Virus record (IMG/VR): IMGVR_UViG_3300028591_000070
Span: 288,001 to 352,000 of that record
Source of the DNA: a virus
Lineage: Duplodnaviria > Caudoviricetes
Direction: 5' to 3' (one strand)
Length of the DNA: 64,000 bases
In this document: piece by piece, positions 1 to 64,000 of the stretch
How positions within the stretch are numbered: position 1 is the first letter of the stretch
Layout of the letters: the number at the start of each line of letters is the position of its first letter
Notes under the pieces: generated by a model
The model's input: the letters and a program-made list of their open reading frames with translations, nothing else
The model's database searches: none
Told to the model about the DNA's origin: nothing
Translations under genes and position numbers: made by a program

Positions 1-177
1 AAATCTTTTATATGGAAAAAGATACACATGCCATTGGTGAAGTAGTCGCTATAAGATGGTATAATGATAAGTGGCTTCTTACTTTATGCAATTATGCTAA
101 TGTTATTTTTAGTGAATCTTATGACGATTTGGCTGATGCTTTTGCTGAAGGCAGTAAACTGATTTAAGGAGGATTTT

Positions 178-597
178 ATGGGATCAGGTGTAGTATTTTT
201 TATTTTTTTAATGGTAATTGTAGGCCTTTGTATTTGTGGCTTTATAGGTATGCTTACAGGATTGATTTATAATCACGTTGAAGAGCGAACTTTTGAGCCA
301 AAACTCTTTTGGCTTTCTATTGGATTTTTAGTTCTTTCTGTATGGGGCATTTTTGCAATAGTTGATTGGACAAAATATGACGACTCTCATAGAAAAGTTG
401 AACAGGTAGCATCAGCTCCATATAAAGAAATAAAAACTTTTGATATTCATGTTAAAGATGGTGAAACTTATTTGAATGCTAAAAATGCTAAAATCATCTC
501 AGGTACTTATATTGCTTTTGATACTGAAGATGGCAGACATTTAGAAACAAACGCAGAAACCTTGGTTGAGGTTCATACTGAAATTATTAAAGAATAA
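178..597 (+). CDS. hypothetical membrane protein (2 N-terminal TM segments)
   Basis: 139-aa ORF with AAGGAGG SD; two hydrophobic stretches. Confidence 0.7.
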   Translation: MGSGVVFFIFLMVIVGLCICGFIGMLTGLIYNHVEERTFEPKLFWLSIGFLVLSVWGIFAIVDWTKYDDSHRKVEQVASAPYKEIKTFDIHVKDGETYLNAKNAKIISGTYIAFDTEDGRHLETNAETLVEVHTEIIKE

Positions 598-1160
598 AAG
601 TATATTCTATATATGATTTATTCGAAAGAAAAGAAGGCCGAAATACAGAAAAGAATAGACGCAGGTGAATTTGGCGTCGGTGGAACTGGTGGAGAAGGCT
701 GGTTTTTTAATCTAGAACGAGAGATTCTCGGAGACCCACTTGATGCTCGATTTGTTTGTATAAAAGACCCTTCTAGAGCAAGAAAAGCTTATATAAAATA
801 TTTACTTTCAGTTGGCTATACTGAAGAAAATGGATATTTTAAGAAGGGTCGAAAGTACTATCACATTTGTCAATGTGGTGGAACTTCAAATTCAAGAATG
901 TATAAGGTACTTTAGAGGTTATATGGTAGAAATTAGATTATATAAAGACGAAAAAAATTATGCACAGAATCCATTTAGAACAATGGTTGTTCCTGTAGTT
1001 GACATTGACGCTGAGTCTGGAATTCTTACAGTTCCATCTCTTGATGGAAAAGAAACATTCAGTTTTTATTTTGTTGAATATGTAAGAAATGAAGCAACTA
1101 CATTCAGCTTTTATAAAGTTGATAAAAAAACAAATTAAGATGCTATAAAAAGAGGTAAAT

Positions 1161-2066
1161 ATGGAAGGTTTTAGAAAATGCATGTCATTCTTTGCTGGTA
1201 TAATAGCATTTTTTACATTTATAGCTTTTATGGTAGTAGATGACCATCTCTCTAAATGGACATTAGTTAAAACATATATTATTTATAATGATGAAACTTC
1301 CATTTTAAGCAAGAGCCAAACTCCGCAGTATTATATTTTATTAAATACTTCTGGTACTGGTAATAATGAAACAGATTATATCGATCTTGAAAACCAGAAT
1401 TGTAGTATAGTTCGTATTCAGCAACCTAATAAGAAGTTTTATAATCAAGCCATTTTTTCTAAAAAAACGTATTATATATTTAACAATGGTGGCGTAACTA
1501 AACCTGAAAATTTTAATGGATATATTCAGTATGGCGAAAAGGCTTATACTCTTGAAGAATTTTATGAAAATCCTCCTTTTGAGGGTGATGTTGACCCATT
1601 AGGATCAAAAAATATATGGGGTTGGATAACCTTAAGCTTAGTTGCTCTTTGTTTGATAGGATTAATTCCCGTTGAAGAGTTTGAATTTACTTTGCCTAAT
1701 ACAATAAAAGAGAGAAAAGTTAGGAAAGCAGCTGCAGAAATTTTTCCACACTTAGAACATGTTTTTAAAGTTGAAAAACTTAAAGTTATTAATTTTATTA
1801 CTGAGACTGTTACTTGGAAAATAAGTATCGACCATGATGACCAAACTATATTTGTTTCTCAACTAGGTTTGAGTAGAGATGGGATGCGCTATAACTATAA
1901 GACGAAAGAAGTAAGTTTACAAGATAAATATGATTTACAAGTTGCATTAGCCTTTATAAAACTTAAACCTAAATTACAACCATTATATAATGGCATTTTG
2001 GATTATGCTGTAGAGACCATTGTAGATAAAATCCCACCATCTGATGAGATACAGATTAGTCTTTAA
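1161..2066 (+). CDS. hypothetical membrane protein
   Basis: 301-aa ORF, GAGG SD, N-terminal and central hydrophobic segments; followed by hairpin terminator. Confidence 0.7.
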   Translation: MEGFRKCMSFFAGIIAFFTFIAFMVVDDHLSKWTLVKTYIIYNDETSILSKSQTPQYYILLNTSGTGNNETDYIDLENQNCSIVRIQQPNKKFYNQAIFSKKTYYIFNNGGVTKPENFNGYIQYGEKAYTLEEFYENPPFEGDVDPLGSKNIWGWITLSLVALCLIGLIPVEEFEFTLPNTIKERKVRKAAAEIFPHLEHVFKVEKLKVINFITETVTWKISIDHDDQTIFVSQLGLSRDGMRYNYKTKEVSLQDKYDLQVALAFIKLKPKLQPLYNGILDYAVETIVDKIPPSDEIQISL

Positions 2067-2070
2067 TTAA

Positions 2071-2100
2071 AAGAGGAGCATGCTCCTCTTTTTTATTTTT
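2071..2100 (+). terminator. intrinsic terminator
   Basis: aagaggagca/tgctcctctt inverted repeat followed by T run. Confidence 0.7.
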
Positions 2101-2119
2101 AATAGTTAATATTTTTTAT

Positions 2120-2515
2120 ATGGAAGATGTTAGAAGTTATAATGTAGGTGCGTCAGATTACTCAAAACATAAATATCAGTCATGGGATTTTTGGCTGACT
2201 TTTGTTTTGAACCCATTTGATGCCGATTTATGTAAACGTACTTTAAGAACAAAAGCAACAGATGGTCGTTTACTAGATTATCAGAAAATCAAACATATTT
2301 GTGGCGAACGCCTTAGACAGCTTGATGAAGGTCCAGATAGATGGGTTGGTCCTAAGTATGTTGAAAAATCTCACTTTGAAGAAATGATTGCAGATTATTC
2401 ATTACATGAGGATGATAAGCAATTATTAGAAAATCTTTTATTCCTTCAAAATCGTAAAGAAGCATATAAAAATATGCAAGCAATTTGTGATAAAAGAATT
2501 CAGGAATTATCCTAA
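2120..2515 (+). CDS. DUF3310-like phage protein
   Basis: VGASDYSKHKYQSWDFW...NPFDA...LR.K...DYQKIKH resembles the DUF3310 pattern. Confidence 0.55.
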   Translation: MEDVRSYNVGASDYSKHKYQSWDFWLTFVLNPFDADLCKRTLRTKATDGRLLDYQKIKHICGERLRQLDEGPDRWVGPKYVEKSHFEEMIADYSLHEDDKQLLENLLFLQNRKEAYKNMQAICDKRIQELS

Positions 2516-2952
2516 TGAAATTAAGGAAAGAGCTTGCTGAGAAATTAAGATGGGCGGTTGAGCACTCTCCTTGTAGTGCAGAATATAAAGGTGATATAAC
2601 CTTAGAAGAAAGAGAGGAGATTGAGAGACGCGGCTTTGAAATATATACTTTTGCAGTATTTATGGATGGCGGCGGAATCTTACATATAAGATGGTACAAT
2701 CATTAGTAGTTTATAATTTAGAAAATAAGTTGATTGCTTGGTACACAAATCCATCATTGAAATTTTTTAAATTGGATAATGAACTTAAGTTGGATATTAA
2801 TGGTCAAACAATCATTACATTGTGTAATACTCCAGACACATTAATAGACGTTACAGATACAACTTCAGGCATTTGGAAACTTAAGCAAATGACTGGAACA
2901 AAATATGAAGTTGCAGATGTAGAAGAAAACCTTGTTAGATTTGGAGACTTCT

Positions 2953-4410
2953 ATGAACAAGAACTTTGATGTGGCTATTGTTGGAGCTGGTCCTGCTGGT
3001 CTTTATTGCGCTTATAAACTTATTACAGAAAATAAAAATCTTAAAATCATTGTTTTTGAGCAAGGACGAGAAATAGATAATCGAAAGTGCCCAGCTATTA
3101 AGCAGAATAAAAGCTGTTTACATTGTAATAACTGTGCTATTATGTCTGGAATTGCTGGAGCCGGCGCATTTTCTGATGGTAAATTTCCAATTACAAATGA
3201 CTTTGGTGGCACTCTTTGGGAAAAATGTGGTAAAGATGAAGCCTTAATTTATATGAATGAAGTCGACCAGCTCAATAAAAAGTTTTTTGATGAAAAATCT
3301 AGAGGAAGTCCATATACTTGGCCAAAGATGTATATGTCTTGGAACTCACCTTATAAGAAAATTTGTACTCAGCATAATTTACACTTGTTAAATGCAAATA
3401 TTCGTCATTTAGGTACAGATATTTCCCAACTAGTATTTAGACAACTCTTTTATTACTTGAAAGATCAAGGTGTTGTATTTACAACTAATACTCATGTGGA
3501 TAAGATTAAAAGAACAGAAAATCTTATAAATGTCGACTCTTTAAGCGATAGAAAATATCATTGGGAAATAAACTGCTCATTCAATGATAATAATGTAAAT
3601 ACATCTTTTGAAGCTTCTACTGTTATAGTTGCTGCTGGCCGCTCGGGTAGTAAATGGGTTGAAACTTTATGCGAAGACTTGGATATTCCTACTCATTCTA
3701 ATAGAGTTGATATTGGCATTAGATTTGAATGTCCTAATGAAATATGGAATCATGTTACAAAAGACCTTTATGAGGCCAAAATTGTCTATAAAACTAAAAC
3801 ATATGAAGATGAGGTTAGAACATTCTGTATGAACCCATCTGGTTATGTTGTTACAGAGCATACAAAGAGTGGTATCACTGTAAATGGCCATTCATTTGAA
3901 GCTCAGGATAAAAAATCTAATAACACAAATTTTGCATTATTGGTTAGTAAAACTTTAACAGAGCCATTTGACAATTCTAATGAGTATGGTGAAGCTATTA
4001 TTAAATTATCTAATATGTTAGGTGGTGGTGTCATTGTTCAGAGATATGGCGACCTAATTCGTGGAAGACGTTCAACAAAAGATCATATTGCTCACAACTC
4101 AGTTACTCCAACCTTAAATGCTGAGCCAGGTGACTTAAGTCTTGTATTACCTAAGCGTATTCTAGATGATATTTTGGAAATGATCGAAAAACTCGACCAT
4201 CTGGTTCCAGGTATGGTAAATGATGATAACTTACTCTATGGTGTAGAATGTAAATTTTATAATATGACAGTTGAATCTAAAAATAATTGTGAAGCATTAG
4301 ATTATCCTGGACTATATTTTGCAGGAGATGGTGCAGGATATACACATTCATTATCACAAGCAGCAGCAAATGGACTTTATATAGCTGAAGATATTCTCAA
4401 TCACTTTTAG
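2953..4410 (+). CDS. NAD(P)/FAD-dependent oxidoreductase
   Basis: IVGAGPAG Rossmann motif, GAGAFSDGK, VRTFCMNP, GLYFAGDGAG; start moved to ATG 2953 behind GGAGA. Confidence 0.85.
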   Translation: MNKNFDVAIVGAGPAGLYCAYKLITENKNLKIIVFEQGREIDNRKCPAIKQNKSCLHCNNCAIMSGIAGAGAFSDGKFPITNDFGGTLWEKCGKDEALIYMNEVDQLNKKFFDEKSRGSPYTWPKMYMSWNSPYKKICTQHNLHLLNANIRHLGTDISQLVFRQLFYYLKDQGVVFTTNTHVDKIKRTENLINVDSLSDRKYHWEINCSFNDNNVNTSFEASTVIVAAGRSGSKWVETLCEDLDIPTHSNRVDIGIRFECPNEIWNHVTKDLYEAKIVYKTKTYEDEVRTFCMNPSGYVVTEHTKSGITVNGHSFEAQDKKSNNTNFALLVSKTLTEPFDNSNEYGEAIIKLSNMLGGGVIVQRYGDLIRGRRSTKDHIAHNSVTPTLNAEPGDLSLVLPKRILDDILEMIEKLDHLVPGMVNDDNLLYGVECKFYNMTVESKNNCEALDYPGLYFAGDGAGYTHSLSQAAANGLYIAEDILNHF

Positions 4411-4427
4411 TTTCTACTAATTTATCT

Positions 4428-7109
4428 ATGAATCGTTTTGACTCGGCAGCAAACTATGATAGATATAAAAGACGCTTTGAAAAACAAACTAATGGTGCAC
4501 AAATAGCAGATCAAGGTACGATTGATGCTTTATTTAAGGCTCATTCTGAAGTTGATGCAGAATATATCCGTTATCTTGAATATCTTTATAATGAAACAAA
4601 ACTTAAAAATTGTCGTAATATTTCATCAGTTACTCAAATGGCTGAGTTGGTTGGCTATAAGCGTCAGCTACCAAAATCAGCTATTGGTTATGTAGTTGTA
4701 TCACATACTGACGTAGATGGAAAAAATAGATTACAGAATTTTGGTACAAGTTTCTTTGATTTAGATGCCCCATCAGATTATGATGATCTTTACAAAAATC
4801 CAAATGCTACTGCCGCTGAAAAAGCTGCTTTAATTCCATGGACAGCTAATGAGTTTTATTCAATCCCAGAAGGATCAATTTTTCACACAAATAGTGGTAT
4901 TAAGTTTATAGCAACATCTACAGTAGAATCAAGAGCTTTAAAAGAACCTTTTTCTGTAATTAAAAAAGATAAAGCAAAATATAAGAGTTTTATTGAAGCA
5001 GGTGGATGGGATGGCATTAAATATCTTAAAGTACCTGTTATCCAAGGTGAGCAAGTTTCGTTAGAGTTAGGTGAAGCTGAAGGAACTAGATTTGAGTCTT
5101 TCACAATTGACACCTTAAATGTAGAGAATGCATCAAATATTATCTCATGTAAATATCTCACAGTAACAGTTAAGCCTCAAGCAAAAGAAGGATATGAGAG
5201 CGATGACTCTTACACAGAAACTTGGGAAAATATTCCAAATATTGGTTTAGCTGGTGAATATGATAAAGTATTTGAAATACAGATTTTAGATGATGCCGGA
5301 AAAGTTTTAATTAAATTCGGTGATGGCATTACAGGTAGAACACTTCCAAAAGGTGCTTTAGTTACAGTAAATTATTTACAAACCTTAGGCGACGCTGGTA
5401 ACGTTGACACAAAATTCCAGATTGTTGGAATGACATTACCTTCTGGTTATCAGATGGTTGACCCTAGAACAAATGCTGTAGCTCCATTCCTATCATGCAC
5501 TAATGTGTCACCTATTATGGGTGGTAAAGCTATTGAAGCTCAAACATCTATCAAAGAGAATGCTCCAGTTTCTTATTTGAAATCTTATACATTGGGAACA
5601 AGACTTACATATCTTGAAAAAATTATAAATGATAGTCCAGTAAATCTTTTACATTGTCTTTTATTCAGCTCTAAAGTTGTAGATTCAGAATCTTATGGAA
5701 CTATTGATACATCATCTGAATTTGCAAGCTGCTTAGATGAAAATTACAATGTTTTACAAGAGATTACAACTGATAAAAAAGCTTTAATTGTTTGTGCTTT
5801 AAGGGCTAATGGCGAAAACATTGAAGACCCAGAAGGTGAATTGATTACACCTTTAAGACAAACTTTAGATGATTATATTTCACCTAGTGATAGCTTAGAT
5901 TTTATTCAACCTAACAAAGTAGAAATCTGTCCAAATGTAATTATCACAACATCATCTTCTGTTTTAGAGTCTGATATTAGAGATGAACTTTTGCCTAAAA
6001 TCATCAGTAAATATTCTATTTTCTACAAAGACTTTGGTGATAAATACTTCAAATCAAATATTGTTGATATTGCTCACACATTAAACTATGCTAAATCCGT
6101 TGAGTGTATTTTAGAGGCAAAAGCTAATGTTGATATGGAACCAATCATTTATTCTCAAAATGGCCAAACAAATATCAATTGGCTTGAGCATGTAGGTAAT
6201 ACAGTAAATGATATGGCAAAATATGATGCTGAAGAAGAAAAGATTGAAAGCTTATTTGGATTTAAGTTCTCATTTGATAAGATTTTTGCTCAAAATGAAT
6301 TGGGTAGAGGATTTAAGAATTACAAATATAAAGCACCATATTTATTGAAAGCTGATATTATTTTTAAGGATGACCCAGCTAATAGCAAGACTTTAATCTT
6401 ATATGATAACAGAACTGATTTATTAAATGAAATAGATATTGACAGTGCTTATAAAACTCCAATAGAAGAGACAGAATCATATCCACTTTTAACTAAAACT
6501 TTCTATGGTGAGTCTAAAATTATTTATTGGCCACAGAATGAGAGTGAAAGCTTCCAAAACTTACAAGCTCGTACAGCTCAATATCCTTTAATTGATAGAA
6601 TTACAAATGATAAATATATGAATCAGGTAAAGAGTTTCTTACAATCACCATTTGAAATTCGTCCATTATATATTGATGAAGCCGGAAATAATAAAATCTT
6701 TGATGTTTCAGATGTACCCGCAACTGACCAAGTTTCTTTCAACTATGATGCAAATATTAAAACTGCAACTTGTTACCGTAAAAACTGGCAATATTGGAAT
6801 CATTGTAAAATTGAGTTTAGTGAAGGATATAATGATCCAAATTCATCTGAGTATGCGAATGGTATAATTACTATTCCTGTAAAAAATATTTTATCTGCAA
6901 AAGAGATTGCAACATTAAAAACAATGCTTGCAGAAACAAAAGATTTTGAAGAGCAAACTCCTGATATCAAGAAAATGATTAAGGATAAAATCGAAATTAA
7001 TGTTTATGCGGTACCTGTTCAAGATACTTTTGAATGCAATAATGAATATGATATAATTTATAGTGATAAGAATTATACTAAAATTGAAAAGAACTTTATA
7101 ATTAAATAA
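4428..7109 (+). CDS. baseplate wedge protein (T4 gp6-like)
   Basis: 893 aa; SSVTQMAELVGYK, IKFGDGITGR, VNYLQTLGDAGN, GG..E...IKENAP motifs of gp6-type wedge subunits. Confidence 0.8.
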   Translation: MNRFDSAANYDRYKRRFEKQTNGAQIADQGTIDALFKAHSEVDAEYIRYLEYLYNETKLKNCRNISSVTQMAELVGYKRQLPKSAIGYVVVSHTDVDGKNRLQNFGTSFFDLDAPSDYDDLYKNPNATAAEKAALIPWTANEFYSIPEGSIFHTNSGIKFIATSTVESRALKEPFSVIKKDKAKYKSFIEAGGWDGIKYLKVPVIQGEQVSLELGEAEGTRFESFTIDTLNVENASNIISCKYLTVTVKPQAKEGYESDDSYTETWENIPNIGLAGEYDKVFEIQILDDAGKVLIKFGDGITGRTLPKGALVTVNYLQTLGDAGNVDTKFQIVGMTLPSGYQMVDPRTNAVAPFLSCTNVSPIMGGKAIEAQTSIKENAPVSYLKSYTLGTRLTYLEKIINDSPVNLLHCLLFSSKVVDSESYGTIDTSSEFASCLDENYNVLQEITTDKKALIVCALRANGENIEDPEGELITPLRQTLDDYISPSDSLDFIQPNKVEICPNVIITTSSSVLESDIRDELLPKIISKYSIFYKDFGDKYFKSNIVDIAHTLNYAKSVECILEAKANVDMEPIIYSQNGQTNINWLEHVGNTVNDMAKYDAEEEKIESLFGFKFSFDKIFAQNELGRGFKNYKYKAPYLLKADIIFKDDPANSKTLILYDNRTDLLNEIDIDSAYKTPIEETESYPLLTKTFYGESKIIYWPQNESESFQNLQARTAQYPLIDRITNDKYMNQVKSFLQSPFEIRPLYIDEAGNNKIFDVSDVPATDQVSFNYDANIKTATCYRKNWQYWNHCKIEFSEGYNDPNSSEYANGIITIPVKNILSAKEIATLKTMLAETKDFEEQTPDIKKMIKDKIEINVYAVPVQDTFECNNEYDIIYSDKNYTKIEKNFIIK

Positions 7110-7112
7110 AAA

Positions 7113-7140
7113 ATAAGCCGCTCAAAAGAGCGGCTTTTAT
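7113..7140. terminator. bidirectional intrinsic terminator
   Basis: aagccgctc-aaaa-gagcggctt hairpin between convergent genes with A/T flanks. Confidence 0.8.
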
Positions 7141-7950
7141 TTACTTTTTCAAAGCATCTAATTCAGCTTTCATATTTTCTGCTGACTGAATTAAATATGT
7201 TCGTTCTGAACCCATAGTAGTAATTTGATTCTTAAGATTTTGAATCTCATTTTCCACTTCAGATTTAGGTGGTTTTCTACCGCATGTAAACTTTTCAGGA
7301 CAATATCCTAATAATTCACATTTTGGTTTCATACAATTATCTACAATCCAGGCCCATTCATCTGAATAGTCATGTAATGCATTCAAAACATCCTTAAATA
7401 ATTTTCTATATTCATGATATGCTCTTGAACACATTCTCTGATGAGACATATCTACAAGATTTCTCATATTATGTTTACAAGTAATCTTAGTTGTCATTCC
7501 TAAAGGATAGAACAATGCAGCATCTTCCTTTGGAACATTAGCTTGCTCTAGCTGTTCTAGTAGGATTTGAAATGAATCAACAAAATTATTAAATGTTGTT
7601 TTAAGGTCTGCATTAGACTCTAAAGCATCTTTAATTTTTGGAGCCATTACAAAGTTTTCTTCAAACTGACCTGCCCATTTTACATATCTAGTTGAAGACT
7701 GTAATCGAGTTGGCATTCCTCCTATGTGAGTATACCATTCACGAATAACCCTAGCACTATAACCATCAAGTACCATGTTAACATCTGGAAATTCTGTAGT
7801 TCTTCCATGATCATTAGATATACACTCTTTAGCGCGCTTAATATTTTTTTCTTTATCATCAACATCTGCTCCCCAACATACACCAGCATTATAGCCAATT
7901 TGTTGTAATGGATTTTTAGTTGTCCATTCTAGAATTGTTACTTTACCCAT
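7141..7950 (-). CDS. thyX: FAD-dependent thymidylate synthase
   Basis: H.RTTEF, SARVIREWYTH..., QSSTRYV, NMRNL..MSHQRMCSRA pattern; start at ATG 7950 coupled to upstream stop (TAATG). Confidence 0.85.
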   Translation of the reverse strand: MGKVTILEWTTKNPLQQIGYNAGVCWGADVDDKEKNIKRAKECISNDHGRTTEFPDVNMVLDGYSARVIREWYTHIGGMPTRLQSSTRYVKWAGQFEENFVMAPKIKDALESNADLKTTFNNFVDSFQILLEQLEQANVPKEDAALFYPLGMTTKITCKHNMRNLVDMSHQRMCSRAYHEYRKLFKDVLNALHDYSDEWAWIVDNCMKPKCELLGYCPEKFTCGRKPPKSEVENEIQNLKNQITTMGSERTYLIQSAENMKAELDALKK

Positions 7951-8384
7951 TATTCTTTCTCCCAAGGAAACATGATAACCGTCTTGGTCTCATCTTCTGC
8001 ATACTGCATTGTCTCATAAGCTCCACCTTTTGGTGTACCATCCCATACAACTAATACAACATCAGAATGATCTACCATCCATTTATCTCTGTCTTCATAT
8101 ACTCCATCATATTTCTTCTCAGATTGAAAATAAACTTGTTCAGCATAGTCATAAAATTCTTGCTCTACATCGCATAAATCATGTTTATAAGGAAATGCAC
8201 AAACTAAGGGTCTACCTAATTCTTTCACAGCTTCTGCAAAAAGAGTATCAGTTCCTCTTGCCATTCCTGTAAAATTATATGTATCTCCCAATGATTTAAG
8301 GGTTTTAAGAATCCATTCTTTAATCTCTGCTTCTCGGCCATCTAACCTTTCTGGTTTATGGCCTGTAATCATAACTTTAATCAT
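7950..8384 (-). CDS. SLOG family (YspA/DUF1273-like) protein
   Basis: ITGHKP, TGMARGTD, RDKWMVDHSD, VWDG..GG. Confidence 0.8.
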   Translation of the reverse strand: MIKVMITGHKPERLDGREAEIKEWILKTLKSLGDTYNFTGMARGTDTLFAEAVKELGRPLVCAFPYKHDLCDVEQEFYDYAEQVYFQSEKKYDGVYEDRDKWMVDHSDVVLVVWDGTPKGGAYETMQYAEDETKTVIMFPWEKE

Positions 8385-9541
8385 TACTAATATTTCCTTT
8401 GTATTCCAACCAAAGTTGACGCTCAGCAAAGAGATTATTCATGATTTCTATTGTTTTGATAATATCAAATTTAACACCACTTAAGAATTTTACTTCTATA
8501 GTTTCATCTGGTTCAAATGACCAAGAAAACATTGGGTATTTATTTTCAGCAAATGTACGAAAAGTAGCAGTTGTAGATAAAACTTTACATGTTACTATTG
8601 CATCTTTGAAATTATTATAAATCCACATGTTGTCAGTAAATTGAAGACCATATAATGCGTTAATTTTTGATTTAATATCATCAATAGACAAAAGAAGAGC
8701 CAAATCTCGATCTGACTCTTTATTGAATGAGGATAAATATTTATTTTGTTCTAAAATATCTTTTTTATATTGTTCCCATTCAGCTTGAGCGTGAACAACA
8801 TCATTCTCTCTTGGAGGATCCAACTTGCTTGAATTATACATAAGATAATATTAACTTATGCTTCTTTTATGTCCTCAACGCCAAGAGCTTTATTTATCAT
8901 TGCTAGAATTTCAAATATTTTTGAATGTTTATCTTTATAGTAAAAGAATAATTTTTTGGTATAATTTGCACCAATAAATCCAACTGCTAAAAATCCAAGG
9001 TTTATCCAGAAAAGAATATGGCTTACAGGAATTCTTGGACAAAAAATCATACAAATAATAGCCGCAGCTAGCTTAAAAAGAAACCATTTTCTTCGTTCAC
9101 CACTATAATAAAGAGCTTCATTATAAAAATCTGTTGCTTTTTTATCCAAAATTGAAACAATATTTTCTAGTGAAATAGCTGCAAGCTTACCTAAGGCTGT
9201 AGGTTTCTGAGCTTCATCGCATAAATTAAGTATATCTTCTTTAGTAAGAAATTTAATTTCGGGTGTGATTTTGTCCATTATAGCATCCTTTAACCATTTA
9301 GTTTAGAAAAGAGTTTTGAAAAGATATTTGAAATAAGACATTTTCTTATACCATTTGTCTAGATTAAGAAGTGGCATCCATACAAAAAGCATTTCAACTG
9401 CAATGCCACCAAAGCAAAGACTGATGAGTGTGTCAATATCTACATTAGCAAGGGTACCATTTATAGCCTTGATTAAAAGAATAACTAAAGTTACCATATT
9501 TACCTCTTATATAGATTATACATTTTCTATATAAAAAGTTC

Positions 9542-9670
9542 AAAAAGTCTGGAAACAGGTCACTGTTAAATTATATTTAAAGATGACCACTTTCCAGACT
9601 TTTCGCTGCGCTCAAACTCTAGAAATTGGCTGACTACAGCAGTGTTAGTCACATAATATGTGGATATAAA
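9542..9670. repeat. palindromic intergenic element, copy 1
   Basis: about 52-bp core nearly identical to 60343-60394; long imperfect inverted repeat. Confidence 0.85.
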
Positions 9671-10084
9671 TAAAAAAGGAGGTATTAAAACCTCCTCTTA
9701 AGCTTATTTAAAATTTAAAAGCTAACCTATTCGTCTTTCTTTAACTGACTGCATGATAAAATCAAAAACTTTATCTTCTAGATCATTTGCTTCATCACCA
9801 TAAGGTAAAGTGTCTTTTGACAAATCTGCTCCTAATTTTTCGGCATATTCAAATATCAATTGTTCAAAATCATAATGAAAAGCCATAGCTATTTCTTTAT
9901 TATTTGCAGACTCTTCAATTGGTTCTCTACTTGTGAAGAATGCCTCTTCATCATCTAAGATTTCATTCCAATATTGATTTGCCTCTTCATCAGTCATTTC
10001 AGAAGAAGCAATCTCAAAGAATAAATCCTTATCACCTTCAACCATGTCATAAATGTCTCTAGCGATATCTTTTTTATTCATTTA

Positions 10085-10972
10085 TTAATCTCCTAAATCA
10101 ACTCCAGCTAAAATGTTACCAGTGAATTTTGCACTAGTACCACCTCTACCTAAAGTCATTCCAGAATCTTCAAGTTCGCTAAAATCAAGCATTCCCATAT
10201 CAGGCATACCAGAAGTTAATGACTCTTGAATGTTACTCATATTTCCAGACTCACGAATAGTTTGTCCTCTATCGAAGTTCATTGATGGTACGTTATTAGC
10301 TGCAAGTGAAACTCCATTTGCATCTAACTGACTCAACATACCAAACTCGCCGAATGGATTTGCTGCTTCATTGATTCTTTCATTCTGACCATACATAGCC
10401 TTAAGCTTACCAAAGTTGAGTTTGTTATTAACATAATTCTCTTCAAGAGATTTAATAACTGCTTGGTCTGTAGATTCCTGAACAGGAGCTGGGCCAGGAG
10501 CAATAGCTGACTGTGGTTCAGTTGGCTGTGATTGGCTACCTAAAATAGAAGACTGAGGTCCTTGTGTCAAATCTGGACCAGCAAGAATTCTTGCTCTCTT
10601 TTCTTCTTTTGTTTCAGGATGAGTATCTTTATAAGGCATGTTATTTACAAGATCTTTTAACTGACTTAATGAACTCTGTCCATTATTATCAACATATGCC
10701 TCGATCTTGTGCTTTGTACTTACAAGTTCTGTTTCAGCAATCTGTGTAAGTTCAGCGATAATATTTGTAAAGTGAGAAGGAATGATTTCATTTACCTTTC
10801 CACCAATAGCTGTACATTCTACCTGAGCATCATCCAAAATGTCAGTTACATCCAATACAGCGTTACCTGCTGCCTCAATAGCGGCTGCAGCTTTATTTAC
10901 TGCAGCTACAGCACTATCAAGGAGAGTGTAAAGTCTATCAATATTTCCTGCTGCTTCTTTTAAATTTTCCAT
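10085..10972 (-). CDS. hypothetical protein, probable head-associated
   Basis: downstream of prohead protease; repeated LKE/QES/IRES/INE motifs. Confidence 0.5.
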   Translation of the reverse strand: MENLKEAAGNIDRLYTLLDSAVAAVNKAAAAIEAAGNAVLDVTDILDDAQVECTAIGGKVNEIIPSHFTNIIAELTQIAETELVSTKHKIEAYVDNNGQSSLSQLKDLVNNMPYKDTHPETKEEKRARILAGPDLTQGPQSSILGSQSQPTEPQSAIAPGPAPVQESTDQAVIKSLEENYVNNKLNFGKLKAMYGQNERINEAANPFGEFGMLSQLDANGVSLAANNVPSMNFDRGQTIRESGNMSNIQESLTSGMPDMGMLDFSELEDSGMTLGRGGTSAKFTGNILAGVDLGD

Positions 10973-10998
10973 ATCTTTATCTCCTCTCCTTAATCCTA

Positions 10999-13515
10999 TT
11001 AGTACAATCCTTGAGCGTGAAGGTTATTTACAAATCTGTTTCCAGCTTCTTTTTCAGTTACTTTTTCACCTTCAAAGTCATTTCTTCCAACAGCTTCGTA
11101 ATAATCTTGACGAGCAGATTCATTCATGAATGTTCCAGTAATTGGAGCTGCATCATCAAATCCAGGAATAATCTGATTTCTGTGTCTCAAGAATGCAGAT
11201 GTCGCTTCTTTAAGGTTTCTTGCACCATGGATTTGCTTTTCAAATGGTTCGATGTTCTTACCATATTTAGCATGCTGCTGTTCCCAATATTCATTTACTT
11301 CAACATTTTCTCTTACAATATTAATGCGGTTTTCAGCAGTTGGCATAAGATGCTTTGTAGTATCATACATGTCTGAAACCTGCTCTTTATATTGGTCAAA
11401 GCTTTCTTTCAAAGCATTATATTTCTTTGTCTGTTCATTGAAGTTATTCTTGAGAGTTTCAACAGAAGTAGTTGCTGTTTTGATGCTCTCTTTAAGAGTA
11501 GTATTTTCAGCATTTAGTTCTGCAATTCTCTTAACATTTCTATCTGTTGTTTTCTTAGCTTCTTCCATGATAGTAACAGCTTCTCTAAGTTTTGTCTCTA
11601 ATAAGCCATTATCTTTTTCAAGACGTTCATTTGTTTCAGAAAGTTTAGCAATAGTATCTTCACTTGTTGTCTTAGACTCTTTAAGCATATCTTTGAGAGC
11701 AGCAATTTCTGATTCTTTAGACTCAATTGTTTCATTTACTTTTTCAAGTTCATCACCAAAATTATCTAATGACTCTTTAAGAGTTTTGTTCTGCTCTTCC
11801 AAATCTTTGATATACTCTTCAGATTCAGTAATCTTTTCATTTGCAGATTTCTTGATATTATCTTTTCTCTGCATTAAAACTTTATTTTCTTCAGAAAGAG
11901 TATCATAAGATTCTTTCAATTCTTCATATTTAGCCTTAAAGTCTTCACCTTCAGCACTCTCTTTAATAGAAGCTCTAACTTCTGCAAGACGATCTTCAAG
12001 AGCTTTATTAGCTTCTTTTAAGAGTTCAACTTCTTCAGAAGATTTGTCAGACTCTTTGAGTGAAGCTACAAGATCTTTGTTGTAGTTTTTAATCTTTGCA
12101 TCAGCTGCTTCTCTTGCTTCAGAAAGCTGTTTCTTAAGATCTTCAATTTCTTCATTTAATTTACCATTTCTGATAGCTGCTTCTTCAACAAGCTCTTTAT
12201 AATCAATAACTTGTTCTTTAAGAAGTAATGCTGCTTCTAAGTTCTTTTCAGAAGCTTCGCGGAATTCCTTTGTAGACATGTCATAGTCTTTCTGGATTTC
12301 AACTGCTGATTCAACCATCTTTTCAAGGCGCTGTTTTTCAGCAATAATCTGTGCTTCTACTTTTTCTTTAAGGTCTGTGCAGTTTCCATCTTCGAAACAA
12401 TCTAGGATGTCTGTACATTCATTTAATCTATCAATTGGGTTTACGCCTTCTGATGATTCTGCCAAGAAATTGTTTACATAATTTCTAAAGATTTTTTCTT
12501 CTGCTTTTGTAAGCTTTTTAGACTCATGAACAGGCTGAGCTACAGCTGTCTGAGCTTGTGTATTTGTTGCGTCTGCTGTCATATTTTCCTCATTATTTGT
12601 ATTGTTTTGGATTATTTTGCTCTGAGCATTAGCTGGAGCACTCTTGATAATAACTGGATTTCCATTATCTACAGGGCCTTTCATACCTGCTGTAGCTTCT
12701 GTAATCTGATTTGAAGTATCTATTTGTGTATTTTCATTGATAGGACCAACACCTTTATAGTTGATAACAGCTGGCTGGCTGATATCCTTCATAAAGTTTG
12801 TAGGAGCTACACTATGATTATCTCTAGCATAAGTACCATAAGTTCCCTGAGATGGATTAAGTACTAAGTCTGCTAAACGTTCAATTTGGAAGGTATTTGG
12901 GTCAACGATTCTTGTAATTTGATTTACATCGCCAAAACCACTAGAAGATGTACCTACACGTCCATGATGATTTAAGATCTCTTGAGCAAGATGTCCGTAA
13001 GGTCCAACAAATGAGGCATAACCAAAAACAGTTCCTTGTTCATCAAGGTCCATATCATGCCATACTACAGCCTGGTCTCTAAATAAACCAGGGTCATCAT
13101 CTTTAACAGGATGGTCGGCTAATCCACATAAACCACACCAAGCTTCTCTCTGATTATCTCTTACATTTTCAAATAAGGCTTTTGGATAGATACGACCATT
13201 TAAGTTTTTAACGTCGTAGTGAGCTACTGGAATGCGCCATACTTCAAATGAGTCATTATTACCATTCTTAGTAAGTGATTCAAGTACCTTATTTAATAAG
13301 AGAATAGTCTGTGAATTGTCTTGATTATCTGTAGATGTGAGAGCTTCTTTTAAGGTCTGAGCAGCTTTAATAACGTCCATGTTAGAAACAACACACTCAT
13401 TGAGTTTATTTGGTTTTTCTACGCCATGAATTTTAAAAGCATTTTCATGTAAACGAGAAGCTTTAGCCTGGAAATCATTCTGTTTAAATGACCAGCTTTC
13501 TACTAATCTTTGCAT
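10999..13515 (-). CDS. prohead core protease fused to coiled-coil scaffold
   Basis: NLNGRIYPK, LADHP, GTSSSGFG, DLVLNPS (gp21-like protease) followed by a long coiled coil rich in LKES. Confidence 0.85.
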   Translation of the reverse strand: MQRLVESWSFKQNDFQAKASRLHENAFKIHGVEKPNKLNECVVSNMDVIKAAQTLKEALTSTDNQDNSQTILLLNKVLESLTKNGNNDSFEVWRIPVAHYDVKNLNGRIYPKALFENVRDNQREAWCGLCGLADHPVKDDDPGLFRDQAVVWHDMDLDEQGTVFGYASFVGPYGHLAQEILNHHGRVGTSSSGFGDVNQITRIVDPNTFQIERLADLVLNPSQGTYGTYARDNHSVAPTNFMKDISQPAVINYKGVGPINENTQIDTSNQITEATAGMKGPVDNGNPVIIKSAPANAQSKIIQNNTNNEENMTADATNTQAQTAVAQPVHESKKLTKAEEKIFRNYVNNFLAESSEGVNPIDRLNECTDILDCFEDGNCTDLKEKVEAQIIAEKQRLEKMVESAVEIQKDYDMSTKEFREASEKNLEAALLLKEQVIDYKELVEEAAIRNGKLNEEIEDLKKQLSEAREAADAKIKNYNKDLVASLKESDKSSEEVELLKEANKALEDRLAEVRASIKESAEGEDFKAKYEELKESYDTLSEENKVLMQRKDNIKKSANEKITESEEYIKDLEEQNKTLKESLDNFGDELEKVNETIESKESEIAALKDMLKESKTTSEDTIAKLSETNERLEKDNGLLETKLREAVTIMEEAKKTTDRNVKRIAELNAENTTLKESIKTATTSVETLKNNFNEQTKKYNALKESFDQYKEQVSDMYDTTKHLMPTAENRINIVRENVEVNEYWEQQHAKYGKNIEPFEKQIHGARNLKEATSAFLRHRNQIIPGFDDAAPITGTFMNESARQDYYEAVGRNDFEGEKVTEKEAGNRFVNNLHAQGLY

Positions 13516-13599
13516 TATTTATTCTCCACATTTAAACACTGGATTCACTGTGGTCATTCAGACCACAATGTTTAATTTAATTAGTAAAATTCAAAATAA

Positions 13600-14238
13600 T
13601 TATTTACTTTTTTCTCTCTCCCATGGAAGTAATCCACTAAAGTCTATTCCACTATCTGGAACTTCCTCCTCTTCCTTCTCTTCAGGTTTGAAGGCTTGTT
13701 CCCATAATAAATAATTATAAGAATTTTCCATTTGCTTATCTGCAATAATGCGTTCTTGTTTTGCATAAATATCATTGAATAGATCACTATTCATGTATTC
13801 TCTATATGTATTTGTAAGCAGACTTCTAATTGTATCAGAGAATCCAAATCTATCACACTGTTCTCTTATGAGTTTGACGCCTTCTCTTATAGGAATATCT
13901 TGCTTATAAGCAAACCAGTCACATAGCATTTCAACCATATCTATTAGAGTCATTTCATGCTCTGGGTTTACGAAATGTTCCGGATGATGAGAATTGACTC
14001 TGTAATGATGCTTAAATACCTCAGAGAATCTTCTGAGTTTGTCATAATATTCATAAGAACCATATTCATAGCGAGGCTCTAAATCCATAGCAGCCCATCC
14101 ATAAACTTCGGGTTCTTCTAGTTTAGATTGGTCATGGGTTTCTCCTTTCTGCTTCAACACATCGGCAAACTTATTTAACAGTTTTCGTACATTATAAATA
14201 TGCCCTTCAGTATATGATACAGTTTGTTCGACTCCCAT
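13600..14238 (-). CDS. HD-domain protein (DUF5662-like)
   Basis: HDQSK, HHYRVNSHHPEH, DMVEMLCDW. Confidence 0.8.
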   Translation of the reverse strand: MGVEQTVSYTEGHIYNVRKLLNKFADVLKQKGETHDQSKLEEPEVYGWAAMDLEPRYEYGSYEYYDKLRRFSEVFKHHYRVNSHHPEHFVNPEHEMTLIDMVEMLCDWFAYKQDIPIREGVKLIREQCDRFGFSDTIRSLLTNTYREYMNSDLFNDIYAKQERIIADKQMENSYNYLLWEQAFKPEEKEEEEVPDSGIDFSGLLPWEREKSK

Positions 14239-14274
14239 ACCTTAAATTAGTTTTGAGAAGTTAATATTTTCTTT

Positions 14275-15072
14275 ATGGATATTTTAATTTGTGGATATGG
14301 GAATATTGGAAAACATATTTATACTGAATTACTTCCAACAATAAAAAATTGTGATGCGGCTATTCATGTTTATGACAAATACAAAAATATACAATTTGTG
14401 TCAGATCCTTTATATATGGACCTCCATAGAGGTTGGACAACTTCAAAATTTGATTATGTTTTTATTTGTGTTCCAACCGAGATGAAAAAGGATGGGTCAG
14501 TAAATACTGAAGAAGTTTTAGATTGTATAAATAAATATTCCAACTCAGACACTCTTATTATAAAAAGTGCAGTTCCAGTTGGGTTTACAGATAAAATTGC
14601 AAATAACAATAATATTGTAGTTTCACCTGAATTCTGGGGTACAACACAGCATAGTAAAGATCCAGACTATATTATTTTAGGTGGATATCGAGATTATACA
14701 GACAAAGTTGCAAATCTCTATAGTTATGCCAAAGATGGATATTATAAGTATCATTTTACAGACCATAAGACAGCTGAGCTTGTAAAATATATGGAAAATT
14801 GTTGGATTGCAACTAAAGTTACATTCTGTAATGAGTTTGCAGAAATTGCAAAAGAATTTGGTATTAGTTATCCTGAATTAAGAGAACTTTGGCTTGCAGA
14901 TTCTAGAGTTTCTCCATCTCATACTTATGTTTATCCAGATGAACCTTACTTTAATAGCCATTGCCTAAATAAAGATATACCTGCACTTATTAAGTTTTGT
15001 GAAGATCAAAAAATCGATACACCTTTAATTAAGAAAGTTTTAGAGATTAGAAATTCTAAAAAAGGATATTAA
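14275..15072 (+). CDS. UDP-glucose/GDP-mannose dehydrogenase family protein (short form)
   Basis: GYGNIG, FICVPT, IKSAVPVG, SPEF, AELVKYMEN..IATKVTFCNE, HCLNKD; C-terminal domain absent. Confidence 0.85.
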   Translation: MDILICGYGNIGKHIYTELLPTIKNCDAAIHVYDKYKNIQFVSDPLYMDLHRGWTTSKFDYVFICVPTEMKKDGSVNTEEVLDCINKYSNSDTLIIKSAVPVGFTDKIANNNNIVVSPEFWGTTQHSKDPDYIILGGYRDYTDKVANLYSYAKDGYYKYHFTDHKTAELVKYMENCWIATKVTFCNEFAEIAKEFGISYPELRELWLADSRVSPSHTYVYPDEPYFNSHCLNKDIPALIKFCEDQKIDTPLIKKVLEIRNSKKGY

Positions 15073-15935
15073 ATCTCTTCAAATTTAATGTTTGGATTTT
15101 GAAGAGTATATTTTATTTGTTCTTTCCACAAATCAAATTGAACATCTTCAGGAATAAACTCATAAGCTGTATGCCATTGATAAATTGACAAGATATTTCC
15201 ATATTTATTTCTTATTAATTTTCTGACAATATGAATTTCATCGGCATTTTTTCCAAGTTGCCATACGCAAGTCTTATCGCTTTCAAATAAGTCACCAACT
15301 TTTTTATAAGTATAATAAATGGTATCAGGCTTATTTGTTTGATTATAGTAAATGCCAAAGCTTCTCATTTTAGACAAAATAAAATGTTTTACCGGAACAT
15401 CTAATAAGTTCATATCGCCAGCTTTTCTATTCTCATAATCTACTTTATATGGATATTTGAAATAAACATTTACATTGGTCATGTCTTTTAGGTCTTTATT
15501 TTCATATAAGTCGAAATAATATTTATTAAATTCACAGCCTTTATCAGAGCAAAAGAAAGTTCCATTATTTATTTCATGCTTTTCAGGACTGTAATAAACA
15601 CAGTTTTTATTAGCCCAAATTTTATTTTGCATTTCTTTTGTTATGTAAACATCTGCATCACAATAAAAATAATCATCATAAATTAAGGAATAATATAAAC
15701 GGATTTGGTCACCAATGAATGACGGAAGTGATTTTTGATTTTTCTTTATATAGACATTTTCATAAGACTCTCTAGCATGATGCAACTTTTGAATATCTGG
15801 CATTATATCATCTAAAGTTAAAATGGTAGGACTTTGTAGCTGAGCTACACAGAACTCAGCTACAGGATTTTTTAAATAATTATCATAATTAAAAACAACA
15901 GTCATGCTTAATTTAGTTATTAGTATGTTTTGCAA
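15069..15935 (-). CDS. putative GT-A glycosyltransferase-like protein
   Basis: DQIRLY...FYCDADVY (DxD) and INNG.F motifs; convergent with UDP-sugar dehydrogenase gene. Confidence 0.5.
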   Translation of the reverse strand: MQNILITKLSMTVVFNYDNYLKNPVAEFCVAQLQSPTILTLDDIMPDIQKLHHARESYENVYIKKNQKSLPSFIGDQIRLYYSLIYDDYFYCDADVYITKEMQNKIWANKNCVYYSPEKHEINNGTFFCSDKGCEFNKYYFDLYENKDLKDMTNVNVYFKYPYKVDYENRKAGDMNLLDVPVKHFILSKMRSFGIYYNQTNKPDTIYYTYKKVGDLFESDKTCVWQLGKNADEIHIVRKLIRNKYGNILSIYQWHTAYEFIPEDVQFDLWKEQIKYTLQNPNIKFEEI

Positions 15936-16533
15936 AGAATGACTCTATTGAACCGAGATTTGCTAAAACAAAGAACTTATTGTTACGGCCATCATCAGCA
16001 CTAAAATAACTAAAATCATTTGGGTAGTCTTTAGAATAAACTAATACATATTCATAGTCTGAAGCATTATCTGCTTCACCATCAAGCTGCCATTCCAAAC
16101 GTTTAGTATTTTTATTTTGGAATAGTACACCAAAATTTCTATAGCCATGAAAATAGTTATTACTCTCAGAATTAAAATTATAGCTAAATTGAAAACTTTC
16201 ATCATTTGTACCTATAGTATATACTAAATCTGAAATATTTCCGCGAGCATATGATGTTTTTTCATTCGCAATTAGATAAGGTCTTACTAAGTTCTTAAGA
16301 GCATCAACATCATACTCAAGGTCTGCACCTCCCTGAACCAATTCAACCTTCTTTACAACATCCAAAGCTGAGAAAACATTAGAGCCAGCTTTTACCTGAA
16401 CTTTTGTATAATCTGTATCATCAGGAAGTGTAATGCCATCTCTTAATGCATCTAATGTAGTAGATGTAAATCTTACTCCATCAGTAGTATAAGACAAATT
16501 ACCTTTTTCTTCGCCTCTAAAATATAACTTCAT
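15913..16533 (-). CDS. hypothetical protein (late promoter class)
   Basis: 206-aa ORF, AGGAG SD, ACTAAT motif upstream. Confidence 0.6.
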   Translation of the reverse strand: MKLYFRGEEKGNLSYTTDGVRFTSTTLDALRDGITLPDDTDYTKVQVKAGSNVFSALDVVKKVELVQGGADLEYDVDALKNLVRPYLIANEKTSYARGNISDLVYTIGTNDESFQFSYNFNSESNNYFHGYRNFGVLFQNKNTKRLEWQLDGEADNASDYEYVLVYSKDYPNDFSYFSADDGRNNKFFVLANLGSIESFFAKHTNN

Positions 16534-17499
16534 TCTATAATCTCCTATGAATTAATTAGTTTTTAAAATAAAAAAGGACGGCAAAAAGCCGTCCAAAAAG
16601 CATAAATTATATTTTACTTGTGATTTTCTTTATAATCTTCATAACGATAATTCATTGCTTTTGCAATATTAAGTTCTTGTTTTTCTTCTTCAAAAAGACG
16701 AAGTCCTGCTTTTTTGTCTTTTCTTTTAATTTTTGGAAATTTTACTTTAAAAGTAATTTCTAAATAACCTTGAATGCCATAATAAAAAGCATATGAACAC
16801 CAGAAAGCTATTATAATACCTACTCCAGAGCGAAATCCTAAAAATATCATTATTACTGACATAAGCAAAGCAACCCACATTGTAATAAAAACTGCAGTTG
16901 AGAGATCTTTAAGTTTCATCATAAATGGAGTTTTTTTAGCATTATTTATCCGATCAGCTTCTTCACCTACTTTATTATACTCATTAACCCATTTAACAAA
17001 AGTGGAATTATCAACTTTTTCTGAAATTTGTTGAACATAATCACACTGCTCATTGATAGCTGTTAATGCTTTAAGATTATCTTTTTCATTAATAGCAGTT
17101 TCAATGAGACTCATTTTTTCGTCAAACTTCTTTTTATATTCTTTTTTATTCAAAATTTGCCTCCATATATAGATTATACCAAAGCTTCAACCAAATAGTC
17201 ATATAATTCTTTATCATCATCCAGATGAAATACTTGGCCTAAATAAGTAACTTCGCCACCATAATTTTGATCATATAGATAATAATCTACAAAATCTTTA
17301 ATTTTATTATAGGGAGCTTCTTTTACTGCGCTGAATAATGTAAATAAATGCTCCCAAAGTAAATCTGCAAGAAGGTCTGAACGAACTCCTCCAGCATCAG
17401 TAATAAAAGGATTATTACTATTAAATTTTTCAACTGCATCATCAGTTTTAATATCTAAGTTTCTAATAATATCTAATCGTTCCTTAAATAATTGAAATG

Positions 17500-18069
17500 T
17501 CATTTAAAACTCCTAGTTAAATTTTGTGTATTTATAAAATCTAAAATTTGATGAACACCATCATTATAGTCTTTAGGTGTAAAAGTCCAATCCCAATCAT
17601 CAGCATTAAACTTAGGATTTATCATGAATGACTGATAGGGCACACCATAATCATCAATAAATTTTAATACATAATCTAGACCTTTATGATTAGCCATGTC
17701 ATTAATATCCACCATTGTTTGACAAACCTTAGTAAAACCTAAAGTTTTTTCATAATAACCACAAATATCTCTTCTCACATGAGTTTCTTTTTGATAATAG
17801 CCTAAAACAACAAGCCACTCAACTTTAGACAGAATAATTTTTTTAACATCATCATCTTTAAGAAGAGGCAAACCTTTTTCATAATTGAAAATATTAACCA
17901 ACTCTTTTGTAGGTGTAATCGCAAATCCACCTAAATCGGCAGGTGTCAAATAGCATTCACAATTACTAAAATCTGAATGATAACCAACAAACATTTTATG
18001 AAGAAGCCAGAATTGAGCACTGTTAAACGCTTTTTCAAACTCTTCTGCAGATACTTTTCTTACTCCCAT
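17500..18069 (-). CDS. putative GNAT-like domain protein
   Basis: YLT...GGFAI...LVNIFN...G...YYEKTLGF resembles phage GNAT-like domains. Confidence 0.4.
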   Translation of the reverse strand: MGVRKVSAEEFEKAFNSAQFWLLHKMFVGYHSDFSNCECYLTPADLGGFAITPTKELVNIFNYEKGLPLLKDDDVKKIILSKVEWLVVLGYYQKETHVRRDICGYYEKTLGFTKVCQTMVDINDMANHKGLDYVLKFIDDYGVPYQSFMINPKFNADDWDWTFTPKDYNDGVHQILDFINTQNLTRSFK

Positions 18070-18071
18070 TC

Positions 18072-19217
18072 TTAGTCCTCTATATTAGCTGAACTAGTAC
18101 AATGGATTTCATCTACTACATTACAAACAATATTTTCAGGTCCGACTTCATCACAATGTGTAAGTTCCAAAATTGTCTTAGTAATTTGTTTATCTTTAAT
18201 TATAGGATTTAAGTCATTCAAATCCTTTAGAATTCGCTGTGTAAGAAGCATTGAATTTAAAGCATTATACTTAAATTCACCTTGCCATTGATTATAATGA
18301 TTATTAAAATCTTCTTCAATATAAGAAGAAATCAACTTTCTTTTTACAGGACTAAAAGATTCATCATCGCCATGTCTTGTTTCATAAGTACGCGATACAT
18401 AATGGATAGTAAAAGACTCAATACAATCTTGTAAGAGAGATACAAAATTTCTATCTAAAGTTTTTAATCCTGTATAAGAAGGAGTCTTTTCAGAGTCATT
18501 GTTACCATTATCTCCAATAGCTAAACCCTGACCATTTTCAAAAATAACATTTTGATATAATTTAATAAATTCATAATTATTAACTGGTTTAGTTGTTCTA
18601 AACATAAACTCACAGTCGGAAATAAAATGGTCAATAAGTCCTTTTCTAAGAGCAAGATCAGTAAAAAATGGAGCATATTCTGGTAATAACTCATCTTTTG
18701 ATAAATTAGATTGATACCAGTTTGCAATATCATTAATATAGTTATATCGTTGTTTATAGTCATTTAGCATAAACTCATCAAATGACCACTTAAATCTTGA
18801 ATTAGAAAATCTTTGAATAGTTTTCCAAATACCCATACCACAAGTATTATGAATACCTCGATATAGGGCATTATTTTGATTTACGATAATATCAAATGGA
18901 GTAACCCATCTACAGTCTTTATGTCTAAAAATAGCAGGAGCGGTTTTCATCCAATTTAAGTTGTACTCCTGCATAAATTGCATTGGGTCCATAATAAACA
19001 TAGGACCAAAAAAACTTGCGCTTCCTAAACAAGAAGCGCTTCCAAAATGTTTATTATTATAAACTTTATCTTGATAAAAAACTGAATGTCCACGTTGAGC
19101 TCCACCATTATTTAATATAACTATTGTATTTGTAGGATCTTTAGCTGCAACTCTAGCTGTTATAGTACCTTTACCTTCGTCGCCATATCCAGCTCCGATT
19201 ACCATATGAACATTCAT
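18072..19217 (-). CDS. adenylosuccinate synthetase-like (PurA superfamily) protein
   Basis: GAGYGDEGKG, NGGAQRGH, TCGMG, FENGQG, TPSYTG, RTYETRHG, LTHCD. Confidence 0.85.
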   Translation of the reverse strand: MNVHMVIGAGYGDEGKGTITARVAAKDPTNTIVILNNGGAQRGHSVFYQDKVYNNKHFGSASCLGSASFFGPMFIMDPMQFMQEYNLNWMKTAPAIFRHKDCRWVTPFDIIVNQNNALYRGIHNTCGMGIWKTIQRFSNSRFKWSFDEFMLNDYKQRYNYINDIANWYQSNLSKDELLPEYAPFFTDLALRKGLIDHFISDCEFMFRTTKPVNNYEFIKLYQNVIFENGQGLAIGDNGNNDSEKTPSYTGLKTLDRNFVSLLQDCIESFTIHYVSRTYETRHGDDESFSPVKRKLISSYIEEDFNNHYNQWQGEFKYNALNSMLLTQRILKDLNDLNPIIKDKQITKTILELTHCDEVGPENIVCNVVDEIHCTSSANIED

Positions 19218-19228
19218 TATATTCTCCT

Positions 19229-19519
19229 TTACCAGGTGATTACATCATCTGATTTATGTTCAATTTTTAAAGATGAGTCATCATTTGTATGAAAGTCAAC
19301 CATACAAACTTTATCATTACCTTCAAGTTTAATAAAAGGTGTAGACTCTGCAGTCCATTGATCTTGCCAAATCTTTACATTTTTTACAGTAATATCATAA
19401 GATAAATCTGGATGCCTTTCTTTAAGATTTGGCCCATAAGTCGGATGATTTTTAGGATCAATATCCCAGTATAAAAAATCTTTTAATTCGGAAAGTTTGC
19501 CTTCAATAATAATTCTCAT
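19229..19519 (-). CDS. hypothetical protein ending in VITW
   Basis: ORF in operon; C-terminus KSDDVITW. Confidence 0.7.
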   Translation of the reverse strand: MRIIIEGKLSELKDFLYWDIDPKNHPTYGPNLKERHPDLSYDITVKNVKIWQDQWTAESTPFIKLEGNDKVCMVDFHTNDDSSLKIEHKSDDVITW

Positions 19520-19527
19520 AGCTGCAC

Positions 19528-19872
19528 CTACCAAGTAATAACATTATCAAGAAGGCCTTCATTAGCAGTTCCTTCTAGATTATACATTTTTTCAAATGTT
19601 TGTTCAGGATAAACAGACCAGTCAGTGTTACTTCTTTTAATGATATAAGAGCCTTCACCTATATGAACTCTTCGTCTGTCTCCCTCTTCATTGATATAAG
19701 ATGCATTAAAATAATTCCATCCATGATAATCGTGTTCATAGTCTATAGAAGCCACTTGAGGTAAAAATTTACGTATTTCTGCGGCTATATTAAAACTATT
19801 TTCTTCATTTAACTGAGGAATGTGAATGCATTCACCCTCATCTGGAATGCGCTTACACTTATAAACTACCAT
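19528..19872 (-). CDS. phage protein, divergent paralogue of 19866-20177, ending in VITW
   Basis: GSYIIK...VYPEQTFEKMY aligns with GWLVK...IYPVKDETFKKVY. Confidence 0.7.
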   Translation of the reverse strand: MVVYKCKRIPDEGECIHIPQLNEENSFNIAAEIRKFLPQVASIDYEHDYHGWNYFNASYINEEGDRRRVHIGEGSYIIKRSNTDWSVYPEQTFEKMYNLEGTANEGLLDNVITW

Positions 19873-20177
19873 GTTATTACCCCTGTTGAGTCATCCATAG
19901 GTTCGTATACTTTTTTAAAAGTCTCATCTTTTACAGGATAAATAGAACCATCAATGCCTTTAACAAGCCAACCATTTTTAGGACAAAACATTTCACTTCC
20001 ATCAGGTTTAGTTATGATAAAAACTTCATCTCCATCAATGTCATTATCCCATTCTACTTCTAGATCTTCCCAATTGTCAATAATCCAATCTGCAATTTCT
20101 TCTGCATTTTCATCGCTACCTGTAAACTGAACAGCTTCAACAATAATTGGCTTTTTACGGAATTTCTGCAAAGTCAT
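19866..20177 (-). CDS. conserved small phage protein ending in VITW
   Basis: KKPIIVEAVQFTG...KGIDGSIYP..DETFKKVYE, a widespread phage family pattern. Confidence 0.75.
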   Translation of the reverse strand: MTLQKFRKKPIIVEAVQFTGSDENAEEIADWIIDNWEDLEVEWDNDIDGDEVFIITKPDGSEMFCPKNGWLVKGIDGSIYPVKDETFKKVYEPMDDSTGVITW

Positions 20178-20224
20178 TCTATTTTCTCCTATTTAATAGA
20201 GGAGCCGAAGCTCCTCTATTTATT

Positions 20225-21148
20225 TTACCAAGTTACAACACCAATAGTTGCATTATCTTCTGTAAGATGTTCTGTTTCTTCACCAGCATTCTCGATAGAA
20301 GATTCAATACAATCCATAATTGTCTTGTTCAAATTGTTAATTGTTGATACCTTGTATCTTTCACCAAGAAGCTGCTTAAATCCTTTCATATTTTTATCTT
20401 CATAAAAATCTTTATCAGGATTTTCGATATACTTCTTGTTGTTTGAATAACAAGTTTCATCATCATCTACAGAAATATGATAAATATCAAACTTCTTAGA
20501 AGCGGCTTTGTAAAGGTCTGGTGTCTTAAGAGAACCAAACTCTTCAGCGCCTTCAGGACGTCCAAAATATTCAACAATTCTGTTTTCCGGCAAATCAGGA
20601 TTTAATGGCTCATCACCCATCGTAATGATGATACCTTTTCGTCCCTGTTTGTCATAAGCATCAAGTTTTGTACGGTAGAGACCAAAGAACCAAGGAGCTG
20701 TATAGCTTTCCCAGTTATTTCCACCACCATGATGCTCCATCCAAATATCATCAAGCTGTTTTGCTACACGGACATCAGACTCAAACTGAGAAACCTGGAG
20801 TGGAGAGTAGTCACATTCAAAGTCACCAACTCCCATAACCATGATTTCAATATCCTTAAACTTCTTATAAAGTTTATCCATCATAGCGCCCAAAGCTGCA
20901 GCAGTTTCCTGACAAGCAGAACCCATAGAACCTGTAACATCCAAAGCGAGAATTACAGGTATTGTATTTGGGTGTTCAGCAGTGTTGATACATTCACGGA
21001 TTTTGTTCTTAGGATTCATAGTCTCCTTCATTGAAGAAGAAGTCCATGCCTGCCCTGAAGTAACACGCAATGTTGAAGCATCAACACTTTTTTTCATCGA
21101 CCTTGAATAAGTTACAAAGTCTGAACTTGAATATGCTCCTCCACCCAT
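20225..21148 (-). CDS. von Willebrand factor A domain protein ending in VVTW
   Basis: MIDAS DVTGSMG, SQFESD, GGGNNWESY, TMGDE. Confidence 0.85.
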   Translation of the reverse strand: MGGGAYSSSDFVTYSRSMKKSVDASTLRVTSGQAWTSSSMKETMNPKNKIRECINTAEHPNTIPVILALDVTGSMGSACQETAAALGAMMDKLYKKFKDIEIMVMGVGDFECDYSPLQVSQFESDVRVAKQLDDIWMEHHGGGNNWESYTAPWFFGLYRTKLDAYDKQGRKGIIITMGDEPLNPDLPENRIVEYFGRPEGAEEFGSLKTPDLYKAASKKFDIYHISVDDDETCYSNNKKYIENPDKDFYEDKNMKGFKQLLGERYKVSTINNLNKTIMDCIESSIENAGEETEHLTEDNATIGVVTW

Positions 21149-21151
21149 GTT

Positions 21152-22033
21152 TTACTCCTCATCGTCGTCAGCTTCTGCTTCAGCTTTTTCTTCTTCAGTT
21201 GCATCTTCTGCACCTGAGAAATCAAGCTCTGAGAACATACTTGCAAATGGATTTTCACCATCTTCACCACCGAAAATAGCAGCGAATGGATTTGCATCTG
21301 TCTTTCCACCAAACATTCCACCCATCATCTGCATCATAACCATCTGACCAAACATGTTTCCACCACCAAATGGACTGCAAGCATCTGCGACGTTTCCGCC
21401 ATTCATCATACCATTCATCATCTGGCTCATGAGCTGCATTTTAAACATCTGGCCAAACATGTTACCATTAGATGCCATACCTTTAAAGGGACACCAGATT
21501 TTAGCATAGAAGAATACTTTTCCCATAAGGATGTGACGTTCTGGAAGAACCTGCTTAAGTTCGTTGTCTTCATAGTCAAGAGCTGTAATAACTCCGTTAT
21601 CAACCTTGATTACAAAGCGTGGTACGCGGCGGTCACCTTTCTGCATAAGAATAATATCACCAACCTGAAGTGTATTTGTTGGAATAAGCCAGAACATGTT
21701 GAACATGTCAAAAGCGAAAGAACCAACATTTGTCAAGCGGTTTTTTTTAGCATCATAAGTTTTGTAACCACTTGGTGTCTTAATTGCAATTTTACCATTC
21801 ATACCGAGCTTGCACTTTCCTGCCTCGATAGGACCAAACATTCCCTTAAACATCTTACCCATGTCACCCATACCAAAATCGTTCATATCTTTATTCTCCT
21901 TGGGATTTTCTTCCCCATTATTATATTCAATTGAGTAGGAAGGTCTGCTGTACCTAGGTATCATAATCATTCCTTCCTCGCCATAATTCATTCTACTAAA
22001 ATCTGCAAACCTTGTCCAATTTGCTACACTCAT
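21152..22033 (-). CDS. hypothetical protein with Met/Gly-rich and acidic tail
   Basis: 293-aa ORF in NAD/vWA operon; low-complexity MMNGMMNGG region. Confidence 0.7.
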   Translation of the reverse strand: MSVANWTRFADFSRMNYGEEGMIMIPRYSRPSYSIEYNNGEENPKENKDMNDFGMGDMGKMFKGMFGPIEAGKCKLGMNGKIAIKTPSGYKTYDAKKNRLTNVGSFAFDMFNMFWLIPTNTLQVGDIILMQKGDRRVPRFVIKVDNGVITALDYEDNELKQVLPERHILMGKVFFYAKIWCPFKGMASNGNMFGQMFKMQLMSQMMNGMMNGGNVADACSPFGGGNMFGQMVMMQMMGGMFGGKTDANPFAAIFGGEDGENPFASMFSELDFSGAEDATEEEKAEAEADDDEE

Positions 22034-22512
22034 AGTAATTTGGCCTTTTTCTTAAGATAAGCTCTTACTAGCATAAGAGTAAATCCAAGAAGGTTTTGTC
22101 CTTGCCACTTTGAAATATCCTGAACCCTTGGGTCATCTTCAGCCATATGAATAGCCCAAATGTTATCAGTAGGATTACATTCAACAAGAATATCATCACC
22201 TGTGTCAAGAAGTTGCTTTGCCAAATCTGGATTTTGTTCAAACTTAGCTTTAAGACCTTCATACACTACAATTTGACGAACACCATTCCAAACAGTGTCG
22301 TTATAATTGCGCACTTTTCTACCAAGACCTTTAATTTCGCTTGGAGAGGTTGAAGCCAGAATTTTCTGAGCAATTTCATCATCTCCAAAAGTCTTAGCTT
22401 TCTGATACATCATCCACTGTTCACTGTTGATAAACTTTACTCCATCAACAGTAAATTCGCTTTTGTACCAGTTACTTAAGAAACCTTTCAAAAAAGGATG
22501 GATTTTAGCCAT
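22030..22512 (-). CDS. NADAR family (YbiA-like) protein
   Basis: FLSNWY, SEQWMMYQKA, KGLGRKV, KAKFEQN, W.GQNLLG..LM.VR. Confidence 0.92.
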   Translation of the reverse strand: MAKIHPFLKGFLSNWYKSEFTVDGVKFINSEQWMMYQKAKTFGDDEIAQKILASTSPSEIKGLGRKVRNYNDTVWNGVRQIVVYEGLKAKFEQNPDLAKQLLDTGDDILVECNPTDNIWAIHMAEDDPRVQDISKWQGQNLLGFTLMLVRAYLKKKAKLL

Positions 22513-22515
22513 ATA

Positions 22516-23325
22516 TTACAACTCCTTGAAATAATCTACCATTCCTGAGTCAGGATGTGGCATCTGAATAATTTCAATCTTAAACTTCATCTTGTTATAG
22601 AGTTTAACAATTCGATTAATTTCATCTACTGTAAAATCAACTTCATCCATTTCTCTACGAATAAAATGGTCCAATCTTTCATATGTGAAGTTTGGAATAT
22701 CCAACTGCTTAGAAAGATTCTGCTCATCTGTTGAGCCACACATTCCATCATCTGGAGCTTTCATAACCAAATCTTCTGGAGCACCCAAAGCCAAACCAAT
22801 CTGTCTTACTTCTGAAACAGTGTAGTCACAAATTGGACCATAACTTCCGGCGCTATCTCCATAGAATGTTGAATATCCAAGGACATCTTCGCTGCGGTTG
22901 CAAGTGTTCAAAACACGACCACCAAGAATTGCTGCAACTCCATAAAGAGTTGTCATTCGCAATCTCGCAGGAGTATTTGTAGAATACTGGCTTGGAATTT
23001 CATTGTTAAGAACTCCATTTGATACATCATCCATAAGGTTGACACAAATGGCTCCTGTAAGAGCTCTATAAGCATCACCAATATTTACAGTCAAATTCTT
23101 AATTCCAAGTAATTCACAAACTCTCTTTGAGTCGGCTATGTCCTTCTGTTCGCCATTAGGCATCATAACTCCAACAACATTTTCCTTACCATAAGCTTTT
23201 ACAGCAAGGTAAGCTACGACTGTTGAGTCTTTTCCACCTGAAATACCAATTACGGCCTTTCCAGATGGATTAGATGCTCTCAAGCCATTTACAATATTTT
23301 CAATAGCAAGATTAGCATCAAACAT
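22516..23325 (-). CDS. nadE: NH3-dependent NAD+ synthetase
   Basis: GISGGKDS, ARLRMTTLY, TCNRSE..GYSTFYGD, KAPDDG. Confidence 0.92.
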   Translation of the reverse strand: MFDANLAIENIVNGLRASNPSGKAVIGISGGKDSTVVAYLAVKAYGKENVVGVMMPNGEQKDIADSKRVCELLGIKNLTVNIGDAYRALTGAICVNLMDDVSNGVLNNEIPSQYSTNTPARLRMTTLYGVAAILGGRVLNTCNRSEDVLGYSTFYGDSAGSYGPICDYTVSEVRQIGLALGAPEDLVMKAPDDGMCGSTDEQNLSKQLDIPNFTYERLDHFIRREMDEVDFTVDEINRIVKLYNKMKFKIEIIQMPHPDSGMVDYFKEL

Positions 23326-23327
23326 AA

Positions 23328-24800
23328 CTACTCAATCTCCTTAGCAAGGCGGGCACGAATATCCATCAAATTCTGGCGGTTGAAATAAACACCATTTACG
23401 AAAACAACCTGCATTTCATCTTTGTGAGCTGCAGCAAGTTTATCATATTCATGTTCAGTCAAACCATCTGTTGCAACATAGTCATTTCCAACTTTTTCAA
23501 CAAAAACCAAACCTTTGTGAGATTTCTTAAGTTTTGCTGTATCAGTTTTTGGATCTTTTACAACTTCAAGTTCGCGGCCGTCCATAAGCTGAATATATGT
23601 AGTTTTCTGTGCAAAACCGAAAGTATCACGAGTTGATACAATCATCTTGTCACCTTCAAAGAAAGCATGGAAACAGAAAGCACCTACACCAAAGAGACAG
23701 TTTGTTGCGGCAAACTTCATTTCTTCAAGCTTTTTCCAGATTTTTTCAACCTGTTTAAGAGTACATCCATCACCGAGGATCATTCCAACATGTGGATTTA
23801 ATACCTTGTAACCCTTCTTGTTTTCAGTACCACCAAATGTTTCCCAAAGAGACTGAACTGTCTGGATAACATTTTCATACTGGTCACCAGAGTCTGGACG
23901 AATAAGGATTTTACCTTCGTGAGCAAGAATTTCTTCTTTAATTTCAGGAAGAACATTCTTTACAATGTCCCAATAATCATAAGTATCGGCAACATAGCTG
24001 AAGTTTTTGTACTGCTTAAGAAGCTTGAGAATAAGCTCTTTTTCAGAAGTGCCAACAGCAACATTTGAACTTACTACAGAGTGTTCAATTGAAACTGCAC
24101 CAATTCCAAGGTGATTGTAAGAACAATCAGCATTGTAGAAATAATCAAGCCAAGAAATAGCAGGAACTGTTGAAGTCTTATTGAATGAAATCAACCAAGA
24201 AGCAGAAGTTTTACAAGCTTCTTCCATACAAGACATTCCGCGCATTCCAAAGTCTGAAGCAGCCATACGAGGGTCAGCACCATCTGTTGTTTTGTCATAC
24301 CACTTCTTTGCGATTTTGTAGTACATATAACCAGCAGTTGCGTCATTACAAGGCTTCCAAACTTCACCCTGCAACCAGCATTCTGTCCACTGAGCCAACC
24401 AAGCAAAATCAGGGTCTGTATTTTCTACAGAAGCGATAGGAACTCCCATATTTACAAGAGAACCTTCTGGAAGAGCTTTAATCTTAAGTGGAAGATAACC
24501 GAGACGATGCAGCTTTTCAATGTGGCTTGTTTCATAGTTTCCTGGGCCAAGCTGAAGATTCATCTTCTTTTCATAATCTGCGATTACTTCAGAAGTAGGC
24601 TTAGCAAACCAAGCATCTGCATTTTCTTTGAAATTTTTAATAAAGGCTTGAATACCGAAAACAACAACTTTCTGCTGTTTTTCGAACATAGATTTGCGGG
24701 GAACAAGATAACTAACGAGTTTAGTCATCCCTTTTGGATAAACGTCAACATGACAGTTTTTGTAGGTGTCAGCTACATCAGGCATCATAAAATGAAACAT
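23328..24800 (-). CDS. nicotinamide/nicotinate phosphoribosyltransferase family (NAMPT/Namat-like)
   Basis: DTYK..H, DFGMRG, EHSV, DTYDYW, IRPDSGD, GVGA, KDPKTD, KKSHKG. Confidence 0.9.
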   Translation of the reverse strand: MFHFMMPDVADTYKNCHVDVYPKGMTKLVSYLVPRKSMFEKQQKVVVFGIQAFIKNFKENADAWFAKPTSEVIADYEKKMNLQLGPGNYETSHIEKLHRLGYLPLKIKALPEGSLVNMGVPIASVENTDPDFAWLAQWTECWLQGEVWKPCNDATAGYMYYKIAKKWYDKTTDGADPRMAASDFGMRGMSCMEEACKTSASWLISFNKTSTVPAISWLDYFYNADCSYNHLGIGAVSIEHSVVSSNVAVGTSEKELILKLLKQYKNFSYVADTYDYWDIVKNVLPEIKEEILAHEGKILIRPDSGDQYENVIQTVQSLWETFGGTENKKGYKVLNPHVGMILGDGCTLKQVEKIWKKLEEMKFAATNCLFGVGAFCFHAFFEGDKMIVSTRDTFGFAQKTTYIQLMDGRELEVVKDPKTDTAKLKKSHKGLVFVEKVGNDYVATDGLTEHEYDKLAAAHKDEMQVVFVNGVYFNRQNLMDIRARLAKEIE

Positions 24801-24809
24801 AATTTTTTA

Positions 24810-24902
24810 TCTCCTATATAAGTCGAATATGTTTTTTGATAGTCACTAAGAACTGTGCCACCTAATTATGGTTATTCTTAGCAACATCTAAATTATATTA
24901 AC
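24810..24902 (-). promoter_or_regulatory. GTTAATAT promoter plus structured 5' leader, copy A
   Basis: stem gttgctaagaa/ttcttagtgac enclosing TAACCATAA..GTGG, then TCGACTTATATAGGAGA; similar to 26555-26657. Confidence 0.6.
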
Positions 24903-25683
24903 AGACTTCTACGAAGTCGTTAGTACCACGGTAAATTGAATTTGTAGTAAATACTTTTGTAATTCCAGCTTCTTTAAGAGCATCAATATCAATTACATTT
25001 TCGCAGTGTGAAATGTAGAGATATACATCTTTTGCTCCAAGCTTTTTAAGCTCAATAGCTGAATATTTGAAAGTACCACCTTTTGAACAAATATCATCAA
25101 TGATGAGAATGTTCTTATCTTTGATAGCTTCTGGATTTCCCTTAATTTCAAGACCAAGGATTTTTCCGCTGCGCCAATCACGAGTTTTTTCACCAACTAC
25201 GATTTCATAATTTTCTTTAACTATATCCAAAGTAGAATAGCGTTTACAAGCACCAGCATCTGGGAACATAATTGTCTCAACATCAAGTGGAAGTTCTTTC
25301 AAGAAGTTTTCAATTGTCTGAAGTCCATTGTCCTGAATATTATCGATAAGAGCGCGAGAAACATCTGAGTGTGCATTATCAACAATAACAGCCTTAAAAT
25401 CCATTGCATTTAAAACTTTTGCAAAAGACTTAAGAGTAAATACTTCATCTGGATTTTTAACACGATCCATTCGTGCATTTGGAATATAAGGCATCTCCAA
25501 GAAAAGATTGCAGCCTTTATAAAAATCAGCAATACATTGAAGAGTGAAAAGTTCACTCATAGAGTCAAACAACCAAGTTACAGTTATCTGCTGATTATTT
25601 TTAATCTTAGGGTCAAGTCGAAAAAGTGGAGTTCCATCAGGAAAGTTTTCAACTTTAATTTTAATGTCATTTACTTTAATCAA
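24898..25683 (-). CDS. ribose-phosphate pyrophosphokinase-like (Prs/Adps-like)
   Basis: FPDG, MPYIPNARMDR, HSDV, FPDAGA, IIDDICSKGGTF. Confidence 0.9.
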   Translation of the reverse strand: MIKVNDIKIKVENFPDGTPLFRLDPKIKNNQQITVTWLFDSMSELFTLQCIADFYKGCNLFLEMPYIPNARMDRVKNPDEVFTLKSFAKVLNAMDFKAVIVDNAHSDVSRALIDNIQDNGLQTIENFLKELPLDVETIMFPDAGACKRYSTLDIVKENYEIVVGEKTRDWRSGKILGLEIKGNPEAIKDKNILIIDDICSKGGTFKYSAIELKKLGAKDVYLYISHCENVIDIDALKEAGITKVFTTNSIYRGTNDFVEVC

Positions 25684-25996
25684 AGGTTTTTCCTCATATC
25701 CGCCGGCAAAAGCCGGCTGGAATATTAGCGACGCTTACGAGGAGTTCTTCCCCACATCTGCATCTGTTTTACAAAAAAATCATACAACTCGTTAAAGTCG
25801 TGATTACCTTCACTGGCAACAAGAGCGATATACTCTCGTGCGTCCGCTACATCTTCAGAGCACTTAGCTCGGCCGATGTAGTTTTTGATAATTCTTTTAG
25901 GATTATCAATAGCATCCTTCTTTGTGAAGGAGTCTACACCAAGGTTCTTTTTATCCAAGACCTTTCCTCCATAAATAGATTATACCAAGAGTTGGA

Positions 25997-26545
25997 TTAT
26001 TTTACAAAAATTTGTTGTGATTTAAGTACATTCATTGCAGATTTTTGACCTTCTTCAGAGAGGTCAGCACAACAAGAGCTATCAACTATTATTGGCATTT
26101 CTGGAAAAAATGACTTAAGTAAAGTGGCGTTACTACAAACACAGATTGATGAAACTGTTCCAATAATTTCAATCTCTTCAGGGAAGTCACCAGGCTGATT
26201 ATTTTCATCATTGAAAAGTTCGTTAAATTTAGCTTTCCAGTCTTTATAGCCAAATGTAGGCTTGTCAACAATAAATGCATTTTTTGCAAATTCCTGAAGT
26301 TCTGGAACGATTTCCCAACCTTTTGTACCTTCAATGCAGTGTTCAACTGGAAGATTTTTTCCTTCCTGTGTTTCAAGATAATTTTTTTGATGTGTATCGC
26401 GAGTAAAAATAAGATATGTGTAGTCTTTAGCTTTAAGCTTTTCTACAATATTTGGAATGATTTTTTCTGCGGCAGGATTTGCCAAAGAACCAGTTACGAA
26501 GTCGTTTTGCATATCAACGACAATAAGAAGTTTGTTTTTCTTCAT
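25997..26545 (-). CDS. pncA: nicotinamidase (isochorismatase family)
   Basis: VVDMQNDF, TRDTH, HC..GT.GW, KPTFG, SSICV. Confidence 0.88.
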   Translation of the reverse strand: MKKNKLLIVVDMQNDFVTGSLANPAAEKIIPNIVEKLKAKDYTYLIFTRDTHQKNYLETQEGKNLPVEHCIEGTKGWEIVPELQEFAKNAFIVDKPTFGYKDWKAKFNELFNDENNQPGDFPEEIEIIGTVSSICVCSNATLLKSFFPEMPIIVDSSCCADLSEEGQKSAMNVLKSQQIFVK

Positions 26546-26554
26546 GTTTTCTTT

Positions 26555-26657
26555 TCTCCTATATAAATCGAAAATAGTTTAGTTTACTAAGAGAAGATCC
26601 GACCAACTTTTCTTATGGCTAATCTTCTCATTCAACTAGGTATATAATTATATTAAC
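26555..26657 (-). promoter_or_regulatory. GTTAATAT promoter plus structured 5' leader, copy B
   Basis: stem gagaagat/atcttctc enclosing TAGCCATAA..GTTGG, then TCGATTTATATAGGAGA. Confidence 0.6.
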
Positions 26658-26693
26658 ATATATCCCTATAAAGAATATACATTAATATTTAAA

Positions 26694-27416
26694 TTAGTTC
26701 ATTTGAAAATACTCATTAGCTTTCATACCAGGCCAATAAGCTCTTTCATCTTCTCTATCACTATTTTTAAGTTTTTCAAAATGTTCGTCCATTTTAGTAA
26801 AGACATTCTGAAGAATTTCTAATTTGTTAAACTTTGTAAGAGCATTAATAAATGTTTTATAGTATTCTTCATAGATGCGTTCATGCTGACCTTCACCATA
26901 ATCAAGGTCGATATAAGTATCTTTGAATAAATGATTTTCTACGACATAATGATATGTAGCTGCAACAAGATTTTTAATATCAATCCATTCATTTCTAGAT
27001 GAACCTACGAAAAGTTGATAAACTTCAGACTCTGGAGGATTTTCGAATTCTGAATATATTTCACTTATTTCAGCGTCTTCATCGTCAATGCTGTCATAAT
27101 ATAAATGACCTTCATAATCTGGAGCACCAACATATTTATGAGTACCTTTATGACCTATCCATTTAAGGCCAAAAGTATCAGTAAACTCATACTCATGTAA
27201 TCCAAACTGTTCAGCATCTCTTTCTAGAGAATAAAAATCTGGTGGATTAAGGTCATTGTTTTTATAAATACTATCAGACCTACGAGCTCTAGTGGCCATA
27301 TAAATTTTGTTCCATTCTGTTTGCTCTTCTACAGAACCAGTATATGGTCGCCATTCCCATTTTTCTGGAAAATACTTTACATAATTGTTATAATATCTTC
27401 TAACTTCTCTGCTCAT
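26694..27416 (-). CDS. hypothetical protein
   Basis: 240-aa ORF, TAATG-coupled to upstream gene. Confidence 0.7.
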   Translation of the reverse strand: MSREVRRYYNNYVKYFPEKWEWRPYTGSVEEQTEWNKIYMATRARRSDSIYKNNDLNPPDFYSLERDAEQFGLHEYEFTDTFGLKWIGHKGTHKYVGAPDYEGHLYYDSIDDEDAEISEIYSEFENPPESEVYQLFVGSSRNEWIDIKNLVAATYHYVVENHLFKDTYIDLDYGEGQHERIYEEYYKTFINALTKFNKLEILQNVFTKMDEHFEKLKNSDREDERAYWPGMKANEYFQMN

Positions 27417-27895
27417 TACTTATCCTTCAATTCACAAGCATCTAATACCATCTTACAAGTATTCTCAAAAGCTTTATACAACACATCTTTATCAATCTCA
27501 ATCGGGCTTTTAAGGCCACCACTACGTGCTAAAGCTGCTGCTGTACAATCAGCGATCATTTCTAAAACATCAACTAGATCAACATCTTCTGGACAATGAT
27601 CTTTAATATGGTGTCTCTCATCTTTAATATGGTTTTTATACCAATCCATTTCTGTAAACTTTTTATTGTTTTTTCTGGCATCTGTAAACTCTTCATAAAA
27701 CTGTTTTTCTCTTTCTTTTTTAGTCCAGTCATGAGTTTTACCAGTGTCTTGGATCATTTTTGCCAAAGAGTTCATAATATTAGAAACATCTTTGATATGC
27801 ATGTCATTTGCTTTCTGAAATTCTTCAAAAGAAACATCACCTTTTGCAGTGCGAGTATCTCCATTTGGAGACTTTATAATTGTTACCTTATTCAT
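27416..27895 (-). CDS. HD-domain protein (DUF5662-like), second copy
   Basis: HDWTK, ERHH, DLVDVLEMIADC. Confidence 0.75.
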   Translation of the reverse strand: MNKVTIIKSPNGDTRTAKGDVSFEEFQKANDMHIKDVSNIMNSLAKMIQDTGKTHDWTKKEREKQFYEEFTDARKNNKKFTEMDWYKNHIKDERHHIKDHCPEDVDLVDVLEMIADCTAAALARSGGLKSPIEIDKDVLYKAFENTCKMVLDACELKDK

Positions 27896-27899
27896 AAAG

Positions 27900-28598
27900 T
27901 TATATTAACTTACAATTTTTATCGCAATGAGTTTTAGTTATTACAAACTTTTTGTTTTCAAAATCAACATGTCCAATGATATGAGTAATCTTTTTACTAC
28001 AACTAAAAGTAAGAAGTCCTTGGTCGACAAATATATCTACTCCACTTGTAGTATTTAAACATACCGACTTAAATAAAGGTTTTATTCTAAAATGATTTAA
28101 TCGTTCAGTAATTTCTTTTTTAAGAGCTTTATCTTGAATACTTGAGTCTATAAAAAAATTTGTTGAAAATAAACATTTATTAATTATTTCTTCCGTAAGA
28201 AGATTAATATTATCTTTTGTTACTATAAATATTTTACTGTCAAGTGGGTTTTTAATAAGATCTTCTACTGAAAGAATATGCTTAAATGTAAAAACTGGTA
28301 ATTGACCTTCAAAAGGCACATTATTCATAGTAATAGTCACCATCTTATTTTTAGAAAAGTCATTTATACTCTGAATAGTTTCTTTAGAAAAATTTTGTTT
28401 ATCATCTCCTAAAAGAAATTGAACTTCAGAAGTTGAATAATCTCTATTTAGAATATTTAATACTACTTTTAATTTATAATTAAATTCTTCATCTGAAATA
28501 GATTTTTTAGAAACTATCTCTTTATTTAAAAGACAATATTCACAATTATGATGACATTTTGCTGTAGGAAATATAGAAATCTTATTTAGAGTTATCAT
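27900..28598 (-). CDS. degenerate radical SAM-like protein
   Basis: N-terminal CxxxCxxC (CHHNCEYC) and C-terminal cysteines; short, very AT-rich. Confidence 0.5.
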   Translation of the reverse strand: MITLNKISIFPTAKCHHNCEYCLLNKEIVSKKSISDEEFNYKLKVVLNILNRDYSTSEVQFLLGDDKQNFSKETIQSINDFSKNKMVTITMNNVPFEGQLPVFTFKHILSVEDLIKNPLDSKIFIVTKDNINLLTEEIINKCLFSTNFFIDSSIQDKALKKEITERLNHFRIKPLFKSVCLNTTSGVDIFVDQGLLTFSCSKKITHIIGHVDFENKKFVITKTHCDKNCKLI

Positions 28599-29035
28599 AC
28601 TCTATATGACCACCTTCTTTGATTTGGATGCGCTTTTTTCCAAGCTTTTCGTGCACGCAATTCAGCATAATATGCACAACTTTTCTCATAATCTACTTTA
28701 TTAGCTCTAATTGAATATTCTTCTGGGTCATCGTTTTCCCAACCACCATCCATTTCATAGATTTTTTCCCAATCTTCAATGGAATGCTGCTCATAACCCA
28801 TATCCTTGCACATCCACCAAGGAGCAAGCATAATATTATTATGAGAAGCAAGATATTTTTCAGGAAGACCTTCAGGCTTTCCCAAATGAACTGGCATACA
28901 ATATGATACCGCAAAAAACTTTCCATCTTGATTTTTCCAAGCTTTCTGTGTCTGTGTTTTTCCTCTCAAATAAGGAATTGCACAATATTCTGTTGTTGCC
29001 ATATCTATTACCTCTCATAATAGATTATACTTTAA

Positions 29036-29878
29036 TTAGAGTATTTTTTCAATCTTAAAGTTGACCATATCATTGCTAAATGAAGGTAAAATAGCTTTAG
29101 CTGCTTTTTCTATCCAATAGAGTTCGTGTGTTACATAGTTTTCAAGATGTCCATCAGCATATAAACGAACACCACGAGCAACTCGTTCACCTTTATAGTG
29201 AATCTCATCAAACTCTATTCTGTCAGGCCGTACATCAATATCAACTCGAAGATTATTTATTTTATAGCAAAAACTTGCTCTGTCGCTATAATAACCATCA
29301 TAACCTTTTACATAAGGTGCGTACTTCATAAGAGCTAGTAAAACATCTTTTGATGGATTAGTATGCACAAGAGGTAATACAATTAAAACTGTGGTTAAAA
29401 TAGCCCAAAGTAAAATAGAGAAACATCTTACACCTTTAAAACCAGAGTCTAGCTCCTCATAAACCTGAAGACCTTTATCATCTGTATTTTGGTGTAAATA
29501 AAAACCATCTTTTTCCAAAGCTCTATGATAAATACTTTTATAAGAACCTAATGTAGAAGTTCTAGTTTTTTTATCATAATGATTATGATTAAACTTTATA
29601 CGAATAAACTTATATTGATTACTCAACAGTGGGCCAGCTTGTAGTGTCTGCTCGCCATTTTCATCATATAAACACCAAACATCACTTGAGTGTTTTCCAC
29701 AAGAACCCTTATCATCAACAGTGTATACTCTACCATCAATATCTGTAGCAAAAATAACGCCTTTCATGTGAGTACTTGCAGAATAAATAATAGATAAAAC
29801 CATTGTTGCAACAATAACAACCCATGTTATTGTCCAATAAGCAACTTTACCACCTGTAGTCTTTAAAGTCATTTGCAC
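29036..29878 (-). CDS. hypothetical membrane protein
   Basis: two TM segments flanking a soluble domain; same layout as 1161-2066. Confidence 0.65.
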   Translation of the reverse strand: MQMTLKTTGGKVAYWTITWVVIVATMVLSIIYSASTHMKGVIFATDIDGRVYTVDDKGSCGKHSSDVWCLYDENGEQTLQAGPLLSNQYKFIRIKFNHNHYDKKTRTSTLGSYKSIYHRALEKDGFYLHQNTDDKGLQVYEELDSGFKGVRCFSILLWAILTTVLIVLPLVHTNPSKDVLLALMKYAPYVKGYDGYYSDRASFCYKINNLRVDIDVRPDRIEFDEIHYKGERVARGVRLYADGHLENYVTHELYWIEKAAKAILPSFSNDMVNFKIEKIL

Positions 29879-30985
29879 GCTCCTTAGCCATAATATTTTG
29901 ATATTTACGCTCTACTTCTCGAACATATTCTTTTCGAGCTTCTAATTCTTTTTCATTCTTTTCTTTAATATTTGTAGGAAGTAAAAACAAAGTTTTCATA
30001 GCATTAAAGAAAAATACAAGTGGCACTATAGCTAAAAATATTGCATGGCCTATTGGCCAAAATATGAAATACAATACTGTAAATGCCGCCTCATCACCAT
30101 CTTCAAAAACAAACATCTCTTTTACAATGTCATAGTCATATGAAAATGGCTCAAATTTAAATGTAGCTACACGCCATAAGTTTTCATAAAGAGGTAATAA
30201 GAATATTGAAAAGCCTCCAACTATAAGATAACCAAAAACACCAAAAATGATTTTCAAAACTATAGGCATTTTTTACCCTCTCTTTCCATAATTTTCTTAT
30301 ATTCTCGTTCAACTTTTTCGATATACTCTCGTTCAGCCACTCGTTTTTCACTCTTTTTATATGAGATTTCAGAAGGAAGACTGAATAAAAGTTTCATAAC
30401 ATTAAAGAATAATACAATAGGCCAAATTACGAGAGCGATAACAAAAATAATTGGCCAAAAAAGATAATATACAAAACAAACTAAAAAGTCTTCATCATCA
30501 TACCAATCAAAAAGACTAGATACTATGTCAATATCATATTCCCAGCCAGAAAATTCAAGTTTAGCCATTTCCCAAAAATTTATCCAAATAGGAACCAAAA
30601 AAGTTGAAAGACAGCCTGTAAGAAGATAACCGAAAACTCCTAAAATAATTTTCAAAGCTAATGGCATATTCTACTCCTTCATAATTAGGGCTACTTTTTC
30701 ATTTACAGAAGCAATGTATCTCTTCTTTTTACCAAAGATATATTTAACCAGTGTAGGTAAATCTATTATAAAAAATGCAAATAGGAAAAAGATAAATATA
30801 GGCCATAAAAGGAATATAAGTGCTGGATGTGGGTTATCATTACCCTTATAAGTATAGTCCCACATTTCTTTGTAAGTGCCTGATTTTAAACGACTGTCTA
30901 ACATCCACACAATAGGTGGACAAATTAACATTGTAAAAAGAGCACATCCTAAATAACCTAAAATCCAATATAATGGTACAAGCAT
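29847..30985 (-). other. three tandem paralogous 2-TM proteins (29847-30269, 30260-30667, 30671-30985)
   Basis: shared MP/ML..L..I.G..GYL N-termini, [FL]WP in second TM and basic C-tails. Confidence 0.75.
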
Positions 30986-31029
30986 AATAATTTCCTAAAA
31001 ATAAGAGGGGCTTTGTAGCCCCTCATAAA

Positions 31030-31635
31030 TTAAAGCTCTGAGTAAATCTTATCTACTTCGTCAGAAGTGATTTCAGGTTCATCAGCAGTCTTTGTTGAAG
31101 CTACAGTTTCTTCAACTTCGGCGCGAGCATCAACATCAATTTCAACACCACGAATGAGTTTCGAAATGTCTTCGAAATCAATTGTTGCTACATTTACACC
31201 AGTAATTGAAGCCTTTGTTTTAATGAGTTCGGCCTGAGCAGCAAGAACTTCTTTCTTTGCGTCAATCTTGATAAGGATATTTTTGTTGTCATCTACACGC
31301 TTTGTGATTTCCTTGTATGTTTTTTCAAGTTCATCTACAGCCTGCTGATATGACAGCATAACCATTACCTTAGATTTTGCAAGGGATTCTTTTCCTTCTG
31401 CCTTCAAAGTAGAAGCTTCTTTCTTTGTCGACTTAACTTTCTTCTGGAAGTCTTCAAGACTGTCCTTAAGTGAGTTACGGCGAGCAACAAGGTCAATAAG
31501 ATTTTCTTTGTACTGGAATGCTCTTTTATCGAGCTCCTTCAAAGCATAATCAAGTTTGTCCTCAACAGAAAGCTTCTTGCTAAGAAAAACGTCCAAACTG
31601 TTCTTTTTAATTTTCAAAAAACTAAAAATTCCCAT
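31030..31635 (-). CDS. PspA/IM30 family protein
   Basis: MGIFS amphipathic start, long coiled coil, GKESLAK motif; ATG 31635 behind GGAGG. Confidence 0.75.
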   Translation of the reverse strand: MGIFSFLKIKKNSLDVFLSKKLSVEDKLDYALKELDKRAFQYKENLIDLVARRNSLKDSLEDFQKKVKSTKKEASTLKAEGKESLAKSKVMVMLSYQQAVDELEKTYKEITKRVDDNKNILIKIDAKKEVLAAQAELIKTKASITGVNVATIDFEDISKLIRGVEIDVDARAEVEETVASTKTADEPEITSDEVDKIYSEL

Positions 31636-31706
31636 TAAAATCCTCCAAATATCTATTAAATAGAATATACTATTAATAATAACATTTTTCAAAAACTAAT
31701 TAAAAT

Positions 31707-32270
31707 ATGAAAGGTTTTGATAATGACGAGAGATACTCACATTCTCCAGAAAAAATGAATATTGCCACATTGCATGATTTATTTTTAGATAATTATGCAG
31801 TCGCAGAATATTTGTGGAAACATAAAGATTTTTTAAATATTTCAAGTTGTAATAATTTAGAAGAGGCTGCGGAGCTGGGAGAAACTATGGGTTATGAAGA
31901 TGGTTTTTTACCTAGAGCTTTAGATGCAATTGATTCAGCTACAGACAGAATTTTTGACCTAACAAGCTTAGTAAATCCAAATGAAGAAATAACTTTATAT
32001 AGAGGTATTGAGTTAATGGGTGATGCTGAACCAGATGCAGACCATCCTGGAATATGCTGGACTTTTGATAAAGAAACAGCTATTAACTTTGTAAATCAAT
32101 TTGATGATGATGATCCTAATAATGCGCCTTGTATTTTAACTGGAAAAACCGCAATTTCAAATGTAGACTGGTTGGTAAGTTTACTCTTAAATGCTGACGA
32201 ACCAGATGAAAAAGAAATTCGCATTTGGGACGACAGCAAAATAGAGATAATCAATACTGAAGTTCTTTAA
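31707..32270 (+). CDS. putative ADP-ribosyltransferase-fold protein
   Basis: TLYRG ... CWTFDKETA ... DEKEI resembles the R-S-E ART signature; very acidic. Confidence 0.4.
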   Translation: MKGFDNDERYSHSPEKMNIATLHDLFLDNYAVAEYLWKHKDFLNISSCNNLEEAAELGETMGYEDGFLPRALDAIDSATDRIFDLTSLVNPNEEITLYRGIELMGDAEPDADHPGICWTFDKETAINFVNQFDDDDPNNAPCILTGKTAISNVDWLVSLLLNADEPDEKEIRIWDDSKIEIINTEVL

Positions 32271-33682
32271 GCTAATTTATATTTTGTATCTTCTTTTACA
32301 ATTTCATTAGCATAACCATTCTCAGCTAAAACTTTTGAAAGATTTGCTTGAGCATCTTTTTCACCATGTACTAAGAAGATCTTTTTAAGTTTAGATGTAT
32401 CAACTTTAGAAAGCCAATCAATAATTTCTTTATAGTCAGCATGAGCAGAAAATGCATCAATTTTATGAACTTCAGCTTTTAATTTGAAGTTTTCTCCATC
32501 AATCTCAACAGTCTCTTCTTTATCCAAAATCTTTCTACCTAAAGTTCCTTCACACATATATCCAACTAAAAGAATTGTATTATCAGGATTTTCAATTCCA
32601 TGTTTAATATGGTTGATAATACGACCAGCTTCACACATACCCTGAGCAGAAATAACAATTGCTGGTTTTTTAGACTTAGCTAATGATAAACTATCTTTAT
32701 AATTTGATATAGTTTTAAGACTTCTTACGGAGAAAGGATTTTTTCCTTTTGCCATAAAATCATTCTTAATCTTATCATTAAAACACTCACTATGAATACT
32801 AAAAACACCTGTTGCATTTACAGCCATAGGACTATCAACATAAACAGGGATTTTAGGGATTTTTCCATCAGCCATAAGGTTTTTAATAAAGTAAATAATT
32901 TCTTGAGCACGTTCTACTGCAAAAGATGGAATTAAAACTTTTCCACCTCTCTCAATAGTACGGTTGATTATATACTGTAACTCATTATAAACTTTATCCA
33001 TTGACTCATGGGTCTTATTTCCATAAGTGGATTCCAAGAAAATATATTTTGGAGCAGGCATATCAGTTGCTGGTGGATTTACGAGTGGATTAGACTCGCG
33101 TCCAATATCTCCAGTATACAAAATATGAACTTCTTCTTTTTTAAGAAATTTCTTTTTTGTAAACTGCAAATCTGCCATTGCTGAACCTAAAATATGGCCT
33201 GCATTGTAAAATGTTACTTTAAGATTATCATCAATTATTTTGTGTTTTCCATACATAAAACAACTAAAATGATTCATTGCTTCAAGACAATCTTTTTCCT
33301 CATAAGCAGGCTCACCTTTTTCATGAGCTTGAATTTTAGCTGAGTCCATCAAAATAACAGATGTTAAATCTCTAGTAGCTGGTGTAGAATATATTTTTCC
33401 AGCATATCCTTCTTTTACCAAACGAGGTAATAATCCACTATGATCATAATGAGCATGCGTAAGGATTACTGCATCAGGTCGAACTAATTCTGACTCGCGA
33501 TTTCTTTTTTCTGGGTCTTTTCCACCTTGAAAAGCACCACAGTCAATTTCATAGATTTTATTATTAAATTCTATATAGTGTTTAGAGCCTGTAACTTCTT
33601 CTACGGCTCCTTTCGAATAAGCTATAATATCTTTTTTCAATTGAGCTCCTCTATAAGTTGTAGTTTTTTTCTCAAGAGGCAC
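32267..33682 (-). CDS. MBL-fold beta-CASP RNase
   Basis: VTGS, DCG, THAHYDHSG, AGHILGS, YTGD, ESTYG, PSFAVERAQE, FSAHAD. Confidence 0.92.
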   Translation of the reverse strand: MPLEKKTTTYRGAQLKKDIIAYSKGAVEEVTGSKHYIEFNNKIYEIDCGAFQGGKDPEKRNRESELVRPDAVILTHAHYDHSGLLPRLVKEGYAGKIYSTPATRDLTSVILMDSAKIQAHEKGEPAYEEKDCLEAMNHFSCFMYGKHKIIDDNLKVTFYNAGHILGSAMADLQFTKKKFLKKEEVHILYTGDIGRESNPLVNPPATDMPAPKYIFLESTYGNKTHESMDKVYNELQYIINRTIERGGKVLIPSFAVERAQEIIYFIKNLMADGKIPKIPVYVDSPMAVNATGVFSIHSECFNDKIKNDFMAKGKNPFSVRSLKTISNYKDSLSLAKSKKPAIVISAQGMCEAGRIINHIKHGIENPDNTILLVGYMCEGTLGRKILDKEETVEIDGENFKLKAEVHKIDAFSAHADYKEIIDWLSKVDTSKLKKIFLVHGEKDAQANLSKVLAENGYANEIVKEDTKYKLA

Positions 33683-34134
33683 TCTTTAATCTGATTAAAT
33701 ACTAAACGAGCTTGTTTTAAAACATCATCTTTATTTTTCTCGCCATGTAAAAAGGCTCTTGAGTAAATTGGTTCTTCATTAGTCTCATTAATATAGCAAA
33801 GAACTACTATCATATTAACTGACATTTCTATCAGAAAAACATGCCCAGCTTTATAGTGCTTAAAAGCTAGGACTTTACCAGCATCGATTAAATCAGACAC
33901 AGGTTATTTAGTTGAACATTTTAGGACATTACTTTTCTTATGGTAAAAAATAAAAGGGGTGTTATAAGCACCCCTTTCAAAATTAACAACCTAAATCACA
34001 ATCTTTTCTAATAATTTCCTGAACAGAATTGATAATATCATTTTCTGTTTCTTCATTATAAACTGAAGATAAAAGTCCCTGTTCATATAAATATTTAAGG
34101 ACATCTTTGGCCGCTGCTCTACTCATTGGTTCCA

Positions 34135-35370
34135 TTAGTTAATCTCCTGTGGTGGTGGATTTGTAGCAAACATATCTGCATAATGTAGATACCATTGTAA
34201 ATCGAAAATTGGCATAGACCATTTCTTACCAGAAATTCTGTCATAATTCCACTGTCCTGCATGAGTTTCTACAAGACTTGCAACTTTATGCCAGAAAGAA
34301 GGTCGTACTGTTTTATCAGCAAACTCATCTAGAATTTCTTTTCCAACAAGTGGATGGTCACTATTTGTATGAGCATCACATTCATGATACTTCCAAAGGT
34401 CGTGCAAAATTGCTCCAATCAAAAGAGCATCTTTATCTTCATTATTAAGCTGTCTAATTTCGCAAAGCTGTGCAGCATAAAAATAAACTCTCTTAGAATG
34501 GTTTACAAGACCACCAAACTTTTCACCTTTGCATTCTTCTTTCAAAAGGTCAATAGACTCTTTTCCAGTCTTATGATACTTTCCACTTGAAGAAGCAGGA
34601 CCTGTAAAGAATCTCTCAATTGTTCTTTTATCTTGAGCTGCAACAAGTTTCTTAAGCTCATCTGCATAACCTGTAAGATCAGCTTTATAGAAACGATTTT
34701 TTCCATATCCGCCAACTCCAAGTTCATCCTTAAATGTTTCAATAAACTTATTAGCGAGTTCTTCACCTGCTAAAGAAGGACCTGTTTCAGCTGGAGTTTC
34801 TTCAGTTTTTTCTTCCGAAGTTGGATTTGAAAGAACATATGAAGGTGAATGCTGCTCGATTGCATTTCTCAATGCATCATATGAAGGTTTTGTGTCCAAG
34901 TCGTTAGCTGAAACATAATATGTTCCTTTTGTGTAAAGAGACTCCTTAAGAATTTTTGCTCCAGGTTTTACAGTTTCCAAAAAGTCTTTTGTAGGCATTG
35001 TCAAAACTGTAGCATTGCTAAAGTCCCACTTATCATTTTTGCTATCATAAGCTTTTTGATCTACATGATAGAAAAGAATAATATCTGTTTCAATCTCTTT
35101 AAGATACTGGTCAATTGTCTTGTTGACAGAACTAACGGTGTAAGATGTACCAGATTTAGAATATCCAGATTTTACTTCTACTTTAATAACTGCATCATCT
35201 TCACAAGTAATAAAAATATCACCCTGCTGATGGTTGTTCTTCAATAAATTACTTGGATTTTTCTCAACTTTCTTAATCTTATATTTTGTAAGATAGTTTT
35301 TATTCAAATAATCTACAAGATAGTCTTCTCCATTTGTTCCAAGACTAAGATTTTTTGCTGGAATTGCCAT
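34135..35370 (-). CDS. PD-(D/E)XK-like nuclease domain fused to HD domain
   Basis: N-terminal GE...GD...VEVKS; C-terminal PASSSGKYH, GGLVNH, ILHDLWK, HAGQW, LHYAD. Confidence 0.7.
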   Translation of the reverse strand: MAIPAKNLSLGTNGEDYLVDYLNKNYLTKYKIKKVEKNPSNLLKNNHQQGDIFITCEDDAVIKVEVKSGYSKSGTSYTVSSVNKTIDQYLKEIETDIILFYHVDQKAYDSKNDKWDFSNATVLTMPTKDFLETVKPGAKILKESLYTKGTYYVSANDLDTKPSYDALRNAIEQHSPSYVLSNPTSEEKTEETPAETGPSLAGEELANKFIETFKDELGVGGYGKNRFYKADLTGYADELKKLVAAQDKRTIERFFTGPASSSGKYHKTGKESIDLLKEECKGEKFGGLVNHSKRVYFYAAQLCEIRQLNNEDKDALLIGAILHDLWKYHECDAHTNSDHPLVGKEILDEFADKTVRPSFWHKVASLVETHAGQWNYDRISGKKWSMPIFDLQWYLHYADMFATNPPPQEIN

Positions 35371-35393
35371 CTAATTTCTCCTATAGTAAAATA

Positions 35394-36071
35394 TTAACAC
35401 TTTTTTGCTATCTCTTCAAAAGAAAGAATTTTATGATTATAATCCCAACAAACATCAATATAGTCAAGTGGGTCAACAAGCTTTCCATAAGAAGATTTAA
35501 CTGATGTATCAATATCTAAGTTTTTCTGTTTTGTAAGCATATATTTTTTAACAATTTCCATCATTGCCCAGTTTTTGCAATCTCTGTTAAAATAGTTTGC
35601 ATCTACTGGAAATTGATGAGTATGCCCATGAACATTATAAAAATTTGTACCAGGCCTTAAATAAACCGGTTCATGGCTAAAAATATATTTTCCCTCATAA
35701 ATAAAAGGATATTCAAAAACTTTTTCAAATCCTAATGCTGTAAAAAAGTCAATAGGATTATCATAATTATGTCCTGAATGATATGGCATTGTATCTCTGT
35801 CATGATTACCTAGAACAAGCCAAAGATGCTTATCATTCTCTCTCATTCTGTCAATATAAGTTTTTAATTCTTGGAATGAAACATTATCATTCATACAGAT
35901 ATCGCCCAAATTAAGAATAGTTGAACCTCTTGGTAATTCATCAAAAGGTTTAAGCAAATCTTCATTCATTTGTTTAAGACCTTCTTCAGTAGGCTCATAA
36001 GGACGATTAGAATAATAAATTAAATTTTTATGACTGAAGTGGGTGTCAGATGTGATAAAAAAATTTTCCAT
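35394..36071 (-). CDS. calcineurin-like metallophosphoesterase
   Basis: SDTHFSH, LGD, LGNHD, SHEP, HGHTH. Confidence 0.9.
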   Translation of the reverse strand: MENFFITSDTHFSHKNLIYYSNRPYEPTEEGLKQMNEDLLKPFDELPRGSTILNLGDICMNDNVSFQELKTYIDRMRENDKHLWLVLGNHDRDTMPYHSGHNYDNPIDFFTALGFEKVFEYPFIYEGKYIFSHEPVYLRPGTNFYNVHGHTHQFPVDANYFNRDCKNWAMMEIVKKYMLTKQKNLDIDTSVKSSYGKLVDPLDYIDVCWDYNHKILSFEEIAKKC

Positions 36072-36258
36072 TTACTTCTCCGTTGGCCATGACTCAGGTG
36101 GGATTATAACTCTAGCATGGCAAGCTGGACATTTTATATAAAAATAATAATTGTTTTCTTTTGAGATTCGACCTTCAAGCTGGAGATCTTCTGCTCCAGC
36201 TTCTAGAAGTCTTTTACAAACTGAACACCTCACCCTAATGGATGAGGCTAGTTTTTCA

Positions 36259-36936
36259 TTAGTCGACATTTTCCTGCTCGTTCTGAACCAGACCCATAGC
36301 ATTCTCGAGCATTTCAAGACGAAGGAACTTTTCCTGAACTTCATCGTCAATATTTTTCTTGCTCTTTACCTTGTCATAGAGTCCAAGAACATATCCATAA
36401 TCCGAAGCTTTTGTAAATTTAAGCTCATCAGACTTTGGAGCATGATTTTCCTTAAGAAGCTTGTCATCATCAAACTTAATCTGCTGATAAGCATTCATTG
36501 AAGTAATTGCTTCTCCAACTTCAGTTGAAGCTGTTGCATCAACATCTTTTACATCAACTGTAAGGTGAATGCCATAACCTTCAAGAGCTGAAATATAAGG
36601 TGTGAGCCAATCTGTCTTGCCAATCTCATTTAGAGTTTTAACAGTATCGCGAAGCTTCATAAAAAGCTGTGAAGTCTTATCCTTAATTTCTGCATCCGAG
36701 TCCAGGTCAAATGGGTTATCATTCTTCCATCCTTTACCTTTTGTAAATGCAATATCGCGTGCACCTGCAAGAATTTTTTTATTTACGCCATAAGTTTTTG
36801 CTGTATCTGCAAGCATCATATTCATAGTCTTTACTGCCTGCTTTTTTTCAGATACAACATCCAAAGAAAGGTTTAACAATTCCTGAGCTGTCTTTACATT
36901 TTCGAGCTCATCTTCATTTTTCTTGTGAATAGCCAT
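36259..36936 (-). CDS. hypothetical protein
   Basis: 225-aa ORF with AGGAGG SD and GTTAATAT promoter motif. Confidence 0.7.
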   Translation of the reverse strand: MAIHKKNEDELENVKTAQELLNLSLDVVSEKKQAVKTMNMMLADTAKTYGVNKKILAGARDIAFTKGKGWKNDNPFDLDSDAEIKDKTSQLFMKLRDTVKTLNEIGKTDWLTPYISALEGYGIHLTVDVKDVDATASTEVGEAITSMNAYQQIKFDDDKLLKENHAPKSDELKFTKASDYGYVLGLYDKVKSKKNIDDEVQEKFLRLEMLENAMGLVQNEQENVD

Positions 36937-36961
36937 TCCGGCCTCCTATATTATTTTTTAA

Positions 36962-37540
36962 TTATATTAACAGATTTATAGCTCTTTTAACATCTTCTTC
37001 AGTTAAACCTATAATTGGATTGGTTTGAATAAAATGCTCACCAAATAAAAAGAGGTCAACATCACTATCATCAAAGATTACAAACTTTTTAATTTCTGGA
37101 TGACGCTTAAGATAACAATCTATTTGAAGTCCTCTATCAAATAATTTTTCAACCTTAAATGGCTCTGGATTTTCAGAGCTAAACCATTCCAAATATTTTT
37201 CGGTATATTCATCATCAGACTCATAAGCAATTTTGTCTCTAATAATAATACCATTTTTCTTCAATTCTTTTTTAAGTGGCTTTGCCAAAAACTTTGCATC
37301 TTTTCTTTTACTGAAATAAAAATTTCTCCAAGAAGAACTCATTACTATTTTACAATTTGTTGCTTTTTTAATTTTACCCAAAAGCGCACAAGCTCTTGGG
37401 TCATGCATTACACCTTGCTCTCCTCTCGAAAGTAAAAGTCTATCATGATATTTTGATGTGAAAAAATTATCTGAGTTTAATACTCCATCTATATCCAAGA
37501 AAATAACTTTAGATGGGTCTTCTTTTAGATGTTTTTTCAT
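36962..37540 (-). CDS. HAD-superfamily protein (RNA-repair-associated HAD type)
   Basis: FLDIDGVLN, IVMSSSWR, RG.QI, FVIFDD, GLT. Confidence 0.85.
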   Translation of the reverse strand: MKKHLKEDPSKVIFLDIDGVLNSDNFFTSKYHDRLLLSRGEQGVMHDPRACALLGKIKKATNCKIVMSSSWRNFYFSKRKDAKFLAKPLKKELKKNGIIIRDKIAYESDDEYTEKYLEWFSSENPEPFKVEKLFDRGLQIDCYLKRHPEIKKFVIFDDSDVDLFLFGEHFIQTNPIIGLTEEDVKRAINLLI

Positions 37541-38323
37541 TATTTAATCCAAGTATGATTTTCAAAATCTAGTTCATAATGTCTTTCATCTTCAAAATAA
37601 TCACAAAATTCATGTGGTAAAAGTTCACCATTAAGCCATTTTTTAGTAAGTGTTTTGTCCTCATGCCATTTACCATTTAGAACGACCATACATTTTGGAT
37701 TTAAGTCTTTAATTAGAGTATGATTATTTGCTGTAGAATAACTATCACAGCTCCATTTTTCTAAATCAAGATTGGTAACCTCAATTTTAATCGCATTACC
37801 TAATTCAAAATCTCTAGCATAAGCTCCGCATATTAAGCGATAATCTGAAACTTTATCATTAGGATTAGTACATCCATTTAATATATATCTAATCTTTTTC
37901 ATAAGTTTTAAAATTAACAGAGGTAGCCTTAAGGCTACCTCTTTTACAAAGTTTTTACTTTGTTGTTTCTTCTTCATCTTCCTTTACTTTAGGAGGACGA
38001 CCAACCATCAAAGAGTGTGAAAAACCACCACGAGCAGAACGAGCATTATGAATCATTGTGTTCAATGTTTCAACTGTCTGATTTGGAAGAATTTCATCCT
38101 TAACTCTTGCAGCATACTCTTTAGAAATGCCGTGTCCAGTAAAAGTATCAACACTCTTACGAATCATTTCAATTGTAGAATTAAAATTTGAATTATTAAC
38201 TCTACCCAATGAACGAAGGATGTCTCTAAATGTAAATGATGTATTCATACCTATCTATTACCTCTTTATAGATTATACTTAATAATATAATAAAAATTCA
38301 AGAAAAGTTCAACTAATTTTTTT

Positions 38324-38491
38324 ATGTTGGGGAAAATTGTTCTATTTCAAAATGAATACTACATCTTAAGAGATGCTAATACCTATGGTCCTTATTATTC
38401 ATTGGCTGAGGCCGAGTTTCACAGAAACCACCCAGAAATATCAAAGCTTACAAAAATCAAAGAATATAAATTTATAAAAAACTTTGATTAA
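38324..38491 (+). CDS. small ORF not in the ORF track (about 55 aa)
   Basis: ATG 6 nt after ACTAAT motif; followed by terminator-like hairpin aaggacctt/aaggtcctt. Confidence 0.5.
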   Translation: MLGKIVLFQNEYYILRDANTYGPYYSLAEAEFHRNHPEISKLTKIKEYKFIKNFD

Positions 38492-39179
38492 AAAAGGACC
38501 TTAAAAATAAGGTCCTTTCAAAATTAATCTTCTTCAAAGCAGACAATAGCATAGTCTGTAACAAATTTAAGTTTTATCCATTTCTTTTTTCTATTGATAT
38601 ATCCTAAAACAGTGATGTCATAATCAACTTTTTCGTTCTGGTATATACCAATTGCAAGATTATCTGGTAAAAACTCAGCTTCTATAGTGTCTACATCTTG
38701 CCATCCAACCTGACTATGATTTGTTTTAAAAGTCGAACTACATATAAGTGATGTAACTTCTCCTCTGCAATATTTTTCATACAAGTTGTCTGAAGCTTTT
38801 GCTATCACGATATCCAAAGGATCATCTTTTGCTACTGCAAGATAATTTTCTGTTGACCTTTGAATAAATAAAACTACCTGTTTAAATAATTCTTCTTCAT
38901 TTTCAAAATGAATTGTTTCACAATCATTTAATGAGGTTTGTTCCAATTTTAATTCAACTTCACCTAAATAGCTACCTTCGAAGTCATCATCATTATTACT
39001 ATAAATAGATGGTGGTTCTGGATCTTCACTTCTATCTGAAACCTTTGTTTTTATAAAATTTACATTCTCTGTATCTGTATCAATAAACTTTACAAGTTTG
39101 TCTAAAATACTATTATCTAGCTTTCTAGGAAATAGAGGTTTATCTTTTTTGTGTTTTGTAATAATGCTCACTCAAGTAG

Positions 39180-39920
39180 TTACTCCTCTGTGGCCATAAG
39201 AGCCTTTTCTCTATCCTCAGCAGCTTTCTTTTCAGCCTTCAATTTTTCAGTACGTTTATTATTTGCAGACTTAATTTTCTCTTCAACCTTAAAGTTATCT
39301 TCAAAGCTCTGTTTAAGTTCACCACCATCTAGAGTATCTTTGTCATAAACACACTCAAGAGAAACCAATTCCTGAGCATTATAAGGATAACCATCTGGAC
39401 ATTTGTTCATATGATACTCAACTTCATATAAATACATATCTGAGTCATTAAATGGCCAAATAGGCTTTAGTGTAGGCTTTCTATCTCTAACATCTTCAAT
39501 ATAAGCGGAGTTATCCCATTCTAGAGTATATTCTCCTGGAATTTTAGTAATAGCATCCTTAAATGTAATCTTATAGAGAATGCCCTTACTATTCATAAAG
39601 TGCAAAATAACAGTAGCATCATATCCTAAAGATTTTCCTGTAAGCTTTGCAGATTTGAAATTACTGATGTTTTCAATAACAAGAGGCTCGATAAAAGTAA
39701 TTGACATTGTGTTAGCATGACTATCAAATGGTACTTTTGTAAATACCTGAATAGATGAACCAGTACTCTTAATTCCTTTGTCAAGAGTAGACTGGCTAGT
39801 ATTCAAAGTTACCATAATGTTATCATCTGTCAACTCACCAAAACTAAATGATTTGGACTCAGCAAAAACTGAGCCCATTACTGCAAAAATTATTGCAAAT
39901 AAAAAAATTCTCTTCTTCAT
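39180..39920 (-). CDS. spirochete flagellar filament sheath protein FlaA-like
   Basis: SPase I signal (VFA|ES); LEWDNSAYIEDVRDRKPTLKPIWP, VYDK..LD and terminal ATE resemble Treponema FlaA motifs as recalled. Confidence 0.7.
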   Translation of the reverse strand: MKKRIFLFAIIFAVMGSVFAESKSFSFGELTDDNIMVTLNTSQSTLDKGIKSTGSSIQVFTKVPFDSHANTMSITFIEPLVIENISNFKSAKLTGKSLGYDATVILHFMNSKGILYKITFKDAITKIPGEYTLEWDNSAYIEDVRDRKPTLKPIWPFNDSDMYLYEVEYHMNKCPDGYPYNAQELVSLECVYDKDTLDGGELKQSFEDNFKVEEKIKSANNKRTEKLKAEKKAAEDREKALMATEE

Positions 39921-40588
39921 AAAGATAATATTAACAATTATCCTTCTTCTTTTTCTGAGCAGCAGTCGCAGTCACATTTATAGATTGGCTGCTTTTCTAA
40001 AACATCTGCACTTAAAAGATTTTCTTCTCCATTTGAAGATGTAGAGATTTCACTGTAAGAAGGGAGTACGATTAGTAAGTTTTTATAAGTAAGGCGTGCT
40101 TCTTTTACATTCTTATTTTCATTCAAAAGCTTTTCTACTTTATTAAAGTATTTAACAACCTCATCACTTGTTTTTAATAAATTTGTTAATTCTTCTGAGA
40201 AAACAACTTCTATTGAGATAGATGATTTCATGTAAAATAGATAATCTTCATCTAATTTTGGAGTTAAATTATCAGCGATATCAAAAGTTGATTCATTTGG
40301 TTTAAGGCCTGTAGAAGATTCACTTACGCCATTATCTTTTACAAAAACTTTATACCATCCATCATTTATTGTCTCAATAATTTTTGGAAAAAGCTCTACT
40401 AATTTTTTACCTGTTAAAGTTTCAAGGTCTTCATTTGCAAAAGAACCCACAACTCCAGATTTTTCGCCTGTTCCAAAAATAACATTGGTAACAAAGTTCT
40501 TATACTTTTCTTTATAGCTTTCAATAAGGTCGTGGTCCTTTTCAATCATACTTGGTAATCTTAATGCCATTTTATTTATCTCCTTCTA

Positions 40589-41599
40589 TTAGTCGTATTC
40601 TTTAATAATATTTAATTCAATCTTATCAATCCAATGCAATTTTCTAGGCTTAGTTCCATCTGAATAATGGAAAACAGATGTTGGATAATAAGTTCCTGTT
40701 TTAACCAATCCCATTGGGAATAAAATGTCTGCCTCATCACCTGATATTTTTTCATCAAATGCGAATGTATTATCAGAATAAGTTCTCTCACCTGTGTAGT
40801 GATATTCTCTAGAATAACTATCACCATAAGCTTTTAAATACATTCCAACATTTACTGTAAGAGTTCTTGTGGCTTCATCATATTTTGTACTATAAGCTTC
40901 ATAAGGAAGATCTTCTTTTTCAAAATAGTCATTCAACTGTTTATTATAAGTGAGTGACTGATAATAATCTTGATATGGTCCAATAATGTCATCTTTAATA
41001 CTACGCTCAAAGCCAACACTTTCATCTAGAGAATTAGACCCAGAAACTTGTGATTTTACCTCTTCAAAAAGATCATATAACTCATCATAAGAGTCGTATA
41101 ATTCGGCTGCTAAATCTTCACCTTCTTTTGATACCAAAGACTGAATAGCAAAAGCATTTAATTCTGCAGGACTTCTGAGATAATCAATATCATCAATATC
41201 TGACTCATGTGATTCATCTGTTCCGAGTTTATCCATACGAGCTAAGTGAGTAGCCTCATGCCAAATAAATGGTTCGGCAACTTCAAACATTTTTTTAAGA
41301 TTTTTAAGGGATTTCCAGAATACTGGACAGAAATAAACAATAATAGCTGTATCATAGCTATTATCAATATGATGTAATTTTGCTCTTGCAATAGTGTCCA
41401 TATCTAAGTTTGGGTCTGCAATTAAAACTACTTTTCTACTAGGATTTGTACAACTTTTAGATTTGCTGAATAAATCAGCAATAAAATCCTCATGCCCTTC
41501 CAAAGATTTAATATAATAATCTCTTATATCATATAACTCTTTTAGATATTCTTCAGCATAAGGAGCAACTTCATTTTTAGTTAAAAACTCATTACTCAT
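40589..41599 (-). CDS. zincin-like HExxH protein, probable virion-internal
   Basis: WHEATH and YLRSPAELNAF; ACTAAT leaderless start. Confidence 0.55.
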   Translation of the reverse strand: MSNEFLTKNEVAPYAEEYLKELYDIRDYYIKSLEGHEDFIADLFSKSKSCTNPSRKVVLIADPNLDMDTIARAKLHHIDNSYDTAIIVYFCPVFWKSLKNLKKMFEVAEPFIWHEATHLARMDKLGTDESHESDIDDIDYLRSPAELNAFAIQSLVSKEGEDLAAELYDSYDELYDLFEEVKSQVSGSNSLDESVGFERSIKDDIIGPYQDYYQSLTYNKQLNDYFEKEDLPYEAYSTKYDEATRTLTVNVGMYLKAYGDSYSREYHYTGERTYSDNTFAFDEKISGDEADILFPMGLVKTGTYYPTSVFHYSDGTKPRKLHWIDKIELNIIKEYD

Positions 41600-42350
41600 A
41601 AAGTAATTAGTAATTTTATTTATTATCCTTATACTTCAAAAGACTTTCAGCCCATTTATGGAAAAATGCATAAGCTTGATTATTTTTTAATAGTTCTTTA
41701 TGCCTTTTTTGAGATACTTCTTCAGCTGATAAATGCGATTCTTCTGGAAATTTATATATCAAATACTCAGAAATTGGCAAAGGCAAACAAATCATTTTTC
41801 TTCTCCATGTAATAAAGCGTGCATTTGCCTACCATAAACCCACTGATAAGCTAAATACATTGCTATATCACACTCTAGCTTCTGTTCTTCAGTGTCAGCA
41901 CCAGTATAAAAAGTCTGTTCGGCTCCCATAGCTTCTCTCAATATTTCTCTTTGCATAGAAATATCTATAATATTTTTCTCGACAAAATAAGCAAGAATTT
42001 TTTCACGAGTGTTGAAATATTTTCTATCAGTTTCACCATCTACAACTAATGGAACAGCAATCATTTTTGGGCTTTTATTAAGCTCTTCAATAGCCTTAAT
42101 CGCATCTTCTATAGCTTGTTGACTATTTGCATCTTCAATTGCAATTATTCCGAGTTCGTCAATTTTATTCTGTAATTCTTCTTTTGTCATTTTTCTATCT
42201 CCACCTCAAACCCATCAATCATCATTTGGTCTAAAGCATCTGCTAAAAATTTTGGACTAATAATTGGCTTATCATAGTCCTCATCCTGTTTACATAAATG
42301 AAATTTTATACAATTGATGATTTTTATTGTAAGTTGTTTTTCATTAGTCA

Positions 42351-42872
42351 TCATACATTAAAAACTATATTCCTTGGGTCTGATTTATAACTATTTTCAC
42401 TAATAGACTTATCAATCCGCTGCCATAGAAGAGCATAAAACTCAAAATCAACTGAAGTGTGATGTTCTTTACCTAATTTAAAAGCTTGATTATATAAGTC
42501 TTTTACTTCATTAAAATATTTTATATGCTCTTCTTTTTCGCATTTAGCATCATATAAATCTCTTGCTCTTTCAATTTGACCATCTGTTAAAAACATATAA
42601 ATATTATCATGATCCAACTCTTCATAAAGTTCAATTAATAAGTCATCAGAGTTTTCTTTTGCCAAATCTTCTTGAATATGCTTATGAGCACAATCTTCAC
42701 AATATGCATTATATCTTTCAGGTATACGAGAACAAAATAAGCCATGTTCTTTTCCACAATCTGGGCATGTAGGCCTTTTAAAAGTAATTACATCATCAGA
42801 CTTACTACCCAATAATTCATCAATATCTTTGTTTGGATCATAAATTGGTATACCAAATGTCTTTTCTTCCAT
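42351..42872 (-). CDS. zinc-ribbon hypothetical protein
   Basis: CPDC...CEDC. Confidence 0.6.
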   Translation of the reverse strand: MEEKTFGIPIYDPNKDIDELLGSKSDDVITFKRPTCPDCGKEHGLFCSRIPERYNAYCEDCAHKHIQEDLAKENSDDLLIELYEELDHDNIYMFLTDGQIERARDLYDAKCEKEEHIKYFNEVKDLYNQAFKLGKEHHTSVDFEFYALLWQRIDKSISENSYKSDPRNIVFNV

Positions 42873-42941
42873 AAAATAAATATTAACTTCTAAATAAAAA
42901 AGGTGAGCAAAAGCCCACCTTCTATAAAGTTTTACTAAAAA

Positions 42942-43789
42942 TTATTTCAACAAAGCCAAAACATTCTGAGACTGAGAATTTGCTTGTGAAAGAATAGCTG
43001 TAGCAGCAGAAGATAAAATCTGATTCTTAGTGTGTGAAACAATAGCTTCTGCCATATCAGTATCACGAATACGCGACTCGGCACTTTGAGTATTTTCAGC
43101 AGCAACATTGATACCTTTCTGAGCCATTTCCATTCTGTTCTGGTAAGCACCTAAATCAGCGCGTTGTTTATTTACATTCTTAAGAGCAGCATCCAAAGTT
43201 GCAATAGTAATATTTGCTTCATCTGGAGAATTAATAGAAATTCTCTCATCTGTTCCCTGAATACCTGTAAGTCCCAACGCCTGAGAAGTCATTGTACCAA
43301 TATAAGCACGGATATTTTGGTCTGCATTTGCTCCAATCTGGAACTGCATAACTGTGTCAGACTCTTTTGCAAATCTTCCAGTTAAAAGGTTCATTCCATT
43401 AAACTGAGCAGAAGAAGCAATTCTATCAACTTCAGCTACAAGCTGAGACACTTCGACCTGGATTTGCATGCGATCTTCATCTGAGTAAACACCATTTGAA
43501 GCCTGAACTGCCAATTCACGAATTCTCTGAAGAACATCTGTAGTTTCCTGTAAATATCCTTCTGCCACATTTGTAAATGAAATTGCGTCTCCAATATTTC
43601 TAGATGCCTGATTAAGGCCTCTAATCTGTGAGCGCATTTTTTCTGAAATTGAAAGTCCTATGCATCATCACCTGCTCTATTAATCTTTTCTCCAGAAGCA
43701 AGTTTTTCCATCGATTTCTGAAGAGCCTGAGCATTAATTCCTTCCTGGCGACTAGCAAAAAGACTAGACATGCTGTGGTTTATCACCAT
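42942..43789 (-). pseudogene. flaB: spirochete-type flagellin with a single-base frameshift near codon 44
   Basis: AAGGAGG SD then MVINHSMS...[10 protein letters not shown], continuing in another frame as [15 protein letters not shown]...[13 protein letters not shown]...[10 protein letters not shown]...ESRIRDTD; GCA-TA-GGA at 43659-43660 lacks one base. Confidence 0.92.
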
Positions 43790-44006
43790 AATAAAATCCT
43801 CCTTGATTTAACATCCACATCTGGATTCAAATCCTACATAAGTTTTTCTAATCTTGGCTTTCTGTTCCTCATTTACAGTAAATATTCCAATTATTTCCAT
43901 ATTCTTACCATAAATGCGCAAACAATCTTTTCCAAAGAAAACATAACAACTGCAATTTTTCATCAATTCTGCTATTTCTTCTTCCATTATGTAGGACTTC
44001 CTTTGT

Positions 44007-44381
44007 TTATTTCTTTACAATTTTTTCTGACTCTTCTACAATCTTATCAGCAATTTCTTCTGCCAAAGACTCTGGGTCAACAGCAGCTTTTTTAGTAAGA
44101 GCAGCCTTAACAGCCTTAAATGTCTGGAATAATAGAGTATAAGAAGTCTGTGTAAGAGCAACTACTCCACCTGCAAAAATGATACGAGTTACAATAGAAA
44201 CTGTCGCACCAAAAATTTCAGGAGCAAGGAATGTTGTTCCAAATCCTGCTGCAGCGCCAATAACAGCTGCAATAGCTGCCATTGCAACACTGTTTTCCTT
44301 TACTTTAGCTGGAAGAAGGTTCTTAAGCCATTCTGTGATACCAGCTACACATACTGCTACAATAAATGCAATCTTAAACAT
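44007..44381 (-). CDS. putative holin
   Basis: 124 aa, three hydrophobic segments, ITEWLK motif, charged C-tail. Confidence 0.55.
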   Translation of the reverse strand: MFKIAFIVAVCVAGITEWLKNLLPAKVKENSVAMAAIAAVIGAAAGFGTTFLAPEIFGATVSIVTRIIFAGGVVALTQTSYTLLFQTFKAVKAALTKKAAVDPESLAEEIADKIVEESEKIVKK

Positions 44382-44937
44382 ATATTTTTCTCCTTTTAAA
44401 ATTTAGTTCTTTTTATTTTTTACAGTCTTTCTATAATAATTTTCTTTATCATTCAAAGATAGCCCGAACTCATAACCACCTTTCAAATTACCTAAAGCGC
44501 GAGTTTTACTTTTAATACCGGCTACATCAAAATTATCAATAAGATAATCTAAAACTTGTCTCTCAACAGCCTCTAGATAGTCTTTATGAAACTCAGAAAA
44601 CTGTGAGTTTGGATATATGATTGTTGGATAATAATCCTTAAATAAACCTTTTTTAGTGACAATAATGGCATCACTACCATCAGAGTGTCTTATTCGAATC
44701 ACTCCCCAAATCTTTTCACCAAAAGTGTTTACCCATTTATCAGTTCTAAAAAGAATTCGATCTTCTTTAAGTTTAATGTCAACAATCTCACCACTAGATA
44801 AATGAACATGATCTTCTGGAGCCCATGTAGGTTTTACTGGTGTTCCAAAAATAAATTCATGGTCTTTATCTACATCTAAAGATGCTCGATAGATAATATC
44901 AGTTGCATTGTTAATACATTTTTGAATTTCTATAAGT

Positions 44938-45609
44938 TTATTTATCCGTTCTTTTATCATCATTAACTCCACATAATTTATAATAATCTGTCCATATAGT
45001 ATTTGTGTCTATTGGCTTAAGGCCATCATAATTTTTTGGGTCAATATATTTAAACCAACTTTGTCTTGGATTACCATCTTTTCCAAAAAACTTATTATTT
45101 GTTGACTCAGCATTTTCACAAATACTTCTTGCATCATATGTCCAGGTTGAAAGATTTTTATAATTTCCATCTTCATATTGTCTAATAACTTGATAATTAG
45201 ACTCATATAATTTTTTCTGGTCCTTATAATCATCTACCACAAACATAGTACATACTATACCAGCTAATAAAAATAATGTACTTATTACAAGACAAAATTC
45301 ATATACTCCATTATAAGAATCTATCCATAAATCATCTTGTATAAAGCTCAATGTCTTTTGTAATTTACTATTATAAAAAATAAAATTATACCTCTCATAA
45401 TATTCATTAAATGCTTCCTTTGGAAGGTCATGTTTATTATGGACACCATATTGTTTAAATAATTGACTTTGATATTTTTCAAAAATAGTTTCTCTATGTG
45501 ATTGTATACCAGCCAAAATAAAATATATAATGTCTTTTAACAAAATTAAAACAAAAGGAATATAAAGCAAAAAACTTTTCAATAAGTTTATAATAATTAA
45601 ATTATTCAT
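44938..45609 (-). CDS. hypothetical membrane protein
   Basis: two TM segments; GAGG SD. Confidence 0.6.
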   Translation of the reverse strand: MNNLIIINLLKSFLLYIPFVLILLKDIIYFILAGIQSHRETIFEKYQSQLFKQYGVHNKHDLPKEAFNEYYERYNFIFYNSKLQKTLSFIQDDLWIDSYNGVYEFCLVISTLFLLAGIVCTMFVVDDYKDQKKLYESNYQVIRQYEDGNYKNLSTWTYDARSICENAESTNNKFFGKDGNPRQSWFKYIDPKNYDGLKPIDTNTIWTDYYKLCGVNDDKRTDK

Positions 45610-45647
45610 TAAATCACCTCAATTTTAAATATTAACACTTTTACAGG

Positions 45648-45653
45648 TATAAT
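45648..45653 (+). promoter_or_regulatory. sigma70-like -10 (TATAAT) heading the paralogue array; leaderless start
   Basis: GGTATAATCTATAT-ATG, 6 nt from hexamer to ATG, no SD. Confidence 0.6.
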
Positions 45654-45659
45654 CTATAT

Positions 45660-48304
45660 ATGTTAGGATTGTTTAAACATAAAGTTATTGAAGAGGAATG
45701 CGAGCCCTTAATGACATTAGAGGAATTTCAGGCAGTACGCAGAAAAGAAAATGACTTTCTCAATCCAGCAGCGCTTGAGGTTATGAAAGAAACATATGGT
45801 TCTATTAAACTAACCAGAAAAGAATGGGACGAGTTATGGGACAGCTGTGCTTTTGTTCTTTATCTTGAGCGTCTTAAAAAATTAGATTTCAGGAATAGAA
45901 ATGAATGATGAATTGATAGATGTTGAAGATTATGAAAAAACTCTCACTTGGAATTACTATAATGTAAGTGCTTTTAATAAGTTTAAAGAAATATATAAAG
46001 ATATTAAACTTGTTAAAGAAGAATGGCAAAAATTATGGGAATCAGTAGGTTTAGGCTTTGTTATAGAATCTATTAAAGGTTTAATGGAAGAAAAATATGA
46101 AACAAACAGCAATCATATCTATTGACCAGTTTAAAGATTATGCTACACATAAGTTTTTCTTCAGTGAAAGAGCATTTTCTAAGTTTAAAGAAACATATAA
46201 AGATGGTGAGCTCACACTAGAAGAATGGGACTCATTGTGGGAAGAAGTTGGTCCTACTTATGCATTAGATTCTCTTAGGGAGATTTTTGATGAATAATGA
46301 AATAACATATACTGAGATAGAACTTACTCATAATAAAGCAATTTTATTAAAAGACTTTCTAGAAGAATATGAACAGAAATATGTGAGGTCTTGGAGAATT
46401 CCTGAAAAGTTTAGAGCTCTTTATTCAAAATGCACGCTAACCTATGATGAATGGGTCAAATTATTTATTATGTGGATTCCAGGAGAGATTCAAATATGAG
46501 TACTTGTATAAAGCATATTATCCCAATAGAAGAATTTAATAATAAATTGTTATCTCTTGATGATTTTGCAAAAGTTCTCAGAGAAGGACTTCCTGGAGAA
46601 TATGTATATTATATTCCTGAGTTTGTTGAGACAGCCTATAATAAACAAAAGTTTACTTTAGATGAATGGATTGATTTGATAAATGGTGTTATGTCAATAG
46701 AACCAGCTGAAAGAGCTTTAATAACATATCGCATTATTACAAAGGAAAAGCCTTATGACGCACATTTGTAAAAAACGAGATAAATGTCTTGCTTATCCAG
46801 ACATATGTCAAGGATGTTTAGAAGCAGAAGTTAATGAACTCTTAAGCTTTGAAGATTTTGAAGAAACTTGCACAAATATTCCATGGGGATTTGCTGATAT
46901 TTATAGAGGATGTTTATTAAAATTTGAAGAATGGCTGGAATTAAAGGTTAATTACGACTCTTTAGATGACAATGCAAGATTTGGTTTAATAGCTAAAGCT
47001 AAGGTGGATAAATTTTGCAACTAAAAGAAAAACTCAACTATGGAGAATTTAAAGAACTTTATAATAAAGAGCACCATCTAATACCTACTGGATTTAGATA
47101 TTACAAAGATTCAGTTCTAACATATCAGGAGTGGGTGGACTTAATAGATATTTTCCTGGATTTAAAAGACACAGAAAGGTATGAAATTATAGATGCAGCT
47201 AAAAAAGCTTTAGCTGAGGAGACACTTTATGGAGTATGGAGCAAGTATTGAAATAACAGCTAAAACGCCAATAAACTTTGTGACCTTTATGAATAAATTT
47301 GGAAAAGGATTACAACTTCCAAATGGATTTTCTGAAGTTTATATAACAAGTGACAGTGAATTGTCTGCTTTTGAATGGCATACACTCATACAGTCCTATA
47401 TGGACTCATATAATGAAAATAAATTTATGGATGAATAAAGATGTTTAGATTTAAGACTAGAAATAAAATATTATCTATGGCTGATCTTTCTCTCAAATAC
47501 CCAAAGGTTTATCAAAACGTACCTTTAGGATTTCTTACAATATATAGAGACGAAGAGCTAACAATTGAAGAGTGGCTCAATTTAATAGCGGCATTTAGTT
47601 TATTAGATGTGAATGAAAAAATTAAAATGTCTGGAGAAGTATATGCAAAAAGACAGTTGGAAAATGCTTAAACAAAAAATGGCCAAACTATATTCTCTAG
47701 AAGATTTTATGACAAGATTTCCTTATACTATATCTACTATTATAAATAGTGATGCTTTTATAGAAATTTATAAAGACACTAAACTGACATTTGATGAATG
47801 GCATGAACTTTGTCACACTTTTGAGGAGGCTTTTTAAAATGAGTGAATTCATGTGGCCACCAGAAAATATAAATATATCTATCTACGAAAATATTAGTGA
47901 AGAACCGATATCTATTCAAGATTTTGCTGGTCAACTTCCTACTAAGCATGTTATTCCAGCATTAGCTTTTCTCATTTATAGAAAACAGAAACTCTCATAT
48001 CGTGAATGGGTGGACTTAATTCTTGGACTTAAAAAAATTGATAAACAAGAACAAATAGCCATGGAATCAAATTATATTGCTACTCATAAAGAGGAACTTG
48101 CAGATGAAGCTCTTGACTTATCTTGAATTTAAACAAGAATGGAGTCCTAATGAAATTCCATGGGGATTTTCGACAGTATATGCTAATTCTAGCATAAAGT
48201 TAGAATTTTATGAATGGGTAGATTTAATGGTCGCATTTAATCAGTTAGATTCTGATTCTAAACTAGATGCAGCAATTTTTTCTATAAAAGAAGAAAACAA
48301 GTGA
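45660..48304 (+). other. tandem array of 12 small paralogous CDS (starts 45660, 45901, 46097, 46287, 46496, 46755, 47015, 47229, 47441, 47664, 47839, 48104)
   Basis: each 57-95 aa with a core of L-x3-[ED]F ... Y-x4-6-[LF]-x3-EW-x2-L; overlapping or abutting. Confidence 0.9.
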
Positions 48305-48569
48305 TATAATTAGATATGACTTTTAAGATCCTTAAATGTTTTATATTCCATCAATTCATTTACTTTTTCTACAGCTTCTTCTAAAGTTTTATAATAAGTC
48401 ATAGGCAAACTTTCTCCACCAGTACCTTCACTTAAAGTAAGAGCCCATCTTAATAAAAGTCCATTTCCTACAAAAGTAGGTTTAATAATTGCAACCCATC
48501 CAAAATAAGTTGCAATTATTTCATTATCTCTAGTATACCATCTATCTCCTGTAAAATTTGCCATATTTT

Positions 48570-49361
48570 CTAAAAAGTAATTGTAAATATAAATCCAACT
48601 CCACCTGCAATAGTAGAAGTTGCGCCAACACCTATTAAAAGATTTTGGATATTTTTCTGCTCATCTGTCCAAATAGGTAAACAACCTAAAATCAAAGTTG
48701 GAATGCCAATGCCTAATTCAACATAAGAAGCATATCTAACTCTCTGTTTTACTCTAAGAGCTGCATTCAATTCTTCTTGAGCTTTTTTAGCTAAATTTTC
48801 ATTTATCTCAAGCTGAGTCCTTAAAAGAGTGGTATCTTCTAAAGCTTTATTCCATTCATCTAGAGCTAATGATAAATCCTCGCTTTGGCTTTTAATTATT
48901 TTCTCCGTTATTTGACTGAGTTTGTTCATATGTTCGAACAATTGACTCATATAATTCTGCACGTTGTATAGCCAGTTCGATCGCAAAGTCTGCTGCATCG
49001 AAATATCCTGATACATTTCTGCGAAGCTCTTCATTGAATTTTTCATCGCTCTCAATTGATTGCTTAATGGCATCTGTGCATAATTGTCCGACTTCACTAG
49101 ATCTTCGTAATGTTCCAATTCCTTCCAATATGGCTTGTTCATATCCATTTGCGGATTTGAGCGCACTTCCTCCAAGATTAAGTTCATTAGCGAGTTTATC
49201 TGCTGTTTCTCTGCTAAGAACGACTCCGTCGACAAGCTGTTCGCTAGTTCCTGAAACTCCTCTAAATCTGATAAATCTTCCTGCGCAGAAAGAGGCAAAA
49301 CACAAAATAGCAACAATACCGAGCTTAATAAAAAACTTTTTATCGATTTTAATTTCCACAT
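48570..49361 (-). CDS. secreted coiled-coil protein with hydrophobic C-terminus (spanin-like, outer component candidate)
   Basis: signal peptide PLSA|QED, helical middle, two C-terminal hydrophobic segments ending FIFTITF. Confidence 0.65.
   Translation of the reverse strand: MWKLKSIKSFLLSSVLLLFCVLPLSAQEDLSDLEEFQELANSLSTESFLAEKQQINSLMNLILEEVRSNPQMDMNKPYWKELEHYEDLVKSDNYAQMPLSNQLRAMKNSMKSFAEMYQDISMQQTLRSNWLYNVQNYMSQLFEHMNKLSQITEKIIKSQSEDLSLALDEWNKALEDTTLLRTQLEINENLAKKAQEELNAALRVKQRVRYASYVELGIGIPTLILGCLPIWTDEQKNIQNLLIGVGATSTIAGGVGFIFTITF
48892..49359 (-). CDS. signal-anchored helical protein nested out of frame (i-spanin-like)
   Basis: 155 codons open from GTG 49359; KKFFIKLGIVAILCFASFCAGR anchor then helical domain. 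Confidence 0.6.
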   Translation of the reverse strand: MEIKIDKKFFIKLGIVAILCFASFCAGRFIRFRGVSGTSEQLVDGVVLSRETADKLANELNLGGSALKSANGYEQAILEGIGTLRRSSEVGQLCTDAIKQSIESDEKFNEELRRNVSGYFDAADFAIELAIQRAELYESIVRTYEQTQSNNGENN

Positions 49362-49372
49362 TATAAATCTCC

Positions 49373-50440
49373 TTAATCTTCAATTTCCCAGAAATCAGTG
49401 TTCTCTAAAATAAAGCCACATTTAGGGCATTCATGAGTTCCATCTTCCAACTCATCTTCATCAGTAAGCATTAATCCACATTCTGGGCATTTGCCTACTG
49501 GTCTGTGAGTTGTATCATTGAAGAGGTTATTGATATAATTTGTAAATTCTTCTTTATCACTTTCTACAGACTCATGGATATAATCACTATCATAATCTAC
49601 TGAATGGTCTATTTCAAGGAAATTACAAACATACTTTTTATATCCTTCTTTCCAAGAATCAAAAAGCAAATCACCACCATCTTCAAAAATTTCATTAAAG
49701 ATTGGTCTCATTTCTTCATCTTTGCAAAGAATGTCATCATCATCTTTAACAGTATCAGATGCATAGTTATACCCACTTTCATAAGCTTGGTCCATAAGAA
49801 TATCTAAATCATTATGGCTTTCTCGAATAATTCTATCAAAAATAATATTTGCAGACTCTAATGCTGGATTCTTTTCACTCATACCTTCAATCGCTCCTTG
49901 TACTGCGGCACTAGGCTGTTTTGGTTTACTACCCATGCCATTATCTATTTGATTCTGCTTATTTGCAGAGTTTGTTCCTGTTTGTGGATTATTTAATGAA
50001 TAAGCCGCTTCAACTACAGTTGGATTCTTCCAGAAAACCTGTAAGCCTATATCTTTCTCATTTTTCTTAAGAGCTTCAATTAAAATAACTTCATCTTGTG
50101 TAGGTTTTCTTAATTTATTTGTATTTAATCCAGTTTTAACCACTTTAGACCAATCATCAATCCTCCAATTCTGTGCATTTAAGGCATCAAATAAATGTAA
50201 TGTTATACCTCTATTAGCTCCTTGAGTTGTAAAGTTTGCAGTTAGATAACATTCTTGTTTAGGATTTGAGCCATTTACATACGTTGCCTTTAATACTAAA
50301 AACTTACAAGCTATACTATTAAAACGAATACCCTGAAGATAAAGTCCTTCTTTTGTTCTTAAAGTAGCATTTACATCAAGTCCAATAGGTTGTTGAGGCT
50401 GATTTGTCTGTGGCTGTTGTTGATTTATTGGTTGTGCCAT
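49373..50440 (-). CDS. probable virion-internal protein, Gln-rich N-terminus, C-terminal zinc ribbon
   Basis: QQQPQ repeats, ESANIIFDRIIRES, CPEC...CPKC. Confidence 0.55.
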   Translation of the reverse strand: MAQPINQQQPQTNQPQQPIGLDVNATLRTKEGLYLQGIRFNSIACKFLVLKATYVNGSNPKQECYLTANFTTQGANRGITLHLFDALNAQNWRIDDWSKVVKTGLNTNKLRKPTQDEVILIEALKKNEKDIGLQVFWKNPTVVEAAYSLNNPQTGTNSANKQNQIDNGMGSKPKQPSAAVQGAIEGMSEKNPALESANIIFDRIIRESHNDLDILMDQAYESGYNYASDTVKDDDDILCKDEEMRPIFNEIFEDGGDLLFDSWKEGYKKYVCNFLEIDHSVDYDSDYIHESVESDKEEFTNYINNLFNDTTHRPVGKCPECGLMLTDEDELEDGTHECPKCGFILENTDFWEIED

Positions 50441-50443
50441 TTA

Positions 50444-51775
50444 TTATTCTCCCCATTCAATAAAATCATTAATATTTCCTGCACATTTTTTTAGTGTAGA
50501 AGAATATTTACTATTAAAGAATTGCTTAAAGAAGTTGTCTCCTTCTTTATCTTCCTTTTCTTTATTTAGTTCTTCAAGACCTTTCTGTATGATATTAGCA
50601 ACAAATCCATAGCCAGATAATTGTGCTACACCCTTAAAGGCAGCACCAAAGAATGTACCCCATTGTTTAGTAATCTCATCTTTTATGCCTTTACAAATAT
50701 TTCCAGCTTTTTTAGCAATTCCATCTTTCTGTAAAACTCTATTTTTACAAGCTTTAATATCTGTAAATACCGCAGTAATATACTGCTGTGCGGCTTTATT
50801 TCCTTTTATTTCTTCCCAAGTCCAATGACTATTTGGATTTGCTGCCTCTCCATCTTCTACTGGTTGCTGTTCTTGTTGTCCAGGCTTATATCCAGAATCA
50901 ATATATTTACAAATGTCATTATAAATCTGAACTCCATAATTTAAGGCCGCACCATTATCAGGAAGATCAGGTTTAATCTCAACTCTAATATTGCTTATTA
51001 TATTTCCATTGACATCTTTTGAAGCACCACCTCTTTCTTGTAAAATCTGTGCTAAATTTTGGAAGTCTTTTGCTACAAGACTATTACAATGGATATAAAT
51101 AGGTTCGGACCAATTGATGTTTATTTTAGCATTAGTAAGTTGTCCATTTTCTTCATCTTCTCTTAAAATAGACTCTTGAACTGGAGCAGGAGTTGATGAA
51201 CCTTCACCATTCTGATTTGAATAACTCTCTAATAAAGTTAGAGCTAACGACTCAGGTGAAGTAATAACATCATCATTGTGCTGACTACCTTTAAGCACAT
51301 TAGACTTACAAGATTTATGATGTCCGAATTGAGAAACGCTAGACATTCCCCACATGCCAGACTCACCATTGTTAGGACAATATGTAAAAATTCTAGAAGA
51401 TGAAATCTTATATTGATTCATAATAGCTTCTGCAGCTTCTGCTTCTTTTGTTCCTAGACCTGGTAAGAATGGATTTGCTGGCCAAATAATTAAATGGTTT
51501 GTTTCATTTGAGACATTATTAGTTTCACCTTCGGCATTTAATTCTTGAATGGCTTGGTCAATATTGAAAGTGTTTATAATAATATTAGCTGCAATAGCAT
51601 TTTGTATCTCAGCATTTAAGGCATTTTTATTAGTTTCATTTGTAAGCCAATTCAATGCAGCACTTTTCTTTTCTTCATCAGTTGCATTTAATAAAAGATT
51701 ATATAATTCCTTCATCTTAGGATATTGCTGAATATCTTCTTTTAAGAGAACTTTAAGAGTTTTGTCCGTTAGCAT
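50444..51775 (-). CDS. hypothetical protein, probable virion-internal
   Basis: LKVLLKE N-terminus and internal ESILRE. Confidence 0.55.
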   Translation of the reverse strand: MLTDKTLKVLLKEDIQQYPKMKELYNLLLNATDEEKKSAALNWLTNETNKNALNAEIQNAIAANIIINTFNIDQAIQELNAEGETNNVSNETNHLIIWPANPFLPGLGTKEAEAAEAIMNQYKISSSRIFTYCPNNGESGMWGMSSVSQFGHHKSCKSNVLKGSQHNDDVITSPESLALTLLESYSNQNGEGSSTPAPVQESILREDEENGQLTNAKININWSEPIYIHCNSLVAKDFQNLAQILQERGGASKDVNGNIISNIRVEIKPDLPDNGAALNYGVQIYNDICKYIDSGYKPGQQEQQPVEDGEAANPNSHWTWEEIKGNKAAQQYITAVFTDIKACKNRVLQKDGIAKKAGNICKGIKDEITKQWGTFFGAAFKGVAQLSGYGFVANIIQKGLEELNKEKEDKEGDNFFKQFFNSKYSSTLKKCAGNINDFIEWGE

Positions 51776-52126
51776 TCTGTCCTCCTATAATTGATTCTTC
51801 TTTAATATATTTTTCCCAACCTATTTTTGTAAAAACATCTTTAATAAGATCTTTCTCATTAGTTGGCTCTGGATTTTTCTGTATCTCAGATTGTACATCC
51901 ATTGGCTGCTCAGGCTGTGTCTGGTCATTATCAGCAATAGCTTCTGCTTGAGCGCTCTCTTGAGGGTCTAATAATACAGAATTGATTTTAGTAACACCTA
52001 AAGTATTTATGGGATCATTTATGGGATCATTTTGCTGTTGAGGCTGCTGATTTATGGGATCATTCATTCCTTCAATACCCCATAGTTGACCATCTTCTTT
52101 TAGGTATTTTAAATATCTATCATCCA
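51753..52126 (-). CDS. hypothetical Gln/Asn/Pro-rich protein
   Basis: MDDRYLKYLKE start; three NDPIN repeats. Confidence 0.55.
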
Positions 52127-53515
52127 TTAAAACTTTTTCTCCGTTTTTTGAGCCAACCAAGGTAATGCTTTTTTAATTGCAAAAACTTTCATAAGCTTTT
52201 GGCTAGCAATATTCAAATTATCTTTATATTCAGGTTTACTTGAAAGATAGAGTTTTTCTTCCTCAGCTAAAGCAATAGCATTTCTACACCAGAATGCAAC
52301 AAACTCTTCAAACATACGGAATGTAAGTTTACGATTTACTATTACTTTATTTCCAAAAACTGGAATATCTTTTTCATAAGCTTCAATAATAATTCCTAAA
52401 GCTGTATAAACACACTGCTTACCCCAATCACGGAACCATTTTGGAAGATTTGAATATTCTCTTTCTTTACATAATCCACCAAAAGCAGATTTAAGACGGT
52501 CCATGAACTGTTCCAAAGTAAGTTTAACTTCAAGTGATTCTACACGGTCTACGACTGCTGAGTCAATTTCATATAATTCAAGATTCGATACAAAAATAAC
52601 AGATGAATTGAAGATAAACTCACGAGGCATACCACCAGTTTTTTCAACTTCTTCTTCATTCTCTCTAAGCATTCCTTTAAATGTATATGCATCAACTGGA
52701 TTTATGCTTTCATTTATAACAACTTGGCCATCTCTTTTAACAACCAACTTATTTTCATCTAAAGCATCCTTGTCAAATTCAATTTTATAGCTTTCACCTA
52801 AATTATCCAATGTGGCATTCATGGCATTTAAGGTTCTTTTATTAGGTGAAACAAATACAGGTTTATGCAATGCCTCTGGGTCTAAAACACCTTTCATAAA
52901 GTTTGCTACTGGACTTCCTTTTCTAAGCATCTTATCATTATCATCTAAGACAATTACATAATTCTGTGAATACTTATAAAACCAAGGAGCAACTGTTGTA
53001 ATTGCATCTCCTAATTCACCACATTCATAATGATATTTTTTACCAGAGCTTGAAATATATTTTTTTAAAGTTTCAGTAACTGTATAAGTATTGTGATGAA
53101 TCATTCCATCTGTGTCAGTATACAAATGTTTTTCAGAGTCAATAGAAAATCCATAAACTGGCACATTTTCTGCAATCTTTCTAATAGAAGTACATTTTGT
53201 ATTTAAGTAAGGAAGATCATCCCCAACTTCAAAATCCTTAACAAATCTAGTTGTACAGTCATTTGGTTCAAAGAATGGTTCAACAGAGATAAGGTGTTCT
53301 CCGGCTAATTTCTTAGAAATACCATTATCAAACTGTATTCTATAAAGGTCATCTCTTTTTCTAATAAAGCCATTTATAGGAGTCCAAACACCGTTTTCAT
53401 CTTGGATTTTAATTTCATCATCTATCTTTACAAATTGGCCATCTTCAAACTTTACATTATATTTTTCTTCAAGTTTACTAAAAAGTTCGCCAATTGAGAG
53501 AGTTATAGTCTTCAT
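52127..53515 (-). CDS. intein fragment fused to the C-terminal part of a P-loop (AAA+-like) ATPase
   Basis: residues 1-142 Hint fold ending HHN; extein begins TYTV, has Walker B IVLDD and IFVSN; no Walker A GxxGxGK in the ORF. Confidence 0.8.
   Translation of the reverse strand: MKTITLSIGELFSKLEEKYNVKFEDGQFVKIDDEIKIQDENGVWTPINGFIRKRDDLYRIQFDNGISKKLAGEHLISVEPFFEPNDCTTRFVKDFEVGDDLPYLNTKCTSIRKIAENVPVYGFSIDSEKHLYTDTDGMIHHNTYTVTETLKKYISSSGKKYHYECGELGDAITTVAPWFYKYSQNYVIVLDDNDKMLRKGSPVANFMKGVLDPEALHKPVFVSPNKRTLNAMNATLDNLGESYKIEFDKDALDENKLVVKRDGQVVINESINPVDAYTFKGMLRENEEEVEKTGGMPREFIFNSSVIFVSNLELYEIDSAVVDRVESLEVKLTLEQFMDRLKSAFGGLCKEREYSNLPKWFRDWGKQCVYTALGIIIEAYEKDIPVFGNKVIVNRKLTFRMFEEFVAFWCRNAIALAEEEKLYLSSKPEYKDNLNIASQKLMKVFAIKKALPWLAQKTEKKF
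53090..53515 (-). mobile_element. mini-intein lacking block A (putative split intein C-fragment)
   Basis: block B AGEH, block F VYGFSIDSEKHLY, block G HHN/T; no N-terminal Cys/Ser block A. Confidence 0.8.
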
Positions 53516-53589
53516 ATAAGATAATTAGTATTTAAAATAAAAACGGCCAACTTTTGTTGGCCTTTGATTAGAGAGTAATGCGTTTAATA

Positions 53590-54258
53590 TTAGCTCAAAG
53601 CTTCTCGAATATCATCATAAGACATAGAATATTTCTTAGAAAGCTCTGCAATATTTCCTTTAAACTTTTCCTGTCCAAATTTTAATGCAAATTCGGCATC
53701 TTTTCTCGAGGCAGAACACTTTTTACAAATTGAGGCCATTGTTTCACCTTCTGATTTAAGGATAAACAATTTGCGCTGTTTCTCAGAGAGTTCTTTCAAT
53801 GTTTTTTCAAATGCTTGATTTATAATCTCTTTAGCCATAGGAGCGACTTCATTTGGAGTTTCAGCAGCTGCACTTTGGTCAAATAATGAAAGAGTTTCAC
53901 CTTCCTTCATAGTGATTTCAGCTGATACTTCATTATCATACTTTTTCTTGGCATGAGAAATAATATCTCTGTTCATTGAATTCCAATACCCATTAAGACG
54001 AATCCAGATTGTCCATGTTGCTGGTTTCTTAATGTCATTTAATCTTACGCCTGCCATTTGATTTTTGAACTTCTCATAAGCTGTTTGAGTCCATTCAGCA
54101 TATTCCTCTTTGTCAAACTTTCTGTTTGTGAGGGATAAAAGTTCATTATGTTTTTTGATTCGAAGTGGCTCATATCTGTTCCAAAGCTCGAGCTCAGCTT
54201 TTATGTCACCCTGTTGTGACTTTTCAACCAACTCATAGTCGGTATAAATTTTTTCCAT
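53590..54258 (-). CDS. sigma70-family RNA polymerase sigma factor
   Basis: ELVEKSQQGDIKAELELWNRY (region 1.2/2) and LSEKQRKLFILKSEGETMASI (region 4 HTH). Confidence 0.75.
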   Translation of the reverse strand: MEKIYTDYELVEKSQQGDIKAELELWNRYEPLRIKKHNELLSLTNRKFDKEEYAEWTQTAYEKFKNQMAGVRLNDIKKPATWTIWIRLNGYWNSMNRDIISHAKKKYDNEVSAEITMKEGETLSLFDQSAAAETPNEVAPMAKEIINQAFEKTLKELSEKQRKLFILKSEGETMASICKKCSASRKDAEFALKFGQEKFKGNIAELSKKYSMSYDDIREALS

Positions 54259-54430
54259 TATATTACGTATCCTTATTTAAATTACATTGCTATGTATAAT
54301 ACCGCGAGTACTATACCCAATTATAACACCCTTTACCGTCTAATTTCTAAAATTATAATCTAAAAATGTGGTTGTGAACATAGCCTTCTCTGGTTGTTCT
54401 CCACGAGTTTTTCAGATTTAACCGAATAAA

Positions 54431-54706
54431 CTAGTCGGATTTAACATTTGTTGCGTCTTTGAATTTTAATTTGAACAGATTGAATTCCTCTCCTTCAACG
54501 AGGTCTCTAACCTCTGCTTCAGGAAAGCGCTTGAGGACTTCTTGATATTTTTCTTTTTTAACTGAAATTTTGAAACAATCCTTTCCTACTTTGTCGAAAT
54601 GAAAGTCGATGCTTTTTGATGCCTCTTTCATAGGCTCATCATATTTACTAGGAAGGTTTGCAAAGTTGCACTCTTTAAGAACTTGTTCAAATAACTTAGA
54701 TTTCAT
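54431..54706 (-). CDS. small protein with MKSKLFEQVLKE leader
   Basis: N-terminus matches that of 60517-61812. Confidence 0.6.
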   Translation of the reverse strand: MKSKLFEQVLKECNFANLPSKYDEPMKEASKSIDFHFDKVGKDCFKISVKKEKYQEVLKRFPEAEVRDLVEGEEFNLFKLKFKDATNVKSD

Positions 54707-55818
54707 TTACTCTCCAATATTTGTTATAATTATATTAACATTAGTTAAAAATTTGGAAGTGAAAACTTAAATTTTTGAACAAATTTTGTTTCCAGAAAAA
54801 CCATTAATAAGAGTTCCGCCACCAATAAGTGAATTATTAAAATCCATATCCACCATAAAAAATCTCCTATATATTTTTAAATCTTTTCAAGCCAATCAAG
54901 AACTTCCTGACAATCTAAAGAATGAAAGCTACTGTCGTCAGTAAAACACCTAGCTGTTATGTCTTCGTCGTAATCAAAATAAAAGAAAACACCACATTCT
55001 TTATTGCCTTTATTGAAATACACTTCGTACCAATCAATATAAAAAAGTTCGTCTGTAATTTGATATTTTTGAGAAATTGCCGTTCTTAAAGTTGTTGCTT
55101 TTTTAATATAGCAATCTAGATTAGACTGGATAAGCTCCATCTGTTTTTTAAGCTTATCTTCTTTTTTATGATAATATTCTAAGACCTTAAATAAATACTC
55201 CTGAAAATCTTTTGGTTTTTTCATTAAAGCTCCTTTACTCGAATTTCTTGAATATCTTGAACTCGAATAGAAATACCACAAGACTGAGAAGTAAGAAAAT
55301 CTCCCCAGTCTTCAGGCATAAAACATCCATGATCGTAACAGCCACCTTCTTGTCGACAATTTAGGCATGGATTTTTTGTATGATGAGATAATTCCGAAAC
55401 ATTTACAATTTCAACAGAACCATTCTTATACTTTACCAATAATTTCATAGGCAATTAAAGTGAGTCCTCTTCTCCAAAAAGACTCTTATAATAAACTTTA
55501 TATTTAGCTCTAGCAGGTTTTGCCTTTACTTCTAAATAATATCTTTTATCATCAACATCTTTAGTTTCTTCAGCTAATCTTTCATATTTGACAACTTGCT
55601 TTTTCCAATAATCGAGAGACTTTTTTCGCATAAAATTAGAGTCCATAAACAAGCCAAATATAAGTGCAAAAACCATTAGCTCAAGCACTAAAATCATAAA
55701 TTGACCAATTTCATCAAGTTCCATGGTAACCCATAGAATAAAGCCAGCTATGACTAAAAATAAAACTACGGCTATGATTACAACAATTTCATTCGGTGAC
55801 ATTTATTCTCCTTTATTT

Positions 55819-56190
55819 TTAGCATCCATTATTCCAAAGGTCGATGGCCTTTTTAATAACCTCATCTTTGGTAATATCTACCATATTTTCGTCATAAAGA
55901 TGCCATTCAGCCAAATTGCCTGTATGCCAAACATTATAGCGTGAACGTGGACCTATGGTTTTACAAGAAGAACAAACAACTGAAATATATCGACTATTAT
56001 TATCAGAAGAGTCCTTCATATGGAACTTTGTTCCATTACAATGAGGGCAAACTTTAATATTTCCTTTCTGACTTTCAAAAGTTGCTTTAAAAAGTTTACT
56101 CTTATAATTAAAAGGAATATCCTCATCAAGAGGGCCACGGTACAAATCCATATCCGTGTCAGTTAAAATCATACATTCTCCTTTTCCCAT
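55819..56190 (-). CDS. Lar-like zinc-ribbon protein
   Basis: CPHC...V.CSSC...GP...KAIDLWN. Confidence 0.55.
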   Translation of the reverse strand: MGKGECMILTDTDMDLYRGPLDEDIPFNYKSKLFKATFESQKGNIKVCPHCNGTKFHMKDSSDNNSRYISVVCSSCKTIGPRSRYNVWHTGNLAEWHLYDENMVDITKDEVIKKAIDLWNNGC

Positions 56191-56431
56191 TTCTTAACAG
56201 CTTTTGCCATCTTTTTTCCATAGGAAACAGCATACTTTACTGCATCATCCCAAGTATCTTCAATGCGAGACTGCTTTCCAGCTTCAACTTTAAATTTATC
56301 ATTCTTAAGTTTAATAATCTTTGGAAGGTCATGAGTAGTACAATAAGATACCCAATGGCCATTCTCTGAAACTGTCTCCCACTTGTATGCACTCTTCATA
56401 ATTATTTACCTCTTATAAGATTATACCAAAA

Positions 56432-57058
56432 TTATATGAATAATTCAGTATATGCTTTACCAACATCAATGTCTTTACTTTGCCAACGCTTAAAAACATC
56501 AACAATTTTTGATTTTGGATTTCGAAGCATATTTTTATATGCACCTTGAAGATGTCCACGCTGGAATATCTTACATAGAAGTTCTTCTTTTGTAAACTTA
56601 TTATAGTAAGAAGTTTCACTCTGAATTAAAGCATTTGGATCACATGTTAAGTCAATTACTGCTCCTTTTTTGAAAATAGCAGCAATATCAGCTGAGGTCA
56701 TTTCTTTACCATTTACAGTAAACTTAATAGAATTAAAATCCTGAATATTTCTATTGAGATAATCAACTAAGCCATAAAGCGTAAGTGTTTTTCCAAGATT
56801 AGCGTGAAGGGCTTTTGCATTTTCCGTAGATATTTTTTTATTTTCTGCAGCTCTTTCTTCTCTTTTAGCTTTAGCTTCCTGAACCTTAGAATAATTTGTA
56901 TTCTGGCTTCCACAATTTGGGCAAACATGTAAAATATGTTCCTGAGAATAAGTACCATAATCTTGGCCTTGACTTCGAATATCACGCTCTGTTGTATAAT
57001 AACTTGTTTTCAACAGATAATTGAAAGATTTTCCACAAGAATAGCATTTATACATCAT
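56432..57058 (-). CDS. zinc-ribbon hypothetical protein (early promoter class)
   Basis: CYSC...CPNC; TATTAT and GAGG upstream. Confidence 0.6.
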   Translation of the reverse strand: MMYKCYSCGKSFNYLLKTSYYTTERDIRSQGQDYGTYSQEHILHVCPNCGSQNTNYSKVQEAKAKREERAAENKKISTENAKALHANLGKTLTLYGLVDYLNRNIQDFNSIKFTVNGKEMTSADIAAIFKKGAVIDLTCDPNALIQSETSYYNKFTKEELLCKIFQRGHLQGAYKNMLRNPKSKIVDVFKRWQSKDIDVGKAYTELFI

Positions 57059-57090
57059 AATTATTACCTCTTATAGAGATAATACCTTTT

Positions 57091-57879
57091 TTATGCAAAA
57101 AGTTCAGTATACATTTTTAAGTATAACTCAAATCGTCTTGTAGGAGCAAATCCAGTCAAGTCATCAAAACTAAGATTTACATCTTTAGGTGGATATTTAT
57201 GGTTTCGATAATACCAATCGCTACGATGCGTTTCCCATTTCAATGTCATAGGATTATAAATCCAATATTTATTTTCTCGTGTATAATTACCATAACCGGC
57301 ATTATAAATAATATATAGATTTACCCAATCATATCCTACATATTTTACATAGCGCATATAATGCCATACACCAACTTCAATATTCTTGTCAATATCAAAC
57401 ATGTCATCCCAAGTATAAGTATAACCTCTTTTACTAAAAGTATTAAAATCACAAAGAGTATCATAATGAACTTGAGTTAAACCTCTACAATTTTTATGGC
57501 TTTCAGCTCTTGGCTTAAAATTACCACAATTTATAATAGAAATTTCAGAAGTTTTAGTTTTATCACTTTCAGTTCCAATTAAAGAATAAATAACTGGAAT
57601 AGGTGTTCCACATCTCTCATACTCTCGTAAAACGGCATGAGCTATTCTGGCTGCATATTCATTTTTACAAACTGCAATACTCTGTCTCAATATTGGAGAA
57701 ATTTCAACTTTTTCCTCTTCATCATTTGGAATGAATGGAATTTCTTTTACAGCCTCAACTTTCTGGTTTGCTATTCTTTCCTGATGTTTAACCTCAGCAA
57801 ATAAGCCAAGGAGAATAGACATTAATGCTACCCAAGTGATAGCAATAATTAATAATAATTTAGAACTATTGGTTTTCAT
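57091..57879 (-). CDS. lytic transglycosylase (SLT domain) with N-terminal TM anchor
   Basis: IGTES, AES....RGLTQV, NIEVG..Y, YNAG. Confidence 0.85.
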   Translation of the reverse strand: MKTNSSKLLLIIAITWVALMSILLGLFAEVKHQERIANQKVEAVKEIPFIPNDEEEKVEISPILRQSIAVCKNEYAARIAHAVLREYERCGTPIPVIYSLIGTESDKTKTSEISIINCGNFKPRAESHKNCRGLTQVHYDTLCDFNTFSKRGYTYTWDDMFDIDKNIEVGVWHYMRYVKYVGYDWVNLYIIYNAGYGNYTRENKYWIYNPMTLKWETHRSDWYYRNHKYPPKDVNLSFDDLTGFAPTRRFELYLKMYTELFA

Positions 57880-58244
57880 TTTATTTACTTCCCCTCAAAT
57901 TATTCTTCATCAAAGCAAATACATTTTTTACAAATTATCTGGATTGTGCGTTCTTCTTCAAAGCGGTCTACAATTTGAAAGGTTTCATCATTTTCTAAGA
58001 AGTACTCAATTCTTTCTTCATATTCAAGATATGAGTCACAAATTACATTGATAATCTGAAATTCACCAACATATTCTCCTGTTGGTAAATATTTTTCTGC
58101 AAAAGCACTGAAAGCAAAAAATCCGAATAAAATAGAAATAATAAGTTTTTTCATGGTATTCTCCAAATTGCTTCCATGCAAAATTAGAAGGACTTCCTTT
58201 ACCTTCTATGTAGAATATACCATTTATTCAAATTTTATTCAAGA

Positions 58245-60296
58245 TTATAAATAATTTGTTTTATTAAATTTTCCGTCTTCTGCCTTATAAACATTACATT
58301 TATAGTTTTCTTTAATATGATCCAAAATCTCATTTTTGTGAGAAATGATAAAAAGCTGCTTAAATGATTTTGAATTGATAAGCATGTCAGTAAGAATTTT
58401 GGCATCTGCATCATTCGCTGACTGGTCAATTTCATCTCCAACAAAGAGGTCCAATTTATAAGATTCAGCTAATGAAACTTTGAATGCTAAACTTAAAATG
58501 TATCTTTCAAGTCCAGAAGACATATCTGCTTTAAGATATTTATTTCTTTTTTCATCAACAATAGTTTTATCCTTAGTATAAAGTAAATCACATCCTTTGT
58601 CACTTACTTCCAATTTTACCTCATACTTAGGAAATACCTTGTGAATAAATCTATTTATTTTACTCTGAAGTGAGTCACAAATCTTTTTAGACATGTACTT
58701 AGGCAAAGTCTTATTTACGACTTCATAAGCTTCCTTAATTGCTGTAACTTTATTATTTAATGACACAACATCATCTAATAATTTTTCATTTGCAATTGTC
58801 AGTTCGGCACACTTTGCTTTATTTTCAGAATTAGTTTTAATAATTACTGTATTTTTTTCAATTGTAATATTATCCTCATCAATTGCTTTTTTGAGTGGCT
58901 CGATTTCATCTAATAATTCTGAAACAGACTTTGTAACCTTATATTGATCCAATTCTTTTTGTTTGGCAGCTTGTATATCCAAAAGTTCTTGTTTTTTAGA
59001 GTTAATTTCAACAATATTACAAACATGTTTTGGTGGCTCTCTATCTTTTAGAGAATTAAGTCGATTTCTTTTAGACATTAAATTACTATTATTTCCTGCC
59101 AAATCAATATTTCTTGTATTATATTTTGTTTGAGCTAAATTAAATGAGTTTTCAATTTCTTTTTTCTGTAAAGATAATCTATTAATTTCTAAGATTTCTC
59201 TATCCAGCTCATTTGTTAATTTTTCCAATTGCTCATCCAAAGTATTATCCAAATCTGCAGTAGGCTGACCACAAGTAGGACATTTTCCTTGAGAAACTAA
59301 ATCTAATTTTGCTTTTACATTTTTAATATCAGCTTCAATTTCAATCTTATGAGTATTATGTTCTGTTAGGTTTTCTGTAATTTCAGTTTTCTGAGTGGCC
59401 CAATTATCTACATCTTTTTTAAGACTTTCAAGCTCGGAATTTGAGTCACTTACAATTTTTTCTAAATCTGCAATTTCATTTACAAGAGTTTTAATTTCTT
59501 TTTCTTTTTCAGCTTCATTAGAAATGATACCTTCTTCCTGCATAATAAGCTGTGAATATTTTAGAATGTCACCATTATAAGAATTGATTTCATTTTTAAT
59601 TGCATTTGCTTTATCAATTATGTCTTGATTAGCTCTAATAAGTTTTGTCTGCTCTGCAATTTGAGCTTCATATTCTTTTTTAGTCTTATCATCTAATTTT
59701 CTTTCTTCAGTTTTCTGTTCAATCGAAAGATGCTCAATAGTAGATCTATTTCCTGCGATTTGAGAATTCAACTCATTAATTTTATCTTCAAGCTCTTTTT
59801 TAGAGGCCATCAACTTATCTTTCTTAGCTTTAAAATTAAAATTAAAAAGCTTCTGAATATAAGTCAATCTTTCAGCAGCACCGATCTCAACAATATTTAC
59901 CTCATTCTGCATAGCAAAAGCTAATTTAGCATGGTAATCTATATTTCTAGCTTTAAGCCAATCTTCTACTTGTGAGTCTTCAAAAGACTCTCCATCATAT
60001 TCAAGAAGTCTTTTACAAGCATTACCTTTTACTCGATTTATAGTTGTAGTAAATGTTGCTAATTTGCCATAAATATCTGCCTTTAAAATAATTAAGGCAT
60101 TATCTTCTCCCTGTTTTACATATTCACCATAAGTTGAAGAACGTTTATAAGTTGAGAGAGTAATTCTCATCGCATCAAAAAGTGCTGATTTTCCTGAAGC
60201 AGGCTGACCATAAATAAAATTCATACTATCGTCAAAGACAAAATCCGCCTCTGATATGTTCATAAAATTGATTAAGTGTAATTCTTTAATTCTCAT
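58245..60296 (-). CDS. SbcC/Rad50/gp46-like recombination ATPase
   Basis: GQPASGKS, CPTC zinc hook, signature SSGLE, Walker B FVGDE, IISH. Confidence 0.92.
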   Translation of the reverse strand: MRIKELHLINFMNISEADFVFDDSMNFIYGQPASGKSALFDAMRITLSTYKRSSTYGEYVKQGEDNALIILKADIYGKLATFTTTINRVKGNACKRLLEYDGESFEDSQVEDWLKARNIDYHAKLAFAMQNEVNIVEIGAAERLTYIQKLFNFNFKAKKDKLMASKKELEDKINELNSQIAGNRSTIEHLSIEQKTEERKLDDKTKKEYEAQIAEQTKLIRANQDIIDKANAIKNEINSYNGDILKYSQLIMQEEGIISNEAEKEKEIKTLVNEIADLEKIVSDSNSELESLKKDVDNWATQKTEITENLTEHNTHKIEIEADIKNVKAKLDLVSQGKCPTCGQPTADLDNTLDEQLEKLTNELDREILEINRLSLQKKEIENSFNLAQTKYNTRNIDLAGNNSNLMSKRNRLNSLKDREPPKHVCNIVEINSKKQELLDIQAAKQKELDQYKVTKSVSELLDEIEPLKKAIDEDNITIEKNTVIIKTNSENKAKCAELTIANEKLLDDVVSLNNKVTAIKEAYEVVNKTLPKYMSKKICDSLQSKINRFIHKVFPKYEVKLEVSDKGCDLLYTKDKTIVDEKRNKYLKADMSSGLERYILSLAFKVSLAESYKLDLFVGDEIDQSANDADAKILTDMLINSKSFKQLFIISHKNEILDHIKENYKCNVYKAEDGKFNKTNYL

Positions 60297-60342
60297 AATG
60301 GTTTTTTAAATTATATATTAACTTAGTGACATTCCAGACTTT

Positions 60343-60492
60343 AAAAAGTCTGGAAACTGGTCACTGTTAAATTATATTTAAAGATGACCACTTTCTCGAC
60401 TTTTTCAAAGTCTCAAAAGATGTCTTTTTCGCTCCACGGAGCTCAAAAGCTAACCACGGCACCGCCTTAGGTAGCTTAAAATGTGGATATAA
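60343..60492. repeat. palindromic intergenic element, copy 2
   Basis: core nearly identical to 9542-9593 with the same downstream sub-motifs. Confidence 0.85.
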
Positions 60493-60516
60493 TCAAAAAA
60501 TGACTAAATTATTTAT

Positions 60517-61812
60517 ATGCAAAGCAAATTATTTGAATCAATTTTAAAAGAAGCTAAAGATTATAAATTTAAAGCAAAAGTCGGAGATTTTTGGCTACAA
60601 AAAGATGGTAATAGCTGGAGACTTTGTGATGATAAAGCTGAAGCAGATGAATTTGAATCTGAAACTGAGCCAAAGCAGATTGTAAATCAAATGCAAAAAA
60701 ATGGTGAAGTTAAAGAGACAACTAAAGTAGAAATTATAAAAATTAAAGAAAGTACAAAGCTTTTTAATAGAGTCCTTAAAGAAACAAGCACTAGCACAAC
60801 TTTTATGCAATATTATATTCCTGAAGAAAAAGACTGGAATGTTAAAGCTTTAAAAAATCGTTTTAAAGAAATATGCAATAGCATGGGTATTTGGACCGAC
60901 TTAAATGAGGGATGTGAAACTTGGGGACTTCATTTAGCTGTTATCAGATATAATAATGGTAGATTAGGACTTGAAATAAAATCACCTTATTATTATCTTG
61001 ATATGAACTTTGGTGGCGATATTGAGTTATATCCAAATGGAGAAGATGCTAATAAAAGTTATGAAGACTTTATTATAAGTGCAATCAATAAATCTTGTTT
61101 ATTTATTAAGAGTAAATATAACGATGAGAGAAATAATGATAGTCGTAAATATTTATTGATTAAAAATCATCCAAATCCTAAAGACCTTTTTATAGTAGAT
61201 AAGCTTACAGTAAAAAAATTATTAAGACAAGCATTTAAATCAGATGAATGTAAATTTATTAGCTTTGAAGACCAATATGATATTTATGGTGAAACATATT
61301 TTGATGTTTCTTCTCCTTCAGAGTCTGAAATAGAAATTTATACAAACTTCTATGATGATGAATCTAATGCTAAAAATGCAACTTATACTTTTGATAGCAA
61401 CCTTAATTTTACAGTTAAATGTAAAGATGGCACAAGTGGAAGTGGTCATGGATATGAAGAAGCTGTTAGATGGTATATCTTGAATGCAGCAAATGCTTTA
61501 GCTGATGGAGAGTTCTCAAAAGATTATAATCCAAATACTTATGAGTTTGTTGTTTACTTAAATCAAGATTTCTATACAAGAATTTCTAAAAATATTTGGC
61601 AACCTATTGAATCAATATTTGAGAATAATGGTCGTCGTAATACAAATTATCAACCTGAAGACTGGGTAGACGAAAGAGCCGCAGCTTGGACTTGTGTAGA
61701 AGAAGACGATGTAAAAGATGCTGTTGCTTGGTTAAGAAAAAAGAAGGTTAAAAATCCTATTAAGTTCTCTATTAGAGATGAACATGGAAAAGATGTAACT
61801 GACCAATTTTAA
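60517..61812 (+). CDS. modular probable virion-internal protein
   Basis: MQSKLFESILKE N-terminus and internal ESTKLFNRVLKE. Confidence 0.6.
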   Translation: MQSKLFESILKEAKDYKFKAKVGDFWLQKDGNSWRLCDDKAEADEFESETEPKQIVNQMQKNGEVKETTKVEIIKIKESTKLFNRVLKETSTSTTFMQYYIPEEKDWNVKALKNRFKEICNSMGIWTDLNEGCETWGLHLAVIRYNNGRLGLEIKSPYYYLDMNFGGDIELYPNGEDANKSYEDFIISAINKSCLFIKSKYNDERNNDSRKYLLIKNHPNPKDLFIVDKLTVKKLLRQAFKSDECKFISFEDQYDIYGETYFDVSSPSESEIEIYTNFYDDESNAKNATYTFDSNLNFTVKCKDGTSGSGHGYEEAVRWYILNAANALADGEFSKDYNPNTYEFVVYLNQDFYTRISKNIWQPIESIFENNGRRNTNYQPEDWVDERAAAWTCVEEDDVKDAVAWLRKKKVKNPIKFSIRDEHGKDVTDQF

Positions 61813-61823
61813 GGAGAAAACAT

Positions 61824-62378
61824 ATGGAAACAATTGAAATTTTTGAGTCAATCTTAAATGAAGAGAAAGGAAGAACAAACTATCCACAAAAAACTCAGTT
61901 TAATAGTGGCAAAGTTAAAAAAGTTCCATTGGTAATGAAATATATTTATGAAAATCCAGGTTGTACCAAAGAAGAGATTATAAGTTTTACAAATTCAATG
62001 GGATTTACAGGTTATAACAATGAGTTATTAGTAGATATTAGAGATGATGGAATGGCAAAAACTCGTTATGTTAATAATAGAGGAAAACTTGGATTTTATC
62101 CCACTGATACAGCCATCGGATATTTACATTCTTTAGGATTTATTGATGACACATCTGGTGATCAAGCTTATAAAGATTTTCTAGATAAGAGAAACAGAGA
62201 TTCATATCTTGCATTATGGCAAAAAGTAAGAGGTATTATATATGACTTTATGGCATATCACTTTATAGATTATTTTTCACAAACACAAGAGAAACAATGG
62301 ATGTCTCTAAGTGAAGATGAACAACGAAAAATTTTAATTGAAGTTATGGAAAAACTTGATTTAAGCAAAATATATTAA
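61824..62378 (+). CDS. probable virion-internal protein with winged-HTH-like segment
   Basis: IFESILNE leader; MKYIYENPGCTKEEI. Confidence 0.5.
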   Translation: METIEIFESILNEEKGRTNYPQKTQFNSGKVKKVPLVMKYIYENPGCTKEEIISFTNSMGFTGYNNELLVDIRDDGMAKTRYVNNRGKLGFYPTDTAIGYLHSLGFIDDTSGDQAYKDFLDKRNRDSYLALWQKVRGIIYDFMAYHFIDYFSQTQEKQWMSLSEDEQRKILIEVMEKLDLSKIY

Positions 62379-62412
62379 AAAAGAAGCTCCTCAATTGAGG
62401 AGCTTTATTTTA
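62379..62412. terminator. bidirectional intrinsic terminator
   Basis: aagctcctca/tgaggagctt inverted repeat between convergent genes. Confidence 0.75.
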
Positions 62413-63387
62413 TTAGAAATCGAAATAATCTATCATTTCTTCAACAAAATTATAAACGTCATAATCACTATCTGGGATTGCATCTATAATAGTTTGTATT
62501 TTATCCTTTGGAACGTTCTTAAATCCACCATATTTATCATGTAAAATATCAAGCTTTGTCATATAAGAATTAAGACCTAATTTGCATCCTTTTTTATAAA
62601 AATCTTCCCAACAATGATAAGACTCTCTTAAGATTGAATCAAACATTTCTTTAGACTCTCTAGAATGTTTATGAACTATAACAGCCTGTGGCTTTTCATT
62701 ATGGTATTTTTCTTCTTCAGCTCTAAATACAAGATACATTGATTTATTATCATTTCCATACTTAAAGCTTTTTGAAAGTAAAACCATATCTTTACAAACA
62801 AGATAGTCCATCTTATATTTGTCATTAAAGTCTACCATACCCGCCTTAAATGCTTGTATAACTTTTTGTTTCAAAACTTGGCGGTCTTCCATAATAACAT
62901 TAAAGTTTGAATTAAAATAAACCCATCCTCTAATTCTTCTTTCTTTTACCGACTCATTTGGAGCTGGATCCTTATCAATGGAAATTTCAGTTCTAGCCAT
63001 ATCAATAGCCATTTTTTGTCTTCCACCAACATTACAAGTAAGGCCTTCCAAATTAGACTTTATTTCATCTAAAAGATATTCACCAAAGAAATCTAAATTA
63101 GAAGCACCAACATGTTCATTATTCCAGTCGGAACCCCAAACGCGACGTCTTGCATTTTTTTCTCCAGCAGCTTCTGTTAAATCTTCCAAGTCATAATTCT
63201 GAATGTCATCATTGAGCCTGCAATCTTCAAAGCATTCCCAATAATAATTCCAATCTTTTTGATCTACATCAAAACCATCATCTTTACAAATTCCTTGAAA
63301 ATATCTAAAATCATCAGAGCTAAATGGGTGACCACATTCCCAATGCTCTCTTGCCATATCTCTTAAATATTCTTTCTTATCTTCCAT
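62413..63387 (-). CDS. modular hypothetical protein
   Basis: internal LTE and ESKEMFDSILRES; ACTAAT upstream. Confidence 0.6.
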   Translation of the reverse strand: MEDKKEYLRDMAREHWECGHPFSSDDFRYFQGICKDDGFDVDQKDWNYYWECFEDCRLNDDIQNYDLEDLTEAAGEKNARRRVWGSDWNNEHVGASNLDFFGEYLLDEIKSNLEGLTCNVGGRQKMAIDMARTEISIDKDPAPNESVKERRIRGWVYFNSNFNVIMEDRQVLKQKVIQAFKAGMVDFNDKYKMDYLVCKDMVLLSKSFKYGNDNKSMYLVFRAEEEKYHNEKPQAVIVHKHSRESKEMFDSILRESYHCWEDFYKKGCKLGLNSYMTKLDILHDKYGGFKNVPKDKIQTIIDAIPDSDYDVYNFVEEMIDYFDF

Positions 63388-63407
63388 AATAATTTTCCTT
63401 TATTAAA

Positions 63408-64000
63408 TTAGTTTTGATTTATAATATTGTCATAAACATTTGCACTATTTACAACTTTAGATGCAAGTTTATCACAAATCTGTTTTTGTTCTGTATTTAC
63501 AAAATAAATGGCTGCCCAAATATGCTTACAAGCTTGAGGACCTTTTACATTATGTAAATCATTCCAATAACCTGTTCCATGTTGTCCTCTAAATCCAAAA
63601 TATGAGTCACCTTGTTTAGCATCTTTTTCAGCCATACCTTGCCAATAAAAAGCTGGGCAGTCACAATAAACTTTAGCATCGCAATTCTGAATAACACTAT
63701 TAAACTGCTGAGCTATAGCATCTTTATTTATATTTGTAGGTGATAGATAATTATCTGTTTTAGTAAATTGAATAGTAACAGAATAACCTCTTTTTAAGAA
63801 GACTTGTGTTTTTCCGGTTAAGTCAACATGAGTGTTATCACCAGTTGAGTTTACTTCAAACTGAATTGTTATTGAGTCTTTTCCAAAAGAAGCATCAATG
63901 AGTTTGGCTTCATTTAATCCATATTCAGAGATTGATTTGTCTGTGATTTTAGATGTATCAAATTGAGAAAGCTTATGTTCTTTTAAAGATTCATTTACTT
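63408..64000 (-). CDS. SWIM-type zinc-finger protein (5'-partial)
   Basis: frame is open to the window edge; KVYCDCPAFYWQG...ACKH. Confidence 0.75.
   Translation of the reverse strand, partial: VNESLKEHKLSQFDTSKITDKSISEYGLNEAKLIDASFGKDSITIQFEVNSTGDNTHVDLTGKTQVFLKRGYSVTIQFTKTDNYLSPTNINKDAIAQQFNSVIQNCDAKVYCDCPAFYWQGMAEKDAKQGDSYFGFRGQHGTGYWNDLHNVKGPQACKHIWAAIYFVNTEQKQICDKLASKVVNSANVYDNIINQN

What the first reader, a model, noticed from the sequence alone, without database searches (positions are those of the whole stretch)
19229..21148. Four consecutive proteins share the C-terminal tetrapeptide V-[IV]-T-W, directly upstream of a PurA-like ligase
Seen: the vWA protein ends ATIGVVTW*, and the next three end STGVITW*, LDNVITW* and SDDVITW*, each after a short acidic/polar linker. 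Codons differ (gtt gta act tgg taa; gta ata aca tgg tag; gtt att act tgg tag; gta atc acc tgg taa), so conservation is at the protein level rather than a recent DNA duplication. The four bodies belong to about three unrelated families, and no other ORF in the track ends this way. Inference: a transferable C-terminal docking tag, degron or ligation handle recruiting different cargos to one partner. The adjacent PurA-like enzyme (18072-19217) or the Met-rich protein (21152-22033) are the obvious candidates.
Basis: partly seen in the sequence, partly recalled or inferred. Interest (0 to 1): 0.85.

Follow-up and report, generated by a model that had tools for sequence, protein, structure and literature searches.

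The report
Shared C-terminal docking tail in phage module
Four neighbouring proteins of a 386-kb phage carry the same short tail ending in tryptophan; comparison with hundreds of related phages shows a conserved, add-on peptide, most likely plugging different proteins into one partner within an unstudied vWA / PurA-like enzyme module.

Summary
Four consecutive minus-strand genes end in V-[IV]-T-W, and no other reading frame of the 385,934-bp phage genome does.

The tail belongs first to the vWA protein:
- All 120 closest homologues end in W, with consensus G-x-I-[ST]-W after a variable polar/acidic linker.
- AlphaFold2 models that linker as disordered.
- About 40% of the wider vWA family ends in a related [ILV]-x-[W/F/L].

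In the window's lineage, 1-4 extra small proteins next to the vWA gene carry the same tail. Most are PGDYG-like barrels and some are unrelated. Their relatives elsewhere lack it: a paralogue in this genome, SPP1 gp5 and mycobacteriophage Saal gp94. The variable tail positions match within a genome.

The genes form a conserved module: Met-rich protein (elsewhere a J-domain pseudokinase), vWA, then a remodelled PurA-like enzyme.

Best reading: a transferable C-terminal docking peptide. The receptor is unresolved. I favour the PurA-like enzyme or the vWA itself, and gene distribution argues against the Met-rich protein. The single co-folding job gave no answer.

A ligation handle is chemically unlikely. 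A degron is not excluded.

This scan has met the module before on other DNA. The tail had not been noted.

The parts
21152..22033 (-). Met/Gly/Phe-rich protein (293 aa), first gene of the module. It has a disordered N-terminus, tandem small beta-barrels (about residues 70-181), a Met-rich low-complexity region, a conserved NPFxxMF-type motif and an acidic C-terminus.
   Evidence: No Pfam, PHROG or NCBIfam hit. Found directly upstream of the vWA gene in 75 of 83 related loci. AF2 gives pLDDT 84-92 for residues about 70-180. The best structural matches are Tudor/SH3/KOW-like barrels at Z about 6, which is generic. Alignment.
20225..21148 (-). vWA/MIDAS protein (307 aa). It has an invariant N-terminus (MGGG..), a D-x-T-G-S metal site, a C-terminal helix, a disordered linker (293-302) and the tail G-V-V-T-W.
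   Evidence: phrog_2971 at 3.9e-41. AF2 pLDDT 89, pTM 0.88, with residues 293-307 below 50. Foldseek hits integrin beta-I domains and pilus adhesin vWA, E 6.6e-7. 6859 homologues; the best 120 all end in W.
20228..20242 (-). Codons of the vWA tail G-V-V-T-W.
   Evidence: Consensus of 63 unique W-clade vWA proteins: N-E-N-G-E-I-[ST]-W.
20195..20220 (.). 11-bp-stem palindromic hairpin between the vWA gene and the first small gene.
   Evidence: On the coding (minus) strand it is followed by AAATAGGAG (a ribosome-binding site), not by a T run. Its role was not tested.
19866..20177 (-). Small PGDYG-like beta-barrel protein (103 aa) with an appended linker and the tail ..DDSTGVITW.
   Evidence: phrog_419 at 2.9e-19 and four related PHROGs. 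All 27 close homologues with a complete end keep the tail; the distant P0146 and P0147 (PF14083) lack it. Its paralogue at G000 161463-161717 ends ..QTYEVVE without a tail. 432 cultured-phage homologues match only up to residues 91-99.
19528..19872 (-). Second, divergent PGDYG-like protein (114 aa) with the tail ..GLLDNVITW. Its ATG overlaps the previous gene's ..ACA TGG TAG by 7 nt.
   Evidence: Linked to the 103-aa family through intermediates and aligned in A5. The orthologue in L092 keeps ..DNVITW. Overlap seen.
19229..19519 (-). Third small protein (96 aa from ATG 19519; the ORF is open from TTG 19534), unrelated in sequence, with the tail ..KSDDVITW.
   Evidence: No family hit. The orthologue in L092 is 76% identical and ends ..DGIISW.
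18072..19217 (-). Remodelled PurA-like (adenylosuccinate-synthetase-fold) enzyme (381 aa), last gene of the module.
   Evidence: PF00709 at 2.7e-10 over residues 5-136 only. phrog_1211 at 1.9e-23. It falls far below all NCBIfam PurA/PurZ cut-offs. The family profile matches solved PurA structures over about 290 positions, E 1.6e-21. It lies next to the vWA gene in 78 of 83 and 75 of 80 related loci.

Best explanation
The tail is a short linear docking motif. After a flexible polar/acidic linker come G-x-[IV]-[ST/x]-W and the free C-terminus.

It is an original feature of the vWA subunit of a conserved phage module: Met-rich protein or J-domain pseudokinase, then vWA, then a PurA-like enzyme. 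I infer that it tethers the vWA protein to a binding pocket on a constant partner, probably by adding a short beta-strand whose alternate side chains (-1 W, -3 I/V, -5 G) face one way. I rank the candidates: the PurA-like enzyme first, the vWA domain itself (head-to-tail or at its metal-site face) second, and a host or other phage protein third.

In the lineage of this window the same peptide has been grafted onto 1-4 small proteins encoded between the vWA and PurA-like genes. Most are PGDYG-like barrels; at least three are unrelated folds. These would use, or compete for, the same pocket as extra adaptors, clients or regulators.

Shown here: the motif, its conservation, its disorder, its add-on nature, its restriction to the module, and its within-genome concordance.

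Inferred: that it binds anything, which protein it binds, and what the consequence is.
For: 1. Specificity. There are only four occurrences in six frames of the 386-kb genome, and they are consecutive.
2. Deep conservation on vWA. All 120 of the 120 best homologues (55-92% identical) end in W. In IMG/VR and metagenome loci, 68 of 74 end [IVLM]-x-W and the rest end GIAWV or GIAWA. Among 122 full-length 50%-cluster representatives, 49 end [ILV]-x-[WFLMIV], against 5.6% at internal positions.
3. Tethered-peptide anatomy. The linker varies in length and sequence. AF2 gives pLDDT below 50 for residues 293-307 while the domain scores 89.
4. Add-on to unrelated bodies, only in the module. Examples: L001 AIIW; L003 GITW and VITW; L005 GGIIW; L008 EITW; L031 and L045 [TC]ITW; L090 KISW and TISW; L091 KISW; L092 four in a row. 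Tail-bearing genes other than the module's vWA, PurA-like and Met-rich genes number 8 of 278 within three genes of the vWA gene, against 2 of 1133 beyond (odds ratio 16.8, p 6e-5).
5. Relatives outside the module lack the tail: the genome's own paralogue, P0146 and P0147, SPP1 gp5 and Saal gp94. The 30 listed of 432 cultured-phage matches (sampled across the ranking) stop at query residues 91-99.
6. vWA and accessory tails share one consensus. Their variable positions agree within genomes: 0.53 against 0.19 when shuffled.
7. Synonymous codons differ between the four tails, so selection acts on the protein.
8. The receptor should be a constant component. vWA and PurA-like are together in 78 of 83 and 75 of 80 loci, while the upstream partner switches between the Met-rich protein and a J-domain kinase-like protein.
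Against: - No binding has been shown.
- Tail-less versions of the full module exist: Vibrio phage pv27, Rhizobium phage RHph_TM30 and Mycobacterium phage Cali. The tail is therefore not essential to the module.
- In some lineages 1-11 residues follow the motif (GIAWV, GVVLFD, GVVRFDKKK..). A free carboxylate on the aromatic residue is therefore not always needed.
- Covariation and clade-contrast analyses did not single out a receptor.
- The genomes in the concordance test are not independent. Tail copying at gene acquisition would also give concordance.
Confidence: 0.55

Rival explanations
1. Degron. The hydrophobic C-terminal peptide is read by a host or phage protease (ClpXP/ClpAP/Lon-type C-terminal recognition), so that the vWA protein and its small neighbours are turned over together.
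For: An exposed, disordered C-terminus ending in non-polar residues is the general format of C-terminal degrons (established knowledge: ssrA ..LAA, MuA). Several co-expressed proteins share it.
Against: The conserved G(-5)/I(-3)/W(-1) alternation, the acidic linker and the W/F/L clade-specific switches look like co-evolution with a dedicated pocket, not a generic protease signal spanning hosts as different as those of these phages. Known C-terminal degrons do not end in I-T-W (from memory). Variants with residues added after the aromatic persist.
Confidence: 0.12
2. Targeting signal. The tail sends the proteins to a compartment or assembly, for example loading into the capsid as encapsulin cargo peptides do, or delivery to another phage structure.
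For: It is a short C-terminal peptide shared by unrelated cargos on flexible linkers. That is the format of encapsulin cargo-loading peptides (established knowledge). The genome is a 386-kb phage with many unknown structures.
Against: The module sits among NAD-salvage and nucleotide genes on the same strand, not among structural genes. Earlier notes from this scan (not checked here) report versions of the module in cellular genomes. No virion data are available.
Confidence: 0.08
3. Substrate or ligation handle. The PurA-like enzyme covalently modifies the tail, or joins it to something.
For: The genes are adjacent and closely spaced (gaps or overlaps of a few to about 50 nt), next to a ligase-fold enzyme whose amino-acid pocket is remodelled.
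Against: PurA-type chemistry phosphorylates a purine 6-oxo group and displaces it with a free amine (established). The tail offers only a carboxylate and an indole. Tail-less modules keep the enzyme. If any end of the vWA protein is a substrate, the near-invariant N-terminal Met-Gly (132 of 150 representatives) is the better candidate. An earlier check in this scan priced that idea at 14/100.
Confidence: 0.03
4. Cis-acting or incidental feature. The tail packs back on each protein, or it is a by-product of gene overlap or cassette joints (..A TGG TAG = ATG GTA G).
For: One junction does use ..ACA TGG TAG as the next gene's ATG. Several relatives begin MV.. right after a ..W stop.
Against: Three of the four tails in the window do not overlap a start codon. 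vWA tails are conserved where the next gene is 7-100 nt away. The tail is disordered in the vWA monomer model. At least four unrelated folds cannot share one cis pocket. G(-5) and I(-3) are not explained by an overlap.
Confidence: 0.07

Closest known systems
Acidic C-terminal tails ending in an aromatic residue that dock on a hub: E. coli SSB (..DDDIPF) and phage T7 gp2.5 and gp4, which bind T7 DNA polymerase (recalled from established literature, not tested here)
   Same: A disordered acidic/polar tether, a short hydrophobic motif whose last residue is aromatic, and a free C-terminus. In T7, two different phage proteins share the format to reach one partner.
   Different: The sequence is different (G-x-I-[ST]-W). 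There is no replication context, since the carriers are a vWA adaptor and PGDYG-like barrels. The partner is unknown. Up to five carriers are encoded side by side.
Sliding-clamp-binding C-terminal peptides of T4-type phages (gp43, gp33, gp55 on gp45) and bacterial QL[SD]LF motifs (recalled)
   Same: Several unrelated proteins carry a similar terminal hydrophobic peptide to share one ring-shaped hub.
   Different: The motif does not match the clamp consensus. Nothing links the module to replication or transcription.
Class II PDZ ligands (hydrophobic-x-hydrophobic-COOH) and other beta-strand-addition peptides
   Same: The same alternating pattern ending at the C-terminus, consistent with strand addition.
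   Different: No PDZ domain was detected in this phage genome. Lineages with residues added after the aromatic do not fit strict carboxylate recognition.
MoxR AAA+/vWA adaptor pairs (CbbQ-CbbO, NorQ-NorD, RavA-ViaA, BchI-BchD) and TerY-P triads (vWA + kinase + phosphatase)
   Same: A vWA/MIDAS protein acts as an adaptor encoded next to an NTP-using partner. The wider family of this module has a kinase-like partner.
   Different: The NTPase is a PurA-fold enzyme, not AAA+. There is no phosphatase. The kinase-like partner carries a J-domain, and its HRD position reads HNG in the consensus. In this phage an unrelated Met-rich protein replaces it.
Integrin alpha-I / beta-I 'internal ligand' (recalled): an acidic residue just after the last helix of a vWA-type domain binds the neighbouring MIDAS
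   Same: The tail follows directly on the C-terminal helix of a domain whose best structural matches are integrin beta-I domains. It carries acidic residues before the hydrophobic motif.
   Different: This is purely an analogy. No evidence here shows that the tail reaches a metal site.
J-domain pseudokinase / vWA / PurA-like module noted earlier in this scan on other genomes
   Same: Same vWA and PurA-like families, same gene order and same frequent NAD-gene neighbourhood.
   Different: Those notes did not report the C-terminal motif, its spread to accessory proteins, or the Met-rich substitute for the pseudokinase.

Membership tests
vWA / MIDAS domain proteins | Rossmann-like vWA fold | tested here: met
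   AF2 model pLDDT 89. Foldseek top hits are integrin beta-I domains and the SpaC adhesin vWA: E 6.6e-7 to 1e-5, prob 1.00, TM about 0.45. Pfam vWA models gave no hit at E <= 0.01.
vWA / MIDAS domain proteins | MIDAS motif D-x-S-x-S plus downstream Thr and Asp | tested here: met
   D70-V-T72-G73-S74 is invariant in 74 sequences (a D-x-T-x-S variant), with invariant T176 and D179. Metal binding was not tested.
Adenylosuccinate synthetase PurA (PF00709, TIGR00184) | PurA fold with P-loop GDEGKG, GH and QG motifs | tested here: met
   PF00709 scores 40 bits (cut-off 27) over residues 5-136. The family profile matches solved PurA over about 290 positions at E 1.6e-21, aligning GDEGKG, GG..GH, E.GQG and TR.G.G.
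Adenylosuccinate synthetase PurA (PF00709, TIGR00184) | Equivalog-level similarity including the aspartate-binding loop (G-x-T-T-G-R-x-R-R) | tested here: not met
   NCBIfam scores are 18-36 bits against cut-offs of 368-700. The profile match to PurA ends near position 290, before that loop. The family consensus there reads ..TNxYNxxQGxFRYG...
PurZ (2-aminoadenine pathway) | NF038379 equivalog score | tested here: not met
   18.4 bits against a cut-off of 300. The PHROG label '2-aminooxy adenylosuccinate synthetase' is a family name only.
PGDYG-like small barrels (PF14083 and PHROGs 419/1810/4502) | N-terminal KKP-x-x-VEA-x-Q strand and GD[WY]-[LI]-[VI]-K-G..G..YP....F...Y core | tested here: met
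   PHROG hits from 2.9e-19 to 5.5e-7. Both motifs are present in A5. The distant homologue P0147 carries PF14083. SPP1 gp5 and Saal gp94 align. Pfam itself gave no hit for the window proteins at E <= 0.01.
C-terminal docking short linear motifs (SSB-Ct / T7 gp2.5 type) | Conserved terminal motif on a disordered, variable linker | tested here: met
C-terminal docking short linear motifs (SSB-Ct / T7 gp2.5 type) | Motif portable between unrelated proteins | tested here: met
   At least four sequence-unrelated bodies carry it, and their relatives outside the module lack it.
C-terminal docking short linear motifs (SSB-Ct / T7 gp2.5 type) | Demonstrated binding to a defined pocket on a partner | not testable with these tools
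   This needs peptide-binding experiments or reliable co-folding.
PDZ-ligand system | A PDZ domain encoded with the ligands | tested here: not met
   PF13180 and PF00595 give no match at E <= 0.1 in the 386-kb genome, which CheckV rates complete; the controls were positive. A host PDZ protein is not excluded.
J-domain pseudokinase / vWA / PurA-like module | J-domain kinase-like gene upstream of the vWA gene | tested here: not met
   There is no DnaJ or Pkinase match anywhere in this genome. A Met-rich protein unrelated to the pseudokinase occupies the position (hhalign probability 0.2). The vWA and PurA-like members are present, so this is a variant of the module.

The most novel reading that the evidence does not exclude
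The tail is the plug of a modular, adaptor-swapping enzyme complex. A remodelled PurA-fold, GTP-dependent ligase has one socket that accepts the C-terminal G-x-I-x-W peptide. The vWA protein and a changeable set of small ligand-binding barrels plug into that socket, so the phage can re-aim or regulate one unknown nucleotide reaction by adding or swapping small tagged genes. The vWA tail hangs from the helix that controls its metal site in integrin-type domains. The small barrels are PGDYG-like and others. The unknown reaction is possibly tied to NAD/ADP-ribose conflicts.
Probability: 0.2. Interest if true: 0.8.

Novelty: new variant of a known kind. Interest (0 to 1): 0.62.

Why it matters
Earlier notes of this scan also place it in many bacteria. 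I found no paper describing it, and its function is unknown.

A conserved, portable docking peptide gives a direct experimental handle. A 10-residue peptide and its W-to-A control can fish out the receptor. That would define the architecture of the complex and show what the accessory proteins do.

It would also be a natural example of a phage widening a protein complex by grafting one short tag onto neighbouring genes. That is of interest for how short linear motifs evolve in viruses, and as a possible orthogonal tagging pair.

Tried and rejected
1. Co-folding. Chains were PurA-like, vWA 1-292, Met-rich 58-190 and the 103-aa protein as partner. Verdict: no answer (0.25, below the 0.32 mark). 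This is not evidence either way.

2. Mutual information between tail positions and columns of the vWA core or the PurA-like protein, on 71 non-redundant pairs. Both proteins gave similar, phylogeny-dominated values, so no receptor stood out.

3. Contrast of tail-bearing clades with tail-less Met-rich-type loci, looking for shared indels or residues. One column was found in each protein, which is uninformative; only five tail-less loci were available.

4. Fused forms among longer vWA homologues. These were one J-domain/kinase-like/vWA fusion, one intein-containing vWA and one unexplained extension. None was fused to the PurA-like or PGDYG domains.

5. Literature searches on vWA + PurA + phage, on jumbo-phage reviews and on C-terminal tryptophan. 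No description of the module or the motif was found.

6. A direct DNA or protein pattern scan of IMG/VR with the single window vWA protein failed; it needed the alignment. The scan with the PGDYG alignment only re-found known loci.

7. ESM Atlas look-ups for the 96-aa protein and the Met-rich domain gave nothing usable.

8. Structural search with the Met-rich model gave only generic Tudor/SH3/KOW-like barrels at Z about 6. No family was assigned.

9. The idea that ..T-W-stop is forced by an overlapping ATG was rejected, because only one of the four junctions overlaps.
Full report
**What is there**

The window lies at 288001-352000 of a single 385,934-bp phage contig with 31.7% G+C. On the minus strand, close-packed genes read in this order:
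- a NAD-salvage block (PRPP-synthetase-like, Nampt-like, NadE, NADAR);
- a 293-aa Met/Gly/Phe-rich protein (21152-22033);
- a 307-aa vWA protein (20225-21148);
- three small proteins (19866-20177, 19528-19872, 19229-19519/19534);
- a 381-aa PurA-like protein (18072-19217).

The vWA protein and the three small proteins end in GVVTW, GVITW, NVITW and DVITW. A six-frame scan finds [VI][VI]TW-stop nowhere else in the window or in the whole genome. The four tails use different synonymous codons.

**The tail belongs first to the vWA protein**

The vWA protein has 6859 detectable homologues. The best 120 (55-92% identical) all end in W, with consensus G-x-[IV]-x-W after a linker of variable length and sequence.

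In 83 related loci from metagenomes and IMG/VR, 68 of 74 vWA proteins end [IVLM]-x-W. The others end GIAWV or GIAWA.

With a 74-sequence alignment, AlphaFold2 models a confident vWA domain (pLDDT 89, pTM 0.88). Residues 293-307, the linker and tail that follow the last helix, score below 50. The fold matches integrin beta-I domains and pilus-adhesin vWA domains.

At greater distance, among 150 representatives of 50%-identity clusters, W gives way to F or L (..GLVRF..GLIEL..GIITF). Of 122 full-length representatives, 49 end [ILV]-x-[WFLMIV], against 5.6% at internal positions. In a few lineages the motif is followed by 1-11 residues. In others it is absent: Vibrio phage pv27, Rhizobium phage RHph_TM30 and Mycobacterium phage Cali.

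**The tail has been grafted onto neighbours**

In relatives of the window, extra small genes beside the vWA gene carry the same tail:

| Locus | Accessory tails |
|---|---|
| L001 | AIIW |
| L003 / L007 | GITW and VITW |
| L005 | GGIIW (downstream of the PurA-like gene) |
| L008 / L009 | EITW |
| L029, L031, L045 | [VTC]ITW (upstream of the Met-rich gene) |
| L090 | KISW and TISW |
| L091 | KISW |
| L092 | YITW, VITW, VITW, IISW after a vWA ending VVAW |

Excluding the module's vWA, PurA-like and Met-rich genes, tail-bearing genes number 8 of 278 within three genes of the vWA gene, against 2 of 1133 further away (odds ratio 16.8, p 6e-5).

Most carriers, including the window's 103-aa and 114-aa proteins, belong to one PGDYG-like family of small barrels. 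The 96-aa protein, a 106-aa protein (L005), a 146-aa protein (L008) and an 86-aa protein (L090) are unrelated in sequence.

The family normally ends two to four residues after its ..F...Y-E core. That holds for the paralogue in this same genome (161463-161717..QTYEVVE), for SPP1 gp5 and for mycobacteriophage Saal gp94. In the 30 listed of 432 cultured-phage records (sampled across the ranking) the match stops at query residues 91-99 of 103.

The tail is therefore an 8-12-residue addition, found only on copies embedded in the module. The vWA and accessory tails give the same logo, with G at -5, I at -3, S/T at -2 and W at -1. The variable positions -4 and -2 agree within a genome more than between genomes (0.53 against 0.19). 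The caveat is that several of the eleven genomes are related.

**The module**

Met-rich, vWA and PurA-like genes occur together in about 75 of 83 loci. In the wider family the vWA/PurA-like pair persists in 75 of 80 loci. There the upstream gene is a protein of about 340 aa with a J-domain (HPD) and a kinase-like domain, whose HRD position reads HNG in the consensus. One metagenomic protein fuses this partner to the vWA domain.

The Met-rich protein is unrelated to the pseudokinase. This genome has no detectable J-domain, protein-kinase or PDZ domain. The Met-rich protein has tandem small beta-barrels, with only generic Tudor/SH3/KOW-like matches at Z about 6. These are followed by a Met-rich low-complexity region, a conserved NPFxGMFDF-type motif and an acidic end.

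The PurA-like enzyme keeps the PurA fold and the N-terminal catalytic motifs, but it is far below every PurA or PurZ equivalog threshold. Its profile match to PurA ends before the aspartate-binding loop.

NAD-salvage genes lie within 6-7 kb in 24 of 163 loci, and also beside the module in Rhizobium phage RHph_TM30.

Earlier notes of this scan describe the J-pseudokinase / vWA / PurA-like module on other genomes as widespread and not found in the literature. None mentions the C-terminal motif. I also found no paper on either.

**How it most likely works**

The anatomy is that of a C-terminal docking peptide:
- a conserved short hydrophobic motif with an alternating pattern;
- placement at the end of a disordered acidic or polar tether;
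- portability between unrelated bodies;
- agreement within genomes.

This is the principle used by the SSB tail and by the acidic, Phe-terminated tails of T7 gp2.5 and gp4 (recalled knowledge).

I infer that the vWA protein uses the tail to hold on to a constant partner, and that the small proteins of this lineage use or compete for the same site.

Related tails occur with either upstream partner, and Met-rich loci exist without tails. The receptor is therefore more likely a constant component. I rank the PurA-like enzyme first, then the vWA domain itself; a host protein remains possible.

The tail hangs from the C-terminal helix, which in integrin-type domains is coupled to the metal site. 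Docking could therefore also tune the vWA site, but that is only an analogy.

None of these binding steps is shown.

**Rivals**

- *Degron.* It fits the exposed non-polar end. It does not fit the conserved G/I/W register or the clade-specific switches.
- *Targeting signal.* It fits the format but not the metabolic gene context.
- *Ligation handle.* It conflicts with PurA chemistry, which needs an amine. The near-invariant N-terminal Met-Gly of the vWA protein (132 of 150 representatives) would be a better candidate. An earlier check in this scan priced that idea low.
- *By-product of overlapping start codons.* It is excluded for three of the four junctions.

**What failed**

The only co-folding job returned no answer. 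Covariation and clade contrasts could not name the receptor.

**Verdict**

The feature is real, strongly non-random and evolutionarily conserved. It is a new sequence variant of a known principle, the shared C-terminal docking peptide, set inside an unstudied phage module. It offers a cheap experimental route to that module's architecture.

Noticed in passing
window 21152-22033 (-); A4: In this phage clade a Met/Gly/Phe-rich protein sits where the wider family has a J-domain kinase-like protein. It has tandem small beta-barrels and a conserved near-C-terminal NPFxGMFDF-type motif followed by an acidic end. The two are not homologous (hhalign probability 0.2). The pseudokinases have their own conserved C-terminal ..[ST]-D-I-Y.. 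motif, so both upstream partners end in an acidic-aromatic short motif that could be the ligand of the vWA metal site.
   Followed up: partly
window 20225-21148 (-), residues 1-15; P0148-P0296: The vWA N-terminus M-G-x-G-x-[WYF] is nearly invariant: 132 of 150 cluster representatives start MG, and most exceptions are truncated. Its role is unknown.
   Followed up: partly
window 20195-20220: A perfect 11-bp-stem hairpin lies between the vWA stop codon and the ribosome-binding site of the first small gene. It may set different expression levels for the vWA and accessory genes.
   Followed up: no
window 19866-19872: A 7-nt overlap in which ..ACA TGG TAG (T-W-stop) contains the ATG GTA of the next gene. 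Several relatives also start MV.. immediately after a ..W stop. This may be a recurrent cassette joint for inserting tagged genes.
   Followed up: partly
G000:C1:136428-136730 (+), outside the window: An ORF ends ..KVYDNVIW, close to the tail motif but lacking G(-5) and S/T(-2). It could be a fifth carrier or chance.
   Followed up: no
window 19430-19510 (-) and L088:2585-2677: The N-terminal part of the 96-aa protein (..W-D-I-D-P-K-N-H-P-T-Y-G-P) resembles the C-terminal part of Rhizobium phage RHph_TM30 gp015. That gene lies two genes upstream of that phage's tail-less module. Pairwise E is 5e-6, over only 26 residues.
   Followed up: partly
P0298, P0299: One vWA homologue carries a Hint/intein insertion. 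Another metagenomic ORF fuses the J-domain, the kinase-like domain and the N-terminal part of the vWA domain.
   Followed up: partly
window 22030-25683 (-); L001, L003, L088, L090-L092: NAD-salvage and ADP-ribose genes (NADAR, NadE, Nampt-like, PRPP-synthetase-like, PncA, PARG) repeatedly flank the module: 24 of 163 loci by BLAST, plus Rhizobium phage RHph_TM30.
   Followed up: partly
L005:577-1863 (-): An IS605 OrfB / Cas12f-like TnpB gene lies about 6 kb upstream of the module in a 406-kb relative.
   Followed up: no

What the first reader, a model, noticed from the sequence alone, without database searches (positions are those of the whole stretch)
24810..26657. Two-copy structured RNA leader ahead of NAD salvage genes: riboswitch candidate
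Seen (minus strand): both the NAMPT-like gene and pncA have GTTAATATAAT, then a long stem of different sequence (gttgctaagaa/ttcttagtgac versus gagaagat/atcttctc) enclosing conserved UA[AG]CCAUAA...G(U)UGG. Both continue UUAGU..ACUA and then UCGA[CU]UUAUAUAGGAGA, which contains the SD. CCA/UGG can form an inner helix, and the loop AUAA is complementary to the UUAU just before the SD (possible pseudoknot). Inference: a cis-regulatory RNA controlling translation, sensing NAD+, NMN, ADP-ribose or PRPP, or a protein-binding site. From memory it does not resemble the NAD+-I (nadA) or NAD+-II (pnuC) motifs. Copy B also contains TAGT-N7-ACTA (NrtR-box-like), which copy A lacks.
Basis: partly seen in the sequence, partly recalled or inferred. 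Interest (0 to 1): 0.8.

Follow-up and report, generated by a model that had tools for sequence, protein, structure and literature searches.

The report
Twin structured leaders on phage NAD genes
A 386-kb gut or rumen phage, and about six related phages, put the same kind of folded RNA leader in front of two genes that rebuild the cofactor NAD; it is a real, previously uncatalogued regulatory RNA, but the evidence favours a site bound by a protein or similar factor over a classic metabolite-sensing riboswitch.

Summary
On the minus strand, the pncA-like gene and the NAMPT-like gene each follow TGTTAATATAAT, a hairpin, and a near-identical ribosome-binding box (UUCGAYUUAUAUAGGAGA).

TGTTAATAT reads as an extended -10 promoter that this phage uses elsewhere with very short leaders. 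The 85-95 nt NAD leaders are therefore exceptional.

I found homologous leaders in six related phage lineages, always before these two genes and with two copies in this genome. The hairpin covaries: 90.6% of cells pair, 10 of 13 pairs change on both sides, and a conserved U.G pair marks the structure as sense-strand RNA. Flanking four-fold sites are 45-82% identical, yet the box and the pncA-type apex are almost invariant. Spacing between hairpin and box is fixed at 35-37 nt.

The pncA-type leader also has an outer helix P0 and a GAA/AGUA internal loop.

No Rfam family matches. No terminator or SD-sequestering helix is conserved. The proposed AUAA:UUAU pseudoknot and the NrtR-like box are not supported. 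The apex differs between the two leaders and is replaced in some phages.

My reading is a new, clade-restricted cis-regulatory leader RNA. A translational operator for a trans-acting factor is most likely (~0.4), a riboswitch is possible (~0.2), and a constitutive stability or translation element is also possible (~0.25).

The parts
26647..26658 (-). Promoter of leader B: TGTTAATATAAT, read as TG-n-TAATAT (extended -10). The predicted transcript start is about 7 nt downstream.
   Evidence: The GTTAATATA core occurs 24 times in the genome, often before genes and tRNA-region transcripts with short leaders. Promoter function is inferred, not shown.
26634..26638 (-). Leader B, P0 5' arm (UAGUU).
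   Evidence: It pairs with AACUA at 26580-26584. All 5 sequences pair at all 5 positions, and 2 of the 5 pairs change on both sides (U-A/C-G and C-G/U-A).
26630..26633 (-). Leader B, 5' strand of the internal loop (GAAU). Opposite it lies UUAGUA (26585-26590). This is a GAA/AGUA pattern like a sarcin-ricin/loop-E module.
   Evidence: GAA and AGUA are present in all 7 pncA-type leaders. The motif assignment rests on sequence pattern and my own knowledge; it was not tested.
26591..26629 (-). Leader B core hairpin. P1 is GAGAAGAUU/GAUCUUCUC with a closing U.G pair. J is A. P2 is GCCA/UGGU. The loop is UAAGAAAAGU. The 3' J is CG.
   Evidence: MFE fold, covariation. The apex is 18-21 of 21 identical in five relatives.
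26580..26590 (-). Leader B: the 3' strand of the internal loop (UUAGUA) and the P0 3' arm (AACUA).
26555..26572 (-). Leader B ribosome-binding box UUCGAUUUAUAUAGGAGA, which contains the SD. The pncA-like ATG is at 26543-26545.
   Evidence: It is 17-19 of 19 identical in relatives and unpaired in the consensus fold.
24892..24903 (-). Promoter of leader A: TGTTAATATAAT. It overlaps the TAA stop codon of the Prs/Adps-like gene.
24842..24885 (-). Leader A hairpin. P1 is GUUGCUAAGAAU/GUUCUUAGUGAC with a closing U.G pair. J is AA. P2 is CCAU/GUGG. The loop is AAUUAG. The 3' J is CACA. It lies at or within a few nt of the predicted 5' end of the transcript.
   Evidence: MFE fold. P2 changes to CUAC/GUAG and CUAU/GUAG in L038 and L039, and the P1 arms change with compensation.
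24828..24834 (-). Leader A box AAACAUA, complementary to UAUGUUU (start codon plus the next three bases, 24795-24801). This gives a possible start-codon-masking helix, P3.
   Evidence: The box and the complementarity are present in all 8 NAMPT-type leaders. With 30 nt of coding sequence included, the start codon has an unpaired probability of 0.05 or less in 6 of 8 folds. The duplex is weak (-4.9 to -6.8 kcal/mol) and not individually better than shuffles. Treat P3 as tentative.
24810..24827 (-). Leader A ribosome-binding box UUCGACUUAUAUAGGAGA. The ATG of the NAMPT-like gene is at 24798-24800.
25997..26545 (-). pncA-like nicotinamidase gene (isochorismatase fold), the first gene downstream of leader B.
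   Evidence: Pfam PF00857, E=2.8e-23.
23328..24800 (-). NAMPT/Namat-like gene, the first gene downstream of leader A. NadE and NADAR genes follow it.
   Evidence: Pfam PF04095 and PF18127; PHROG 448.

Best explanation
The two leaders are homologous, clade-specific cis-regulatory 5'-UTR RNAs. Each is transcribed from the phage's ordinary extended -10 promoter.

Each consists of a sense-strand hairpin: P1 with a conserved GAWU.GWUC top and a U.G wobble, an A-rich internal loop, and P2 with an apical loop. A near-invariant ribosome-binding box follows at a fixed distance. The pncA-type leader adds an outer helix P0 and a GAA/AGUA internal loop.

The most likely mechanism is a bipartite translational operator. 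A trans-acting factor, most plausibly a protein of phage or host origin, recognises the hairpin and the box together. It would set translation (and perhaps mRNA life) of the pncA-Adps-like unit and the Namat-like-NadE-NADAR unit in parallel.

Shown here: homology, covariation, strand specificity, purifying selection, fixed spacing, and exclusive association with these two genes.

Inferred: promoter use, action at translation, and the existence and nature of the trans factor.
For: (1) Conservation. Homologous leaders occur in the window and in L032/33, L034, L038, L039, L040 and L041, always before pncA-like or NAMPT-like genes. This genome has exactly two copies.

(2) Structure. 90.6% of cells pair, against 73% in shuffles and 28-55% in slid controls. 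Ten of 13 pairs change on both sides, and the covariation score is 0.559 against 0.234 (0 of 500 shuffles reach it). RNAalifold gives the same hairpin, and every sequence folds to it on its own. P0 is fully paired, with two compensatory pairs.

(3) Strand. The conserved U.G pair (UG in 13 of 15 sequences) and further G.U pairs would be C-A mismatches on the other strand or in a DNA cruciform.

(4) Selection. Four-fold sites of the flanking genes are only 0.45-0.82 identical to the window. The box is 16-19 of 19 identical, and the pncA-type apex 18-21 of 21 in five relatives.

(5) Spacing. Hairpin to box is 35-37 nt in every leader that matched the pattern (11 of 15), although P1 varies from 7 to 14 bp and the linker sequence diverges.

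(6) Context. Other genes behind the same promoter type have leaders of about 20-30 nt.

(7) Shape. A rod-like hairpin with sequence-specific loops, a distinct apex for each gene and lineage-specific apex swaps fits a co-evolving macromolecular partner better than one small-molecule pocket.
Against: No trans factor is identified.
- The phage has no CsrA or L25 homologue. The RegA search found nothing, but its control found nothing either, so it is uninformative.
- The conserved 77-aa protein encoded between pncA and the Adps-like gene has no informative fold match and is absent from that position in L032/L033, which keep both leaders.

The hairpin base lies about 40 nt upstream of the start codon, which is far for simple steric occlusion. 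The data set is small (14 distinct sequences from about 7 phages), and the main alignment was fitted to the model.
Confidence: 0.4

Rival explanations
1. It is a metabolite riboswitch, or two related ones. The hairpin would bind an NAD-pathway molecule (NAD+, nicotinamide, nicotinic acid, ADP-ribose, ADPR-PP, NMN/NaMN or PRPP) and change translation initiation of both units.
For: - The same structured motif sits upstream of two different genes of one pathway, the classic riboswitch signature.
- The stems covary while unpaired nucleotides are conserved.
- Both first genes encode enzymes whose families act on nicotinamide, a product of NAD+-depleting defence systems (10.1101/2024.02.11.579819). 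That link is my inference.
- From my own knowledge, rod-like hairpin aptamers exist, for example the NAD+-I domain.
Against: - No terminator follows the hairpin.
- No conserved helix sequesters the SD, which is unpaired in the consensus fold.
- Apex-to-box complementarity is no better than shuffled.
- The apical loop differs between the two leaders. It is replaced by unrelated hairpins (GUUAC-GACAAACG-GUAAC, GUAAA-GACAGACG-UUUAC, GAUUAA-..-UUAAUC) in L040-A, L041-B and L035-A.
- The internal loop is only loosely conserved (A or AA opposite CG, CA, CACA or AA).
- The motif is known only from one phage clade. Pattern scans of the viral, metagenome and bacterial-genome collections found nothing else.
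Confidence: 0.2
2. It is a constitutive expression cassette. A 5'-proximal hairpin would protect the mRNA from 5'-end-dependent decay (or act as a processing site in read-through transcripts), and an optimised AU-rich SD box would give high, early translation of counter-defence genes. No sensing would be involved.
For: - The hairpin of leader A starts within a few nt of the predicted transcript start.
- The SD is open in the consensus fold.
- The box looks like a strong AU-rich RBS.
- Covariation only demands that a helix forms.
Against: - Near-invariance of the 16-nt pncA-type apical sequence while P1 changes is not needed for a stabiliser.
- Leader B has a predicted 5' tail of about 10-14 nt, which is drawn into P0.
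- The fixed 35-37 nt spacing and conservation of UUCRAY upstream of the SD go beyond what an RBS needs.
- Only 2 sites in a 386-kb genome use this cassette.
Confidence: 0.25
3. It is a DNA-level operator for an NAD-responsive transcription factor (of the NrtR, NiaR or NadR type) bound between the promoter and the gene.
For: Conserved blocks lie just downstream of a promoter. Copy B contains TAGT-N7-ACTA.
Against: - Helix arms change sequence while keeping complementarity, including G.U pairs that make sense only in sense-strand RNA.
- The palindrome is not conserved.
- The phage encodes no 3H (NiaR) domain. Its only Nudix match lies in a 174-aa open frame, which by my own knowledge is short for an NrtR.
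- Host regulators could not be examined.
Confidence: 0.05
4. It is a leader-peptide (uORF) element. Short ORFs span both hairpins in this genome: 13 codons in A and 14 in B, both ending UCU UAG.
For: Read directly. AUG UUG CUA ... UCU UAG runs across hairpin A, and AUG AGA AGA ... UCU UAG across hairpin B.
Against: - There is no SD before these AUGs.
- The AUG is absent from all other NAMPT-type leaders.
- In pncA-type leaders the frame shifts in L038, the ORF is 2 codons in L040, and it is absent in L041.
Confidence: 0.02

Closest known systems
NAD+-I (nadA motif) and NAD+-II (pnuC motif) riboswitches
   Same: A structured RNA in the 5' UTR of NAD biosynthesis or salvage genes. The hairpin-with-internal-loop architecture resembles an NAD+-I domain (my own knowledge).
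   Different: There is no match to any Rfam model, even at E<=10, on the window leaders or on five related loci. No terminator or SD-sequestering platform is present. The motif is restricted to one jumbo-phage clade, and the apex is not conserved between copies.
Phage translational operators: the T4 gene 43 operator hairpin, T4 RegA sites, and the MS2/Qbeta coat-protein operator (my own knowledge)
   Same: A phage mRNA leader with a hairpin whose loop sequence is conserved, combined with a conserved single-stranded ribosome-binding region. Several genes could be controlled in parallel.
   Different: The hairpin lies about 40 nt upstream of the AUG rather than abutting or containing the RBS. 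No repressor is identified. The RegA family search found nothing, but its control was also silent.
5'-terminal stabiliser hairpins of bacterial and phage mRNAs, such as the ompA 5' UTR (my own knowledge)
   Same: A stable hairpin at or near the predicted 5' end of a long leader, followed by an open RBS.
   Different: Sequence-specific conservation of the loops and fixed spacing to the RBS box. Leader B has a 5' tail that pairs to form P0.
Sarcin-ricin / loop-E (bulged-G) internal-loop module, as in protein-binding rRNA sites and some leaders (my own knowledge)
   Same: Leader B has GAA opposite AGUA between P0 and P1 in all 7 pncA-type sequences, in the orientation expected for the module.
   Different: This is a sequence pattern only. 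The non-canonical pairs cannot be tested here, and the NAMPT-type leader lacks it.

Membership tests
NAD+-I riboswitch (nadA motif, Rfam) | Match to the family covariance model | tested here: not met
   cmscan found no hit at the gathering score over the window. It found none at E<=10 over 24700-26800 or over five related loci.
NAD+-II riboswitch (pnuC motif, Rfam) | Match to the family covariance model, and a pseudoknot that includes the SD | tested here: not met
   No cmscan hit. No conserved loop-to-RBS pairing.
Riboswitch (generic) | Conserved aptamer fold with covarying stems and conserved unpaired nucleotides | tested here: met
   However, the apex differs between the two leaders and is replaced in three homologues.
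Riboswitch (generic) | Recurrent association with genes of one pathway | tested here: met
   Found only before pncA-like and NAMPT-like genes in about 7 phages. The breadth is narrow.
Riboswitch (generic) | Expression platform: an intrinsic terminator, or an alternative helix covering the SD or AUG | tested here: inconclusive
   No terminator. The SD is unpaired in the consensus fold. The only candidate is a weak AAACAUA:UAUGUUU helix in NAMPT-type leaders, and pncA-type leaders have no counterpart.
Riboswitch (generic) | Direct, selective ligand binding | not testable with these tools
   This needs in-line probing, ITC or SHAPE.
Protein-bound translational operator | Structured, sequence-specific RNA site linked to the RBS of the regulated gene | tested here: met
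   Hairpin plus box at a fixed 35-37 nt spacing, both under purifying selection.
Protein-bound translational operator | An identified RNA-binding regulator | tested here: inconclusive
   No CsrA or L25 in the phage. The RegA search was uninformative. The 77-aa neighbour has no assignable fold.
NrtR/NiaR-type DNA operator | A conserved DNA palindrome together with a cognate regulator | tested here: not met
   The palindrome is not conserved, and the region is the arm of a covarying RNA helix. There is no 3H domain, and the only Nudix match lies in a 174-aa open frame.

The most novel reading that the evidence does not exclude
The leaders could be small riboswitch-like sensors that read a product of defence-triggered NAD+ cleavage (nicotinamide or ADP-ribose) or NAD+ itself. 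The phage would then switch on its NAD+-reconstitution genes only when the host's NAD+-depleting immunity fires. That would be a new ligand class, and I know of no other riboswitch wired to a phage counter-defence pathway.
Probability: 0.15. Interest if true: 0.9.

Novelty: new member of a known kind. Interest (0 to 1): 0.55.

Why it matters
Phage NAD+-reconstitution pathways are a recently recognised answer to NAD+-depleting bacterial immunity (10.1101/2024.02.11.579819). The papers I checked on these pathways describe no RNA-level control of them.

This is a conserved, covarying leader RNA dedicated to exactly these genes in a clade of jumbo phages. It suggests that expression of the pathway is regulated after transcription. 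It also gives a compact object of about 45-60 nt, plus an 18-nt box, that can be tested directly for ligand or protein binding. Finally, it adds a phage-specific motif that current RNA family libraries lack.

Tried and rejected
**Known RNA families.** I ran Rfam at gathering score and at E<=10 on the window and five related loci. Nothing hit the leaders.

**Searches for more members**
- Viral contigs gave only chance hits (and 55/56).
- Metagenome contigs gave only near-identical copies of this phage, plus chance hits such as L077.
- Genome contigs gave chance hits only.
- The search for related loci with the NAMPT-like protein in viral contigs found nothing.
- Relatives cannot be drawn for a virus record.

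**More distant NAMPT homologues** (64% identity or less: L042, L043, L044; also L037 and L091) have compact operons with no model hit. L042 and L043 have AAGUA and UUAUA..GGAG-like remnants before pncA that I could not resolve.

**Structural ideas that failed**
- Pseudoknot or alternative pairing between the apex and the RBS box: not conserved, and no better than shuffled.
- The 7-bp AAGUUGG:UCRAYUU pairing seen in pncA-type leaders is weak (-3.6 kcal/mol) and absent from NAMPT-type leaders.
- Leader peptide: not conserved.

**Candidate regulators**
- The 77-aa neighbour as regulator: helical, pLDDT 77, no Pfam, PHROG or PDB fold match.
- Phage-encoded RegA, CsrA, L25 and NiaR: none found. The one Nudix match lies in a 174-aa open frame.

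**Alignment caveat.** MAFFT alignments of both types together put the 3' arms out of register. I therefore used the model-based alignment A6 and the five-sequence alignment A8 for the pair counts.
Full report
**Where the window lies.** The window is bases 288001-352000 of a 385,934-bp virus record with 31.7% G+C, that is, a jumbo phage. The minus strand carries an NAD cluster:
- a pncA-like isochorismatase-fold gene (25997-26545)
- a conserved 77-aa ORF (25725-25958)
- a Prs/Adps-like phosphoribosyltransferase-fold gene (24898-25683)
- a NAMPT/Namat-like gene (23328-24800)
- NadE (22516-23325)
- a NADAR-domain gene (22030-22512)

The cluster resembles the published phage NAD+-reconstitution pathway NARP1 with added pncA and NadE. 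That reading belongs to another note on this genome, and I checked only the domain calls.

**Checking the observation.** TGTTAATATAAT lies at 24892-24903 and 26647-26658. Each is followed by a hairpin whose stem sequences differ but whose interior is alike, then by UUCGAYUUAUAUAGGAGA ending 9-12 nt before the ATG. In the whole genome, TTATATAGGAG occurs only at these two places. The 12-mer occurs five times, all on the minus strand. Both hairpins are the minimum-free-energy fold, with z-scores of -3.6 and -2.7.

**The promoter part.** TGTTAATAT reads as TG-n-TAATAT, an extended -10 element. The GTTAATATA core occurs 24 times in the genome. That count is not above composition expectation, but many copies sit just upstream of genes or tRNA-region transcripts. 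In those cases the SD and ATG follow within about 20-30 nt (window 36963 and 54731; genome 202026). The motif is therefore the phage's ordinary promoter rather than part of the RNA element.

What is unusual is that only the two NAD units carry leaders of about 85-95 nt. In relative L040, both leaders share a different promoter version (TAATCTATATATTAT). That fits a genome-wide promoter consensus which differs between phages.

**Relatives.** The NAMPT-like protein has a graded series of homologues. I fetched contigs for 12 of them.

NAMPT-type leaders (A) occur in L032/L033, L034, L038, L039, L040 and L041. L035 carries a diverged one. pncA-type leaders (B) occur in L032/L033, L034, L038, L040 and L041.

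A covariance model built only from the seven B leaders recovers all B leaders (76-108 bits) and eight A leaders (23-50 bits, E from 3e-7 to 0.08). In the full genome it finds exactly these two sites, and the next best hit is E~0.9. Phages whose NAMPT-like protein is 64% identical or less have compact operons without a recognisable leader. So do L037 and L091, although their proteins are 74-77% identical.

Pattern scans of IMG/VR, the JGI metagenomes and 185,579 representative prokaryote genomes returned only near-identical copies of this phage, or chance hits. As far as these searches reach, the motif is confined to one clade of uncultured jumbo phages.

**Structure.** Counts on the model-based alignment of 15 leaders (14 distinct) are shown below.

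| Measure | Observed | Controls |
|---|---|---|
| Cells forming a standard pair | 90.6% | 73% shuffled; 28-55% slid |
| Pairs with changes on both sides | 10 of 13 | mean 6.8; 6 of 500 shuffles reach it |
| Covariation score | 0.559 | 0.234 shuffled (0 of 500 reach it) |

RNAalifold predicts the same hairpin without guidance, and each sequence folds to it on its own.

P2 changes from CCAU/GUGG to CUAC/GUAG and CUAU/GUAG. The outer P1 is rebuilt with different sequences, for example GAGAAGAU/AUCUUCUC, GGAUGGAU/AUCCAUUC and GGGUUAAGAU/AUCUUGGUCC.

The top of P1 (GAWU.GWUC) ends in a U.G pair that is kept in 13 of 15 sequences. This and the other G.U pairs mean the structure exists in the sense-strand RNA, not in duplex DNA or in an antisense transcript.

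Its 5' tail pairs with the linker to form P0: UAGUU/AACUA, UAGCU/AGCUA, CAGCU/AGUUG or CAGUU/AACUG. All positions pair in five sequences, and two pairs are compensatory. L041 can form UAUUA/UAAUA, which I read directly from the sequence. Between P0 and P1 lies GAA opposite AGUA in all seven sequences. From my own knowledge this is the sequence pattern of a sarcin-ricin/loop-E module.

An RNA helix explains it better than an NrtR site.

**Selection.**

| Region compared with the window | Identity |
|---|---|
| Four-fold degenerate sites, pncA | 0.45-0.82 |
| Four-fold degenerate sites, NAMPT-like gene | 0.46-0.60 |
| Ribosome-binding box | 16-19 of 19 |
| pncA-type apex, five relatives | 18-21 of 21 |
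| Outer P1 | 0-6 of 6, mostly 2-4 |
| Linker | 7-16 of 18 |

The distance from the 3' end of P2 to UUAUAUAGGAG is 35-37 nt in every leader that matched the pattern (11 of 15). This holds although P1 varies from 7 to 14 bp and the spacer between promoter and hairpin varies freely.

**What does not fit a classical riboswitch.**
- No terminator follows the hairpin.
- The SD box is unpaired in the consensus fold.
- A column-wise search found no conserved helix between the box and anything upstream.
- Apex-to-box duplexes are no better than for shuffled apexes.
- The proposed AUAA:UUAU pseudoknot is four A-U pairs and is missing in L038-A, L040-A and L041-B.
- The apical module differs between the two leaders. 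It is AAUUAG-type in A and UAAGAAAAGU in B. Unrelated hairpins replace it in L040-A and L041-B, both with a GACARACG loop, and in L035-A.
- The internal loop is only loosely conserved.

NAMPT-type leaders do carry a conserved AAACAUA box complementary to UAUGUUU at the start codon. With 30 nt of coding sequence included, the AUG is predicted paired in 6 of 8 leaders. The duplex is weak and not individually better than shuffles, and pncA-type leaders have no counterpart. I list it as tentative.

**Other readings considered.**
- Short ORFs span both hairpins in this genome, but they are not conserved in relatives.
- A DNA operator is contradicted by compensatory and G.U changes. The phage has no NiaR 3H domain, and its only Nudix match lies in a 174-aa open frame.
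- No CsrA or L25 gene is present. The RegA search was uninformative.
- The 77-aa protein encoded between pncA and the Adps-like gene co-occurs with the leaders in five phages but is absent there in L032/L033. It is helical with a basic tail and has no informative fold match.

**Verdict.** The element is real. It is a conserved, covarying, sense-strand leader RNA dedicated to two NAD-reconstitution transcription units, and it is absent from Rfam.

The pattern is a rod-like hairpin with sequence-specific loops, a separate invariant box at fixed spacing, gene-specific and lineage-specific apexes, and a narrow distribution. I take this to favour a bipartite operator read by a trans-acting macromolecule (about 0.4). 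The alternatives are a small-molecule riboswitch (about 0.2) and a constitutive stability or translation cassette (about 0.25). Only binding and reporter experiments can decide among them.

The papers I searched on phage NAD+ reconstitution mention no RNA-level control.

Noticed in passing
window 25700-25731 (minus strand); also L034:4075-4105: A G+C-rich hairpin (CCGGCUUUUGCCGG) with no U-tract sits between the 77-aa ORF and the Prs/Adps-like gene. It is conserved in L034 (GCCGGCUUUUGCCGGC). It could be an internal processing, stability or attenuation signal within the pncA unit.
   Followed up: no
window 25725-25958 (minus strand): A conserved 77-aa helical protein with a basic C-terminal tail (RTPRKRR). 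It is 62-84% identical in L034, L038, L040 and L041, and always lies just after pncA. It is absent from that position in L032/L033. It has no Pfam, PHROG or PDB fold match.
   Followed up: partly
L032:3990-5004 and L033, same coordinates: In this relative a DUF7487 gene is inserted between leader A and the NAMPT-like gene. The leader now precedes a remnant ATGTTTCATTTC (MFHF..., the NAMPT start) that soon meets a stop. The NAMPT-like gene starts again overlapping the end of DUF7487. This looks like a mobile-gene insertion with target duplication.
   Followed up: no
genome G000:C1:170860-170967 (minus strand; L093), outside the window: The fifth exact TGTTAATATAAT is followed by a long-stem structured RNA (AUUGUGUCUU...AAGACACAAU) and then by tRNA genes (tRNA-Ser and an odd tRNA-like call). 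No Rfam family passes threshold for the first RNA.
   Followed up: partly
L040:1215-1240 and L040:4880-4910: Both leaders of this relative share a different promoter-like box (TAATCTATATATTAT) in place of TGTTAATATA. This suggests the promoter consensus has shifted genome-wide in that phage, or that the two leaders evolve in concert.
   Followed up: no
window 24842-24888 and 26588-26632 (minus strand): Short ORFs of 13 and 14 codons, both ending UCU UAG, run exactly across the two hairpins in this genome. They are not conserved in relatives and have no SD.
   Followed up: yes
L042:3440-3607 and L043:3490-3618: More distant phages (NAMPT-like protein 58-64% identical) have long, structured regions upstream of pncA with AAGUA and UUAUA(A/U)AGGAG-like remnants. 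L043 also has CCAU...GUGG flanking an inserted hairpin. These may be remote homologues of leader B that the covariance model does not reach.
   Followed up: partly

Follow-up and report, generated by a model that had tools for sequence, protein, structure and literature searches.

The minus-strand gene P0001, located at positions 52127 to 53515 of the window, most probably encodes the C half of a class-1 mini-intein that is naturally split in an atypical way and inserted in the Walker A loop of an AAA+ ATPase; this half would trans-splice with the product of a second gene, P0040. The window is the whole stretch of 64,000 nucleotides that was analysed (G000:C1:288001-352000), and it belongs to an IMG/VR virus record of 385,934 bp, a giant gut phage (jumbo phage) genome that was rated complete by CheckV and has a G+C content of 31.7%. 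The two genes of the split belong to the same genome, and each has a start and a stop codon of its own. The N piece of the intein has 16 aa and the C piece 142 aa, and blocks B, F and G are all on the C piece. The features of both genes and of the region in front of the C half are listed below; here and throughout the text, a slash in a protein motif marks the junction between intein and extein or the corresponding point in an uninterrupted protein.

52127..53515 (-): C-half gene P0001, 462 aa; intein C piece and C-extein of an AAA+ ATPase
53090..53515 (-): C piece of the intein (residues 1-142), with His74 in block B, His130 in block F, His141 as the penultimate and Asn142 as the last residue
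53087..53089 (-): codon for Thr143 (+1 residue), the Thr of Walker A at the GK/T junction and predicted nucleophile
52130..53086 (-): remaining part of the C-extein (residues 144-462), 42-45% identical to P0022 over residues 213-564 of the latter
53524..53529 (-): gene-start motif ACTAAT(T), located 14 nt ahead of the ATG of the C half
53545..53562 (-): terminator-like hairpin GGCCAAC/GTTGGCC (stem arms) with a T run; closes the upstream gene and separates the C half from it
53590..54258 (-): upstream neighbour, 222 aa, weakly sigma-70 region 4-like; outside the split gene, given as context
G000:C1:96339-96776 = L001:1489-1926 (-): N-half gene P0040, 145 aa, outside the window; ends in GDPGVGK, Cys1 and 15 further residues

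The original prediction, a note made from the letters of the window, had described this open reading frame (ORF) by the motifs AGEH, VYGFSID...H.Y, HHN/T, TYTV, VIVLDD and IFVSN, and each of them was located on the minus strand between 52127 and 53515. HHN/T corresponds to residues 140-143 of P0001, that is, to the penultimate His, the terminal Asn and Thr+1. Beyond this point, residues 144-462 of the C-extein comprise the Walker B-like VIVLDD, a long insert, a sensor-1-like FVSN and a helical C-terminal domain.

The homologues of the C half fell into three groups. Proteins of the first group (459-550 aa) begin like P0001. Those of the second group (564-617 aa) have a long N-terminal region, are devoid of the 142-residue part and show an uninterrupted Walker A motif, GDPGIGK-T. 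The third group was formed by one protein of 770 aa, P0010, with both the long N-terminal region and the intein part. In the intein-free proteins P0022, P0024, P0027, P0034 and P0038 the sequence GIGK-T is read through with no insert. Residue 213 of P0022, the Thr after GK, aligns onto Thr143 of P0001, and in the comparison of P0022 with both halves the N half matched up to the Walker A region and the C half from residue 213, leaving neither gap nor overlap. Since the intein-free homologues run through GK/T, residues 1-142 of P0001 are an insertion exactly at the Walker A GK/T junction. The two proposals made for this site, insertion at that junction and Thr as the +1 residue, were thus borne out, the former by the intein-free alleles and the latter by the alignment of Thr143 with the Thr after GIGK.

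Four intein-free homologues matched the Pfam family AAA (PF00004) with 23.7-25.8 bits, above the cut-off of 21.2. The halves of the window genome, taken singly, each fell below this cut-off; the N half carries GDPGVGK, and the Thr and VIVLDD belong to the C half. Because the nucleotide site is incomplete in each half alone, both genes should need to be expressed for ATPase activity to arise. In PHROGs, phrog_1250, with no function assigned, was matched both by the P0001 ORF and by the intein-free homologues. A search of the PDB with a profile of the intein-free homologues yielded weak matches to the P-loops of Cdc6 and RFC (E of at least 0.08), the Pfam search of the C-half protein gave weak unrelated matches and none to intein models, and tblastn with the C-half ORF gave no match among GenBank phages.

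The partner had been expected as a separate gene ending in GxxGxGK-[CS] plus 10-35 residues, elsewhere in the genome and not within the window. The phage's own genome was queried with the N-terminal parts of P0010 and P0022, and a single match was obtained, the gene P0040 on the minus strand at G000:C1:96339-96776, which is the only such piece present. This gene and the C half are on one strand and in different transcription units, with 243,351 bp (243 kb) between them. The P0040 protein ends in GDPGVGK, followed by Cys130, equivalent to Cys1 of the intein, and 15 residues (CMDASELITIQVPDNF). Its GTG start codon stands five bases after the Shine-Dalgarno sequence AAAGGAGAG, and its 3' end has three consecutive TAA codons and a bidirectional terminator. 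By tblastn, a single N piece and a single C piece were detected in the genome and no uninterrupted paralogue, and an HMM scan of all six-frame ORFs of G000 revealed no second intein C piece of this family. The earlier statement that block A is absent from the C half holds for its first 16 residues, including Cys1, which are on the partner gene; the next strand and helix open the C-half ORF.

An artefactual split, caused by misassembly or by a frameshift at the gene's 5' end, is considered to have negligible probability, and no point in support of it was found. In the frame of the C half just 3 codons are open upstream of the ATG, and thus there is no frameshifted N-extein in front of it; the missing part is intact elsewhere, with its own start, stops and terminator. 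The hairpin, the ACTAAT motif and the protein start are all kept in L009, L010 and L011, independent assemblies from three other samples, which indicates that the 5' end is not an assembly artefact. The C half's own ACTAAT (53529-53524) and the hairpin (53562-53545) were found where they had been described. A frameshifted continuation of the upstream gene, already rejected in the original prediction, is ruled out by the terminator, the 3 open codons and the conserved start. The same note had called the upstream gene a sigma gene; a match of its 222-aa product to the Pfam family Sigma70_r4_2 does exist, but at 18.1 bits it is below the cut-off of 25.7, and the label is tentative.

Throughout the genome, 82 of the 308 copies of ACTAAT closely precede a long ORF, in most cases at a fixed distance of 12 nt and in the form ACTAATT-N5-ATG, versus 4-13% for control hexamers of the same composition (n=8). 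ACTAAT is therefore no chance match but a real gene-start motif. The C half has a motif of the ACTAATT type, with 7 nt from the motif to the ATG. The N half comes second in a unit of two genes, the first of which bears the canonical ACTAATT-N5-ATG, so that both halves stand behind the same kind of start signal. Many genes preceded by ACTAATT-N5-ATG have no Shine-Dalgarno sequence; examples of the motif are found at 53524-53529 of the window and at L001:2364-2378 (-). The element may be a signal for translation or a promoter that gives near-leaderless transcripts.

The AF2 model of residues 1-150 of P0001 (pLDDT 88.5) has a Hint fold, and when the model of the C piece was compared with the PDB, the top 24 matches (E<=0.001) were inteins or intein-like domains. 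Residues 211-406 of the contiguous relative P0010 were folded with an alignment of 12 contiguous and 27 split relatives, and the resulting model (pLDDT 89.2, pTM 0.85) is that of a complete intein. In this model, the strand of the N piece (residues 17-23) has a pLDDT of 96 and the first strand of the C piece corresponds to residues 45-51; the split point is a low-confidence linker joining the two strands, whose length varies in the 12 contiguous relatives. As modelled, the split falls after the second strand and before the strand and helix that open the C piece, that is, at the S1 site, which is defined as the position after strand beta-2 (PMC13014065).

P0010 is the apparent sole fused form of the ATPase intein. 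It has Ser1 and Thr+1, and its catalytic residues are thus cysteine-less. The protein comes from a source without contigs and was not found in IMG/VR; since its sister records P0068 and P0069 are truncated or frameshifted, its contiguity is to be taken as apparent.

The best match, both in structure and in sequence, was the RadA intein of Pyrococcus horikoshii (PDB 4e2t/4e2u/2lqm). The P0010 model was superposed on 4e2u with Z 16.1 and rmsd 2.7 A over 155 residues, and on 4e2t_A with Z 15.9 and rmsd 2.2 A over 147 residues; in the latter superposition, the residue that follows GK coincides with residue 1 of the solved intein, and the Asn with its last residue. Unlike the intein of the window, this one is contiguous (cis-splicing) and archaeal. 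It is presumably inserted in a P-loop, with Thr at +1. The values for the other structures were Z 15.7 and rmsd 2.5 A for VidaL and Z 12.1 with 14% identity for PolB16. The search of PDB sequences with profile A5 retrieved the P. horikoshii RadA intein (E 9.7e-7), PolB16 OarG (E 4.7e-6) and VidaL (E 2.7e-4), and gp41-1 and Cat were also matched. PolB16 OarG was aligned from the first Met of its own C piece to the end; it is the only solved intein that aligns with this family across the whole C piece, and the best full-length sequence match among solved structures. With the narrow profile A3 the PolB16 match was marginal (E 0.056), and the broader A5 was needed.

The association of the two halves and the splicing reaction that we infer would proceed in the following way. 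The N half would be made as a 129-aa N-extein ending in GDPGVGK, continued by the 16-residue intein N piece that starts with Cys1. The 16-residue strand would dock on the 142-residue C piece and complete the Hint fold, after which Cys1 would form a thioester with the carbonyl of the Walker A lysine. The N-extein would then pass to the hydroxyl of Thr+1, and the cyclisation of Asn142 would release an intein of 158 aa. Finally, an O-to-N shift would give an ATPase of 449 aa with an intact GDPGVGKT loop.

The complex predicted for the C piece (residues 1-170) and residues 100-145 of the N half had a score of 0.45, with 0.00 for the best control, and lends weak support to the pairing. In the calibration of this score, 58 of 80 solved complexes attained the mark, as did 2 of 110 mismatched pairs; just 7 of the 80 solved complexes, together with both mismatches that passed, had scores of 0.60 or less. 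The runs agreed in at least 61% of contacts and the pLDDT of the partner was at least 46. As split-intein complexes have already been solved, the pass may reflect likeness alone.

This prediction is compatible with binding and silent on chemistry, and it would also fit an arrangement in which the intein pieces bind but do not splice, the ATPase then consisting of two chains that the reassembled Hint domain joins non-covalently. Two substitutions point in the same direction, Ala at the Thr position of block B (AGEH in P0001) and Gly at the Asp position of block F. The former is the family norm, with Ala in 108 of 164 members. In block F, His130 is present (His in 143/164), and the Asp position is occupied by Asp in 118/164 and by Gly in 28/164, the subgroup of the window among the latter. 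The Asp of block F helps catalysis in some inteins; the VMA1 intein of Sce has Gly at the same position and splices efficiently. Such a non-covalent arrangement would not need catalytic residues, and the fact that Cys1, the block B His, the penultimate His, the terminal Asn and Thr+1 are invariant or nearly so across deep divergence counts against it. Moreover, a Hint domain of 158 aa left in the P-loop would probably block nucleotide binding. Binding with no splicing is accordingly regarded as unlikely, and trans-splicing as the preferred reading.

The conservation of both halves was determined on their relatives. In a set of 20 C halves, with identities as low as 37%, His74, His130, Asn142 and Thr143 are invariant. 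The N halves form 27 clusters of 68-97% identity, all of about 145 aa and with the same 16-residue end piece, in which Cys1 and six other positions are invariant; Cys1 is invariant in the 13 N halves that were aligned. The dN/dS values were 0.15-0.25 for the intein C piece and 0.06-0.12 for the C-extein, and the N piece differed from that of a 90%-identical relative by 4 synonymous and 0 non-synonymous changes. Judged from these comparisons, both halves are under purifying selection, and they are kept in many independent assemblies. The reading of the C half as a pseudogene was rejected on account of the purifying selection. Both halves are on one contig in two further phages, P0055 and P0004 in a 366-kb NCBI assembly and P0070 and P0012 in a distant contig of 57.6 kb. 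The N pieces of distant relatives have 28-30 aa (P0070:219-246, P0071:229-257 and P0072:227-256), with an extra helix, and the lineage of the window has the trimmed form of 16 residues.

The same data bear on the possibility that the C half acts alone, either because the cyclisation of Asn142 frees the C-extein with no ligation or because the C half is a decaying remnant, the N half being functionally unrelated in both cases. Atypically split inteins, PolB16 for instance, are known to undergo C-terminal cleavage as a side reaction (PMC10189870), and the halves are distant and in different transcription units. However, a C-extein that does not carry the Walker A lysine cannot be an ATPase, purifying selection is seen on both halves, with no amino-acid change in the N piece beside the 4 synonymous ones, and in the P0004/P0055 and P0012/P0070 pairs the halves share a contig. 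A C half working alone is therefore held to be very improbable, and trans-splicing between P0040 and P0001 is retained.

Among natural inteins with an atypical split, N pieces of 15-37 aa are known, the split being at the S1 site (VidaL, PolB16) or at the S2 site (AceL TerL and GOS TerL) (PMC13014065; PMC10189870), and inteins in P-loops are well known (PMC4760082). PolB16 OarG, from a sheep gut metagenome (PMC10189870; PDB 8cpn/8cpo), resembles the intein of the window in its very short N piece (15 vs 16 aa), in the long C piece with blocks B, F and G, in the S1 split and in its origin from a gut viral metagenome. It is located in a PolB DNA polymerase, with Ser1/Ser+1 and a C piece of 168 aa with extra strands, whereas the intein of the window is in a Walker A loop, with Cys1/Thr+1 and a C piece of 142 aa. 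Splicing has been shown for PolB16, while the present intein is known from its sequence and from models. VidaL (PDB 6vgv) is likewise naturally split, with an N piece of 16 aa, at the S1 site and cysteine-dependent (PMC13014065). Its sequence match covers the C-terminal half of the C piece only, and it resides in another host protein. We take the host protein of VidaL to be UvsX. AceL TerL and GOS TerL are also natural and phage-derived, with short N pieces (25 aa and more) (PMC13014065), but they are split at S2, after helix alpha-1, their host is a terminase, and no sequence match between them and the intein of the window was seen. The intein of the window adds to the known S1-type atypically split inteins, and its additional features are the 243-kb separation of the halves and its membership of a large clade in which most inteins are split.

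Dassa et al. 2009 (PMC2677866) described 'fractured genes', in which the two halves flank a free-standing homing endonuclease gene, and listed a single terminase intein whose long C part is devoid of motif N1 only. As in those cases, a phage enzyme gene is here broken by a split intein. In contrast to the fractured genes, the halves in G000 are 243 kb apart and no gene of that kind is beside either of them. The geometry of a fractured gene is found in the distant relative L006, the phage of the P0012/P0070 pair, where one gene of 338 aa on the opposite strand is all that lies between the halves. The product of this gene, P0073 (L006:3704-4720 (-)), consists of repeated helical modules, and a C-terminal D...E.Q pattern recalls PD-(D/E)xK or Vsr-like nucleases. 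P0073 had no match in Pfam, its only match in PHROGs was phrog_22677 (no function assigned), neither search returned an endonuclease, and no homologue was found in G000. As a guess, it could be a free-standing homing endonuclease.

A profile of the C piece retrieved 352 clusters (50% identity) at E<=0.001, of which 143 at E<=1e-10. Among the 164 clade members examined, the match starts within the first 25 residues in 142, so that the C piece opens the protein, and it is internal in 22, with junctions that are mostly GxGK/C. The +1 residue is T in 129/164 and S in 30/164. The block B His is present in 161/164 and the Asn in 159/164, and the counts for the block B His, the penultimate His and the Asn are all within 157-161. 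The exteins are diverse P-loop NTPases: ClpB-like AAA_2, AAA_5, AAA, RecA, DnaB, PhoH and SF2 helicases. Lys53, in the third or fourth strand of the C piece, is found in 162/164 members; it is as conserved as the catalytic His and Asn and is no classical block residue.

These data may reasonably be read as a large and apparently undescribed split clade of the S1 type whose homing site is the Walker A GK/[TS] junction in a variety of unrelated P-loop NTPases. Under this reading, the intein is split in some 87% of the examined clusters, with N pieces of 16-30 residues, and some members have Ser1 with Thr/Ser+1. In such members the catalytic residues would be cysteine-less. No description of this P-loop clade or of the ATPase intein was found in the literature searched.

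Natural split inteins with a very short N piece are known from just a handful of cases (AceL TerL, GOS TerL, VidaL and PolB16). Their value lies in the short piece, which can be synthesised as a peptide and used to label proteins. According to a 2026 paper, further natural candidates of this kind are lacking (PMC13014065). The present case adds a well-supported Cys1/Thr+1 example of 16 residues and points to more than 100 related split inteins in P-loop enzymes; the clade, if true, would offer protein chemists a natural collection of split inteins with short N pieces, a type of which they report a shortage. In the jumbo phage studied here, an ATPase is kept in two pieces a quarter-megabase apart, and as an active enzyme would arise only where both pieces are made, the split could be a possible point of post-translational control.

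A RecA-like gene is also interrupted by an atypically split intein, at another site, in a distant relative phage (L004:7357-9160 (-), and the same in L005). Its N half has 222 aa and ends in Cys plus 12 residues, which gives an N piece of 13 aa (residues 210-222). The C half, of 309 aa, opens with an intein piece of about 141 aa ending in SHN/T, and the two genes are 205 nt apart on the same strand. If active, this N piece of 13 aa would be shorter than the 15-aa record cited for PolB16.
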